From NCBI RefSeq assembly GCF_006345805.1, contig NC_042997.1, forward strand, positions 101,618,001 through 101,682,000: a stretch of 64,000 nucleotides of DNA, read 5' to 3'. The position numbers and the translations under genes were made by a program. Origin of the DNA: Octopus sinensis (Eukaryota). The notes beneath the pieces are model-generated. The model was not told the DNA's origin. It did no database searches and saw only the letters and a list, made by a program, of their open reading frames with translations. Position 1 is the stretch's first letter; every line of letters begins with the position of its first letter. Shown in pieces: positions 1-64,000 of this stretch.

Positions 1-120
1 AAGACTAAATTTGTCTATGTTAGAAATAATCATTATATTCATCATCACTATTATTATCATGATTATTATCATCATCATTATAATTATTATTGTCATTATC
101 ATTATTATTGTCATTATCAT

Positions 121-660
121 TTTCTTTCAGTTCTGTTTCCATTTCATGCCAAGTGTCTTCCTGACACCTAGGGCAGAGAAACTCATTGTAGACATTTGAT
201 AGACCATTAAAATAAACACACCAGATTGTTCATTTACAAAGTCATGTGATAGAGAAAAAAGAGATGAAAGACAGAGAGAAAAAGGAGAAAATAGAAAAAT
301 AGAAAAAAGCAAACAAAGAAAATAAAGGGGAAAAAATAAAGAAAATTCACATTGACAATGCTCTTCTCAGTACATGTAACCTGCAGGGATTGTAAGCCAG
401 GGATCAGTCTTAAATAATTTTCAGTTCCTTTTCTTGATCATTCCAAGTGCTCCTACAATCACTGGTATTGTAACCATCTTGAGACACCAAATCTTTTCGA
501 TTTCAATTAGCAAATCTTTATATTTTCTGAGTTTATCAAATTTTTTTACGGTCACAGGGTATACTCATGTCAATCAATAAACAGATTTTATTGTTTTGAT
601 CTTTCGCAACAATATCTGGTTTATTTGCTTTGATGGTCTGGTCTGTACATACTGGAAATA
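121..660 (-). mobile_element. R4/Dong-type (RLE) non-LTR retrotransposon 3' fragment, copy C
   Basis: Hand translation with frameshifts: TDQTIKANKPDIV..KICLLIDMSIP / DKLRKYKDL..IW..TIPVIVGALG / HVLRRALSM*. Followed on the minus strand by an (AAT/GAT)n tail at 25-120. Confidence 0.75.
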
Positions 661-689
661 ATATTATTATTATCATTATCATCATTATT

Positions 690-1078
690 GATGTTCTGGA
701 GAACTCCCAGAGAGTTCTTAATTACCAGTTATTCTTTACTTGAAAGGTTTCAAGTAGTGCCTTCTCCTGTAACTCAAAGAGACAATACCCCTTAGAATGT
801 GAGCTGTACCCAACAATGCTGCCTTTTGGATCACCTCGAGTCTGACAGCAGCCCTAGTATTCTTAATATGTTTTTCAAAGCCCTTGGAAACTGCTCCTAG
901 TGCTTCAATTACCACTGGTATCACCATCACTTTCCTTATGCCCCATAATTTTCCTATCTCATCCCGCAGTGGCTGGAATTTCTCAGTCTTTTCTGTTTCC
1001 TTATATTTCACCTTCGAATTACCTGGTATTGCAACATCTATTATCTTTACTTCTTTTTCATCTTTGTGGATGAGCATG
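690..1078 (-). mobile_element. R4/Dong-type RLE retrotransposon 3' fragment, copy B
   Basis: ORF 736-1077: IIDVAIP..KETEKTEKF..LW..VIPVVIEALG..IQKAALLGTAHILR (restriction-like endonuclease C-terminus); (AAT/GAT)n tail at 661-690. Confidence 0.85.
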
Positions 1079-1092
1079 ATATTATTATTATT

Positions 1093-2072
1093 TCCTTTGC
1101 ACAGCTTCTAATGCTGGAGATGTACTACAATGCAGCTGTTCACTACCAGTGAACTAAGGTAGCACATCTTATTTTTCGAGCAGCTTCCGGATTATTCAAG
1201 CAGTTCCAAGCAGTGCTGTTTTCTGCAAGTGCTCCACCCTTATTGCAGCCCCTATTTGTTCCACATACTTCTCAAGATTTTTACTCACTGTTCCCAGGGC
1301 TCCGACAATTATTGGTACTACTGCTACCTTTTTCATCGACCACAATTGCTTAACTTCCCAAGCTAACCTGTCATATCTCTCAACTTTTCTTTCTTCCTTA
1401 TTGCATACCTTGTTGTCAGCTGGGCATGTTGTATCTATGATCCAGCATAGTTTGTTTTCTTCCTCAATTAAGACTATGTCCAGCTTCCTATTCTCTATCT
1501 CATGGTCGCACTGGATCATAAAATCCCATAGGGTCTTTGCATTTCTACTTTCGATGATGCCTTCAGGTTTGTGGTCGTACCAATTTTTTGGTCTGTCAAG
1601 TTCATACTTGTTGCAGAGTGTCCAATGGACAATCCTGGCTATATTGTCATGGCATCTCTTATATTCCTTCTGAGCTAGTGGCGTACATTGGCTGGTAATA
1701 TGCCATACGGTTTCACCATTTTGTCCGCAGATTCTGCACTTATCACTTTCTGATGTGTTGTCTCTTCTGTATTTTATGTAGTATGTTCTTAGTGCTTGCT
1801 CTTGGGCAGCACAGATTTCCAGTTTTAAATCAATTTTCATCATCTACAGCTATCTTTTTTCTCTGTCTGTTTTATCTTCAACATCCCTATGAAATTGACC
1901 ATGCATTCTTTTCTTTATCCACCTATTTTCAGTTTCATTCGTTTTTAATTTCTTGTATAGTGCTTTATCTTTGCAATCTTTCATCCTACGCAAGTCTGAC
2001 CTTCCTACTTCTAATAACAGCAGTTGTTTCTTCTGCTTTAATGCTGTGTTTGCATCCAATAAGTCCTCTTCC
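1093..2072 (-). mobile_element. R4/Dong-type RLE retrotransposon 3' fragment, copy A
   Basis: WIKKRMHGQF, ICAAQEQALRT, CCHC knuckle CRICGQNGETVWHITSQC, RKLDIV..IID..KVERY, LQKTALLGTA then TGA (probably from CGA); (TAA)n tail at 1079-1092. Confidence 0.9.
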
Positions 2073-2600
2073 CTAGTGCATGCCATCAAAGTGACACTGG
2101 GGTAAAATATATGAAGCCCAATATACCCATTGTGACTACCCATCTGACAAGGGTACACCAGGCACATGCATCACAATCATATGTGCATGACATGCTGATC
2201 TCATATCAAGATAAACAGTGTATGACCTTGCAGATGGGGCCCAGTTAGAATATTCTTCAGGTCAAATAGCCCATTCCACCCAAAAGGTCCCTGAATAAGG
2301 GTTGTTTAAGGATGTTGAACGAAACACCCATGTTTCCAGAAGTGAATTATCCAAACCCCAAAGAATTCTTTTCAACACATGGCTACGTTTGTGATCAGAG
2401 ATACACATATTGTCAGCCACTAAGGGTCATATTCAACTGGTTAAGATCAAACAACTAACAAGCAAATCTGTGGTATTGAGCAGAATATTTGCTGTAGCCC
2501 ATCTTTTATACCAAGTCAAAAGAATGTACATGATAACACTTTCAATCAGTTAAAATCAGAAGCCATGAGAGCCAGTGCCTGGCACTGCATCAGGGCATTT
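2073..2600. repeat. Unclassified non-coding interspersed-repeat-like segment fused to the 5' end of copy A
   Basis: Moderate-GC non-coding block between the Dong fragment and a (TTC)n(TTA)n tract; family not verifiable without a repeat library. Confidence 0.35.
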
Positions 2601-2637
2601 CTTCTTCTTCTTCTTATTATTATTATTATTATTATTA

Positions 2638-2970
2638 TGGCTCAGTGGTTAGAGCGTCGAGCTTACGATCGTGAGGTTGTGAGCTCGAATCCCAGACCGG
2701 GCTGCGTGTTGTGTTCTTGAGCAAGGCACTTTATTTCATGTTGCTCCAGTTCACTCAGCTGTAGAAATGAGTTGCGACGTCACTGGTGCCAAGCTGTATC
2801 AGCCTTTGTCTTTCCCTTGGATAACACTGGTGGCGTGGAGAGGGGAGGCTGGTATGCATGGGCGACTGCTGGTCTTCCATAAACAACCTTGCCCAGACTT
2901 GTGCCTAGGAGGGTAACTTTCTAGGTGCAATCCCATGGTCAGTCATAACCGAAGGGGGTCTTTACCCTTT
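2638..2970 (+). mobile_element. tRNA-derived SINE, family A (full length, CpG-rich)
   Basis: A-box tggctcagtggttagagcg, B-box gagctcgaatccc; homologous inverted copies at 7296-7584 and 62290-62600; bounded by (TTA)n tracts. Confidence 0.85.
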
Positions 2971-3083
2971 ATTATTATTATTATTATAATAATAATAATA
3001 ATATTTGGAGCTGTTCAGACTTATAAGATATAACATTTTTTATATCTGTTTTATAAAATTGATTTTTATTTTGTTTTTTCTAG

Positions 3084-3341
3084 TTTTAAAAGCTTGTCCA
3101 TCAAAAGAGGCCATAAGCCAAATTAATGGTCCTCTCACAACTGTATCAATGAATATTGCAAGCCAAACAGAGTTCCCAACAGCACAAAATAAATCAGATG
3201 AGAAAAAGAATTCCTGGGAGAGTACACCACAAAAATTATCTAACAGAACACAAAAAACAACCGAAGAGGAGCTTTGTAGAATATGTGGAGATCGTGCATC
3301 AGGTTATCACTACAATGCTCTCAGCTGTGAAGGATGTAAAG
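3084..3341 (+). CDS. EcR: NR1H exon: A/B region and first zinc finger ([22 protein letters not shown])
   Basis: Acceptor ttttttctag ends at 3083; donor gtatgt at 3342; 258 nt, phase 1-1; in-frame ATG at 3149 (MNIASQ). Confidence 0.9.
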
Positions 3342-3648
3342 GTATGTAACAGCTTCTATCACATTTCAGTATAATATCTTTGTTATGATATGACCATAGG
3401 ATGAAGTATTTTAGTTCATGTCCAAAAGAAGATGCCAAGCTGGGAGTTTAACCTTACTCTTTTACTTGTTTCAGTCATTTGACTGCAGCCATGCTGGAGC
3501 ACCGCCTTTAGTCGAGCAAATCGATCCCAGGACTTATTCTTTGTAAGCCTAGTATTTATTCTATCGGTCTCTTTTGCCAAACCACTAAGTTATGGGCATG
3601 CAAACACACCAGCATCGGTTGTCAAGCGATGTTTGAGGACAAACACAG

Positions 3649-3683
<35 letters not shown>

Positions 3684-6600
3684 CACATATACATATATAT
3701 GACAGACTTCTTTCAGTTTCCATCTACCAAATCCACTCACAAGGCTTTAGTCAGCCCAAGGCTATAGTAGAAGACACTTGCCCAAGGTGCCACGCAGTGG
3801 GACTGAAACTGGAACCATGTGGTTGGTAAGCAAGCTACTTACCACACAGCCACTCCTACACCTATAGTTAATTTTTTGTAATTCTTCTTGTAAGAGAATT
3901 TAGTTCAGTGGTAGAATGCTCACCTGCTACAAGGGCAGCCAGGGTTCAATTCCCAGCCAATGCAAAATTATTTATTTATAGGCACAGTGGTAAGAAGTTT
4001 GCTTCTCAACCACGTGGTTCCAGGTTTTGTCCTACTGTTTGGCATCTTGAGCAAGTATCTTTTGCAATAGCCCCAGGCTGACCTAAGCCTTGTTAGTGGA
4101 TTTGATAAACAGAAACTGAAAGAAGCCTGTAGTGTGTGCACGTGCTTGTATTTGTGTCTCTGTGTTTGTTCAACCACCACTTAGCACCTAGTGTTAGTTT
4201 GTTTACACTTCTGTGAATTAGTGGTTTGGCAAAGAAGACTGATAGAATAAGTATTAGGCGTAAAAATAAGTACTAGTATCAATTTGTTTGACCAAACCCT
4301 TCAAGACAGTACTCTAGCATGACCACAGCCCAAAGACCTAAACAAGTAAATGATAAAAGATAAAAGATTACTGAAAGTTAAAGAAAGCTATATAATAACA
4401 GAATCATCTTAATAATAATAGAAAAAAAAAGAAACATTTCTAACTTGTTTAAATGGAATTAAACAGCTTTCTCATGTTTTGTAAAGTTTTAAAAAAATGT
4501 ATTAGGTCCTGACTCTTTATAAGAAAACACAGCACATTTATCTTTCTAACTTTTTTATCATTTTTATATTATTTATTTATTACATATCAACTCATCTACC
4601 TGAACGTACAATATTTCTTTTGATTATCAGTTCGTAATGGATTCTAATGAATATCTAATATTTTAAACATAAAATACGTGGCTTCTCAGTAGTTTAAATA
4701 TGGAACTCTAGCAAAACAGACTTTTTTCTTTTTTTTTTTTTTGACATTTTTAAAATGTCTCTATAAAACTGTACTAATCAACATAATCAAATGGGTCATA
4801 TTTTTGTTTCAGAAACTCAGCAACTTTTATCATTTAAAGTGGTATTTTGAATTAAAGCAATGCTGAAACAGTGTTTTATTTCTTTCTCTCATTTTACTAG
4901 CTATTAGCATCAGATCCACATGATAGCACAACTTATTAAATGTTGTAGTTTAATTTTCCTCTAGGAACTACATACATTACATTAAAATTGGAAGTTAACA
5001 TATTTTAGTACTGAAGTCTTACAACAACATCCTATGATATAATCAAGATAACTTTTGCTAGAAAAGATTTCGTCTAAATGTTGTTACCATATCATGGGTC
5101 TGCTCAGATAAAGCTGAGGTTAGCCAACAACTACAAGAATAAACTGGTCTCTTCACTCAACTAAATATATTCTTCAAAAGCATTTGTTCACAAAATTTCC
5201 AAATAGGGTTGCAATTTAATTCTGCTTGCTCCAGACTTGTATATAAAGAAAATTGTGTACTATCAACTAAGAAATCATTTTTTTTATTGAAATTCACCTT
5301 AGCAAATGACTAAGGTAAATTAGATTAATCACATTTAGCAAGCAGAATGTTTAAAACAAAACTGAAATATATCTTTTACTAAGATTATTAATCTAATACA
5401 CCATAAACATAAAGCCTGGCAAGAAGCTTTATTGCATCAAGTTCAGAACCTCATGGATTGATTCAATAAGAACCAGTAATATAATAGATTTTATTCAAGA
5501 GATTTATTATGGTGTTAATGAGCTTACAAGTCTTTGTAGTCTGAGAGTTGTTGTCAGTTGACCAGATGGGTCTTCAACAGCTGAAACTGCTTGAGGTTGT
5601 TTCTCAAACTTAACATGTTGTAAAGGAGCTCTGCCAATATATTTTTCCTGACATGGCTGTGTAGTTAAGCAGTTTACTTTCCATCCACCTGAGTTCAATC
5701 CCACAGTACAGCAATTTGGACAAGAGTCTCCGACTATACCTCTAAGCCAATCAAAGCTTTGTAAGATTTCATTGCTGAAAACTGAAAGAAGCCCATTGTA
5801 TATGTGTGTGTGTGTGTTTACAGTTGAACTTTACATAAATCTGAGCAGTATCGTTGTCATTACTTGTCAACAAACTGTCTATTCACTTTACACTTTCAAG
5901 GACATGTGAAATAAGAAATCCCTTACGTGAAAAACAGGTAAACATTAATAACAAGAAGGGCATCTCATTGTAAAACAATGCCTCATTGATATATTTGTCT
6001 ATCCCATGCTAGCATGGAAAATAGATGTAAAACAAATTAAATTGTATATGGGTTCATTAGACCAAAAGTCAAAACAATTTGTTGATACAGTGACCAAATT
6101 TGAATCTGTAAATTCAGTTTATTACATTTATTCTGTATTTGTAATATTTCATAGGTTTCTTCCGACGAAGTATTACTAGGAATGCAGTGTACACATGTAA
6201 ATATGGTGGCAATTGTGAAATAGATATGTGGATGAGACGGAAATGTCCAGCCTGTAGACTTTTACGATGTCGAGAAGTTGGAATGAAACAAGAATGTAAG
6301 TAAATGCTGCATTAAAATTACATATATTTTTCTTTTGAAATACAAATATTTGTGATAATTGAATAACACTTATTTTTGTCTCTATCTTTTATCAAACTTT
6401 GCAGTTATATATTTTCCAATTGAAAATATACATAACTTGTTTTTAATAAGAAATGTCATTGTATGTAGAGGAAAGTATTTTATCCAAAATGGTATTTATA
6501 TTATTTTAGTTTTAAAGAGGGTGGCATTATTAGATTAACCATTTATCTCTTAAACCAGCTGTAACAGACCCAAATATCTCACCTCTTTTATGGTCAAACC

Positions 6601-8064
6601 AGCCAGATCCAGCTTCTCGCACCTATCCTATAGTGTCATTCTAAAAATATATAAACATATAGGTGCAAGTATGGGTGTGATTAATCAATGTCTTTGGGTT
6701 GATTTCTACAACTATAACCCAGCACTGCCACAGTCAAATGACTGAAACAAGTAAAAGAATAAAAGAATATCATCAGAATCTCAAAGCTACAAGATACCTT
6801 CAAAACCATCTGGCAGAGTAATCTGAATGCTAAATATTTAAATAGCCTATTTTTTAGTTCATGTTCCTATAATTTATTCTTCTGGTGTCAAATTTTCCTT
6901 TGATCTTGTCATGGTTGATGTGACAAGTACCAACCATACACTAATTAAGTTCAGTCAAATTATTCTCTCTTGCAAGATGATTTGACCTGATGACTAATTT
7001 AGAAATCAATATATTATTCAAATTTCATGAATTAACACTTATAATCACTTCAAATTTCACCATTTATGATGATTAAGTATCTAACTGATCATGATAAATT
7101 AACATTATTTTTGCTTTGCTGAAAGAGCAATGAATAGACTATTTGCAATAGGATTGTGTGGCTGGATACTCCACCTGTTGCCAACCTGTACTTGAAAAAC
7201 AACTGTGGGATTTATTTTTCCAAAGATTTTTAAAAGCATATGCTACTATGGGAAAATGAATGTTAAATAAAAGAATGAATATGTATGTATAAAGAGAGGT
7301 AAAGAACCCCTTCAGTCATGAATGACCATTGGATTGCACCTAGAAAGTTCCCCTCTGAAGCAAAAGTCTGGGCATGGTTGTTTATAGAATACCAGCCTCC
7401 TCTCTCCCTATCACTGATGTTGTCCAGCAAAAGCTGATACAGCTTGGCACCAGTGGCATCGCAACTCATTTCTACAGATGAGTGAACTGGAGCAATATTA
7501 AATATAGTGTCTTGCTCAAGAATGCAACACACGGCCAGGTCCAGGAATCAAACTCACTACCTCATGACTGGGAGCCCAGCACTCATAAGTGTAAGTCTGT
7601 GTTTGAACCAAATTCGATGACTGGCACCCATACCAGTGGAGCACTAACAGCTCCATACAAGCGGGTTCACTGCCAGAGCAGCTGTCTGGCTTCCGTGTAG
7701 GTGGGCACGTAAAAAGCACCATTTGAGCGTGATCATTACTAGCATCACCTTACTGACACTTGTGCCGGTGACACGTGAACAAAACATTCAAACGAGGTCA
7801 TTGCCAGTGCCGCTGGACTGACTCCTGTGCAGGTGACACATAAAAAATACCATTTTGAGCATGGCCGTTGCCAGTACCGCCAGACTGGCCCTCGTGCTGG
7901 TGGCATGTAAAAGCACCCACTACACTCTCGGAGTGGTTGGCATTAGGAAGGGCATCCAGCTGTAGAAACTTTGTCAGATTAGATTGGAGACTGGCACAGC
8001 CATCTGGTTCGCCAGCCCTCAGTCAAATTGTCCAACCCATGCTAGCATGGAAAGCAGACATTAA

Positions 8065-8105
<41 letters not shown>

Positions 8106-11100
8106 ACACACACACATTACTTATTTCTGTAAAAAAATGTTATGAATTATTTTTTTCTCTCTATTCTAGGTTTATTATCCCATGACCAATGCAAGGCTCG
8201 TGATATAAGGCGGAAAGCTAAACAAAAACTGCACAAAAAAGATGTGCCAACTCAGAATGAAGAGAAAGTGTTAAATCCTGAAGTCCCTAAATCCCCTCCG
8301 GATGATGCTGACCATTACTTTCATCGTCCATCAATTAATATCAAATGTCCGAACCCTTTGGAAAAGTTATCTGAAGATAAACAAATTCTGATAAACCAAT
8401 TAGTTTATTATCAGGAAAAATATGAATACCCTCAGGAGAAATGTATTAACAGCATCGATGAGGTGAGAAGAGAACTTTGGTAACTTTATTCTTTTATTTT
8501 TTGACTGGATTCAGTCTTTAGCCTGTGGCTATGCTGAAGCACCAGCATCAAGGAATGATTCATTCATATCACCCATTTGTCCTTTATGTCTGTCTGGCAT
8601 ATATTTTATCAATCTCTTTTTCTTGAACCACAAGTTGCAAGACTTAAAGAGACACATCATAAACATCACTGGTTTTAAAACCAATGTAGACATGCATACA
8701 CACAGACACACATCCAAACACACAGGCATGCACACACACACACACATGCACATACACACACACACACACACACACATACACACACACACACACCACACAC
8801 ACACACACACACGATGGCTTTATGCACAGTCTTCTACCAAATTTCACTCACAAGGTATTAGTTTACCTGTGATTACAGTTGCCCAAACTTCTGCAAAGTG
8901 GAATTGAACCTAAAACCACATGGTCACAGAGCAAATTTCTTTACCACACATCTATGCTAGCATTATCACATTAGCCCTTTAGTATTCAGATTTCTCTGTC
9001 AAATGTAATGCTTTTTATTCACATTGTTTTGAATTAATCATGCATTACCTTGTAGCTTTGAGATTTCAATGACGTGATTGTTTATTTCTTGAATAATATT
9101 TTAGGATAAGTGTGAGAGGCTGAATCTGGCCAGTTTGAAAATGAAACAGCTAGAATATTTTGGTCAGATATGACCGGTTTAAATGCCAATATTATAATCA
9201 TAATATCATAATCAGCTTCCATCAGGCCAGTCACAGGTTTACTGTTCTTCTGATGATGAGAATAGCAAGGTATTGCCTCACTTTGTGGAACAAATACCAA
9301 CAACAGTATTTTTAATTAAAATCTTTGATTTCTTTTCCCTTGCCATGTAGTGTAATCAAACCCGGAACCCCATGGTTATGAACCAAACTTCTTAACTGCA
9401 CAGAGATACCGGTATCCTAACATGTCAACAGTTGTCAAATTATTTGTAAATTTTTACCATGCAGATAGATAATCCTTGAGCTAAAGATTTTGTGAAAATT
9501 ATAATGCCTTTTGGTTGAGGAATTAACTGAATTTCATAAATACAACATTCTGGCTACTTCTGAAGAGTTAATATGTATAAATATTGATATCTGATTAACA
9601 TAAAACTAGATAGGATTATAGAAAATATGTCAAGACAAGGATAGCTTTAACGATTAATTAATATGGTTTCAGATTTTTGCAGATTAATACACTTAATACA
9701 GTCAACTATATAAATCAATAAATGTATTGTCTAATATAAGATATACATATATTGGCAAAAATTTTATATTTTATAAAATTAATGTATGGTTTAAAGAATT
9801 CAATAAAACAAGTTAGTATATCAGGGTTCTATGCAAAATGTATTTTAATTAGATTGATTTACAATTTTTTTGTAGATAAAATTAGAAATGCTTTGCCAAA
9901 TTCATTAAAGAATTGAGTATGCTGGTGGGTGTTCACTATACCTTGAGATCTTTTCTTGTCATTGTAACGATTAACCCAATTAGTTATTAGTTTAGGACTG
10001 TTTTTATACTGTGCCTTGTTTTGCAAGCAACAGGTCTACATAGTATCACAGCCTGCTAAATGCTGCTGTTCTTTTACAAAGTAACCTACTGAAGCCAATA
10101 CAATACATATTTTAGTACATAAATCTTAAGACAACATTCTCAGAATGAAGGCAAAATGGTTACTGACAGAAACATTGATTTATTTAGATATTGCCACAAG
10201 GCCATCGGTTTACTCAGGTAAAGAAAACAACACCAATAAATTGATTTTTTTTTTAAAGTTTTTGATTCAACATCTGTAGTCCTTGTAGGTATTTGTTCAC
10301 AAAATTTCTATATATGGTATCCTCATTGAGAAGAAAATATACTGAGGAGCCATTTTCTTTGGAGAATTTGTTGAAGAGCTACAGAAAATGTATCAGATAT
10401 TGAAGATACAAATGTTTAAATGTCAATGCAATAATGTCCAAAGTACTTGTTAGAAATAGAAAACAATAAAAACTATTTGGGAAAGTCCCTGTTGTGAATA
10501 TATAGGCTGGAAGTTAGTAGAAACAAAATGAAGAGTAATCAGAGTACTCAGCATTCTAACAGACTGATTGAGATTCAGAGTTTTAGGTATCTAAATGAGA
10601 GTATTGATTACAGAGTTACATGAATAATGATATTCAGCTATAGGAGCATCAAAAATATGATGTCAATGTGCTTTTGATATAGCTTACTAGACATTGTAAA
10701 TTCTCTTCTTCTCAAGCCCTTCTCTCCCTATGGAGCACAGGCCTACAATGAATTTTCTCCACTGTTCTTGACTCTGAGCTGTCTTTTCGTTTCTCAAATG
10801 TTAATGCTTTTGAATTGTCTTCAATGCTTCTGTAACTTTCCTTTTTCTAGGTAGGAGGTGTTCACACTACACAAACTCCTTTTTTATTTAAGCAGAGCAA
10901 TGGTCGATATTAACCTGGCCTCTATCCTTTGAACCTGTCCAGCGTGGGAGGCCCTACCAAGAGCTTGCACTCCACTGGCATAGTTCTCTGGGTCATTGAT
11001 GCACACAAGTCACCACACCACAGCAAAGACTGGACCTTGTGGTGGAGACTGTAAAATAGTTTCCTATAATTTAGGTAACATAATTAGTGCTGGAATTTGT

Positions 11101-14100
11101 TCTAGGGAAAGTTTTGTTTTATTAAGTAAATGAAAGGCAGCAACCTGGCAGAATCATTACCACACTGGACAAAATGCTTAGTGACATCTCTTCTAGCGTT
11201 ATGTTCTGAGTTCAAATTCTGCTGAGATCAACTTTATCCTTCATCCTTTTGGGGTCAATAAAATAAGTAGCTGTTGAGTACTGGGGTTGATGTAATCAAC
11301 TATCCCTGTTCCTCAAAATTTCTGGCTTTGTGCATAGGCACAAAGAAAAGATTATTAAGTAAATGAAATTAAGTAGAAAAGAATATTTAGTAAATGAAAG
11401 AGGGCACAGTACCCTTGTCCTTTGTAGGTTGGTGAGATTAATGCAATTAAACAGATATCTGTCAATCACTTCACAAAAATGTGGCCGAGGTAAGAATTCT
11501 AGAGAGTTACAGTTGAGTGTAGTTTTCCCAATTGAGTTGTGGGGCAAACATCATAATATATGACATCACAAACATTTTAAATCTTGCAGAGATTGCCCTT
11601 CTCAAGATTTAGCCATAGCAAATTTCAACCAGAAAGGGAGAGAGAGAGATATCCAGTATTGGAATGGTACTTTTTTTCAACCTCAAAATGATGAAAGACA
11701 CAGCTGACTTTGACAGAATTTTAACTCAGAGTGCATAAAGCTAGGATAAACAATATGAGATATTCTATTCAATGTTTTTAATGGTTCTCCCAATTCACAG
11801 CTTTCATGCAGATTAGTAGCTAGAGTAAGGAAGCAATTATTTCTGTTGGTAAATGAAATCAGAAGGATTCACAGAAGTTTGGCAAGAAACAAGTTTATGA
11901 AACCCATTGGGTGTGCAACATTAAACTACATGAAAGATTTCTGCATGTCAGTTGATAAAGCAACTGAATATTAAAGTGTTAACCAAGTGTTTGTTGGAGT
12001 GGCAATTAAACTGATATTGATATGTATGGCGAGGAGATAGGTTGTTCTCAATGAAAATTACAATGAACTGACAGGGCAAAACATAGAAAACAATAAGATT
12101 CAGGCTAACTGAGATGATGCAGATTTGTACAACTTACACAGTCATGTAAAATCAGATGTTACAGCTATGGTAATGGTGGTGGTGGTGATGAAGGAGGAGG
12201 AGGAGGAAGGGTGGTAGTAGTAGTAGCAGCAGCTGCGGTAGCAGCAGCAGCCACAGTTGTAGTAGTAGTAGTAATAATAGTTACTTACTTGATGTGATAT
12301 TGATGTAGTTATTAGTTCAATAATTATTTTACATTTCTTTTTCCATATTAAATTACATTATGTTATTGGAGAATGTGAGAAGATCCAATTGCAAAAAGGC
12401 CTTTTTTTTCCCTCTGAATTTATTCTTGTAATTCATAAAAATGTATTACCATTTTAAATAAACACTGAGATGTATTGTAGATGGCTTATATTATTTTTGT
12501 AGGAAACAAACATCTTAAGCACAAAAACTAAAGGTGAACTCCATAATAACATGCTAAAACAGATGGCTTTAGTATGTGTTGCAATGACAAAACTGGTAGT
12601 TGAATTTGCTAAAAGATTGCCTGGGTTTGATGAATTGCCCAAAGAAGATCAAATTGTTTTATTAAAGGTGAGATTATTGTTATTATCAATCTTGAGACCA
12701 TTTTGATAACTTGTTTGTTTTGAAATACTGTTATAGTGTACATATTTTGCATTATGAATAACATCTAATTATGTTGGACTTAAATGAGGACCCATCACTG
12801 CTTATATATATATATATATATTGTTTTTTCTTCCGCAAAATGTTGTTTTCACACAATTGCTTGAAAGTGCTCAGGTAGGTCGAACCTGGGATACTAGTCA
12901 TTATATAACTTGGTTTAAGAAGAGAAAAAATTTAGATAATCATCCTATAGTTATGATTTACATCAACATCATAAATACACAATAGATACACCAAGACAAC
13001 GAACATATCAATATATTATTGTTATTTAGAATAGAAATAAGAAATACATGAGGTAAAAATATATGTGAAAAAGATAAATAAATAAAGAGTGATACATCGA
13101 TTGAAAATCATTAAATTTAAGATGAAAAATGTTGAATTGAGAATTAAAAGTTATAAAATACATCGACAGCAGTGAGAGATCTTAATGATGGATTTAACAG
13201 AGAAATAATAAGGATAAATTTGTTTTAAGAGTTCTAAAGAAATGTTTATAGAGGGTTATAGCTCCATATAAGATATGACTGTAATCAGTTTTGATTAAAT
13301 GAATTTCAGCAAAGACATAAAATACATGCGCAGGTGTGTGTATGTTGTATAAACATTATATATTAACTATGTTATATAAACTATATAGTTTATATATAAA
13401 CTACTGTGTATCCTTGGAAAATCCATAGATGGTAAATATCTAACTTTATAATTACTTATTTGCAATAAACTGCCGTGAGATTAATTAAATAAAATTCATG
13501 TTCCTCTTTATCACTTAATAAATAATAGATATGCATACATATTTTCTGTATCACTAAATCTTCTAATAACATTGCCAGTTTTATCAAGATTAATGGTGAC
13601 ATCTTCCAGAAACCTCCGACAAATATCTTTTTGGGGATATTTGTTGGAAGTTTCTCATTTCATGTTTAGTTAATCTGCTTTTAACTTCAGGGAGAGCTAC
13701 ATGTTTTGAGTTCTGTCTGATAGATTGTTTTGATTTCAGGTTCATCATTAAAGTGTACTTGAGTCTGAAAACCTATTCTTTCTTCATGTATAGTTTATTT
13801 TTACTGTCATGTGAATCTTAGTACAGATTTTGTGTGAGATGCAATGTATTCTTTGTAAAAAAATATATAAAATATATGCATGGGCAGTTAAGTTGAATGG
13901 AAATTTCTTTATAGCATTCGGCTAACTAAATGATTTGTTAATGTTTCCATGAAATACAGATGTAGTGAAAGTATCATTAGCTCAGCTAACTAAACAACAT
14001 GCCTGTATTTCCATGAATTTCAGACACTGTTAAAGTACCTTGGCAGCTAATTGCTTTTCATATGCATATCAGTATGTGTGTTGTGAGAGAGAGAGACTTC

Positions 14101-17100
14101 TAATTATATTAGTAGATTGTATATATAAATAAACCAACAATAACTCCTCTGTACAGTTATTTGATCTGCCACTAATATTAGTCAAGTCTCCCTACTATCT
14201 TCTTAAAAAGAGACATATTTGATAATGTGGTCTTAAATGCAAAATAACTGAAAAACAGAGGCAGCCTTGGTATGGACATTTGCCTTGTCGGAAACAAAAA
14301 CTAAATTCATTCAAACACAGTCTACTACTGTCTTCTAAAAAAAATATACAAGACAGGTTGGTCATGGTCAGAACATATTTGATCATAAGTCTACACACTC
14401 AGAGCTTATTGTAACAAGATTACATAGTCATTTTCTGGAATGTCCTTGATTATAAGACTGCTTCATCAGGTTTGACCTCAACAACAATGGCATCAATAAA
14501 TTGATAATGTTAAAAAATTTCAACAAATCTTTTTTTATCGTATTATTCTCACAGGAAGCATCCAATGAAGTTACGACATTAAGAGCCTCCAGGTGTTATG
14601 ATTATAAAACAAAGACGATAGTTTTTATGACTGGAATACCTGTTACTAAAGAAAATTTAAAAGCTCTTGGTATCAGCAATTATGCAGAAGTTGCATTTAC
14701 TTTCTTCCAAAGTCTGGTAAACCTTTGTGTGGATAATGCTGAATATGCACTTCTCACAGCTATTTGCATTTTTTCAGGTGAGATATAATTCAACTATTTT
14801 ACATTTTTCCTGCATTACTGACTTTTCTAATAGCTTTCAAAACTTCAGAGTTGTACTTGTCCAAGTGAGCAAATACTACAAAATAAAAGCAAGTGGTTTT
14901 TACTAACTCATGAATATTAAATATTGTCTAGAGAAAAACGAATAAAGTACGTTGTCATGAATCCAGCATAAATCTAAACAAAATTAGTGTCATTTATTTC
15001 AAACATAAAAACAATTAGAAAAACCATATAATTTACTTCATGACTGCAGATATGTTAAAAGGCTGAATTCTTGAAATATATAAATATCATCCAAAAATGT
15101 GCAAGGCATATTTTTTTGAATACTATAAATACATTCATTGTGAATTAAACTTTGAAAAGAAGCATAAATTTCATGAATACAAATATTTTCAGCCCCTTGT
15201 TTTTCCCCTCTATGTGCGCACACACACACTTTTCAAAATAAATAAATAAATAAATAAACTTATAATTTCCTAGAAGCATGGTAAATTCTTCCTGAAATCT
15301 GAAAATATTTAAGAGTTGGTGCCTAACTCTGGTTTCATAGCAGGAAGTGAGTAAATGCCCCTTCATCTCACCCCTGCATCCTGGATGGCAATATCTATTC
15401 TATTGCCAACATTCAGACCAGTCTGAGTATAACTTTCCTTGCCATCTATCTCAGAAAACCTGCAATGATCATGGGCATTTCCCATGTATACTTTACTCTT
15501 GAATCAGCATTTTTAACTATTTAATATTCAGATTACTCTGTTGAATCTATTTATTGGGTCATCCCATAAATAATGCAGTTTTTTTCAATTGCATGAACTA
15601 AAAGTTGGAAGGGGGCAGGATAAACTACCTGCATCAACTTGCTATAAAAGCAGGTAGCAATTTTACCTTGTTCTTATTCTTAGAGAAAGTTTTGAAGAGT
15701 TCAGTTCGATTTTAACAGTTTTTTTTTTCAAAGCCATAGTGGAAGTGACAAAGGAGTATATTTGGCATATTTTACTTTATGAGTTCAATAAAAATAGCAC
15801 AATGGAAAGTGCAAGGAATATTAATGCAGTATATGGGGATTGGACAATAAGTGTCAACAGTGGTTCCAGAAATTCTGATCCGGAAACTACAGCCTAGAAG
15901 ATGAGCCTTGTCCTGGAAGATCTGTAGAGCTCAACGAGGGCATCCTACAAACCCTGGTGGAATGAAGCTTGGATTTGGTCATTCAACCATTCATCAACAC
16001 CTGCATGCCATCGGAAAAGTCAGCAAACTGGGTCAATGGGTTCCTCACAAACTAATTGCACGCAGAGAGTAAATGTGTGCTCTTCTTTGTTGTCATGTCT
16101 CATGAATGAAACTTTTTTGGACTGAATAGTGACTGATGATGAGAAATGAGTTCTCTATAAGAATGTCAAGTGCCAAAGACAGTGATTAGGGAAAGGAGAA
16201 ACACCAGCACCCTAGGCTAAAGAAGGTCTTCACCTATGTAAGGTGTTGTCTGTTTGATGGGAGATGAAAGGTTTAGTCCACTTTGAACATTTAAACCCAA
16301 ACCAAATGATAACTTAGGAGATCTACTGTGAGCAATTTGAGCAGTTTAAGTCAGTGCTAGAAGAAAAACAACCATCTTTGGTTTCAAGATGAAAGGTATT
16401 CTTCCACCAGGATAATGCTCAGCCACATACAGCGATGACATTCCAAAGGCTGGAGCAGTTTGAATGGGAAACAATGCCCTGCCCCCATATTCTCCAGACA
16501 TTGCCCCATTTGATTATCATTTATTCTGTAGTCTTCAAAATCATTTGGATGGAAAAATAGGAATTCTGTAAACAAAGTCAGAACAGTACTGGAGGAGTAT
16601 TTTTCATCACAGACAAGTGAATTTTGGAAGAGGGGCCTTGCAAGTCTATTAGATAGATGGAAGAGCATTGTAGAAAATGGAGAATGTAATTTAGATGAAA
16701 AAAGAACTTTGTTTATCTTAATTTTGAAAAATAGAAAAGTATGAAAAAAACGCATTATTTTGGGGATGACCCAATAGTTACAATTTTTTTAATTAGCCAT
16801 TCTTTATTTCATAGCTTTGAGATTTTGATGATGTGGTTGTTTATTTTTAGAATAACACTGTAGGGTAGGTGTAGGAGGCTGGATCTAACCAATTTGAACA
16901 TAGAATTGGTAGAATAATTTGGCAGGTATGGCCAATTTAAATGCTAAAAATTTAAGTAACTTAAAATATTTTGATTCCTTATAATAATAGAAGTTTTGTA
17001 GTTTACTGAATAAACTACAAGGTTTCTCTTCTAATGTTGTACACTCCAGAGTAAAGAGAGTTAAATGCTCTGAAGAACAATGTTTCAGGTACGTCAGATT

Positions 17101-17700
17101 GTTTCAGCTATCCATGGTATGTCTGTACCATGAATAGCTGCAACAAGTGTATGAGTATTTGTATGATCACTTGGTCTTCCAGAAATAGCTATCTAATCTC
17201 CCTCAAACTGCACCCTACCATCTTAAAAAAGAATGGACACATTGGAGAATATAGTACTGAATGCACAATAGCAAAAATAGAAAGAAAACGGTCATCGGTG
17301 GAATGCTTTTAATCATAGATCACTTCTGTCTGGACTAATTTGGGTGAAACAACAATTGTCTCTAATCTATTTCATCAATAGTTTTCTATGTTTTTCTTTA
17401 AAAGTCATAATCAGTTTTTATCTTTTTTATTGATTGAATTATTCTTTTCTTTCTTTCTTAGATCGTCCAGGATTAAAAAATCCAAAAATGGTTGAAAAAT
17501 TCCAAGAAACATTTGTTGATGCACTTTATGCTTATGAAATTGAAAAGCGTACTCATGGGGGCTGTTCTTTCGCTATTTTGCTTTCTCGAATTACGGAACT
17601 ACGTACTATAAGTTTAAAGCATTCTGAGGATCTATTAGAGCTTGAAATGGACAGAATGTTTATTCCTGATTTAGTAAAAGAATTTTTTGGCATTATCTGA
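3084..17700 (+). CDS. EcR: Nuclear receptor, NR1H group (ecdysone receptor/LXR/FXR-like), 6 coding exons; join(3084-3341,6155-6295,8170-8462,12503-12667,14555-14777,17462-17700); possibly 5'-incomplete
   Basis: The spliced exons total 1319 nt in one open frame ending TGA at 17698-17700. Two C4 zinc fingers with P-box CEGCKG and D-box CKYGGNC; hinge [12 protein letters not shown]; LBD signatures [42 protein letters not shown]. All introns are GT-AG with matching phases (1,1,0,0,1). Orthologue versus paralogue status needs a phylogeny. Confidence 0.92.
3454..3864 (-). mobile_element. tRNA-derived SINE, family B (internal GT/AT microsatellite, (TAAAAGA)-type tail)
   Basis: Reverse complement matches the copies at 3977-4367, 38329-38720, 49590-49990 and 54915-55280 along its length. 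Confidence 0.85.
3894..3964 (+). pseudogene. tRNA-Gly(GCC)-derived pseudogene
   Basis: gttcagtggtagaatgctcacctgctacaagggcagccagggttcaattcccagccaatgca aligns to canonical eukaryotic tRNA-Gly-GCC from the D arm to the 3' end. The 5' acceptor strand is lost, the anticodon is GCT rather than GCC, and several CpG-type substitutions are present. Confidence 0.8.
3977..4367 (+). mobile_element. SINE family B
   Basis: Head ggtaagaagtttgcttctcaacc, core cttgagcaagt, tail gtaaatgataaaaga. Confidence 0.8.
5652..6035 (+). mobile_element. Composite SINE: family-B head/core with RTE-type tail
   Basis: Head catggctgtgtagttaagc and ctgaaagaagccc shared with family B; 3' end catgctagcatggaaaa shared with the RTE relics. 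Similar copies at ~24085-24512 and ~26030-26372. Confidence 0.65.
6155..6295 (+). CDS. EcR: NR1H exon: second zinc finger ([47 protein letters not shown])
   Basis: Acceptor atttcatag, donor gtaagt; 141 nt, phase 1-1. Not in the ORF track; translated by hand. Confidence 0.95.
6535..6841 (-). mobile_element. TTAA-bounded MITE-like element interrupted by an internally deleted SINE-B (~6660-6770)
   Basis: Inverted homology with 8965-9190 and with 15513-15551 plus 16777-16955; TTAA at both ends. Confidence 0.6.
7296..7584 (-). mobile_element. SINE family A
   Basis: Reverse complement aligns with 2650-2970. Confidence 0.8.
7640..8105 (+). mobile_element. RTE-type LINE 3' UTR with internal ~60-bp tandem subunits and (GAT)n tail
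   Basis: Repeated ggcacgtaaaaagcacc-like units; ends catgctagcatggaaagcagacattaaa(gat)n, the same tail as the coding RTE relic at 26651-27128. Confidence 0.75.
8170..8462 (+). CDS. EcR: NR1H exon: hinge and LBD helix 1 ([16 protein letters not shown]...[15 protein letters not shown])
   Basis: Acceptor ctattctag, donor gtgaga; 293 nt, phase 1-0. Confidence 0.92.
8487..8957 (-). mobile_element. Diverged SINE family B copy
   Basis: gctatgctgaagcacc, (CA)n and ctaccaaatttcactcacaagg in reverse orientation. Confidence 0.6.
8965..9190 (+). mobile_element. TTAA-type MITE-like element
   Basis: Homologous to the two interrupted copies at 6535-6841 and 15513-16955. Confidence 0.6.
10703..11048 (-). 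mobile_element. Internally deleted RTE-type element (probable 5' leader joined to ORF C-terminus)
   Basis: The minus strand ends [24 protein letters not shown] then (AGA)n, typical of RTE C-termini. The upstream part is a GC-richer leader, assigned from memory only. Confidence 0.5.
11136..11352 (+). mobile_element. SINE with Meta-like central domain and intact 16-bp target-site duplication
   Basis: B-box-like gagttcaaattc; central cttcatccttttggggtcaataaaataagta; TSD tattaagtaaatgaaa at 11120-11135 and 11353-11368. Confidence 0.8.
12503..12667 (+). CDS. EcR: NR1H exon: LBD helices 3-4 (ETNILSTK...[28 protein letters not shown])
   Basis: Acceptor tttttgtag, donor gtgaga; 165 nt, phase 0-0; nuclear receptor LBD signature FAKxLPGF. 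Confidence 0.93.
14555..14777 (+). CDS. EcR: NR1H exon: LBD helices 5-8 ([16 protein letters not shown]...[15 protein letters not shown])
   Basis: Acceptor ttctcacag, donor gtgaga; 223 nt, phase 0-1. Confidence 0.93.
15554..16774 (+). mobile_element. Mariner (DD34D) transposon, full length with decayed transposase
   Basis: TIRs ttgggtcatcccataaataatgc / gcattattttggggatgacccaa; TA TSDs at 15552-53 and 16775-76; motifs [34 protein letters not shown], with stops and frameshifts. Confidence 0.93.
17462..17700 (+). CDS. EcR: NR1H last coding exon: LBD helices 9-12 (DRPGL...[11 protein letters not shown]...[12 protein letters not shown])
   Basis: Acceptor ctttcttag ends at 17461; phase 1; stop TGA at 17698-17700. 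Confidence 0.93.
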
Positions 17701-19347
17701 AAAACAAAAAGTACTAAACGAAATGTAATCAAGCTATTTCTCAGTTCACAAACAGGGAAGAATTTAATTTCCTGATAACTCAAGAGCACATGCTCTTCAT
17801 TGGAAATAAACACTTAAATATTATGGTGGTTGGAAAATAGAAAAGGAAAGAAATGAAAAGACAGTATCCTTCGAACACTATATTACTAAGCATAACAGCT
17901 GAAAAACAACACAAATCTAACAATTTTTTTTTCCTTTTTCATTGATGTGTATACAAAAAGCATGTGAGTATGTACATGTGTGTAAGTAACTGAAGTTTGT
18001 CAATTGTATATAGATCATTTAACGGTTGTACAGTTCTTCATACTATCATAACTCAGTTGATGATCATCAAATGTTTTGCCAACAAAGTTTGGCAATTCAT
18101 TAATCATTTAATGTACAGTCTCTTTTCTTTTTCTTTCTTTTTTTTTGGTGTTTGGGGGTGTGTAAAATAAATGAAAGGTTGAAATACTGTGTAATTAATC
18201 ACTAAGAAATGAAATAATGTCGAAGGTCTCTGTGAAAGCATATGGGGGTAGGATGAAATGTTTAAAAGAAGTAAGACATTAGGTATAGATGACTGTACAT
18301 ACTGTTCAATAGATTAACCAATATTGTAAGTAATCACTTTATCTTGGGTTTTTATTGACTGGTAAAAATACATTTGCTCAAATATATGGTAAAAAAAAAT
18401 CCTAATTTGATTACAGTAAACTACGTAATAATTTGATTACAGTAAAGCATGATTTCATTACAGGAAATAATATATCGAGATCTTTTCTGTTTTTCTTTCG
18501 AAATTTTTCTTTCACTCCTTTTCAAAGATAAAAACAAAAGTGCATGTGTTCCCCGTTTTTAAAGAAATAGCTTTATTAAAATGAAGGAGCAGACTACTTG
18601 AAATTATATATTGATTTTTTTTCCCCCCTTCAAATTTTTATCTTCAATCTTTATCTCAGAAAAAAAAAAGAACTTTAAAAAACAACAAAAAACATTCAAA
18701 GTGACTCTAAAGAAAGTTTTCTGCTGAGGACATTTTTTTTTCATTTACAACTAATGGTATATATAAGTTTTATGAAAGTTTCTATATGAAATGATTAGGT
18801 TATCTGAACTATTTCATAAAAAAAATGTATCAGTAGACCATTCCAGAAATTGATATTTTTTTAATTAGAAAAATAATTAACATAAAAAAAAATATTAACA
18901 TTAAAAAGAAATCTGTAAATACTTTTACCCTTAATTAAGTGACTTCCATTCCATTGAATATCAAAAAAAAAGACAAAAAAATCCCTTAACTTATAATCTT
19001 ATGTTTTATTCAAATGTTCAACCGGTGAACAAATTGTGAAAGCAGGATTTTTACGACATAAAATACTACACAAAGCTTAACATTTTAACTGTTAAATATT
19101 CTTTGCAAAAAATTTATTCCACTATTATCAATGGAATTGTTTGAAGTCCCAGTTTTTCATCCCTGATGTTATTCTTCAATCTTTTATTTGATCCTTATGG
19201 TCAATGTTTTAAATGTTACAATAAGAGCTCTGGTTGTATATTTCAAAAATATCTTGACATTATAAATCGATTGTAAAAGTGCAATATAGTTCAAAATCTA
19301 TTTTGAATAGCTTTTTGATTTTTTTTTCTTTCTCTATTTTTTAAAAC

Positions 19348-19383
<36 letters not shown>

Positions 19384-19990
19384 ATCATTGTTATTTATTC
19401 ATTTATTTATTATTTATTTATTTATTTTTAATTATTATTATTGTTATTATTTTTTGCTATAAGCCTCTTTCTGTGATGAAATGTTTGATATCATATACTT
19501 CAGGTGATATCGTTTGAAACACATGTAGCAAGCAAGTTAAGTGTAGTAACTAAACAAAAAAGTGTATGTTGTTGGAAGCCATCATGTGAAATTGTAAGAA
19601 TGATTCATGGAGAGAAACTGCTGACCACATTATATTAAAATTCAATGTTAGGTTATGAATTACCATACATAAAACAAATCAATGTTTGAAGCTTGAAAAA
19701 TTATAGGACTAAATTAATAATGTTATCTAAAAATATATTAAAACATTCTTATCTATGTAGATAAGTTCGTAAACATTTTCAAACTATTTACACCGGTGTC
19801 TTGTTAGTCTTTCATTTTTGACAGCTCAAGAAGTTTGGAAAATGCTTTTTTTCTGCTTTTCTTATGATAAATATATTTAAGGCTATGATTTAAGCCATTA
19901 TTTTATTTCAAAATATAATTCTCACTTGTTAATTTTTATATACACCCTGACATTGTACATTATTCATTGTCATAACACACAGTTCTTCAA
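17701..19990 (+). other. Probable long AU-rich 3' UTR of the NR1H gene (end uncertain)
   Basis: About 2.3 kb free of recognisable interspersed repeats directly after the stop codon; AATAAA at 17805 and 18166. Confidence 0.45.
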
Positions 19991-20127
19991 TGTTAAAATG
20001 GCACAGATGATATTATATTTCTGCTAAAAGAGTCAAGGGCTTTTTACAGTTTTATACATACACGTGTATGTATGTGTGTGTGTATATATATATATATATA
20101 TAAACACATATGCACACACACACACAT

Positions 20128-20161
<34 letters not shown>

Positions 20162-20175
20162 ACACACATGCACAC

Positions 20176-20222
<47 letters not shown>

Positions 20223-21939
20223 TGGGAGAGGTGTATCAATGTATGTACATATATATATATATATATATATACACTTACACAAATATATTCACACACACAC
20301 ATATATATATATGTGAAGTCAGATAGATATTAATTACACAAGAACAATGACGCATGGGCTTTGAAATGTAAAAAAAAATACACAATGGAAATATAGACAT
20401 GATCATACATGCCAATATTGATAGGGATTGTACACACTAACATTGAAACTAGTAACAAAGACTTTATATGTGTCTGCATGACAGTGCACACGTTCATGTG
20501 TGTGCTTGCATTCAGTAGATGAATACATTTATGTATGTGTTTTACATACAGACAAACATACATATACACATACATACACATACATATATTTTGTTAAATA
20601 GTTTTTTGTTGCTTCTCCTGAAAAATCATAATTATATCAATTATTTTTTGAGCACTTTTAGTGAATAATACTTCATTATAACTAATTATAGTGCATCTTG
20701 TGCAATGTGTATGTGTCTCCTTTCTGGCTATCTGTATTAAATATCTTGTACTAAAGGCTAAATAGCACTCTAAAATAGGTGCATTGTAATACATTTTAAA
20801 ATGTGTATAGCCAGGTATTAAAAGGAAAAGACTTTAAGCACATTACTTTTTTAATAGAAACATATTGGCAAAATCAGAAATACGCTACTATCATCATCAA
20901 GTTCTGAGTGCAGACTGATGATCAAATTGCATATAGTTCAAAATATACTCAGTATGGAAGAGGAGACCAGAAAGTAACAGGATCAACAAAAAGTGTTTCG
21001 GATTTTTCATAATCAGTTTGCATTGTAGATGCCTTTTTACAGAATGAACTTATGTTGTCACAAAATTGACTGCAAAACTAGTCAAAGTCAACTTACATAA
21101 TGAGTACATTAAAATTAGTACTGAAGAACAAGAAACATTTCATATGTAAAGTATTTAGAGAGAGCTCCATAAGAAAGACGAGTTCAAGACTATTAATCAT
21201 ATTTTTATGTCATTTACATTTGAGGGTTTTTTTTTTCTTTAACTCCTTTGTGCATGAAATATTTCTTTTTATTCTGAGAATTTTATTGCAGCATTAATTT
21301 CATCATACTCCTCATGTAGGTTGACCTTGTTTTACTGCCAATATTTGTGATTTGAGTTCTCTCTATAAAGATATAAGCAACAACACAAACAGATTGTGAC
21401 TGAATAAGAAGCACTTGTGGTTCATCTTATTTTTCCAGCTTTCTTTCTTCACACTGTACATATTTTGAACAATATTCAATTTAAACATCAGCCCATGTTC
21501 ATCAACCAGTGATGAAAGTAGTATATTTTTGGCCTCAATATATTTCTATTAGAAATACACATACATCAAGCCAAGATACTTTGCTGTCTGTCTATATGTA
21601 TTTTAATATGTAAAAGAAAGATTAGAGTTAAGTATATTTTAGATATTAGATTTAATTAGCTTTTCTATCAAGATCTTTCTAAATTCTTTACACAAAGTAA
21701 GTAATGGTTTTTGGGTTGTTTTAATCTTTTCTATTGAGTTCTTTCTAAATCCTTTATATTTGTTTGTTCCTGAGAAATTTATTTCAGCTTTCATTGTGTT
21801 GTGTATTCATAGTTCTGAGATTCATTGCCTCTGCTGGCAACAAAAGGATTCTCTCTCCCGGTGAATGGCATATGCTTGTGTAAAAAATGTATTGTTGCTT
21901 GTTAGCAAAACATGAGGACTGATTATGGAGGACTACAAA

Positions 21940-22333
21940 GCAATGAAGTAATTACGCTTTCATGGATATGTAAGGCTTATGCCATAAGAAACAGAACACA
22001 AATTATGCTGAGTAATAGATTGTGTACAGAAGGAATCAAAAGTATTGTGATGGTACAGAAATGTAGAGATATTTGAGTGAAGAAGTGCTAATACAGCAAA
22101 AGGATGCAGAAGAGGAAAACATGGGATGTGATGAAAACTGATCTCAAGAGATTAAAGCTCAAGAAGGAGACAAGTAACAAGTGCCAATAATGATCACTGT
22201 GCAACAGTTGGCCTGTCAGTCCATGCAAGCATGAAATGTAGATATACCATAACAATGATTAATGTCTATATGTGTATGTGTGCGTGTAACCCATGCTAGC
22301 ATGGAAAACGGACGTTAAATGATGATGATGATA
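21940..22333 (+). mobile_element. Decayed RTE LINE 3' end with (GAT)n tail
   Basis: LRFHGY..., RRKTWDVMKTDLKRLKL-like residues, then the catgctagcatggaaaacggacgttaaa(tga)n tail. Confidence 0.6.
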
Positions 22334-22334
22334 T

Positions 22335-22459
22335 CTATATATAATACATATATATATTTATGTATATAATACATATATATGTATACAATACATATATATA
22401 TATATAATACATATATTTATGTATACAATATATATATATATGTATAAAATACGTATATA

Positions 22460-22499
<40 letters not shown>

Positions 22500-22628
22500 G
22501 TATATAATATATATATGTATATATATATATATATAATATATATATATATATGTATATAATATATATATGTATATAATATAATATATATATATATATATAA
22601 TATATATATATGTATAAAATACGTATAT

Positions 22629-22688
<60 letters not shown>

Positions 22689-22776
22689 ACATATATATAT
22701 ATATGTATATAACATATATATATATATATATGTATATAACATATATATATATATATATATATAATATATATATATG

Positions 22777-22821
<45 letters not shown>

Positions 22822-23120
22822 GTATGTAATATAATTTTTCTGAATCTTCAGATTTTAATATGCTAGACCACTGGTTTTAAATTGATATTAATCAAATTAA
22901 TTTTTCACCCTTCTTATGTATGTATATATATATTATATATATATATATATTATATATATATATATATATGTGTATAATATATATATATATAATATACATA
23001 TATATGTATATAATATATATATATATAGTACATATATATATAAATATATATACATATGTAATACGTATATAATACATATATATATATATACATATACATA
23101 TATATATAGAGAGAGAGACA
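22335..23120. repeat. Long compound (TA)n/(TATG)n microsatellite
   Basis: Directly visible; source of many spurious YI-rich ORFs. Confidence 0.95.
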
Positions 23121-23366
23121 GACAGATAGATTGATAGAAAGATTTATGTATGTATATGTGTGTCTATATATGTACCCATCTATATCTCTATACATCTGAT
23201 GATGTGGACATGTTCTACACCAACAAAATTTTAAATAACGTGAAGCTGAGCCAAACTGTTATTAAATTTAGATAGATAGAAATGGATATGTGTCTGCATA
23301 TACATATATATATAGATAGATATAAATATACATAATTGTGTATATATTCTCACACACACATGCATG

Positions 23367-23404
<38 letters not shown>

Positions 23405-24508
23405 TATATATATATATGTGTACACGATTATGTATACAATATATAGAGAGAGATGTGTGTGTGCATGTATGTATCAATATTCATGTAAATATATATTATG
23501 GAGTTTGTTATGTCTGGGACTGTAAATTTTGTTTGACAGTTATTCAAACTGAAAATTATTTTCTTCCCAATGTTTCTGTAGAGAAGGTTGACAAGCTTCT
23601 TTATATAAAATGTTTCCAGCCTTATAGTTTAACTAGTTTATTTCCACAGATCTAATTCCTTAGCAGTCCTGTTTCACACTTGATTGGTTGTTGAACTTTA
23701 TTGCCTCTATGTAATTCTTTTTTTCTTTTTTCTTTCTTTATCATTTCTTACTTCCTTCTGTCTTTCCTTCACTTATCTCTGAAGTTGATTATCTGACATT
23801 TGAACTTTTTTTATCAATTTCTACTAACCGTAAAATAAAATCTCCTATTTCGAATATTAACTATTGTAGCTCACCACCTGAGCAATGTTCCTCCTTTTTA
23901 AAGAAGCTTTTCATCCTTTCTTATATAAATATTGGAATGAAAATTTTCTTTGTTGGTTGAATAAGACTCAGACAAAGCAAATCTTGTGGTAAATTTTGCT
24001 CTACTTTCAGTATTGAGCTTTCAGTAAATGTTCTGTTTTCTTAAAGTTACTTTAACATAAACACAGGGTATCACATACATATGTATATGTATGTCTTAAC
24101 CATGTGGTTCAGTCCCATTGTATAATATCTTTGTAAAGTGTGTTGCTCTGTAATCCTAAGTAGATAAATGTCTTAGAAGTGGATTTGGAAGATGGAAACT
24201 ACAATGCCTACCATGTATAAATACATATATGTGTGTGTGTTTGTATGCATATATGCCTGTATAAATATTCATATTCTACACACTTCACATGTAAAAACCA
24301 GTGACGTATAAGCAGTGAAAATTGTTGTCATTTCCCAGTCAACAAATTTTCTGCTGGCTCTGTGCTTTTGAAGGCAAAGCAGTATGAAAATCCCTTACTT
24401 GAAAAGCAGGTAAGCATTAGCAACAAAGACAATATCTGTCTGCAAAACAATGCTTCAATTATATATACTCACCTAATATATGCTAGCATGAGAAAATGGA
24501 TGTAAAAC

Positions 24509-24553
<45 letters not shown>

Positions 24554-25220
24554 TATATATGAATATATATTTTTTTGATGGTATCCCAGCATGGCTGCAG
24601 TCTAATGTTTGAAACAAGTAAAAGATCATTTTTATTATATATATATATATACACACACATATATGTGCATATATATATATATATATACATACACACATGT
24701 GTGTGTGTGTTTATACATATAAACACACATGCATGCACAAATATAAAACACTAATTAACAACAACACCATTTCACATGCAATTTGATAAAAAATGAGAAT
24801 TAATTACAAAATATAAACCTGTGCAAACACAGGTACCACATACATAAAATAAATCATAGGATGTAACAAAACTTTAAGTAAATATAATTTTTTAATCTGC
24901 TATTGATGATTTTATCAACTAAAATAGAGTTCCCATGAGATAATGGAATCTACAGCATAGCCAACAGCAACACGGCACTTTTGCCAAAACTATAATTCAA
25001 AGGCAGGACTGTGGAGGTTAAAAATTTGACTGCACCAACAGATCAAAAGAAGCTGTTGTTCCATTTTAAACATAGGAAACTAATAAGGAAATATAAAACA
25101 TGCGTAATAAAAAAACAATCATGCTCAAATATAGTTGTGTCTTTAATATACTTTGAAAAATGATATATTCTCAGTAAAAAGAATAAAAAATATTTTCTTA
25201 ATAAAAAAGAACTTAGTCTA

Positions 25221-25459
25221 ATTTTCACATTTTATTATTTGCGATTTTATAATTTTAAAATATTGAAATAAACTAGTACTTTCTTGCATTATGGAATCGT
25301 CAGATTTATGTGGTGACAGTCATGTTCCACACTTGACAACTATCAATTGTGGAACACAACTGTCACTACATAAACCTGACAATTGCATAGCACATGAAAG
25401 CACTAGTTTATTTCAATATTGTGGAATTGTAAAAATTGCAAATAATAAAATGTGAAAAT
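25221..25459. repeat. Foldback (hairpin) element, ~115-bp imperfect arms, tiny loop
   Basis: attttcacattttattatttgcg...tgttccaca is mirrored by tgtggaaca...gcaaaaataataaaatgtgaaaat. Confidence 0.85.
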
Positions 25460-25487
25460 CAAACTAAGCTGGAATTTCATTGAATAA

Positions 25488-25520
<33 letters not shown>

Positions 25521-26650
25521 ATACGTGTGTGTATGTATGTATATACGTGTGTGTGTGTTATATATGTATGTATACACATATGTGTGTGTCCATATTTGTA
25601 TGTATACGTGTGAAGTAAATTTCAGTATTGCTGGAAATAGAAGATTAAATCTGTTAAATAGCACGGGCATGGAATATTTCCATTCAAAACTCTGAGTTTC
25701 TCAGTGATATATTCATTACTCCCTATTGTTCATCAGCTGTTGCAAGCATACTAATACAGTTTTTCTCCTGTATTAAACATACTTGCAACAGCTGATAACC
25801 AATTATGAGTATTGAATAAATTGCTGTCAAGAAACTCAAAATTCTGAATGTAAGTGTTCCATGCCAGTGTTATTGAATATATGTATGTGTGTATATATAT
25901 ATATATAGACACATATACATATATAGCTTGTATGTAGATTATTGAAACATGAGTCATGAGAGAAACATACACTAAACATTCATGTGTTGAGCACTCCCAT
26001 TCGTTTTACACAACTAAATGTTCGAGTGTATGCTAGCTGAGTGGTTAAGCAGGTCACTTCCTGGCCTTGTGGTTTGGGTTCAGTTACACCCTGTGACACT
26101 TTCAGCCTATCTCTTCCACTGTAGCCCCGATCTAAACAAAGTCTTGTGAGTGGGATTAGTTGTGTGTGTGTGTGTGTTTTTGTATCCCCTTGTCATGAAT
26201 TATTTGTAACATGCAGCATCACTGTCAAACAAGTAATGCTGGTTTCCTATCTTCCATGAAAACATGTCCAGCCAAGGGAAAATATTTCCTCATTTAGAAA
26301 CAGGTGAGTGTTGGGGAGTGGAAGTGCATCCAGCGGTAGAAAATCTGCCTCAACAAATTAAGCATGGATCGTTAAAATATAAAACAAAATTATATATATA
26401 AACATATATATTTGTGTGTGTGTATAAATATATAGACGTATGTGTATGTATATATATGAATATATACAAATAATCAGAAAATGGAGAAAACCTCAGATTA
26501 ACAAACATCAACTGGACCACATTTATAGCTTATTTTTTAATACAAAGTATCACATAACAAATCTATGAATATATATATATATATGTATGTGTTTATATGT
26601 ATAAATATATGTGTATATATATTCATGTATTTATGGTTAGATTATATATT

Positions 26651-27128
26651 GGTCATGTGATGCATATGGACAAGGAAAACTGCATAAAGAAGTTCTAAGC
26701 TCTAAATGTGGAGGGAACCTGTGGAAGGGGTAGATCCAGGAAGATGTGAGACAAAGTGGTGAGAAAGGATCTTTAGACACTTGGCCTCATTGAGAAAATG
26801 ACAAGGGACCAGGAGTTGTGGCAATTTACTGTATTTGAGAAGATGTGTAAAGCTTAGTAAAATCATGGTCATACATTCTTGTCTTTTACAGATTGCCAGT
26901 GCCATGTAAAATGCACTTGTACCTGTGCTGTGTAGAAGCACCCATGCTAATGGCACGTAAAATGCACTCAATATACTCTGCAAAGTGGTTGACCTTAGGA
27001 ATGGCATCCAGCCATAGAAACCATGCCACAACAGACAATTGGAGTCTGGACAGCTTCCTGGCTGGTCAGCTCCTGTCTAACCATCCAATCCATGCCAGCA
27101 TGGAAAACAGACATTAAATGATGATGAT
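26651..27128 (+). mobile_element. RTE LINE 3' end (ORF C-terminus, 3' UTR, (GAT)n tail)
   Basis: GHVMHMDKENCIKK..VEGTCGRGRSRK..KVVRKDL..LGL..MTRDQELW, followed by the shared tail. Confidence 0.8.
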
Positions 27129-29039
27129 ATATGCACATATATATTTTATCTTTCACTTGTTTAGTCAAACAAATCAACCCCAGTACTTATTTTTAGATCT
27201 GTACTTATTCTATTGGTCTCTTAGAATAGTTACAATGCAAAATGTTGATAGTATGCATAAATTTAACACACATGTTTCCAGTAGTTAAATAAGATAACCA
27301 TTACATAATACTATCTTCAGTTGACATTTCAAAATATGAAGGTAAATAAGGAATTGGCCTTATATGTTGTGGTTGTTCAGATTGTTGAAGAAAAGCCACT
27401 AAAAGCAAAGAATGAGTGAGAGAAGGAGGTAAAGAGAAAAAGGTAAGTAGGGAAAGATAAAGTGATATAAGAGAATGTGTGAATGAGGGAATATATATAA
27501 ATAAGAAAATAAATATCAAATAGGCTATAAACCTCTGTTCCTAAGAATAGTAAAACAAGAAAGGAAAAAAGTTATATATATATATAGGAAAAATAATGTT
27601 AAACACATTATGCAGATTATATCCCATGTTCCTTATGTATATTTCATCCGTGTGGTTATTTTGTGGTTCTCTGCCATAAGCATTCTGGGTGCAATTAGAT
27701 ATTGAACCACCACAGTTCAGAGAAATATTTTATTGCATTATGTTACGTACTTGAAATCAATTAGATGGCAAGACTTTTCCATATATATATGTATATATAC
27801 ACACACACACACATGCTTATACATCACATACTTACAAAGATTCACATACACAAATGTTGGCATACATACATATACTCTCAGACCAAATGTACGCATTACA
27901 CACTCGTGTAAGCTTTCTGATATCTATATCAATCATATTATGGTTAAATGGTGTGTATATTGAAAACAGGGAATGGAAATGCAAATGGTCTTAACATAGG
28001 TGTTCCATCTAGTATTATGAGTAGAATAACCAGGCGTGTGAATAAAAAATTCAACATAGATTATAACAAGAAATATGATAAGTGAGTTAAATAAAAAAAA
28101 AATGTATTTGGTTCGAAAGATTTTTGATGTGAACTTGAGTATTGAAGCATATTTTGTTTTTCAGAAGATACAATAATAAATGCGCACTAGTTTGATTTCA
28201 TTTCTTTATTATTATTTGTCTTGATAAGCTATTTAACTAATTAATTGTTTGTTTAATCATTTAGTTAATCAATTAATCAGCTGGTTAAATATTCAAGTAG
28301 CTAACCAATTGATGATTGATAAAGAAAAAAACATGAAATTGAAATAGTGTGTGCATTTTCATTGGTGTAGTGATCCGCCTTATAACAAAATAAAATTATA
28401 TAAAGAAAACTAAGATAAGATAAAGTGAAGGCAAGAAATAAAAGAATGATGAAAATAGAATATTGTGCCAAATAAAATTTTGAAAAATATGAATTAAGAA
28501 ATAGGATGTAATTAGAATATAAATATGATACAAGAAGTCCAGATCAAAGCATAAATGATATTTTCATGAGTTACCTTATTTGATATATAGATCTAAGAGT
28601 ATCTGGAAAAAATTATATATCAGGAATATCTAAATGTATGCATATACATATATATATGTGTGTGTGCATATGTGTACATATATGTATATATGTGTGTATG
28701 CATATGTGTACATATATGTATATATGTGTGTGTGCATATGTGTACATATATGTATATATGTGTGTGTTCATATATAATTGTATACATATGTATATTTCTA
28801 TATGTGCATATGTATGTATGTATGTATATTGACAGTAGGAAGGACATCTAGCTTCAGAAACCATGCCAAAGCAAACAGTAGAGCATGGTGCAGTGTTCTG
28901 ACTTTCCACCTCCTGTCCATGCCTGCCAACATGAAAAGCAGATATTAAATGAAGACAATGGTGATGTGTGTATGAATATGTATATGTGTATATATCTAAA
29001 TATATAAATAAATGTATACATATATTTATATACACCCAA

Positions 29040-29490
29040 ACATGTATATGTATATATATATATGGAATATGCTTGAGAAGACCTGTTGAGTCAAGTAAAA
29101 GCAATATCGTAGCTGTGGCCAGTTCCCTTTCACTAGCTCCTGTGCCGATAGCATGTAAAAAGACCATCCAAATGTGGTCAATGCTAGGTCCATCTGAACA
29201 TGGCCAATGCCAGTACCCCCTGACTGGCCCCCATGCCAGTGATTCATAAAAAGCACTATCCAAACGTGATCAATGTCAGGCCTGCCTGACTGGTTCCTGT
29301 GCCAGTGGTATGTAAAAAGCACCCATTACACTCTCAGAGTGGTTGGCATTAGGAAGAACATCTAGCAGTAGAAACATTGCCAGATCAGATTGGAGCCTGG
29401 TGCAGCTGCTGGCTCTCCAGACCTCAATCAAACCATCCAAACCATGCCAGCATGGAAAATGGATGCCAAACTATGATGGTGATGATGTGT
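29040..29490 (+). mobile_element. RTE-type 3' UTR with tandem subunits
   Basis: Homologous to 7640-8105. Confidence 0.7.
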
Positions 29491-30105
29491 GTGTGTGCAT
29501 TTACGTATTTATATGTATGGATATATAGATGCTCATGTGCATAAATACATATATGTGTGTGTGTGTATCAATCATCTTCATCATTTTATCTGTAGTTCAC
29601 CATGCAAGCATGGGTCAGATGAGGTTATGTTGAAGAAAAATTTTCTACAGCTGGATGCCAAACACCCAACTCTTTCCAAGCAAGGAAATAATACATTAAT
29701 CAATCAAACAGTGAATATCTTTACATGCTATGGTGAAGAATGCAAACAAACTATACCATTTGTATGAACAGTGAAGTTTTGGTTCCATTATTTAACACAC
29801 ACACATGCACATATACATACACTGATATATATATTACATTCATATATATATAAACATCAAGATGCGAAGCCACCAGTGAGCATTAAGAGTCATGAGTATC
29901 AAAATGTGAAATCATTGATGATCTGGCTCTATCTGTTGCTTTCTTTGTCAGTCATTAAGATAGTGCTTCTATGGCTATTGAGTGGTTTTTGACTCTTATT
30001 TCTACTGCTTGTCAGTGCCATTTGTCACTATAGTGCCATATATATTTCTACCTTTAGGTTGTAAAAATTGCAAATTAGCCGACCATATTATTTATAACAT
30101 TCATG

Positions 30106-30140
<35 letters not shown>

Positions 30141-30336
30141 ATTTGTGTATATATATATATATATATATAAAATTTGACGCTGCTTACCAAAAACCATCAC
30201 ATATATATATATATATGTGTGTGTGATGGCTTTTGGTAAGCAGCATCAAATTTTACAATTCTGTAAATGATAATAATAATACTTTATAAGCGATCACCAT
30301 GTAATGACTAAAGAAAATAGTCTAATAATAATAATA

Positions 30337-30367
<31 letters not shown>

Positions 30368-30599
30368 ATAATATATATATATATATGTTTTTAACAATAA
30401 TTGGCAGAAGTTACAGAGTGACTCAAGGAATGAGAGTTTCATGCATTAGCACAACCAAACATTAATAAAACACATATATACACTCATGTTTTGAGTTCTA
30501 TTTTGCCTGTTTGAATCACAAGCTAAGTAAAATCGCGGCCATCTGTGCATTCAGGCATGCCCTCTACGCCTCTCTCTTAGTTGAGAGGTTCCTAGTTTT

Positions 30600-31190
30600 A
30601 CAGGCCTGTTGGATGTTGTTGCCATGTAAAAGCACCCATGCCAGTGTCACATAAATGTGTCAATACCAGTGCCTCATAAAAGAAACTATGCCAGTGTCGG
30701 TGCTATGTTAAAGCCACCCGGTACACTTCGTAAAGAGGTTGGTGTTAGAAAAACCATCCAGCTGTGAAAATCATGCCAAAACAGACAAAATGAAACCCAG
30801 GCAGCTCTCCAGATAACCAGCTTCTGTCAAACCATCCAGCCTATACCAGCATGGAGAACAGATGTTAAATGATGATGATGATGATATATATATATATATC
30901 ATCATCATCATCATCATCGTTTAACGTCCGCATCATTGTTTAACATCTGTTTTCCATGCTGGCATGGGCTGGACGGTTGGTCTGGGAACCCAGGAAGTTG
31001 CACCAGGCTCCAGTCTGATCTGGCAATGTTTCTACAGCTAGCTTCCCTTCCTAATGCCAACCACTCTGAGAGTGTAGTGGGTGCTTTTTACATGCCACCA
31101 ACACAGGAGCTATAGGGGATTGGCAACAACCACGATTGGTTGGTGCTTTTTACGTACCACCAGCGCAGGGGACAGTCAAGGTGGCAATAT
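30600..31190. mobile_element. Two RTE-type 3' ends, tail-to-tail (+ 30600-30885, - 30895-31190)
   Basis: (GAT)n and (CAT)n tails face each other across a short (TA)n. Confidence 0.7.
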
Positions 31191-31194
31191 ATAT

Positions 31195-31580
31195 ATACAG
31201 GTGCAGGCGTGGCTGTGTGGTAAGAAGCTTGCTTCCTAACTACATAGTTCTGGGTTCATTCCTACTGCATGGCACCTTGGGCAAGTGTCTTCTACTATAG
31301 CCTCAGGCTGGCTAAAGCCTCCTGCATGGATTTGGTAGATGGAAACTGAAAGAAACCCATTGTATGTATATATATGAGTGTGTGTGTATGTCTTTGTGAG
31401 TCTGTGTTTGCCCCCCCCCCACTCCATGACTGCTTGACAACTGGTGGTGGTGTGTTTTCATCCCCAAAATTTAGTGGTTCAGCAAAAGAGACTGGTAGAA
31501 TAAGTACTAAGCTTAAAAAGATAAGCGTTAGGGTTAAATTGTTTGTCTTAAACCCTTCAAGGTGATGCTACAGTCAAATA
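31195..31580 (+). mobile_element. SINE family B, 3' end cut off by the GC-rich island
   Basis: Head ggtgcaggcgtggctgtgtggtaagaagcttgc; tail stops at acagtcaaat. Confidence 0.8.
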
Positions 31581-31768
31581 ACCAATCGGCCGGTTCAGGG
31601 GCGGCGAATCCGCGCCCGTCCCTTCTGGTCACGACGATACGGTCGGCCTTCCACATTGGTCGCGGCGCAAATATTAGACTGAGACCAACGCGTACGGGCC
31701 ATCGCAGCAGCCGCCACGCCTTCCGCGCACGGGTCCTAGGCGTGCGGCGGCTTCACGCCCTTCGATTT
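31581..31768. other. CpG-rich (~65% GC) island of unknown origin
   Basis: Hand count 124 G+C in 31581-31770 and about 28 CpG; single copy in the window; no convincing ORF. Confidence 0.8.
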
Positions 31769-31924
31769 GAGTGGTTGGCGTTAGGAAGGGCATCCAGCCG
31801 TAGAAACACTGCCAGATCAGACTGGGCCTGATGCAGCCTTCTGGCTTCACAGACCCCAGTTGAACCATCCAACCCATGCTAGCATGGAAAACGGACGCTA
31901 AATGATGATGATGATGATGATGAT
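31769..31924 (+). mobile_element. Young RTE-type 3' tail with (ATG)n
   Basis: gagtggttggcgttaggaagggcatccagccgtag...aacggacgctaa(atg)n; CpGs retained. Confidence 0.8.
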
Positions 31925-32133
31925 AGTTAATCCAAACATGAAAGCACAAAAGAAAAACAACAACGCGAGGACGTGTAACAAATATAGTATTATTGTACAC
32001 TCAGGAAAGAAGGAGGGTTTAACGTTTCGAGCGGAGCTCTTCATCGGAAACATAGGAGAAGGAAAGGTCCAGAGAAGGGAAGACAGAAGAAAAAAATCGC
32101 CGACAGTACACACGCGGTCACATTTTGAATGAC

Positions 32134-32137
<4 letters not shown>
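31925..32137 (-). mobile_element. Penelope-type terminal-repeat-like fragment carrying a hammerhead-like motif
   Basis: Minus strand gttt-ccgatga-a-gagc-tcc-gctc-gaaac-gtt-aaac (32017-32051); related decayed motif next to the Penelope RT relic at 48354-48386. Confidence 0.55.
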
Positions 32138-32172
<35 letters not shown>

Positions 32173-32389
32173 CACTATATAAAGCAGACTATCAGATGTT
32201 GTTATACACAGCTAGTCACAATGTTATTCAATTTTGTTGCAGCTTTCAGATTATGCCACACTATTGGCCAGGCAGGTAGGCCAACATTTTCTTGATCAGA
32301 ATGATAGTCCATCATGTGTTTTGTTCACAATGCTCTACTGATCTGAAACCACTAGATCCTGTATGTATATATATATATTTATATATATG

Positions 32390-32735
32390 CCAATGCATGG
32401 CACCTTGGTTAAGTGTCTTCTACTATAGCTTCAGACCAACCAAAGTCCTGTGACTGGATTTGGTAGATGGAAACTGAAAGAAGCCCAACGTATATATAAA
32501 TATATATGTGTGTTTTTGTGTTTGTTTTTCCCCACCACTGCTTGACAACTGGTGTTGATGTGTTTATGTCCTCATAACCTAGTAGATCAGCAAAAGAAAC
32601 TGATAGCATATGTACCAGGCTTTAAAAACACACACAAAAAATAAAGGACTGGAATGAATTCATTTGACTAAGAATTCTTCAAGGGGGTGCCCCAGCATGG
32701 CTGAAGTCCAATGATGGAAACAAGTGAGAGATAAA
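32390..32735 (+). mobile_element. SINE family B, headless
   Basis: Core caccttggttaagtgtcttc through tail cccagcatggctgaagtc. Confidence 0.75.
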
Positions 32736-33039
32736 TGACAAAAAGATATATACTGAAGAAGAAGTTACCAAAATAACAACAAGATGGGGTTTGTTTGTTT
32801 TTAAAATTATCAGATTGACTCACAGGGAAGTGGAAAGTATTGTTAAGATGTTTCTGAAAGTGTCCTTCAGAATATTGTGCCAAGGTGAAGAAAGGCTGAA
32901 AAAAGAAAGGAAGAGAGAGAAAAAAAAATTAAAGTGCAATATTGCCATCCTAACAAAAGAAGCAATGTGAAATTAATAATGATGGTCATGTGTGTGTTTG
33001 CGTGTATAACATGTACATATATAACTGGCATTCTCTCAG

Positions 33040-33320
33040 TTACAACAATGAGGCTTCCAGTTGATCTGATCAAAGGAACAGCCTGCTCATGAAATTAATG
33101 TGAAAGTGGCTGAGCATTCCACAGACACATGTGCCCTTAACATAGTTCTTGGGGTGATTCAGTGGGACACAGAATACATGTACTAATTTTTGCCAGCTGA
33201 GTGGACTAGAGCAACAAGAAATAAAGTGTCTTGCTCAAGGATATAGTGCGTTGCCAGGAATTGAACTCACAACCTTATGAGCCAAATACCTGAACCACTA
33301 AGCCATGCGCCTTCACTCAT
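33040..33320 (-). mobile_element. SINE with family-A head and a different body
   Basis: gagtggactagagcaac, gtgtcttgctcaagg and gaattgaactc shared with family A in reverse orientation. Confidence 0.55.
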
Positions 33321-34304
33321 ATATATGTGTGTGTGTGTGTGTATACATAAATGTCAAACAATGAGAATGAGTGTTCATTGGTGAATAAAAATTATTTGTG
33401 TATTAAGGCTACTATTGGTTTCATGTTAAGAAAACTATTTTAATATCTTAACAATTTTTCAAGCTGATCCCATGGAGAATGGTGTTCCTACATTTTAGAT
33501 GAAAACACCAAAATGGAAACAGACATTTTTTTAACATAAAACCAGTGGTAGCATTAATACACAAATAAAGAAATACATATATATGTATATGTATATATAT
33601 TTTACATGTATATAATATATATATACAAATTTATTTGTCTTATGACTGCTAGTAAGATGAAACAACCAAGTCATTTTCAAACTTTTTCTTAAAAATTTAA
33701 TTGAGAACATTATTATGTATATATATATGTGTGTGTGTGTGTGTATACATGCACATGTGTATATATGTGTGTGTGTATGTGTGTATATATATACATATAT
33801 ATAATATATATAAATTAGAGAAAAACCACTATTATGCAATTCAAACAATGATAGACATAAACCAAATCACAAATAGAAAATAAAATATATTTTAAAACAT
33901 ATTACTAGATCACAAAAAGTACAAAAATGAATAAACAATTTATAATAAGTAATAATATATATATATAATGGCTACCTCTGATGAGTGCAGGGTTACATAA
34001 TCAGACTTACATCTAGTGCAAAACCAGTTGGTAAGATCAGTCATAATGGATATATAATACTGTACTCTTCGATTAAATATATACATACATACATATTTAA
34101 ATATATATATGAATTGATCCTAGGACTTACTTTTAAAGCAAGATAGAATAAGTACCAGGTTTTAAAATGCAAATACTAGGATTAATTCATTCAGCAAAAA
34201 AAAACCTTCAAGGTGATGCCCTAACAGAGCTACAATCAAAAGGCTCAAACAAGCAAAAAATAAAAGATAAATGTGTACATGTATCTTATCTATCTATCTA
34301 TCTA

Positions 34305-34345
<41 letters not shown>

Positions 34346-36052
34346 GTATATATATATATGTCAATCTATCTATCTATATATATATATATATATTAGTTTA
34401 GTAAAATTTAGATTCAGATGAATATGGTACTTAAGTTAAAGGCACCAGAATTTAGTATGGTATTATCCATATGATTCAAAATGGGGTGATTATAATCAAA
34501 ATAAGCAACAAGGATATCCAGAGGTAATGCAGAGGTAATACCTCTGGATATCCTTGTTTCTTATTTTGATATATATATATATATATACATACATATATAT
34601 ACATATATTTATACATACATACACACACACATACCTACACACACAGCAAGAAACATATAAATGTATGTGTATTTATATATTTATCTAGCATCTACCTATC
34701 TATTAACACAAATATACATACCTGAATTATTGCATGGAGATACATGGCATGTTATATAAATCTACCAATTTAATGTATCTTAAAAGCACGAAACTATTAA
34801 TAACACTTTTGTAATTGTGTATATTAAATGTTAGATATATATGTGGCAAGCTTGCAGAATTGTTAGCACACTAGGCAAAGTGCTCGGTGACTGAAACAAG
34901 TAATAAAAATGTGTGTGTGTGTGCATGTATATTTGTGTATATACCAAAGTAAATGCATAAATGAACTTGATTGGCATAAACACATACAAATCTACATTTT
35001 AACGCACACATGTACATATCCTAAACACTCCTCCTCACATAACCATACAGCTCTGCACCTGCCTGAGCATGCTATATGGTGTACCTGTGTGCCTAGTTTG
35101 TAATTTGAAATGAGAAACTTCACAAGCCATTCAGCTTGACCACTAGATGTTCTTTTATCTAGCATAAAGCATTACAAAGTAAAACTTACACACAGACAAA
35201 TCAATAGGACAAATAATATAGCTTCCTTTATACCATATATACATAAATAGATACGTACATACATACACCCATTCATATGTTCATATACACATTAACATGA
35301 TATAACATACACACACTCAATACTCTTCCTCCTATATACTTGTAAATACATGAATAACAAGAGCATAAATCATGCACATTCATACACTAAGTATATTTAC
35401 ACATATGCACATCTACACACAAATACATATATGTGCGAGTGTATGCAGCTACACACACACACACACATACACATACACATACACACACATACACACTCAC
35501 ACACAGCACACTCGTTTGTCAGCACAAGACAGAAACTCAGACATGCATAAAATAGCTCTTTCCAAGAATTTCCTACACTTAATATATGACTGTTTGACGT
35601 CATTCCCGCACACACCATTCATAACCACACCCTCATCACCCAGTACGATTTACACTCCATAACAATATTTGCAACTCACAACAAGCAAACAAACACAAAC
35701 ACACAGACACAATCAATCACAAGCAGTTACCAAAGTAAATAAATTTGCTGATGTACTTTAAGAATGATACATCTAGATGTGTAGCATCATAGATTCTCAA
35801 CTTAAGTGGAGCAAACCAAACATATATGCCGAGCACTATCATGAAAGGTATGTGACTTAAGGCCCTTGAACACATGGGATATTAATCCATTTCAGATGAA
35901 CCTGCCGAAATGGAAGAATCATACCAATATGAGCTCTACACACCACTTGTATTCAGGTTATTTCAGTAATGTCTTCCCAGTTCAACAACCTGCAACACAC
36001 CATACATATGTATTTAAATATATACATTAGTATTTATACATATCTCTCTCTT

Positions 36053-36098
<46 letters not shown>

Positions 36099-36513
36099 TA
36101 TATATATATATATGTATGTATGATTATATGTATAAGTGTAAATATATTTATAAGTATATATTTGAATATTTTATATATAAATATATATATAAAATATTCA
36201 TAGCAATTTCGTTCAGATTCCATACTACTTCAAGTTTCACAGGCCTCCAAAGAGCCTGAGGAGGTTCTGTTAGAGGCCTGCAAAATTAGCATGGAATTCG
36301 AAACAAACTGTTTCAAATATTACATATAACCACTAATAAATGTCTTGAGTGCCCTTTCTTTCATTTGTCCACTCGTTCATACACACACACATACACCCCC
36401 CTCCACACACACACACACATATACATACACTCATAGTCGATTAACTCAAAAGACCCACATTTATCAATGCTTTGTTAGTAAACTAAGTGGATGGAAACAA
36501 AGAGAAAGACTGC

Positions 36514-36551
<38 letters not shown>

Positions 36552-36563
36552 TGTGTGTATTTA

Positions 36564-37798
36564 CAGGGCATCCCAAAATTAAGGCAACCAACTTTTTTCA
36601 ATTTTGTCAAAGCAAAATATTATTATATTTCAGTTCCAAGCGTTGTAGTGCAATAGTAAAGGAAACACAATTATGATACAACCACATTTATTTGATATGA
36701 CCACCTCTGTTTCGAATCACATCCTTAAGTCTAGGTTGCAAATGCTTTGCATGCAGCATGCAGCTGTTCATGCAATTGAGGCCTATTCCTGGTGCAGTTT
36801 TGCCTTCAGAGCATCGAGCAAAGCATGAGGAGTGCTTCAGACCCTCATCTCCAAAATGGGCCAAACAGAAAAATCCAACATGTTGAAATCGGAACTTTTT
36901 GCTTATGAATGATGGAATGTTTTTCTGAATCCAGTGTTGTGTCTGTCTGGTGCTGTGAGATGGTGCCGAATCCTGTTGGAGGATCCAAGGTGCATCTTGA
37001 AAGAGCTCATTCACCCATGAAAGCAGTTCAGCTTCCAGAATGTTGCTAATATATTGCTGGTTGTTAATTTTCCCACCTGAGGTCACAAAATCGAGGTGAG
37101 ACCTTCCAGTGGCTGTCACAGCTGCTCAAACCATAACTGACTGTGAATTTTGATGTTGATTTATGAGTCTACCCTCGACAGAGCCAGATACACTCCAAAG
37201 TCGGTCATTCTCGAGTTTACTGTCTGCTTGATGTCAAATTTGTTTTCATCAGTGAACACCAGGTTTAGGCAGTGTGCTTTCAGCAATCTGATGCAGGATA
37301 AGATGACTTCTCTCCAGTCTCATAACTTTATAAACTTGTGTGAGCTCATGACAGCAGATCATCTTGTAGGGGTGGGTCCTGAGATCTTCTTTCAGCACTC
37401 AATGCATTGGTGTTCAGCTTATTTTTTCTGTGGCTGCCAGTTTTCTGACAGAACAAAGAGGATTTTACAATATTTTTTCTCTGGTACTTTTGAAAAGCTA
37501 AGGGGTCTTCAAGCTTCTTTTTCAGCCACATCTAGATCGACCAACAGTGGAACCAGTCTCTTGAAATTTCTTGACAATTTTCCAGACTGTTCAGTTAATT
37601 TTAAGCTTTTTTGCTATAGCTGTATTACTTTCACCTCCTTTGCGTAGGGTTATGATTGGATTTCAGTCTATAGCCATTATCTAATTTATAAACCTGAACT
37701 TTTAATCTGAAACAAAAAGAAGACACACTAAGCAGTTATAATGATGTCTAATTTATTAAAGCCCGAAACTTCACTTGCTGTAATTTTGGGATACTCTC
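36564..37798 (-). mobile_element. Tc1/mariner superfamily transposon, maT/DD37D-like, decayed
   Basis: VFTDENKF..NDRLW, SVMV*AAVTATG, QQDSAPSH, DFNMLDF; degenerate TIRs sharing atcccaaaatta..gcaa; TA at 36562-63. Confidence 0.85.
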
Positions 37799-37861
37799 TC
37801 TAGACATATATATATGCTTATTATATATGCATACATTTATATATAGATAGATAGATAGATT

Positions 37862-37893
<32 letters not shown>

Positions 37894-38328
37894 TAGATAG
37901 ATAGATATAGATATTTGATACATATATATATATATACATAGAGAGAGTGGGGAGAGAGATAGACTTCATGTTTCTCCATTATTTTGATTCTTTGTCCATG
38001 TTTAATGCTTGTCCAGTATTTGAAAATGCAAGCAGCATGGATATGATTGTTGCAAATAGTATGAATGAGTGAACGACACTGCATTTGGTAAATAGATACA
38101 TTCTTTGTGGGTTAACAATACTGCCATTGGTTTCATGTAAAATAACATCGAGTGGAATGCTTGAAAATTGCAAGTTTTTCACATGGAATCAATGGTAGGA
38201 TTGCTGATCCCCAAATAAACAATATATTTGTCTGCTTAATGTGATACTGAGTACTCACTCTCGTTGTTCATCACTATTGTACATATATATATGCTCTTTC
38301 AATACAAATACACACGCGCATATATATA

Positions 38329-38720
38329 TTAGGCACAGGCATGGCTCTCTGGTAAGAAGCTTCCTTCCCAACAATATGGTTCTGGCTTCAGTTCCACTGC
38401 ATGGTACCTTGGGCAAGCGTCTTCTATTTTAGCCTCAAGCCAGCCAAAGCCTTGTGAGTAGATTTGGTAGACAGAAACTGAAAGAAACCTGTCGTATATA
38501 TGTGTGTGTTTATCTTCGTGTGTGAGTCTTTGTATCTGTGTTTGTCCCACCATCACCACTTAATAACTGGTGTTGGTATTCTTACATCCCTGTAACTTAA
38601 CAGTTCAGCAGTAGAGACCAACAAAATAAGTACTAAGCTTAAAACATAAGTCCTGGAGTTGATTTGTTTGACTAAAACCCTTCAAGGTGGTGCTCCAGCA
38701 TGGCCACAGCCTAATGCCTA
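38329..38720 (+). mobile_element. SINE family B
   Basis: Full head, core and tail homology with the other copies. Confidence 0.8.
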
Positions 38721-38821
38721 AAGCCTGTAAAAGTGGTGTGTATATATATATATATATATATATTACAGAGATGTACTTGCATAGCAAGTGACTTGGTCTG
38801 AGATCATGTGCTGGAACGAAA

Positions 38822-39022
38822 ACAATTGCAGCGTGGAAGGTGTTTATAAGCCATTTAAGAAACACACAAAACCTGAGATGCAGCACGAAACTTTGTCAGT
38901 GAACAGGTCGCAGTCTCAAAGCGACGAAAAATTTTGACAAATTAAATTTAAATGTTGAAGTGAATCTAACGGTCTTGTGTGTTTCTTAAATGGCTTATAA
39001 ACACCTTCCACGCTGCAATTGT
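38822..39022. repeat. Inverted-repeat cassette (52-bp arms, 1 mismatch) with a hammerhead-like fold in the spacer
   Basis: Arms 38822-38873 and 38971-39022; fold at 38892-38941 on the + strand. Confidence 0.85.
38892..38941 (+). ncRNA. Candidate minimal type-I hammerhead ribozyme, G3-C8 variant
   Basis: tttgtca GTGAACA g gtcgc agtctcaaa gcgac GAA aaattt tgacaaa: 7-bp stem I, 5-bp stem II, palindromic stem III. Confidence 0.6.
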
Positions 39023-39469
39023 ATATATATATATATATACACACACACATATATATATATGTGATGATTCAAGGATTGCTTTAGCATTAATATATACCAA
39101 CTAACAACCAAGATCAGATGAGTTTAATTTAGCTTTTTAATGCACATTTCATTTCACACTCTATTCCTCCCTTACACCAACAACTTACTCAACCATCCAC
39201 CTCCCCCACTACATTCATTATTTTCCCTTCCACTTCCATCGACTGCCATGCCTCAGGGATTCTAGGATAGCTGGTTCACTGCCCAACCATTCATACTGCC
39301 ATTCATTGAAATATCGTCACATTGTCTGCACAATTGAAGAAAATTATTATATTATGCTATTTTTTGGACAAAGATTATTTTTGCAAGTTTGCAAAATGAT
39401 ATTTTTCTAAATTATATAAATTAATCTGTGTGTGTGTGTGTGTGCATGCAACTTTGTCACTCATCATCA

Positions 39470-39630
39470 TCCTCATCATCATCATCGTTTAACGTCTGTT
39501 TTCCATGCTAGCATGGATTGGACAGTTTGACCGGGGTCTGGGAAGCCAGGAGGCTGCACCAGGCTCCAGTCTGATCTGGTAGTGTTTCTACAGCTGGATG
39601 CTTTTCCTAACGCCAACCACTCCGTCTGCT
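39470..39630 (-). mobile_element. RTE-type 3' tail
   Basis: (cat)n cgtttaacgtctgttttccatgctagcatg...cctaacgccaaccactc. Confidence 0.75.
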
Positions 39631-39944
39631 TGACAAAAGCTGTTGGCTTGTTTACATTACTTCGACTTGGCTGATCAGCATTAAGAGATAGACAGGAAAA
39701 AAATCCAAACTTCAAAGAAGGACTATAGTTGATTTCATCATGTAGAACCCTCTGTGTAGTGGCCATAATAGCAGTTAGAAACAAAAGCAAGTCAGAGAAT
39801 ATATATATCAAAAAGACATTCAAGACAAAATAGCCAATTCAGTATTAGATATATATTGAAATAAAATTGTAACAAATTAATATAGAAGCTTTATGTATCT
39901 TCTAAATACTGAAGAGACATCTGAATAACACTTGGGAACTTGGG

Positions 39945-40203
39945 ACATACATACATACATACATACATACATACATACATACATACACACACACATACAT
40001 ACACATACATACATACATACATACACACATGCATACATACATACATACATACACACACATACATACATACATACTTACATGCATGCATGCATGCATACAT
40101 GCATGCATGCATGCATGCATACATACATACATACATACATACATACATACATACATACATACATACATACATACATACATACATACATACATACATACAT
40201 ACA
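39945..40203. repeat. (TACA)n/(TGCA)n tetranucleotide microsatellite
   Basis: Directly visible. Confidence 0.95.
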
Positions 40204-40205
40204 TA

Positions 40206-41064
40206 CTGGGTGCAGTGAATATATTGTTGTCTAAATTACACAAAAATGAAAATAGCACTGACATTTCAGTTTAACAAATATATTTACCAAAATTACATAA
40301 AAAACATTTTGAAATACTAAAAAGTAAGTTTATTCAATAAAATCACCATTGGCTTCAACCACAGCCTTCAGATGACTTCAGAATCTCTTGCAACTCTTCT
40401 GGATGGTCTCCTTGTTTAAGTTGATGAATGCTGTCATAATCCTTGCCTTCAGTTCATCTTTGATGTTACAAGGAATTTTGTTGGTCTCTCACTCAACTGC
40501 ACTCCACACATAATAAACAAGCGGGTTGCAGTCTGAGGAGTTAGGTGGCCAGATGTTAGGGATGATGTGGTCACAGAAATTGTCTGACAGCCATGACTGG
40601 GTTCTCCTGCTTGTGACATGGTCCAGAGTCTTATTGCCAGACATAGGGTCTTTCAGCAGCCACCCTCTTGACTCAGGGCAGCACTACATCCTCCAGGCAC
40701 TTGATGTAGGCCTCTGTATTGAGTCTGTAGCCATGTGGGAAGATGAATGGAGGCATAACGTCACCGTCATGTGGACTGGGTCTTTGATTTTTATCACTCT
40801 CATTACATGTTTTGAGGATATGGCAAGCCAATGGTTGTTATGCGTGTTCACCATCTGTTCATAATGGAGCTTCCAACATGAATGCCAAGCAGTACAGCAT
40901 GCCATTTCCAAATTTCTGGCAGAATGAATTGTGTCATGGTGTTGTTTTTCTCACAGACGGTGCCCAACTGACCCTACTATACTGTGTAGTCAACAAAATC
41001 AAAAACAAACAATGTGCATGAGCAACATTGAAAATATAAAATGGCAACAATTTACCCTTCGCAC

Positions 41065-41068
<4 letters not shown>
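40206..41068 (-). mobile_element. maT/DD37D transposon relic, internally deleted
   Basis: DGDVMPPFIFP..NTEAYIKCL..VWQ*DSGPCHTSRRTQSWL..WPPNSSDCNPL: 37 residues between the second and third catalytic positions; degenerate TIRs; TA at both ends. Confidence 0.85.
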
Positions 41069-41118
<50 letters not shown>

Positions 41119-41132
41119 TATGTATGTATGTG

Positions 41133-41183
<51 letters not shown>

Positions 41184-41833
41184 CGATACAATAATTGTTT
41201 CTTGTCAGAAACAAAAAAAGGTTTAATAGGACTGCAATAGAAGTGCTCTATTGGAAGAGACAAAAATATCAAACTAGAATCATTGAACAAGCAAATACAA
41301 AGTCAACCGCATGTCATTTCATAATTCGAACATTTAATTATAGAATAAACATATAACCCGCAAGATGGAACAAAATTCATATGTACAACACGTAATAATA
41401 ATAATAATATGGTATGGTGCGAGAAAAAATTCTTATCATTAAAACCTAGAATTAATATTCTAGCGATTCAAAGAGAATACATTTATAAAATGACGTAGAA
41501 AGTAAAATATAATATAAGTAATATATAAAAATATATAGGTATATAAAAATATAGACATATAAAAATATATAAAACATATATAAATATATATACACATATA
41601 GGAGCATATAAAAAATACAATATAAATATATATATATATATATATCGTGTAAATAAAGTAAAATAAGTTTCATCGTTTAGAAATCTTAATCAGGTAAAAT
41701 AAGCCTTATATATAAGAGGGAAATCATGTTTACTTATCCCTATGGCCATTTCAGGGGTGTATTATGTTTAAAGCACTAGGGTGCATTCAGATATATATAT
41801 GTGTGTTTGTGTGTATATGTATATATATATATA

Positions 41834-41889
<56 letters not shown>

Positions 41890-42269
41890 CACATGATGAG
41901 TATATAGAGATTAATTATCCAGGCAGGTACTATAAGAGCCCTCAAGTATTGTCCATATTCTGACTAATCATATCAAGTAGTAAGAAACACTAAGGATTAC
42001 TTATGGTGAACAATCTCACTGTGATTCTTGTAATGGGAAAATCCAGGTTCACTTTGCTGAATTATGAAACATTTTAATTTCACTTTTACAATTCATTATG
42101 CAGTATAATTACTTAGTTAACAAATTAATTATGCAGTATGAATAACTGTTAAATAAAAGGAAAAGTTTGAAGTTATACCAGTCTCCATATTTTTTGTATT
42201 TGTTTTGGATTTGCTCTCCCGAATATATGTATGTATGTACGCTTGTATGTGTGTGGTGGGTTTCATATA

Positions 42270-43167
42270 TCTATAACAATCAATGGCAAGTTTGTGTGTT
42301 TGTGAATTTGTTACTTTAACTCCTCAGAGACTATCCAACAGACCTTAATGAAACTTGACAAGTGTGTGGGGCTTATGCTAATGCAGTCACTTACGCACTT
42401 CGAATTTTTAAAAAATCGATTTTTAATCAGTATCAATTTTTCAAAAATCATAAAATTTCAGCATTTTTCAGACTAGCCATCATGACATCAATTTGATGAA
42501 AAATGTTTCATGGGTATAAACAGATAGCTTATTAACAGTAATCTATTTAGCATTTGCTAAAACTTATTGTTTTAATTCCAAAGTGTTTTAGGTTTTGATT
42601 AGGTAAGAGTATTTTATTTTGCACACTAGCCATCAGGACATCAATTTGACAAAATCTGCTCCAAAGTGTAAAATTTTGCCTTTTTACACACAAGTACAAA
42701 AATGATGACAACATGGGTTTGCTACCAGACTCTGCTCATTTTTTCATCTAATTGGCTCTACCTATTAATATAGATTTTAATTTTTTGAAAAATGCTGAAA
42801 TTTGATGGAAAATGTTTCATGGCTATAAACAGACATCTCATTAACAGTAATTTATTTAGCATTTGCCAATTCTGCATTTCAGTGCGAATTGTTTTGTTTT
42901 GCTAAAACTTATTATTGCAATTTTTTGTTTTAATTCAACAGCATTTTAGGTTTTGATTAGGTAAGAGCATTTAATGCACAAGCATAAAAATGACGACAAT
43001 GCCAGACTGATTCACTACCAGACTCTGCTCATATTTTCTTCAAATTGGTCTAACCCATTAATATAGATTCTAAATTTTTGAAAAATGTCGAAATTTGATG
43101 AAAAATGTTTCATGGCTATAAACAGACATCTTATAAACAGTAATTTATTACTGGGTACCTCAGCTAG
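42270..43167 (+). mobile_element. Non-autonomous Helitron-like element with ~2.3 internal ~300-bp tandem units
   Basis: Begins A|TC, ends CTAG|T after a near-palindrome ctgggtacctcag; aatttgatgaaaaatgtttcatgg recurs near 42490, 42800 and 43092. Confidence 0.55.
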
Positions 43168-43569
43168 TGTTAAGTTAATTTATAAAAACAGTTTAACATT
43201 GAACTGAAACAGTTTAACATTGAACACACATAGAAAGAGAGAGATAGCTTGAGACCATAGCCATGCTGAGACAACACCATTAGTGGGATTATTAGTTATT
43301 TCATTTTCATGGCCCTTTCTCTATGTTTTGGTGAACAAGAGAGTTTGATGGCACTACCCTCATCTGCATTTCCTGCTGAGACATAGGTTCCTCTAGTATC
43401 TCAGATAGAAACTTATCCAAATGTTGTTTTGAATACATCCACATCTACATTGTAGACCTATGAGATTATTTTTGCAGCCAGCTATTTAAAAACTGTAATC
43501 CTAAGCTTGAATCCTAAGCTATTTTAATATTGTGTCCCTTCTTTAGAAGGAGAGAGTGGGAACTTTGCT

Positions 43570-44010
43570 AATATTCACTATAGTCCAGTATAGGATTTGG
43601 TATTATTTTCAACCCCAAAGTTAGCCACTAGACCTTCCACAATCTTCCAAATAATGTATAACAGCTTGGTCAGATAGAGCATCATTTCTTTTAGCCTCTC
43701 CCAGTGGCTCTTCTGTTGCACTGAGACAGTCTTCATGGGGTAGTGGCATTCACTGACCTTAAACACTACTGTGACTTGAACACTCTGGGGTAATTGTAAT
43801 TTAGAGCAGTAGTGATAGTGATTGAGAACACACATTCTCTGCTGTACCAACAAATTTTCTTTCTCTCTTATTCTAAATGATTTTAAAATCCAGCCAGCCA
43901 GTTGCCTGCATGTTGTTGCCACCTTAGTAATATGCATATTACTCATGTGCATTCCCAGATCAAGCAATGATTGCATCTCCAGGATTGCAACACACCCTGG
44001 TGCTGTGCAT
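43570..44010 (-). mobile_element. CR1/L2-like LINE reverse-transcriptase C-terminal relic
   Basis: CRQLAGWILKSFRIRE..HYCS..HWERLKE..IWKIVEGLVANFG. Confidence 0.7.
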
Positions 44011-44052
44011 CCTGATATATATCTGATATATATCAACCTACAATCAGATATG

Positions 44053-44088
<36 letters not shown>

Positions 44089-44262
44089 TGTATGTATTAT
44101 GTATGTATGTATGTATGTATGTATGTATGTATGTGTGTGTATGTATGTATATGCATGTGTATATGTTATATATGTACAGGTATATATAGATGTATATACA
44201 TACATATATATATATACACACACACACAAATATATATGTGCATATATATGTATGTATATGTA

Positions 44263-44331
<69 letters not shown>

Positions 44332-44466
44332 ATCTCATGCATCTGGATAGAAATCTGTAACTCCTAATTTAGAAGATATTCCTCCCACTTTATTTTGCCA
44401 ATGCATATAAGTATAAATACACATATGGTTACACATACATGCATAATTATAGATAGACACAAAATT

Positions 44467-44506
<40 letters not shown>

Positions 44507-44552
44507 AATAGATATATATGTATGGTTGATGTATACATACATACATACATAT

Positions 44553-44749
44553 ATCAAAATAAGCAACAGGATATCAAGTAGTGATGCAGTACGACCGTTT
44601 CAGGCAGCTCCATTTAATTGAACAATACAGTCATTACATCAATTGGCACTGCATTTAAAGTGATGCAATGATTGCATTGTTCAATTAAATGGAGCTTCTT
44701 GAAACAGTCGTACTGCATCACTACTTGATATCTTGTTGCTTATTTTGAT
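44553..44749. repeat. Foldback element, ~89-bp arms; same termini as the short hairpin at 34495-34570
   Basis: atcaaaataagcaaca(g/a)gatatc... mirrored by ...gatatcttgttgcttattttgat. Confidence 0.85.
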
Positions 44750-45273
44750 TTTATTCATCTTACTTCAAGCTGTGCGGATAATACCAGACTGACTTGGTGC
44801 TCCAACTTAAGTAAATAATTCAAATGAATCTCAATTATTTCTTAAATATATATATATATATATTAATATATCAACATCTTCATCATTTAACATCCATCTT
44901 CCAAGGGTCTAAGAAGTCAAAAGACTGTGTGTCAAGCTCCAATGTCTGCATTTTCTCAGTTTCTATGTCTGAATGCTCTCCCTAATGCTAACTGCTTCAA
45001 AGTGTTTTGGTGAATGTTATTTTCAAGGCACCAGTACTAATGAGATCACCAAACAACTCACAAAACAAGACTTCTTAACTGAGTAAGGAAATAGTATTTA
45101 GGGAGGTAGCTTTATGCCATGCGCTGAGAGGTTAAAGTATGATAGATGGACTGGAGCAGATGTCTTGCAGTAGAGTTGATACCTGGCTACTCCAGCTGGA
45201 AAGAGGAGAGCTGAAAAGAGAGGTGGTGAGGTGCTGTCATATGTATAAAGATATATATATTATATATATATAT

Positions 45274-45316
<43 letters not shown>

Positions 45317-45326
45317 TATATATATT

Positions 45327-47088
45327 TATAAAAGGGCTTAGTAAAATAAATTACTTTGCCGCATACTGAACTCATTAGAAATAGCAGCTAAAAAACTTTT
45401 TTAAAGCTATTTCTAATACTAAAGAAAATCTCTCTCATATATAGTGCTTGCTTAATTCAACTCACAAAAGTTTGGGGGTAAGGACATCGAAAAATCAAAT
45501 GCTAAGGTTATTCGAGAACGTACGTTTCAAGATTAGTCAAAACAACATTTCTATCATCGGCTCAGAAATTCCTTGGTTTGGATTTGGAAACACTGAAAAT
45601 AAGAACATACCCTTTCGAAGATCTGCTCCCAACTAACAGTGCACAAATTCAAATAAGCAAGCGAAGAATCTCTGTTCTCCCCTTTCCTTTCCACCAGCGG
45701 GGTTAAAATCATCAAACACTATGCTTATTTCGGTAAAATCCGAAGCATTAATCAGAGGGAGATTAATTATAATTTCAACAATTGAGGGCAAAATTAATTA
45801 ATTATTAATCAATTTCACCAAGTGTTCAGTATGCAAAGGGACCATTCAAGGCGAATTCAAATTATTACATTATATAAAAGGGCTTAGTAAAATAAATTAC
45901 TTTGCCGCATACTGAACTCATTAGAAATAGCAGCTAAAAAACTTTTTAAAGCTATTTCTAATACTTAAAGAAAATCTCTCTCATATATAGTGCTTGCTTA
46001 ATTCAACTCACAAAAGTTTGGGGGTAAGGACATCGAAAAATCAAATGCTAAGGTTATTCGAGAACGTACGTTTCAAGATTAGTCAAAACAACATTTCTAT
46101 CATCGGCTCAGAAATTCCTTGGTTTGGATTTGGAAACACTGAAAATAAGAACATACCCTTTCGAAGATCTCTCCCAACTAACAGTGCCAACAAATTCAAA
46201 TAAGCAAGCGAAGAATCTCTGTTCTCCCCTTTCCACCAGCGTGGGTTAAAATCATCAAACACTATGCTTATTTCGGTAAAATCCGAAGCATTAATCAGGG
46301 GAGATTAATTATAATTTCAACAATTGAGGGCAAAATTAATTAATTATTAATCAATTTCACCAGTGTTTTAAAAAGTTTTTTAGCTGCTATTTCTAATGAG
46401 TTCAGTATGCGGCAAAGTAATTTATTTTACTAAGCCCTTTTATATAATGTAATAATTTGAATTCGCCTTGAATGGTCCCTTTCATACTGAACACTTGGTG
46501 AAATTGATTAATAATTAATTAATTTTGCCCTCAATTGTTGAAATTATAATTAATCTCCCTCTGATTAATGCTTCGGATTTTACCGAAATAAGCATAGTGT
46601 TTGATGATTTTAACCCACGCTGGTGGAAAGGGGAGAACAGAGATTCTTCGCTTGCTTATTTGAATTTGTTGGCATTGTTAGTTGGGAGCAGATCTTCGAA
46701 AGGGTATGTTCTTATTTTCAGTGTTTTCAAATCCAAACCAAGGAATTTCTGAGCCGATGATAAAATGTTGTTTTGACTAATCTTGAAACGTACGTTCTCG
46801 AATAACCTTAGCATTTGATTTTTCGATGTCCTTACCCCCAACTTTTGTGAGTTGAATTAAGCAGCACTATATATGAGAGAGATTTTCTTTAAGTATTAGA
46901 AATAGCTTTAAAAAAGTTTTTTAGCTGCTATTTCTAATGAGTTCAGTATGCGGCAAAGTAATTTATTTTACTAAGCCCTTTTATATAATGTAATAATTTG
47001 AATTCGCCTTGAATGGTCCCTTTGCATACTGAACACTTGGTGAAATTGATTAATAATTAATTAATTTTGCCCTCATTGTTGAAATTAT
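45327..47088. repeat. Array of a 546-bp unit: two direct copies (45327-46367) then ~1.3 inverted copies (46368-47088)
   Basis: Identical ORFs at 45448 and 45994 give the 546-bp period; the reverse complement recurs from 46368; copies differ mainly by 1-4 nt indels. Confidence 0.95.
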
Positions 47089-47231
47089 ATATATATATAT
47101 ATATATATTTATACATGTAAGCATGTGTGTGCACAATATGTGTAGTGTGTATAAAGAAAAAGGAGTTAGTCAGAATTTTAGATAATTATTTATTAATGTA
47201 TATTTCTATTACTTTCTGGAACTCTGGGTCA

Positions 47232-47559
47232 TCTCTTGACCATTTATCAAAGGAAAATATCTTGAATCTGTTGTTTCCCCATATTATTTTAGATGCTTAC
47301 TAAGCAGAAACTTGTGTAACTCTTTTTGTCTTATGTGCTCTCTATGAATTCTTCTATGTTGGCAAGGGAAATTGTTGGTTTCCTTAATTTAATTTTCCTT
47401 GGAATTGGGGCAGGTTATCCAGTTTATGAAATTCTGTGTCTTGCAGTTCACATCTGTATTTACTTGAAAGGAGAATCCACTTTTAGATTTTATATGAGAA
47501 CCAGTGTCCAAATATTTCAAGCTGTTGTTGTTACATGTTCCACATCTGTTATCTCCACA
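47232..47559 (-). mobile_element. Penelope-like element GIY-YIG endonuclease relic
   Basis: Hand translation: CGDNRCGTC..FQVNTDVNCKTQNFINWITCPNSKEN*IKET..RIHREHIR..SKHL (decayed CxxC and GIY-YIG). Confidence 0.7.
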
Positions 47560-47563
47560 GTCC

Positions 47564-47616
<53 letters not shown>

Positions 47617-48520
47617 AAACTGCTAACAAGGGTGGAGCCGTGGTGGTGTGGCGCACGTACCTCCACAAGGCGGGAGCTCTCTGCCAATTTCAAACCACCT
47701 CCTTCTACTGCCTTCTGCCCTCCAACCCCACGCCCAACTACCAACAGACTGAGTCCTCCACCATCCATGATCTCATCTCCTCCTCTCGTCTCCGCCCCAC
47801 CGTCTCTAACCTCATTGTCTGCACCCCTCACACTCCCACAATTTACTTCCTCCTCAAAATCCACAAACCTAACAAACCTGGCTGCCCCATCATCTCCGCC
47901 TGCAACTGCCCCACCAAACTCATCTCCAGATATCTTGACTGTGTCCTTGCCTTCCTAGTAGCTTCCCTCTCCTCTCACATCCATGACACAAACGATGCTC
48001 TTCGTTTGTTCAACTCTTTCTCCTTCCCTCCCCCACATCCCAACACCACCACACCACACATCACCCACATCAGTGCACACAATAGCACTGACCACTTCCC
48101 AGCACCTACACCATCATCCACACACCTACACATGCACACACGCACACGTCAATGTCACCAGCCCCCTTCCACATGCACATACATGCTCTCACATACACAC
48201 GCACATGTACCTTCATTTTGGGATCACCACTACTTTATTATTTCCCCTTCTTCCTAGCTCTCCTGTGTGACCCCTCTGTCCGGCATTCGCCATGACAGAT
48301 CGCTAGCCACTAAACCTTTTTCTATTTTCTCTCCCTGTTTATTTCTGCGTTCCTTTCCGTCAAAGAGCGTAGGATCAAAACGTAAATATATATTCATTTC
48401 CTTTCTCCTCAAAATCCACAAACCTGACAAACCTGGCCACCCCATCATCTCCGCCTGCAACTGCCCCCTCAGAACTCATCTCCAGATATCTTGACTGTAT
48501 CTTGCCCTCCTTCTCGCTTC
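47617..48520 (+). mobile_element. Penelope-like element RT relic, 3' non-coding part and a duplicated RT segment
   Basis: ANKGGAVVVW, IYFLLKIHKPNKPGCPIISACNCPTKLISRYLD, HIHDTNDAL; 47845-47955 is repeated at ~48400-48515. Confidence 0.85.
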
Positions 48521-49086
48521 TCGAGCATTAAACTAATACATCTGTTTGTTTTTTACACACACGTCTTCCTCTTTTGTTTTTGTAAATTCTCACTATATAT
48601 ATATATATATATTATATATATATATATATATAAAATATGTACCACTGTTTTTAGCACACTATATCTATAAAGGAACCTTTATGACAACCTCTGACTTTTC
48701 CACAATATACATACATTAAATATATCATATAGATAGAAATTTTTATCTAGAGCTGCTCGTATTGCATACTTTGAATTTTACTCAGCCTTTTTCCGAGACT
48801 AGTGTATTGTTTATTCACTGATTCTATATCTTCAGACTAACTGATGTGACTTTGTGTCAAAAGTAACGTATGTATATGGCATTGACAAGTCATAAAAACA
48901 ACGAAATGCACATCTTTTTCTTCTCGTGATCGCTTACAAAATGGTTTTGTTTTGTTTTGTCAAGCAGTAAAATATATTGTGCTTTTTTAACATACTACGT
49001 CTTTAAAGGGATCTTTCTCAAGACAACCACTGCAGCCTCCGACTTGATATACATAGGTTAAGTATATCATATCAATAGAGATAATA

Positions 49087-49122
<36 letters not shown>

Positions 49123-49207
49123 TGTATGTATGTAGGTGTGAGTGTGTGTGCATGTGTGTCTATATGGTGGGTATATATATATATATGTGTGTGTGTGCAT
49201 GTGTGTT

Positions 49208-49262
<55 letters not shown>

Positions 49263-49306
49263 TATAAATGTATATATATTTATTCATTTATTTACACACA
49301 TATGCA

Positions 49307-49354
<48 letters not shown>

Positions 49355-49589
49355 CATATATTTACACACATATGCATTTATGTGTGCATGTGTGTGTGTG
49401 TGTGTGTGTAAATATATATATATATATACACATATATATATATATATATATATATATGTAAATGAGTAGCTTCAGATGTGGAGTCAGATGACTAGCTCAG
49501 AAAGCCCTTCTTACAGACTTGGTTAACAGCCTATATAGTAATCTAATGCAGAGAAGTGTAATGTAGAGTGTCAATACTATAATATTTAT

Positions 49590-49990
49590 AGGTATGGTTG
49601 CGTAGTAAGAAAGTTTCTTCCTGACCACCTGGTTCTGGATTTGGTCCCACTATGTGGCATGGTGGGGTAGTATCTTTTACTATTATCTCATGCCAACCAA
49701 AGCCTTGTGAGTGGATTTGGTTGATGGAAACTAAAAGAAGCACTTCATATATATGTGTGTGTGTATAAATGTGTGTATGTTGTATATGTATGTATGTATA
49801 TATGCATGTGTGTGTTTTTGTGTTTGTTTCATACCACTGTTTAAGAACTGGTATTACTGTGTAAATTTGTAGTTTGGTAAAAGTGTATGATAGAATAAGT
49901 ATCAGGCTTAAAAGAGAAATAAGAACGAGTCAATTTGTTTGACTGAAATTTAATGGCCACAATTTAATGACTGAAACAAGTAAAAGATAG
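49590..49990 (+). mobile_element. SINE family B
   Basis: Head, core, GT tract and gactgaaacaagtaaaaga tail. Confidence 0.75.
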
Positions 49991-50432
49991 ATAAAAGTTA
50001 GGCACAGTGCCAAATGTCGCTTTCTATGCCCACTTGGCCCATGCCTTGCTGTATTGGTTGGATACATGCTGAACAGAAATCCACAGGGTCAACTGTACTT
50101 GTAATTCAGTTATGTTTCAATAAGATTTCCATTATGCATGTACTTTTCTATTGAATCCTTAGCTGCTTACAAGCTAATTGAAGGAGCCTGTAATTCAGCT
50201 ACCTAATCAACTGAATCCTCATTGGTACGATAGAGAGAGAGAGAGAGAGAGTGTGTGAGTGTGTGTGTGTGTGTGTGTGTGCACGCGCTTGTGTGTGTGT
50301 GAGTGTCAGGGTGTATGTGCATCCGTTTGTGTATGTGTGTGTGCATATGTATCCATGCTCATAAATGTGTGTGTATGTATATATGTGTAAATATATGTTT
50401 TATATATATATATATATATATGTATTTATATA

Positions 50433-50479
<47 letters not shown>

Positions 50480-50684
50480 ACATGCATATATTTATATATA
50501 TACACACACACACGCACACATACATATCAAAAGTAAGTAGAGTTAGCGATTGAAATAGCCATCTAAGGGATAAGAATATCCATTATTACTTCCGGTATAA
50601 ATTACCTATGTTAACCCTGGACATGGATATGCAAGCATACTATACTCATAGGATACAGACTAAAACTTTTCTCCATTTTCTGAT

Positions 50685-50724
<40 letters not shown>

Positions 50725-50800
50725 TTATGGAAGGAATTAGAAATCAGCAACAACCTATGAATGAGTCTTTTGTTTACAAATATCGTGCTACACATACCTA

Positions 50801-50839
<39 letters not shown>

Positions 50840-52419
50840 TGTGTGTGTGTGCGTGTGTGTGTGTGTGTGTATGTGTGTGTAGTAATAATAAAAATGACTT
50901 GTGGATGGAAATTTTTATACTTATTAATGTATTGGGATATACATTTCTGCATATGACATGTTCATTTGTGAGGATATTCTCACATTCATAAGATATCATT
51001 AAATATCATTTATAATATCTTGAGCATGCCTTTATTTCATGGGTAAGCTTCACAGATGTGAAAATATCTTCACAAATGCCTATGTGGTATGTAGAAAAGT
51101 ATCCATTCACAAGTCATTTTTGTTTTAACTATGTTTATCATATTGTTTTAACTATATATTTGTAAGGAGTTTCAAATATATAACCATCCCACAGGCTTAC
51201 TCTGGAAGACGGGAATAACAGGCAATAGCTGACAAGAAGAAGCATAGGAGCTTTATGCAAAGATACATAAATATTCATTTATGAATATATGTGTGTGTGT
51301 GTGTTCATTTTCTTAATAACAGAATGAATTAACTCAACATTACTTAAAGTTTCATGTCCAAAGACATACTCATCTCAGATGTTCTGAGTCAGAGAGGAGA
51401 GAATTTAAAAGAAATTCAAAATAGCTTCTAGATATTTAGGTCTCCATTGATCAGTTCAGGTCACACAGTTGTTTACACTATCAAAGCAACACCTGTTGTT
51501 TTTTTTTTTTTTTTTTTTTATTTTTAGGTCCATGTGTTGTGGACTGGTTGTTTGTGTCATGTCATGTTGTAGGGAAATCTGTAGTATGGTATAATCAGCA
51601 ACACCAGTTCCTTGCATTTGGTACTGTACATGGTTAGAAAGGCATGTTGGTACCAGTTAGTCAATTAGACATCAATCTGAGAAGCATGAGTAGATTAGTG
51701 ATAACAGTTATCATATAGGTAGTAACTGATGCAATGGTGTCATTTTACAAGTGAGGTTTCATGAATGATATGAGTAAGCTGTAGTCTTTACTAGCAGCAG
51801 GAAAATATTTACTCTGCACTTTTATGTACCTCAGTCAGACTTAAGACTGTATATCTGGGAAGAGATAAGGGGTAGGAAGTGGGGAAAGTCATGGATTAAC
51901 AGGAAGAGGGAGAGAGAGGGACAAAGTATAAGGGTTGGCCGAGTAGTAATGGGGTGGGGAGTGTAGGGGGTTCACTGCTCTTCCACGTTGACCAGGTAAA
52001 TAAAGGCAGAACACGAAGAAGAGAGAGCGTGAGATAGAGAAAGAGATAAGGGTGATGAGGATCTGGAAAGGCTGAGGGGAGAGAGTCATTACAATTTAAG
52101 AGTGGAGAAGAGTGGGGAGAGAGAGGGAGTGAAGAGTGTTGAGATAGCAGAGGATGGTGAGAAAGAGGGAGGTTGAGAGGTAGAGATGAAACTATGAGGA
52201 GAGAAAGAATAAGCAGATGAGAAAACCAAAGCGTAAATGCAGCAACAGTAATGAAAGAAATGAGACTGGAGGGAACTGCAGAGGTGGGGGGTAGCTGAAG
52301 ATTAACGCAGTAAAAGCATCCCAAGAGAAAGGAAGGTAGGGAGGGAACAACACATTTATGAATCAAGAGCATCACTGCCACTCCCTGTGTTAACATTATC
52401 TCTGCCATGTTTACCTGAA

Positions 52420-52640
52420 ACAGTGAGTTTTTTTTTTCTCCAGCACAATATGTTGTTAATTGTTACCGTCACTTGTCTTTTCATATGCAAGCTTCAGCAT
52501 ATTCAGATCAGTTTTCAACTTGTCCTATGTCTTCCTTTTTCTTCTACAGGCCACATCAACGTCAAACACTGAGCATTTTTTTATACAGATGTCACTGTCC
52601 ATATGTATCACATGTCCATACCATCACAGTTGACTTTCTT
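52420..52640 (-). mobile_element. Decayed RTE 3' coding end
   Basis: GHVIHMDSDICIKKC..KRKT*DK..KTDLNMLKL. Confidence 0.55.
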
Positions 52641-52724
52641 GCAAACTACATTTAACTCATATTTCGTTTTTAGATTTGGTTTGCAAGATTCTTTATTTGA
52701 GTTCATGTGTTGAAGCATATTCTG

Positions 52725-52900
52725 TTGTGTCTGGGGAGAGTCATTTTCTTTTTGTGCCTTATAATGTAACACACTATTGAAAAGGTTGCAAGACGCAACG
52801 AAAATTTTAGGAAAATAAAAATAAGAAATAAGTGGAAATTTTACCGGTGAGTGTCATACATTATAAGGCACAAAAAGAAAATGACTCTCCCCAGACACAA
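52725..52900. repeat. Inverted-repeat cassette (perfect 44-bp arms) with a hammerhead-like fold in the spacer
   Basis: ttgtgtctggggagagtcattttctttttgtgccttataatgta at 52725-52768 and its exact reverse complement at 52857-52900. Confidence 0.9.
52774..52810 (+). ncRNA. Candidate minimal type-I hammerhead ribozyme, U3-A8 variant
   Basis: cta TTGAAAA g gttgc aagac gcaac GAA aatt t tag: 3-bp stem I, 5-bp stem II, palindromic AAUU stem III. Confidence 0.5.
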
Positions 52901-53141
52901 TACGTTTGACTCCTCTTATAAAATGTATTTTGTTCAGGTCATCTGTACTGTTGTCATTCATATACACTGACATTATGTATCTATCAAAGCAAGCTCACTT
53001 AATTTCTTTCTAGCCTCCAAAAAGTTTCTGCATTCAAAGCCCAGGTCACACTACTATATATATGTTTATATTTATGTGTGTGAGTATTTATATGTGTGTT
53101 GATATAGATATTCATACACATATATGTATATGCACATTTAT

Positions 53142-53190
<49 letters not shown>

Positions 53191-53223
53191 ATATATATAT
53201 ATATGTATATAATATATATATAT

Positions 53224-53346
<123 letters not shown>

Positions 53347-53559
53347 ATGTACACACACACACACACATACACACCTAGATTTATATTTCATTTATCATTA
53401 TTTCCTTTTTACTGCTAACATCACATTAAAATTTTAATGCTGATTTTTTTCCAAGCTGAAAAATGAGTTGTACCTGCAATGCAGCATCCTTGTCCAATGT
53501 TCTCAGATTTAATATAAGCATATGTCACAAATTTTAGTTATTCTCTTAATATATATTAC

Positions 53560-54100
53560 ATGTGTCATCTAGGAAAGGTCATCCCGTTTCATTTGCCCAT
53601 ATAACAATCTGTCTTGTCCTAATTCCACAGAATACTTTTCAGCTGGTTACATTTCATATGTAATGAACTATACTCAGTTATTTTCCTATTACTACAGTCC
53701 TTTACATTAACTTCCTCCATTTACTACCATACAGTATCAAATTTCTTGCTCATAACTGCCTTTTCTAAAGAGGCAATACCTTTAGCTAGAAAGGGTAGCA
53801 ATCCATCAAACCTTGTGCCATCTACTTACCCTCTAGTTGTTGTACTGTCTCCAGCTTTGTTTCCAACATTAAGTATGTCAACAAATTAACAGATTAAATT
53901 TGCTGTTACTCTGAGCATTCCATGGTCTCTGGCCTATGGCTTATGCTATTAACTAATCTAATTTATTTGGTACACATTGTGTTTTTGCTTTGCTGTTTGT
54001 CTTCCTGAAATTTTGCAATAATGTTTGTGCACATATCATTAGTACCAATTCAAAAATATCAAATTCCTGCCTACATTTTGCCTTCATACAAAGTAGTACC
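53560..54100 (-). mobile_element. Heavily decayed RTE-like RT C-terminal region
   Basis: Residual GDSTTTR..RFDGLLPFLAKG resembles the RTE ARI..W..F.EL.P.L motif. Confidence 0.35.
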
Positions 54101-54914
54101 ATTTTGTGGTATCTGCTACTTATTAGCATCTGCCTTAGACATGTTCACCAACTAGACTTTAGTCTCAAAACCACATTTTTACAGTTCAAACTCTTTTCAC
54201 AGTTCTAATTCTATTGTGAAAAGCAAAAAAAATCTAGTACACTGAAGTGTTCATTATTATACAGTTATTTGTGATGAACTTAAGGACTAGAATGAGGGGG
54301 AAAAAATTGCAAGTAAAAGCAGAGTCTTTTTGAAAACGCATTTGTACATGAAATTCCTTACTAAGTTCACTGCCAAATTCTACCCTATATTTTACTTCTG
54401 ATACATGGCGCCTGTCATCTGATATGACATGAGCTATTCATTATAGATATCATTAGATATTCATCTTACTAGTTTTCTGCTATGAAAGAGCAGAGGATCT
54501 TGCTAAAATCTAGTTCATTTTATGCAAGAACCTTAGCAGTAGTTGCCTCATTAGCACTAGAGTTTCTGTAGGTTAACATCTAACCTAATGGAATTCTCTA
54601 CAAACTGATTCTATCCTTTTGTTTTATACCATTTTTTTTCCATCTTCATTATTTAGTAAACTTATAATTTCTCCTTTTTCATTTCAATTTCATCTGTAAC
54701 CTTATCATAGCTGCCACTGATCAAGGATAACAATTTCGTGCACAATGTGATTTGCTCAGTAATTTACTAATGTCATATCCTGATGTTTTCAGTATTGCAG
54801 CAGCTTTTCTGTTTGCTTGTCCTAAATTCCTTTTACCCCACACTTTATGGTTGGTCTCTACAGCAGACCATTTCTGCATGTATATGCACATTCCCAAAAA
54901 AAATATATATATAT

Positions 54915-55280
54915 AATAGGTGCAGGCATGGGTGTATGGTAAGAAGCTTGCTTCCCAACCACTTGGTTCTGGGTTCAGTCCCACTGCATGGCATCTTGGG
55001 CAAGTGTCTTTTATTATAGCCTTGGGCCAACTAAAGCCTTGTGAAGACAGAAACTAAAAGAAGCGCGTTGTATATATATTTATATATATAAATATAAATA
55101 TACATATGTACATGCTTGTGTGTCTGTGTTTGTCACCACACGATTGCTTGACAACCGATGTTGGTGTGTTTACATAACTTAGTGGTTCGGCAAAAGCGAC
55201 TGATAGAATAAGTGCTAGGCTTACAGAGAATAAGTCCTGGCCACAACCAAATGACTGAAACAAATAAAAGAATAAAAGAA
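54915..55280 (+). mobile_element. SINE family B
   Basis: Full head ggtgcaggcatgggtgtatggtaagaagc and tail gactgaaacaaataaaaga. Confidence 0.8.
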
Positions 55281-55369
55281 TATATGTGTGTGCATGTGTG
55301 TATATAAATACATATATACATACACTTATATAATTAAATACACACACACATACATACATACATACATAT

Positions 55370-55410
<41 letters not shown>

Positions 55411-55460
55411 TATACATATATATATATACATATTATATACATATATATACATATATATAC

Positions 55461-55526
<66 letters not shown>

Positions 55527-55567
55527 TGTATGTATGTATGTATGTATGTATGTATGTATGCACATAT

Positions 55568-55913
55568 ATATTATTGTATTTTGGGATGATCATTTTTTTG
55601 TTTTTTGTTTTTTTTGCTAAATAAACATGCACAATTTATATTTGTTCTTCACTCATTTATTACTCATCTTACTTTTTTTATTGTAACTTATGTCCATTGT
55701 CCAGAAACCTTTTGTCACACATCTGTGACGTCTCCATGGACACTTTTCATTTTCATGTGTGTTCTTGCTCCGCTTACTCCATTCTGTTTTTCTAAGGACA
55801 CAAGTTGAAATAAAGAAAAAATAAGAACAGCAATAAACAAGTGACAAACAAATATATAGTGCGTGTGTGTTTATTTGGCAGAAAAAAAAGACCATCCCAA
55901 AATACAATAATAT
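55568..55913. repeat. Diverged foldback cassette (~125-bp arms, ~100-bp spacer) with a decayed hammerhead-like fold
   Basis: atattattgtattttgggatg... mirrored by ...catcccaaaatacaataatat. Confidence 0.7.
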
Positions 55914-55971
55914 CTGTTTCAACACAGTTTCACATGAGGAATCTTGCAGCAAATTGATAAACACACACACA

Positions 55972-56012
<41 letters not shown>

Positions 56013-56100
56013 CATAAATACATACATACATACATACATGCATACATACATACATACATAAATACATACATAAATACACACACCTACATACATATATGTG

Positions 56101-56132
<32 letters not shown>

Positions 56133-58138
56133 TGTATGTAGTCAGATGCATATAATATGATTTACTTGTCAATACCTTAATTTTATATACAGTTTAATTT
56201 CTTTCTCTTCTGGTCTATTTATAATTGCTTTACCTTACAATTTACAGGCACAATATATAAATTATAGAAATAATTGTTCACATCTAAAAATTCAAAGTCT
56301 TTCATACAAGATAAATTCTTTCGAAATATAAAAAAAAAATTTTATCTGAATTTTCTTAAGAGATTTTAGTTTATTTCTCATGCTTCTACTACTTTTGAAG
56401 CATGCCAACAATTCCTGTACTTAAGCCAAATATCAATAAAATACCTACTGTAATTATTGGCCTATTTCTTTACAAAAATGAATGTTATTACGCATAGCCA
56501 ACACTTTATTAAGTATTTCAAATACTATTTAATAAACAATAAACTGTAATGCATCAAACAGCATAAGGCAAGCAAAATAAAATGAAAAATGTTTCACATC
56601 AATAAAATCTACTTAGATTTCATATTATCTTTCTTTCCTTAATAATTTTTTATCTCCTATATGGCAAAATTTTACTTGTATCCCTTTGCAGCTAAAAGTT
56701 CATTTTCTTAAGAGAATTTTGCACTCAATCATCTGCAGATAAAATCTTTATTTAGTCTAAATAACAGTTTCCTTACTTCATCTGACTGTTACCCAAATTC
56801 CAAATGGTTTACCATTAATCTAATGGCATGTCTATCGTTTTCACCTTCAATACTGATTCTCAAGAACCTTGTTAATTACGATCAAGTCTTTTGTTTTTAT
56901 TTTTGTTTTTTGTTCAGAGCAATGCCATAATTATACTTGCCAAGCTTTCAAAGTACTCTTGCCTTGAACACTTTAAATGAAATGCATGTTTGTAACATTG
57001 TTTAGACATGCATTTTTGCTGGAAACTATTCAAGGAAATTGTCTCCTGTTGAGGACCAGAAATTTAGCCAATGCTGTTTCCATAGAATACCATTTGTTTA
57101 AAGAGTGCTTGTAAATTGATTAACTATAGAAACAGGATACAAACACCCATTTATGGTTATATTAGAAATTCCTGATCGTTCTAGGATTTCACATTAATAA
57201 TTTATAAAGCTTATATTGAAATAAAGCCATAAGTTATAAGACTTTATTAGTATCTTATTAACATTGAATATTAACATTCCCTGTCTGTAAGTAGTTAATA
57301 TTAACACCTTCTAAGAACTTATTTTCCCTTCTTTGGAACAATATATCTTTCTGTCTGGATAACATCACCCTTAAACTAAAGTTTATGAAAATTAAGGACA
57401 ACTTTTCATAAACTACTGTGCGTGCAAATACATTTTTATGTTTCTTTCATTGTCTAATTGCTTACATCACAACATAGTTTGTTTCTCATACTTTGGATTA
57501 TTCCCTTACTGTTTAGATATTTTAATTTCCCTTTAATATCATCTGTATGAATACTAATCCTTCTTTTTTTATTTTCCTTTTTTCATAAAATAATTATGGG
57601 TATTTTTCTACACAATCACTTATATCAGGGAGATTTCTTAATTCACATTGGTGCAGTTACTGAAATCCATATCAAACATAATTTACAACTGAGGGTTGGG
57701 AAAATAGTTTCTGGCCTTTATCTGAAGCAAAAATGTATCCTAAATTCAGTGAGATTAGAATGTTAAATTCTATGACTGCTGGAATCATTTTATATATAAA
57801 TATATTATTAATTATGTGGGAAATACTAAAATAATGCAAATATTTGGCATGGGGGTTATATGAAACTCAAATGATTTATTTTGAAATCTTTCAAAATATT
57901 TTTTATCGGGGGTATCATTGTTACTGTTTGAAACATAATATTTGTTGTTAATCCTCATTGCACTGTTAATATAATATTTCTCTTTAAACATGTTTCATTA
58001 TCATATTGAACATTTTGCTATTGATTTAAACAGTTTAAATTTGCATTTAAGGGTCTGTCACACATTTGTAATTCTTACCTTTTACATAATCCATGATTCA
58101 TTCATCACTGCAAAACATTGACAGTATTATTATTATTA

Positions 58139-58170
<32 letters not shown>

Positions 58171-58769
58171 CATTATTATTATTACACTTATTACAAAGTG
58201 GATTTGTAATATCCACTCAGACAATTGACAAATTAACCAAAACCTTTGATAACATTATATAATTACTTTTATTGTAGAATAGATATGAATATTAAATCTT
58301 TCAAAATTTAGATGAACCTATAGTTCCTTTAAATTTTGTGGGAAAAGCTTTTAGGAAGAATTCAAGGAATCTCATTATACACTGCATAGCATGAATGTGT
58401 CACCTTCATGAAATTCTATCTTCTCTTGCAGACAATCTAGGAAGGATTTGAACCTAGCATTGCAAAATAGCAAAACACTCATCAATTATGCAGTGTTCTT
58501 GATCCTTACAGTCTTCCCATGAAGTCTATCCAGGCTATCAACAGGATAGACTAGTTATTTGAGTATTGTCTTGGTTATTACACAACCAACACCAATGATA
58601 GGATACAAACTGTAGACCTTTAGGTCACCAGTCCCCAATACATCCTATCAACTCAGCCATCTGAAGCTGTCAATTATATTATGCTCATATTTAACCACAT
58701 ATAAGTATAGCTGCTTTACTTGCTCAAGGAACAAGTAATATAGTAGTAATTTTGTTTCTCTGAGTGAAT

Positions 58770-59097
58770 ATTGTATTATATATACATATATATATAATAT
58801 ATATATATATATTATATAATATATATATATATATATATATACATATACATATGTGTATATATATATATATATATACATACATATACATATGTATATATAT
58901 GTATACATATATATATATATACATATATATATGTATACATATATATATATATACATATATATACACATATACATATATAAATATATATATATGTATATAT
59001 ATAACATACACACACATATATATATATATATGTAATATATATATATGTAAATATATATATATGTAAATATATATATATGTAAATATATATATATATG

Positions 59098-59191
<94 letters not shown>

Positions 59192-59207
59192 CATGTGTGT
59201 GTGTGTG

Positions 59208-59253
<46 letters not shown>

Positions 59254-59255
59254 CA

Positions 59256-59292
<37 letters not shown>

Positions 59293-59330
59293 GCATAAAT
59301 ATACATATATGTATTTATATATGTATGTAT
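58770..59330. repeat. Long (TA)n-rich compound microsatellite
   Basis: Directly visible. Similar tracts at 20055-20315, 49085-49460, 53110-53372 and 55290-55565. Confidence 0.95.
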
Positions 59331-62074
59331 ATTGAAGGAAAAAGAGAGATTGTGTAAATTCCATGAGAAATTGTGTCATTTTCCATGGTCAGTATTTCCA
59401 GAAATCGAATCCAATTTCATAAGTGCTACATGTTCTGGTGATTTTGAGGGAAAAAAAAATGAAATCAGAAACCAAGCCGGCAGATTTGATTTCTTTTTTG
59501 TTCATTTATTCAAGGGTGAGGGAGGTTGTACTTGTTTTTGTTTTTGTTCTTATGGTTTGGGGAGTGGTTGTGAAAGGTCACAATAACATAATTAAACATT
59601 CTTCTAAATCACTTATTCATTCTTTAATTTCGTAATTTTACTATTGGCTTCCTCTGTGAACCATGTGGCTAGGCTTGAATGAATAAATAAAATAAATATT
59701 GGTTGTCTTCTTCGTTAACTATATATTAAAAAAATATCATTCAATGGTATAAGCTTTGACTAAAAGTGTTCCTATTATGCTTTTGAAAAAAACATTTTTC
59801 GACATTAAATTTTAATGTCTTTCAGTTTTCATTTATTTTAAAGTTTTGCTGGCAATGTCTTCGAAATTTTTTTATATGAAAGTTGACAATGAAAATAAAG
59901 GATCCAAGTTTGAAACTATACATCTGTTTTTTTTTCTCCCTATAATTTTTTAAAAAATAAAGACAAAACTGTGTAATTTTTATCAAGCTGCCAATATTAA
60001 AAAAAATCTTTTTCAGAAAATTATTTAGTTCATTGTTGTAGTTGCTGTTTTATTGTTTACCACTAAATTTGCCATGATCAAGCAAACTTATGATCAAAGG
60101 TATTTCAAGCATATCTGTCAGTTTTACAGGGTTTTTTTTGTCTTTTTAATTCAGAAATAGCATATCTAGGACTACCTTATCCAGTATGTCCTTCCAGTTT
60201 TAAGATGGCAGGATGTAAGTTGAGGGATATTTTACTGCTATCTCTTGTAGAGTGAGCAACATTTAGAGGCTCTGTAACTAGCTTGTGATCCTCCCTTACA
60301 ATGGCTGGAACAAATACAAGACTAATAAAAAAAGAAACAATCTATTAAAAAAAAAGAACAATGTAGAAAATCTTTCATTTTAATGCTATAGACATTTGCC
60401 TGATTCTACTAATTTTATTAAATAAGTTAATTGTCTTTGGTTTTTCTTCACAACTCCAACAGTTAAGTAAAAATATTAACAATTTCTAGAGTTGGCAGGG
60501 TTTAAGTCTGTATGTTCAATACCTGTAGTCAATAACCTTAATCCTTTACATTTCAATTATATCCAAAAATCTAAAAACAAGCTAACAATTAAAATGCTTA
60601 CCTTTTTAAGCTGTCATAAGAAGAATGGAATCAAAGAACAATTTTAAATTAGTTTTTAGAATGCTAACCTAATCTAAAGCATTTAATGTATCATATAGAT
60701 CAATAGTATTGAAAAACTGTTTGGAGAATTTGGGGCATCTTACATTTTTACATGATACCAACTCACCCCATGACCACCTTTTGTTCTGTTGTATAAACTT
60801 CTTGTATTAAAGTGATCTAAATTGAAATGTCCTATTAAAATTTCGGGTTGATATATGTTTTAAACATCAGCTTAATAATAGCAAAGTTATTTTATTATAT
60901 TCTTCATTATTTCTGATGTATTTTAACAGAAATGTAATAGCAAAATTTTTTAAAATGAACTAAAAAAACTGGCAAGCTGATGATAAAACTAGCAGAATAT
61001 AATTACTTGAATGCTTGGATTGGTTCTAAGTTACAAACTGATGGCAATGTTATTTCATTAATTTTTAAATATTTTAAGTATATGCTTAAAAGAAGTAGAA
61101 AATTTATACAGAAATCCACTCTATATATTTTAAAAGAAAATTTTACTCAACAGTTTAAACAGGATAAAACAGTAATGCACATTAAATTAATAGGGATATA
61201 ATTATTGCTATAATAAGCTTAACCATCCACTTTTAAAAATTAAAAATCCTATGAATGGCAGAGAATTATATGCTTGCTTATTTTCTGGCTTTGCTACTCA
61301 GCCGTAAAAAAAAAATAGAGCAATTATAAATTTAAGATTATAATTCCAAAATAGTAGAAAAAAAAAAGTATCTGTAATTTCTAAATTGTTGGTAATGATA
61401 AGAATATCAAAATATAAAACAGTCTGAATCAAATTTATGACAATAAAACAACATGGAAATTCAAATGTGAAAATATTGATAAATATATTTCAGAAGTTAA
61501 TCAAGATGTTAAATAACTTAACATTTGAAAATATTTCTTTCTCACTCAGTTGATCTTTCACTCAAAATTAGGAGGTTTTTAACTATTAAGAATTAGAATA
61601 TCATTAGACAATTATTGAAATCAGAAAACTGTTTAAAGCAGCATTACTAAACTTGTATTTTATTGGCAAAAGTGTATTGGTTCCATGATGATTTGTTTTG
61701 ACCAATAAATTTTATTTTCAACAAAATTTGTAGTTGATTATTTTTTTTTCACTAGATGATTTGTCATTTTATTTAAGATATATTAATATTTAAGCCTTTT
61801 GATATTAAGCTTAAGTAGCTGAAGTATTTGTGGACATCAAGAGCACAAATTCAAGTCCTGTTTGCTGAACAAACATGATTTAATCATGTTTAGTGAACAT
61901 TTATGATTGGAATTGCAGATATTGAGAAGAATTTTCTCATTCATCAAAATCTTTTATGTGTGTAACTTTTGTATTAAATATATTCATAATTATATTTACT
62001 GTTTTGGAAAAAATACATTTAATGATGTTTCATTTATTGAAAATGAAAAGATATATGGTTTGTGAAACATATCC

Positions 62075-62644
62075 ATAAGTATGGCTACATGGCTGTTTGA
62101 ACCCAAGACTATATACATCTGTATGGCTGTATGTTGTCTTGGGTTCAGTTCCACTGCACAGCACTTTGGGCCAATGTCTTCTACGTAACTCCATGCTAGC
62201 CAAACCCTTTTGAGTTGATCTGATAGACTGAAACTAAAGAAATCTGTCATACGTGTGTGTGTGTGACCAGGTTTTGTGGTGTATACATCATATACATGGG
62301 CCCTTTTTGGTCATGAAAGACCATGGAATTGCACCTAGAAAGTTACCCTCCAAGGCACAAGTCCAGGTAAGGTTGTTTATGGAAGACCAGCAGTCACCCA
62401 TGCATAACAGCCTCCCCTCTCCATACCACCAATGTTATCCTTGGGAAAGGCAAAGTCTGATACAGCGCGGCATCAGCTGAGTGAACTGGAGCAATGTGAA
62501 ATAAAGTGTCTTGCTCAAGAACACAACATACAACCCAGTCTGGAAATCGAACTCATTAGATTGTGAGCTCGTTGCTCTAACCACTGAGCCATGCATCTTC
62601 ACATCATATACATACATACATATATGTGTATGTGTATATATGCG

Positions 62645-62740
<96 letters not shown>

Positions 62741-63395
62741 TCATCATCATCATCATCGCCGTTTAACGTCCGTTTTCCATGCTGGTATGGGTTGGACAGT
62801 TTGATTGAGGTTTGGAGAGCCAGCGGCTGCACCATGCTCCAATCTAGTCTGGCAATGTTTCTACAGCTGGATGCCCTTCCTGATCCCAACCACTCCGAGA
62901 GTGTAGTAGGTGCTTTTTATGAGCCACCAGCACATGAGCCAGTCAGGCGGGCCTGGCATCGGTCACATATATATGTATGTATGTATATATAACCAGATTC
63001 TGTGGCATATACATTCCCAATCTGGACATAATGCCGGTCCATTGCAGGATTACTAATTTTTGCCAGCTCATTTTTGCTCAGGAATACAATGCATCATCCA
63101 GTCCTGGAATTTAAACCACACTCTTATGATCATGTGACCACGAGTGCAACACACTAACTACTAAATTACACACCACTACATATATGTGTGTGTGTATATG
63201 TGTCTTAGTGTTTGTGCTCATTCCCCCACCACTATGTGGTCTACTGGTTATTGGTTTGTTTACATTCCCGTAACATAGCAGTTATAGAATAAATACCAGG
63301 CTTAAAAAGTAAGTACTGGGTTAGTTGTTTGACTAAACCCTTCAATGCAGTGCTCCAGTATGGCCACCGTTCAATGACTGAAAAAAGTAAATGAT
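62075..63395. mobile_element. Nested retroposon stack: SINE-B (+) split by SINE-A (-), an RTE tail (-) and a SINE head (-)
   Basis: SINE-B head 62075-62260 and tail 63180-63395 flank 62290-62600, 62738-62970 and 63000-63170. Confidence 0.65.
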
Positions 63396-63866
63396 AAAAA
63401 GGTAAAGTCAAGCATATTTACAAGGTTAGCATTCATTAAAGTGTTTGGCTTTAGTTAGCTCCCCTTAAGCTTCCCCTTTCTTTCAAAATCTAGTATTTAG
63501 ACATTTGTGAATGCCATTGGATAAGAGGCAAGTTTTAAACAACCTGCATCTATAAACCAGTTTCGGTTTCCAGTTGCAGTTCATTTACTTTATTTACATC
63601 TTTAGGCAAGGAATCATTAGAATCATTTTTACACCAGCTTTTCCAAGCTAGCATGGGTTGGACAAGGTATATTTAAGGCAGCATTCTACAGCTGGATGCC
63701 CTTCCTGAGGCCAACTTTTACTAATTTTTTTGAGAAAGGTTCTTTATTCCACAACTCCACAACATTGAACAATCAAACAACTGGATGTTTTATTTATACT
63801 TGGAATAAGTATGTCACCACATCCCAAACAGTGTCAATGTGAAAATCTGTGGAGATAAATACACGT

Positions 63867-63900
<34 letters not shown>

Positions 63901-63926
63901 CATCATCATCATCATCATCATCATCA

Positions 63927-63965
<39 letters not shown>

Positions 63966-64000
63966 TATCAATGTCATCTTCATTTAGCAGGAATCTTTCC

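What the first reader, a model, noticed from the sequence alone, without database searches (positions are those of the whole stretch)
31581..31924. Foreign-looking CpG-rich structured island fused to a young LINE tail
Seen: ~190 bp at ~65% GC with ~28 CpG in an otherwise AT-rich, CpG-poor window. It is wedged exactly between a truncated SINE-B 3' end and an RTE-type tail that also keeps its CpGs. It is self-complementary: agccgc-cacgcc pairs with ggcgtg-(cg)-gcggct (12-bp stem with a bulge), aggggcg with cgccctt (possible closing stem), cattggtc with gaccaacg, and cgac with gtcg. There is no credible ORF in six frames and no clear TSD. Inference: options are (a) a template-switch chimera of a structured cellular RNA (rRNA spacer/expansion segment or unknown ncRNA) with a LINE 3' end, analogous to U6-L1 chimeras; (b) the head of an undescribed young retroposon; (c) horizontally acquired or contaminant DNA, or an assembly artefact.
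Basis: partly seen in the sequence, partly recalled or inferred. Interest (0 to 1): 0.72.

Follow-up and report, generated by a model that had tools for sequence, protein, structure and literature searches.

The report
18S rRNA fragment fused to retroposon tail
The odd GC-rich, CpG-rich island is a decaying 183-base copy of part of an octopus-type 18S ribosomal RNA, joined head-to-tail to the common 3' tail of a local SINE/LINE repeat, so it is most likely a dead chimeric retrocopy and not foreign DNA or a new gene.

Summary
Window 31581-31768 is 65% GC with 28 CpG (observed/expected 1.40), against 33% GC and 0.28 for the whole window.

The source of the island is now identified. Window 31586-31768 aligns without gaps, at 93.4% identity (E 6e-76), to nucleotides 295-477 of a complete 2645-nt eukaryotic 18S rRNA. 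That rRNA lies on two public read assemblies (Logan SRR9105617 and SRR9105615). The segment is the expanded V2 region and ends just before the conserved UGGUGACUCUGGAUAAC. Published Octopus vulgaris 18S primers and probe match that contig exactly.

Seven of the 12 differences are CpG losses in the window copy, and there are no CpG gains. It is therefore an ageing pseudogene fragment, not a misassembled rDNA read.

It is joined directly, on the same strand, to a 156-bp tail module ending in (ATG)n. That module has at least 8 copies in the window. The two parts show similar private divergence (about 5-7%).

The best reading is one retroposition event in which a tail-bearing RNA and 18S rRNA were copied together, by template switch or RNA ligation.

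Copy number in the genome could not be tested.

The parts
31200..31585 (+). Older SINE copy that carries the insertion. It is almost fully CpG-decayed and lacks the last ~20 bp of the family's A-rich 3' end.
   Evidence: Aligns to 7 other SINE copies in the window up to about 31583-31585. 31190-31585 has 2 CpG, observed/expected 0.11. The 5' limit was read from the sequence and is approximate.
31572..31585 (+). Candidate 5' copy of a target-site duplication (AGTCAAATAACCAA). Weak.
   Evidence: Local alignment to the post-tail flank gives only TAA-CCAA/TAATCCAA. 1857 of 2000 shuffles score as well.
31586..31768 (+). 18S rRNA-derived segment. It is a copy of nt 295-477 of an octopus-type 18S rRNA (expanded V2 region, Rfam SSU model positions ~190-243), in sense orientation.
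   Evidence: Exhaustive protein-level search gave a single hit, P0001, E 7.8e-24. P0001 lies on Logan contigs L001/L002. L001 1626-4270 is a complete SSU_rRNA_eukarya, 1339 bits. blastn matches window 31586-31768 to L001 1920-2102, ungapped, 93.4% identity, E 6e-76.
31709..31751 (+). GGCGTGCGGCGGCT). It lies in a stretch that is inserted relative to the Rfam 18S consensus, so it is probably an expansion-segment helix of the source rRNA.
   Evidence: Window copy: -28 kcal/mol, z -2.27. Same stretch of the rRNA contig: -33.1 kcal/mol, z -2.04. It falls in an insertion relative to model positions 225-227.
31769..31924 (+). Tail module of an abundant SINE/LINE family (GAGTGGTTGGCGTTAGGAAGGGCATCCAGC...), ending in an (ATG)n microsatellite at 31902-31924.
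   Evidence: At least 8 copies in the window at 70-85% identity, all with homology starting at 31769. The core motif is shared by several families. Ten diagnostic positions are shared with the copy at 39441-39622 (-), which starts at the same base.
31925..31935 (+). Candidate 3' copy of the target-site duplication (AGTTAATCCAA). Weak.
   Evidence: Not significant against shuffles or against other window pairs at the same spacing (462 of 623 as good).
31936..31960 (+). Possible remainder of the interrupted SINE's A-rich 3' end (ACATGAAAGCACAAAAGAAAAAC).
   Evidence: The joined flanks align to the SINE consensus through its end. The terminal match alone is not significant (677 of 2000 shuffles as good).

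Best explanation
The 339-bp block 31586-31924 is a chimeric retrocopy. It consists of 183 nt of the animal's own 18S ribosomal RNA (nt 295-477, the GC- and CpG-rich expanded V2 region) joined directly, in sense orientation, to the 156-nt 3' tail module of a SINE/LINE family that ends in (ATG)n.

Proposed mechanism (inferred):
1. The reverse transcriptase of the LINE that recognises this tail started target-primed reverse transcription on a tail-bearing RNA, at a nick in the A-rich end of an older SINE.
2. It copied the tail up to GAGTGG. This may be the 5' end of that subfamily's RNA, because the only other member of the subfamily in the window starts at the same base.
3. It then continued on 18S rRNA. 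Either it switched template, or the two RNAs had been ligated beforehand.
4. It stopped after 183 nt inside a very GC-rich helix region.

The product was dead on arrival. It has since drifted by about 5-7% and lost 7 of its 35 CpG. It looks like a CpG island only because the source rRNA segment has one CpG about every 5 bases.

Shown:
- The identity of the island with 18S rRNA.
- The repeat nature and sharp 5' limit of the tail.
- Same strand and a direct junction.
- Similar private divergence of both parts.

Inferred:
- A single retroposition event.
- The template switch or ligation.
- The RTE-clade enzyme.
- That the rRNA is the host's own.
For: -: the frame crossing the island hits one protein out of 1.84 billion (P0001, E 7.8e-24), matching exactly window 31583-31768.
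- P0001 is a spurious ORF inside a complete 18S rRNA (Rfam 1339 bits, model 1-1831), on contigs that also carry GC-rich 5' spacer.
- 183-bp ungapped match at 93.4%. It starts at 31586 and ends at 31768, precisely the limits set independently by the SINE and tail homologies. No other part of the rDNA contig matches the window.
- 7 of 12 differences are CpG to CpA/TpG in the window copy and none go the other way (35 CpG down to 28), so the copy decayed in place.
- the O. vulgaris 18S primers and probe from PMC9115989 all match the contig exactly and in the right order, so the rRNA is octopus-type.
- the tail has 9 private differences in 140 columns, against 12 in 183 for the rRNA part (Fisher p = 1.0), consistent with one age. 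The tail also shares 10 diagnostic positions with copy 39441-39622 (-), which begins at the same GAGTGG.
- precedent. 18 sense-oriented 28S rRNA/LINE-1 chimeras in primates, with segments of 50-482 nt, attributed to template switching or RNA ligation.
- the active octopus RTE LINE has a microsatellite 3' end, as this tail does.
Against: - The target-site duplication and the continuation of the SINE after the insert are not statistically supported. A single insertion event is therefore inferred mainly from the exact junctions and the equal divergence.
- There is no microhomology at the rRNA/tail junction.
- The LINE partner was not found in the window, so 'RTE-type' is unverified.
- The organism of the SRA runs is not given by any tool. 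If it is a different species, some of the 12 differences are between-species rRNA variation and the dating is off.
- Genome-wide copy number is unknown. The collections that could be searched hold no octopus repeat DNA, and the window's own ORFs are not on record.
- CpG sites decayed only about 2.3 times faster than other sites. A second CpG-retaining patch lies 35 bp downstream, so some local protection from methylation may also contribute.
Confidence: 0.75

Rival explanations
1. The block is one copy of an amplifying, non-autonomous retroposon family whose body was recruited from 18S rRNA. It would be an rRNA-derived, SINE-like family that uses the shared tail to borrow the LINE enzyme, analogous to 28S- or 5S-derived SINEs.
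For: - Tail modules in this genome are combined with several unrelated 5' parts.
- Mollusc SINEs are known to swap modules by template switching (PMC4758252).
- O. vulgaris has about 900 families of young, mostly unclassified SINEs (PMC13282606).
- The tail subfamily starts at GAGTGG in both of its window copies.
Against: - No second copy of the rRNA-derived part in 64 kb.
- No tRNA, 5S, 7SL or snRNA-like head and no Rfam hit. The segment is an internal piece of 18S with no known internal promoter.
- The differences from the rRNA are mostly simple CpG decay, as expected for direct derivation from rRNA, not descent through a diverged master copy.
Confidence: 0.13
2. Two-step or DNA-level origin. 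A 5'-truncated tail copy was already in the SINE, and a fragment of rDNA, or rRNA-derived cDNA, was later captured at a double-strand break exactly at its 5' edge. Alternatively it came in as filler at the 5' junction without a true template switch.
For: - There is no significant target-site duplication around the whole block.
- There is no microhomology at the junction.
- 5' junctions of LINE insertions are known to pick up extra sequence (general knowledge).
Against: - Same orientation and a base-exact junction at the recurrent tail start.
- The two parts have indistinguishable private divergence.
- Later capture exactly at the edge of the tail would be a coincidence.
Confidence: 0.08
3. Assembly artefact, contaminant or horizontally acquired DNA.
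For: rDNA reads are very abundant and can create chimeric joins. The composition is alien to the rest of the window.
Against: - The segment differs from the rRNA by directional CpG decay plus 5 other changes. It is not a fresh rDNA read.
- No vector, plasmid or phage match. An exact 27-mer scan of bacterial and archaeal genomes found nothing.
- Both junctions coincide with natural repeat boundaries.
Confidence: 0.02

Closest known systems
[quoted passage not shown]
   Same: An internal fragment of a large ribosomal RNA lies at the 5' side of a LINE-type 3' end, in sense orientation and directly joined. Fragment size is in the same range (50-482 nt, median 269; here 183 nt). Template switching or RNA ligation during target-primed reverse transcription is the proposed cause.
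   Different: Here the rRNA is 18S, which that survey does not mention (0 occurrences). The host is a cephalopod. The 3' partner is a sequence-specific tail module ending in (ATG)n, not an L1 3' end with poly(A). The partner may be a SINE-like RNA and not the LINE itself.
U6/L1 and other small-RNA/L1 chimeric retrogenes (Buzdin et al. 2003, as cited in PMC4758252; details from general knowledge)
   Same: Bipartite structure: a cellular non-coding RNA at the 5' side and a 5'-truncated retroelement at the 3' side, made in one retroposition event.
   Different: U6 is usually full length and joined at variable L1 positions. Here an internal rRNA piece is joined at a recurrent position, the start of the tail module. 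Flanking duplications, clear in U6/L1 chimeras, are not demonstrable here.
rRNA-derived SINE families (5S-derived SINEs; 28S-derived SINE, listed) and module-swapping 'jigsaw' SINEs of molluscs (PMC4758252)
   Same: An rRNA-derived 5' part combined with a LINE-derived tail. Module exchange through template switching is the accepted origin.
   Different: Those are multi-copy families with a working promoter. Here only one copy is seen, no promoter-like head was found, and amplification is untested.
Dispersed rRNA pseudogene fragments (the sort of sequence RepeatMasker labels SSU-rRNA; general knowledge)
   Same: A non-functional, decaying copy of rRNA sequence outside the rDNA array.
   Different: This one consists mostly of a lineage-specific expansion segment, so Rfam's 18S model does not detect it in the window. 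It is physically fused to a retroposon tail, which points to how it got there.

Membership tests
Eukaryotic 18S (SSU) rRNA-derived sequence | Significant nucleotide similarity to a bona fide, complete 18S rRNA gene | tested here: met
   183-bp ungapped match, 93.4% identity, E 6e-76, to L001 1920-2102. This lies inside an SSU_rRNA_eukarya hit of 1339 bits covering model positions 1-1831.
Eukaryotic 18S (SSU) rRNA-derived sequence | The fragment itself is recognised by the Rfam SSU covariance model | tested here: not met
   No SSU hit at E<=10 on window 31300-32200. This is expected: only about 25 nt (GCGCAAATATTAGACTGAGACC) belong to the conserved core and the rest is expansion sequence.
Eukaryotic 18S (SSU) rRNA-derived sequence | The source rRNA belongs to the host lineage (octopus) | tested here: inconclusive
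   Published O. vulgaris 18S forward primer, reverse primer and probe all match L001 exactly and in order. The organism of runs SRR9105615/17 could not be retrieved.
LINE-mediated chimeric retrocopy (template-switch or ligation chimera) | The 3' part is the 3' end of a retroelement, including its terminal repeat | tested here: met
   31769-31924 matches at least 8 window copies and ends in (ATG)n.
LINE-mediated chimeric retrocopy (template-switch or ligation chimera) | The 5' part is a copy of an unrelated cellular RNA, on the same strand, joined with no intervening sequence | tested here: met
   rRNA homology ends at 31768 and tail homology starts at 31769, both on the + strand.
LINE-mediated chimeric retrocopy (template-switch or ligation chimera) | The whole bipartite unit is flanked by one target-site duplication | tested here: inconclusive
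   The candidate 11-14-bp imperfect duplication is no better than shuffles in A-rich flanks.
LINE-mediated chimeric retrocopy (template-switch or ligation chimera) | Both parts have the same age | tested here: met
   Private divergence is 9/140 for the tail and 12/183 for the rRNA part, Fisher p = 1.0. JC distance is about 0.05-0.07.
LINE-mediated chimeric retrocopy (template-switch or ligation chimera) | One-off product, not an amplifying family | not testable with these tools
   No octopus genome is searchable. The metagenome collection lacks even the abundant tail motif. Only the window could be checked, and it holds no second copy.
RTE-clade LINE 3' tail | Sequence identity with the 3' end of an autonomous RTE LINE encoding endonuclease and reverse transcriptase | not testable with these tools
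   No LINE carrying this tail is present in the window. No repeat library is available.
RTE-clade LINE 3' tail | Microsatellite 3' terminus instead of poly(A) | tested here: met
   (ATG)n at 31902-31924 and in the other copies. Microsatellite 3' ends are reported for octopus RTE-2_OV and for RTE elements generally.
SINE (pol III-transcribed short retroposon) | Head derived from tRNA, 5S, 7SL or snRNA with an internal promoter | tested here: not met
   ARAGORN finds no tRNA in the window. There is no Rfam match to any such RNA at E<=10. The 5' part is an internal piece of 18S rRNA.
SINE (pol III-transcribed short retroposon) | Many dispersed copies | tested here: inconclusive
   No other copy in the 64-kb window. 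The genome could not be searched.

The most novel reading that the evidence does not exclude
The block is a member, or the founder, of an amplifying retroposon family whose body comes from an 18S rRNA expansion segment and which rides on the shared (ATG)n tail. That would be the first 18S-derived SINE-like family. It would also catch a stringent-type (tail-recognising) LINE system in a cephalopod recruiting new modules from ribosomal RNA.
Probability: 0.12. Interest if true: 0.55.

Novelty: new member of a known kind. Interest (0 to 1): 0.33.

Why it matters
It removes an apparent anomaly. A 'foreign' CpG island in an AT-rich octopus region turns out to be ordinary host rRNA sequence moved by retroposition.

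It is also a clean example outside mammals of a ribosomal-RNA/retroelement chimera, involving 18S rRNA and a tail-specific (probably RTE-type) system where the known cases involve L1. This is the kind of event thought to seed new SINE modules in molluscs.

On the practical side, lineage-specific rRNA expansion segments escape both Rfam and generic repeat libraries. Fragments like this will stay unannotated, or be mistaken for CpG islands or contamination, unless the species' own rDNA is added to the masking library.

Tried and rejected
- Rfam scan of 31300-32200 at E<=10. Only chance-level hits appeared: a 31-nt plant-virus pseudoknot model at the junction on the minus strand (24.8 bits, below its cut-off of 34), and microRNA models on (TA)n.
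- ARAGORN on the whole window: no tRNA.
- blastn against plasmids and phages: only chance-level 24-52-nt GC-rich matches or none. Vector or bacterial origin rejected.
- Six-frame concatenated protein query against the word-indexed database: nothing. The search hit its 8000-candidate ceiling and missed the true relative later found by the exhaustive search, so that negative was uninformative.
- Exact-pattern scans of metagenome and bacterial genome collections with island 27-mers: nothing. A control scan with the abundant tail motif also found nothing, so the metagenome collection holds no octopus DNA and says nothing about copy number.
- Searches with P0001 and its cluster listing: no further rDNA variants.
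- Exact look-ups of window ORFs: not on record, so there is no independent assembly of the junctions.
- Literature search for the SRA run numbers: nothing.
- The idea that the island is the C-terminal coding part of a LINE, because an 89-codon frame runs in phase into the tail: rejected. The frame is a by-product of GC-rich rRNA.
- The idea that the island is a protected promoter-type CpG island: not needed, since the source has 35 CpG in 183 nt. Some local protection is not excluded.
- Target-site duplication and SINE continuity: tested and not significant.
- Downstream CpG patch 31961-32136: two-frame protein search empty, no rDNA match.

Full report
**1. The observation**

Window 31581-31768 is 188 bp at 65.4% GC with 28 CpG (observed/expected 1.40). 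The window as a whole is 32.6% GC with observed/expected 0.28. No other 200-bp window comes close (sequence).

The island sits between two repeats.
- Upstream is a SINE whose similarity to seven other window copies ends at about 31583-31585. That is about 20 bp short of the family's A-rich end.
- Downstream is a 156-bp module (31769-31924) ending in (ATG)n. It has at least eight copies in the window, and in every one the similarity begins at the same base, GAGTGGTTGG.

The stretch in between has no second copy in the window. A transition-tolerant Smith-Waterman search scored 47.5, against 42.5-61.5 for shuffled queries.

The main hairpin (31709-31751) is modestly better than shuffles (z -2.3, 2 of 200). 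The island as a whole folds no better than its composition predicts (z -1.66 on +, +0.25 on -).

**2. First round of identification, all negative**

- No Rfam family beyond chance-level hits.
- No tRNA.
- No plasmid or phage similarity beyond chance.
- No hit for a six-frame protein query in the word-indexed database.
- No exact match in the metagenome or bacterial genome collections.

A control scan with the very abundant tail motif also found nothing in the metagenome collection. That collection therefore holds no octopus DNA, and its silence means nothing.

**3. The decisive result**

One reading frame is open across the whole island and runs in phase into the tail. I used it as a handle for the exhaustive HMMER search of 1.84 billion representative proteins. 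It returned exactly one hit: P0001, 107 aa, E 7.8e-24, 89% identity. The hit matches query residues 7-68, that is window 31583-31768.

P0001 is a gene call on Logan assemblies of runs SRR9105617 (L001, 4347 bp) and SRR9105615 (L002, 3488 bp). Rfam shows that L001 1626-4270 is a complete eukaryotic small-subunit rRNA (1339 bits, model 1-1831). At 2645 nt it carries large GC-rich expansions, and it is preceded by 1.6 kb of 60-71% GC spacer.

At the DNA level, window 31586-31768 aligns to L001 1920-2102 without a single gap, 171 of 183 identical, E 6e-76. Nothing else in the rDNA contig matches the window. These limits are the same ones set independently by the SINE and tail homologies.

The segment is 18S nt 295-477. 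In the Rfam alignment it runs from inside a large insertion after model position ~190, through the conserved GCAAAUAUUAGAC core. So the island is the expanded V2 region of 18S rRNA. The 'protein' P0001 and the open frame are artefacts of GC-rich RNA.

**4. Whose rRNA is it?**

No tool gives the organism of the two runs, and the literature search for the run numbers was empty. However, the O. vulgaris 18S qPCR forward primer, reverse primer and probe published in PMC9115989 all match L001 exactly, in the right order and orientation (3205+, 3278+, 3346-).

An ungapped 93% match in a fast-evolving expansion segment also argues for the same species or a close relative. The window itself looks like octopus DNA on my reading of its repeats, which is from general knowledge. 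It also carries nuclear-receptor exons. I therefore take the source to be the host's own rRNA, as an inference.

**5. State of the copy**

Of the 12 differences, seven are CpG losses in the window copy: six CG to CA and one CG to TG. None is a gain. The rRNA has 35 CpG in this stretch and the copy has 28.

That directionality shows the copy has been decaying in place. This rules out a misassembled rDNA read or recent contamination. It also explains the 'island': the source has about one CpG every five bases, and 80% of them survive.

Divergence is JC 0.069 overall and 0.046 at non-CpG sites. With the calibration used for O. vulgaris repeats (JC 0.065 about 18 My, 0.09 about 25 My; PMC13282606), this gives an upper estimate of roughly 12-19 My. 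So the insertion is not very young.

**6. The tail**

The tail is 89% identical to the crude window consensus, like the other copies (88-91%), and keeps 4 CpG, as several others do. 'Young tail' is therefore not supported.

It shares ten diagnostic positions with the copy at 39441-39622 (minus strand). That copy is the only other window copy that also begins at GAGTGG with unrelated upstream sequence.

After allowing for this subfamily, the tail has 9 private differences in 140 columns, against 12 in 183 for the rRNA part (Fisher p = 1.0). The two parts look equally old.

The core GTTAGGAAGGGCATCCAGC occurs behind several different upstream sequences, so the module is used in a modular way. 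The (ATG)n end fits what is reported for octopus RTE elements. No autonomous LINE with this tail is in the window, so 'RTE-type' remains unverified.

**7. Mechanism**

The following all fit a bipartite retrocopy made in one target-primed reverse transcription event:
- an internal, sense-oriented rRNA fragment;
- direct joining to the start of a retroposon tail;
- equal age of the two parts;
- location inside an older, heavily decayed SINE (2 CpG left, observed/expected 0.11).

In this model the enzyme copies the tail-bearing RNA and then continues on 18S rRNA, either after a template switch or because the two RNAs had been ligated. The same two mechanisms are proposed for the 18 sense-oriented 28S rRNA/LINE-1 chimeras recently catalogued in primates (segments 50-482 nt). 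Template switching is also the accepted route of module exchange in mollusc SINEs.

Weak points:
- The candidate target-site duplication (AGTCAAATAACCAA / AGTTAATCCAA) and the apparent continuation of the SINE's A-rich end after the insert are not better than chance in such A-rich sequence.
- There is no microhomology at the junction.

**8. Rivals**

- An amplifying 18S-derived SINE-like family cannot be excluded without the genome. It has no positive support: no promoter-type head, no second copy, and differences that look like direct decay from rRNA.
- Two-step or DNA-level capture is possible. It needs a coincidence of position and age.
- Artefact, contaminant or horizontal transfer is rejected by the decay pattern and the negative vector and bacterial searches.

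**9. Verdict**

The finding is a new member of a known kind: an rRNA/retroelement chimera, here 18S with a microsatellite-tailed module in a cephalopod. Interest is modest. It would rise if genome searches showed a family.

Noticed in passing
window 31961-32136: A second CpG-retaining patch right after the insertion: 176 bp, 45.5% GC, 12 CpG, observed/expected 1.39. It is unique in the window, has no match to the rDNA contig and no protein-level relative. It could be another young insert, or a sign of local protection from methylation.
   Followed up: partly
window 39441-39622 (minus strand): A tail copy of the same subfamily as the finding's tail (10 shared diagnostic positions). It begins at exactly the same base, GAGTGG, behind unrelated AT-rich sequence. 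This suggests either a short source RNA starting there or a recurrent stop or switch point of the reverse transcriptase.
   Followed up: partly
window 31586-31768: CpG losses are strand-asymmetric: six G-to-A against one C-to-T on the + strand. The two-sided binomial p is about 0.13, so this may be chance. Editing of first-strand cDNA or transcription-linked bias were not examined.
   Followed up: no
window 31594 and 31597: Two transversions 3 nt apart turn the rRNA's GGATCTGG into GGTTCAGG. This could be a variant of the source rRNA and not post-insertion change. It creates a partial B-box-like GGTTC, probably by coincidence.
   Followed up: no
window 3005-3349 and 14501-14788 (+ strand): Exons of a nuclear hormone receptor gene: a C4 zinc finger (Pfam zf-C4, E 5e-10) and a weak ligand-binding-domain match (E 1.3e-3, below the Pfam cut-off). 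Whether the insertion at 31.6 kb lies in an intron or downstream of this gene was not determined.
   Followed up: partly
window 29337-31924: A cluster of at least four tail-module copies within 2.6 kb: 29337-29487 (+), 30734-30885 (+), 30931-31066 (-) and 31769-31924 (+). Two of them face each other.
   Followed up: no
window 7942, 26316, 26994, 28834, 44986 (-), 63709 (-): The core GTTAGGAAGGGCATCCAGC(Y)GTAGAAA recurs with up to 5 mismatches behind quite different upstream sequences. It behaves like a conserved module shared by several repeat families.
   Followed up: partly
L001 1626-4270: The 18S rRNA on the Logan contig is 2645 nt long, against an 1831-position Rfam model. It has several GC-rich expansions of up to 82% GC. 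Gene callers turn these into spurious ORFs such as P0001.
   Followed up: partly
tool behaviour: The word-indexed protein search with a 477-aa six-frame query reached its 8000-candidate ceiling and missed a relative with 89% identity over 62 aa. The exhaustive search later found it. Negatives from that tool with low-complexity queries are weak.
   Followed up: yes
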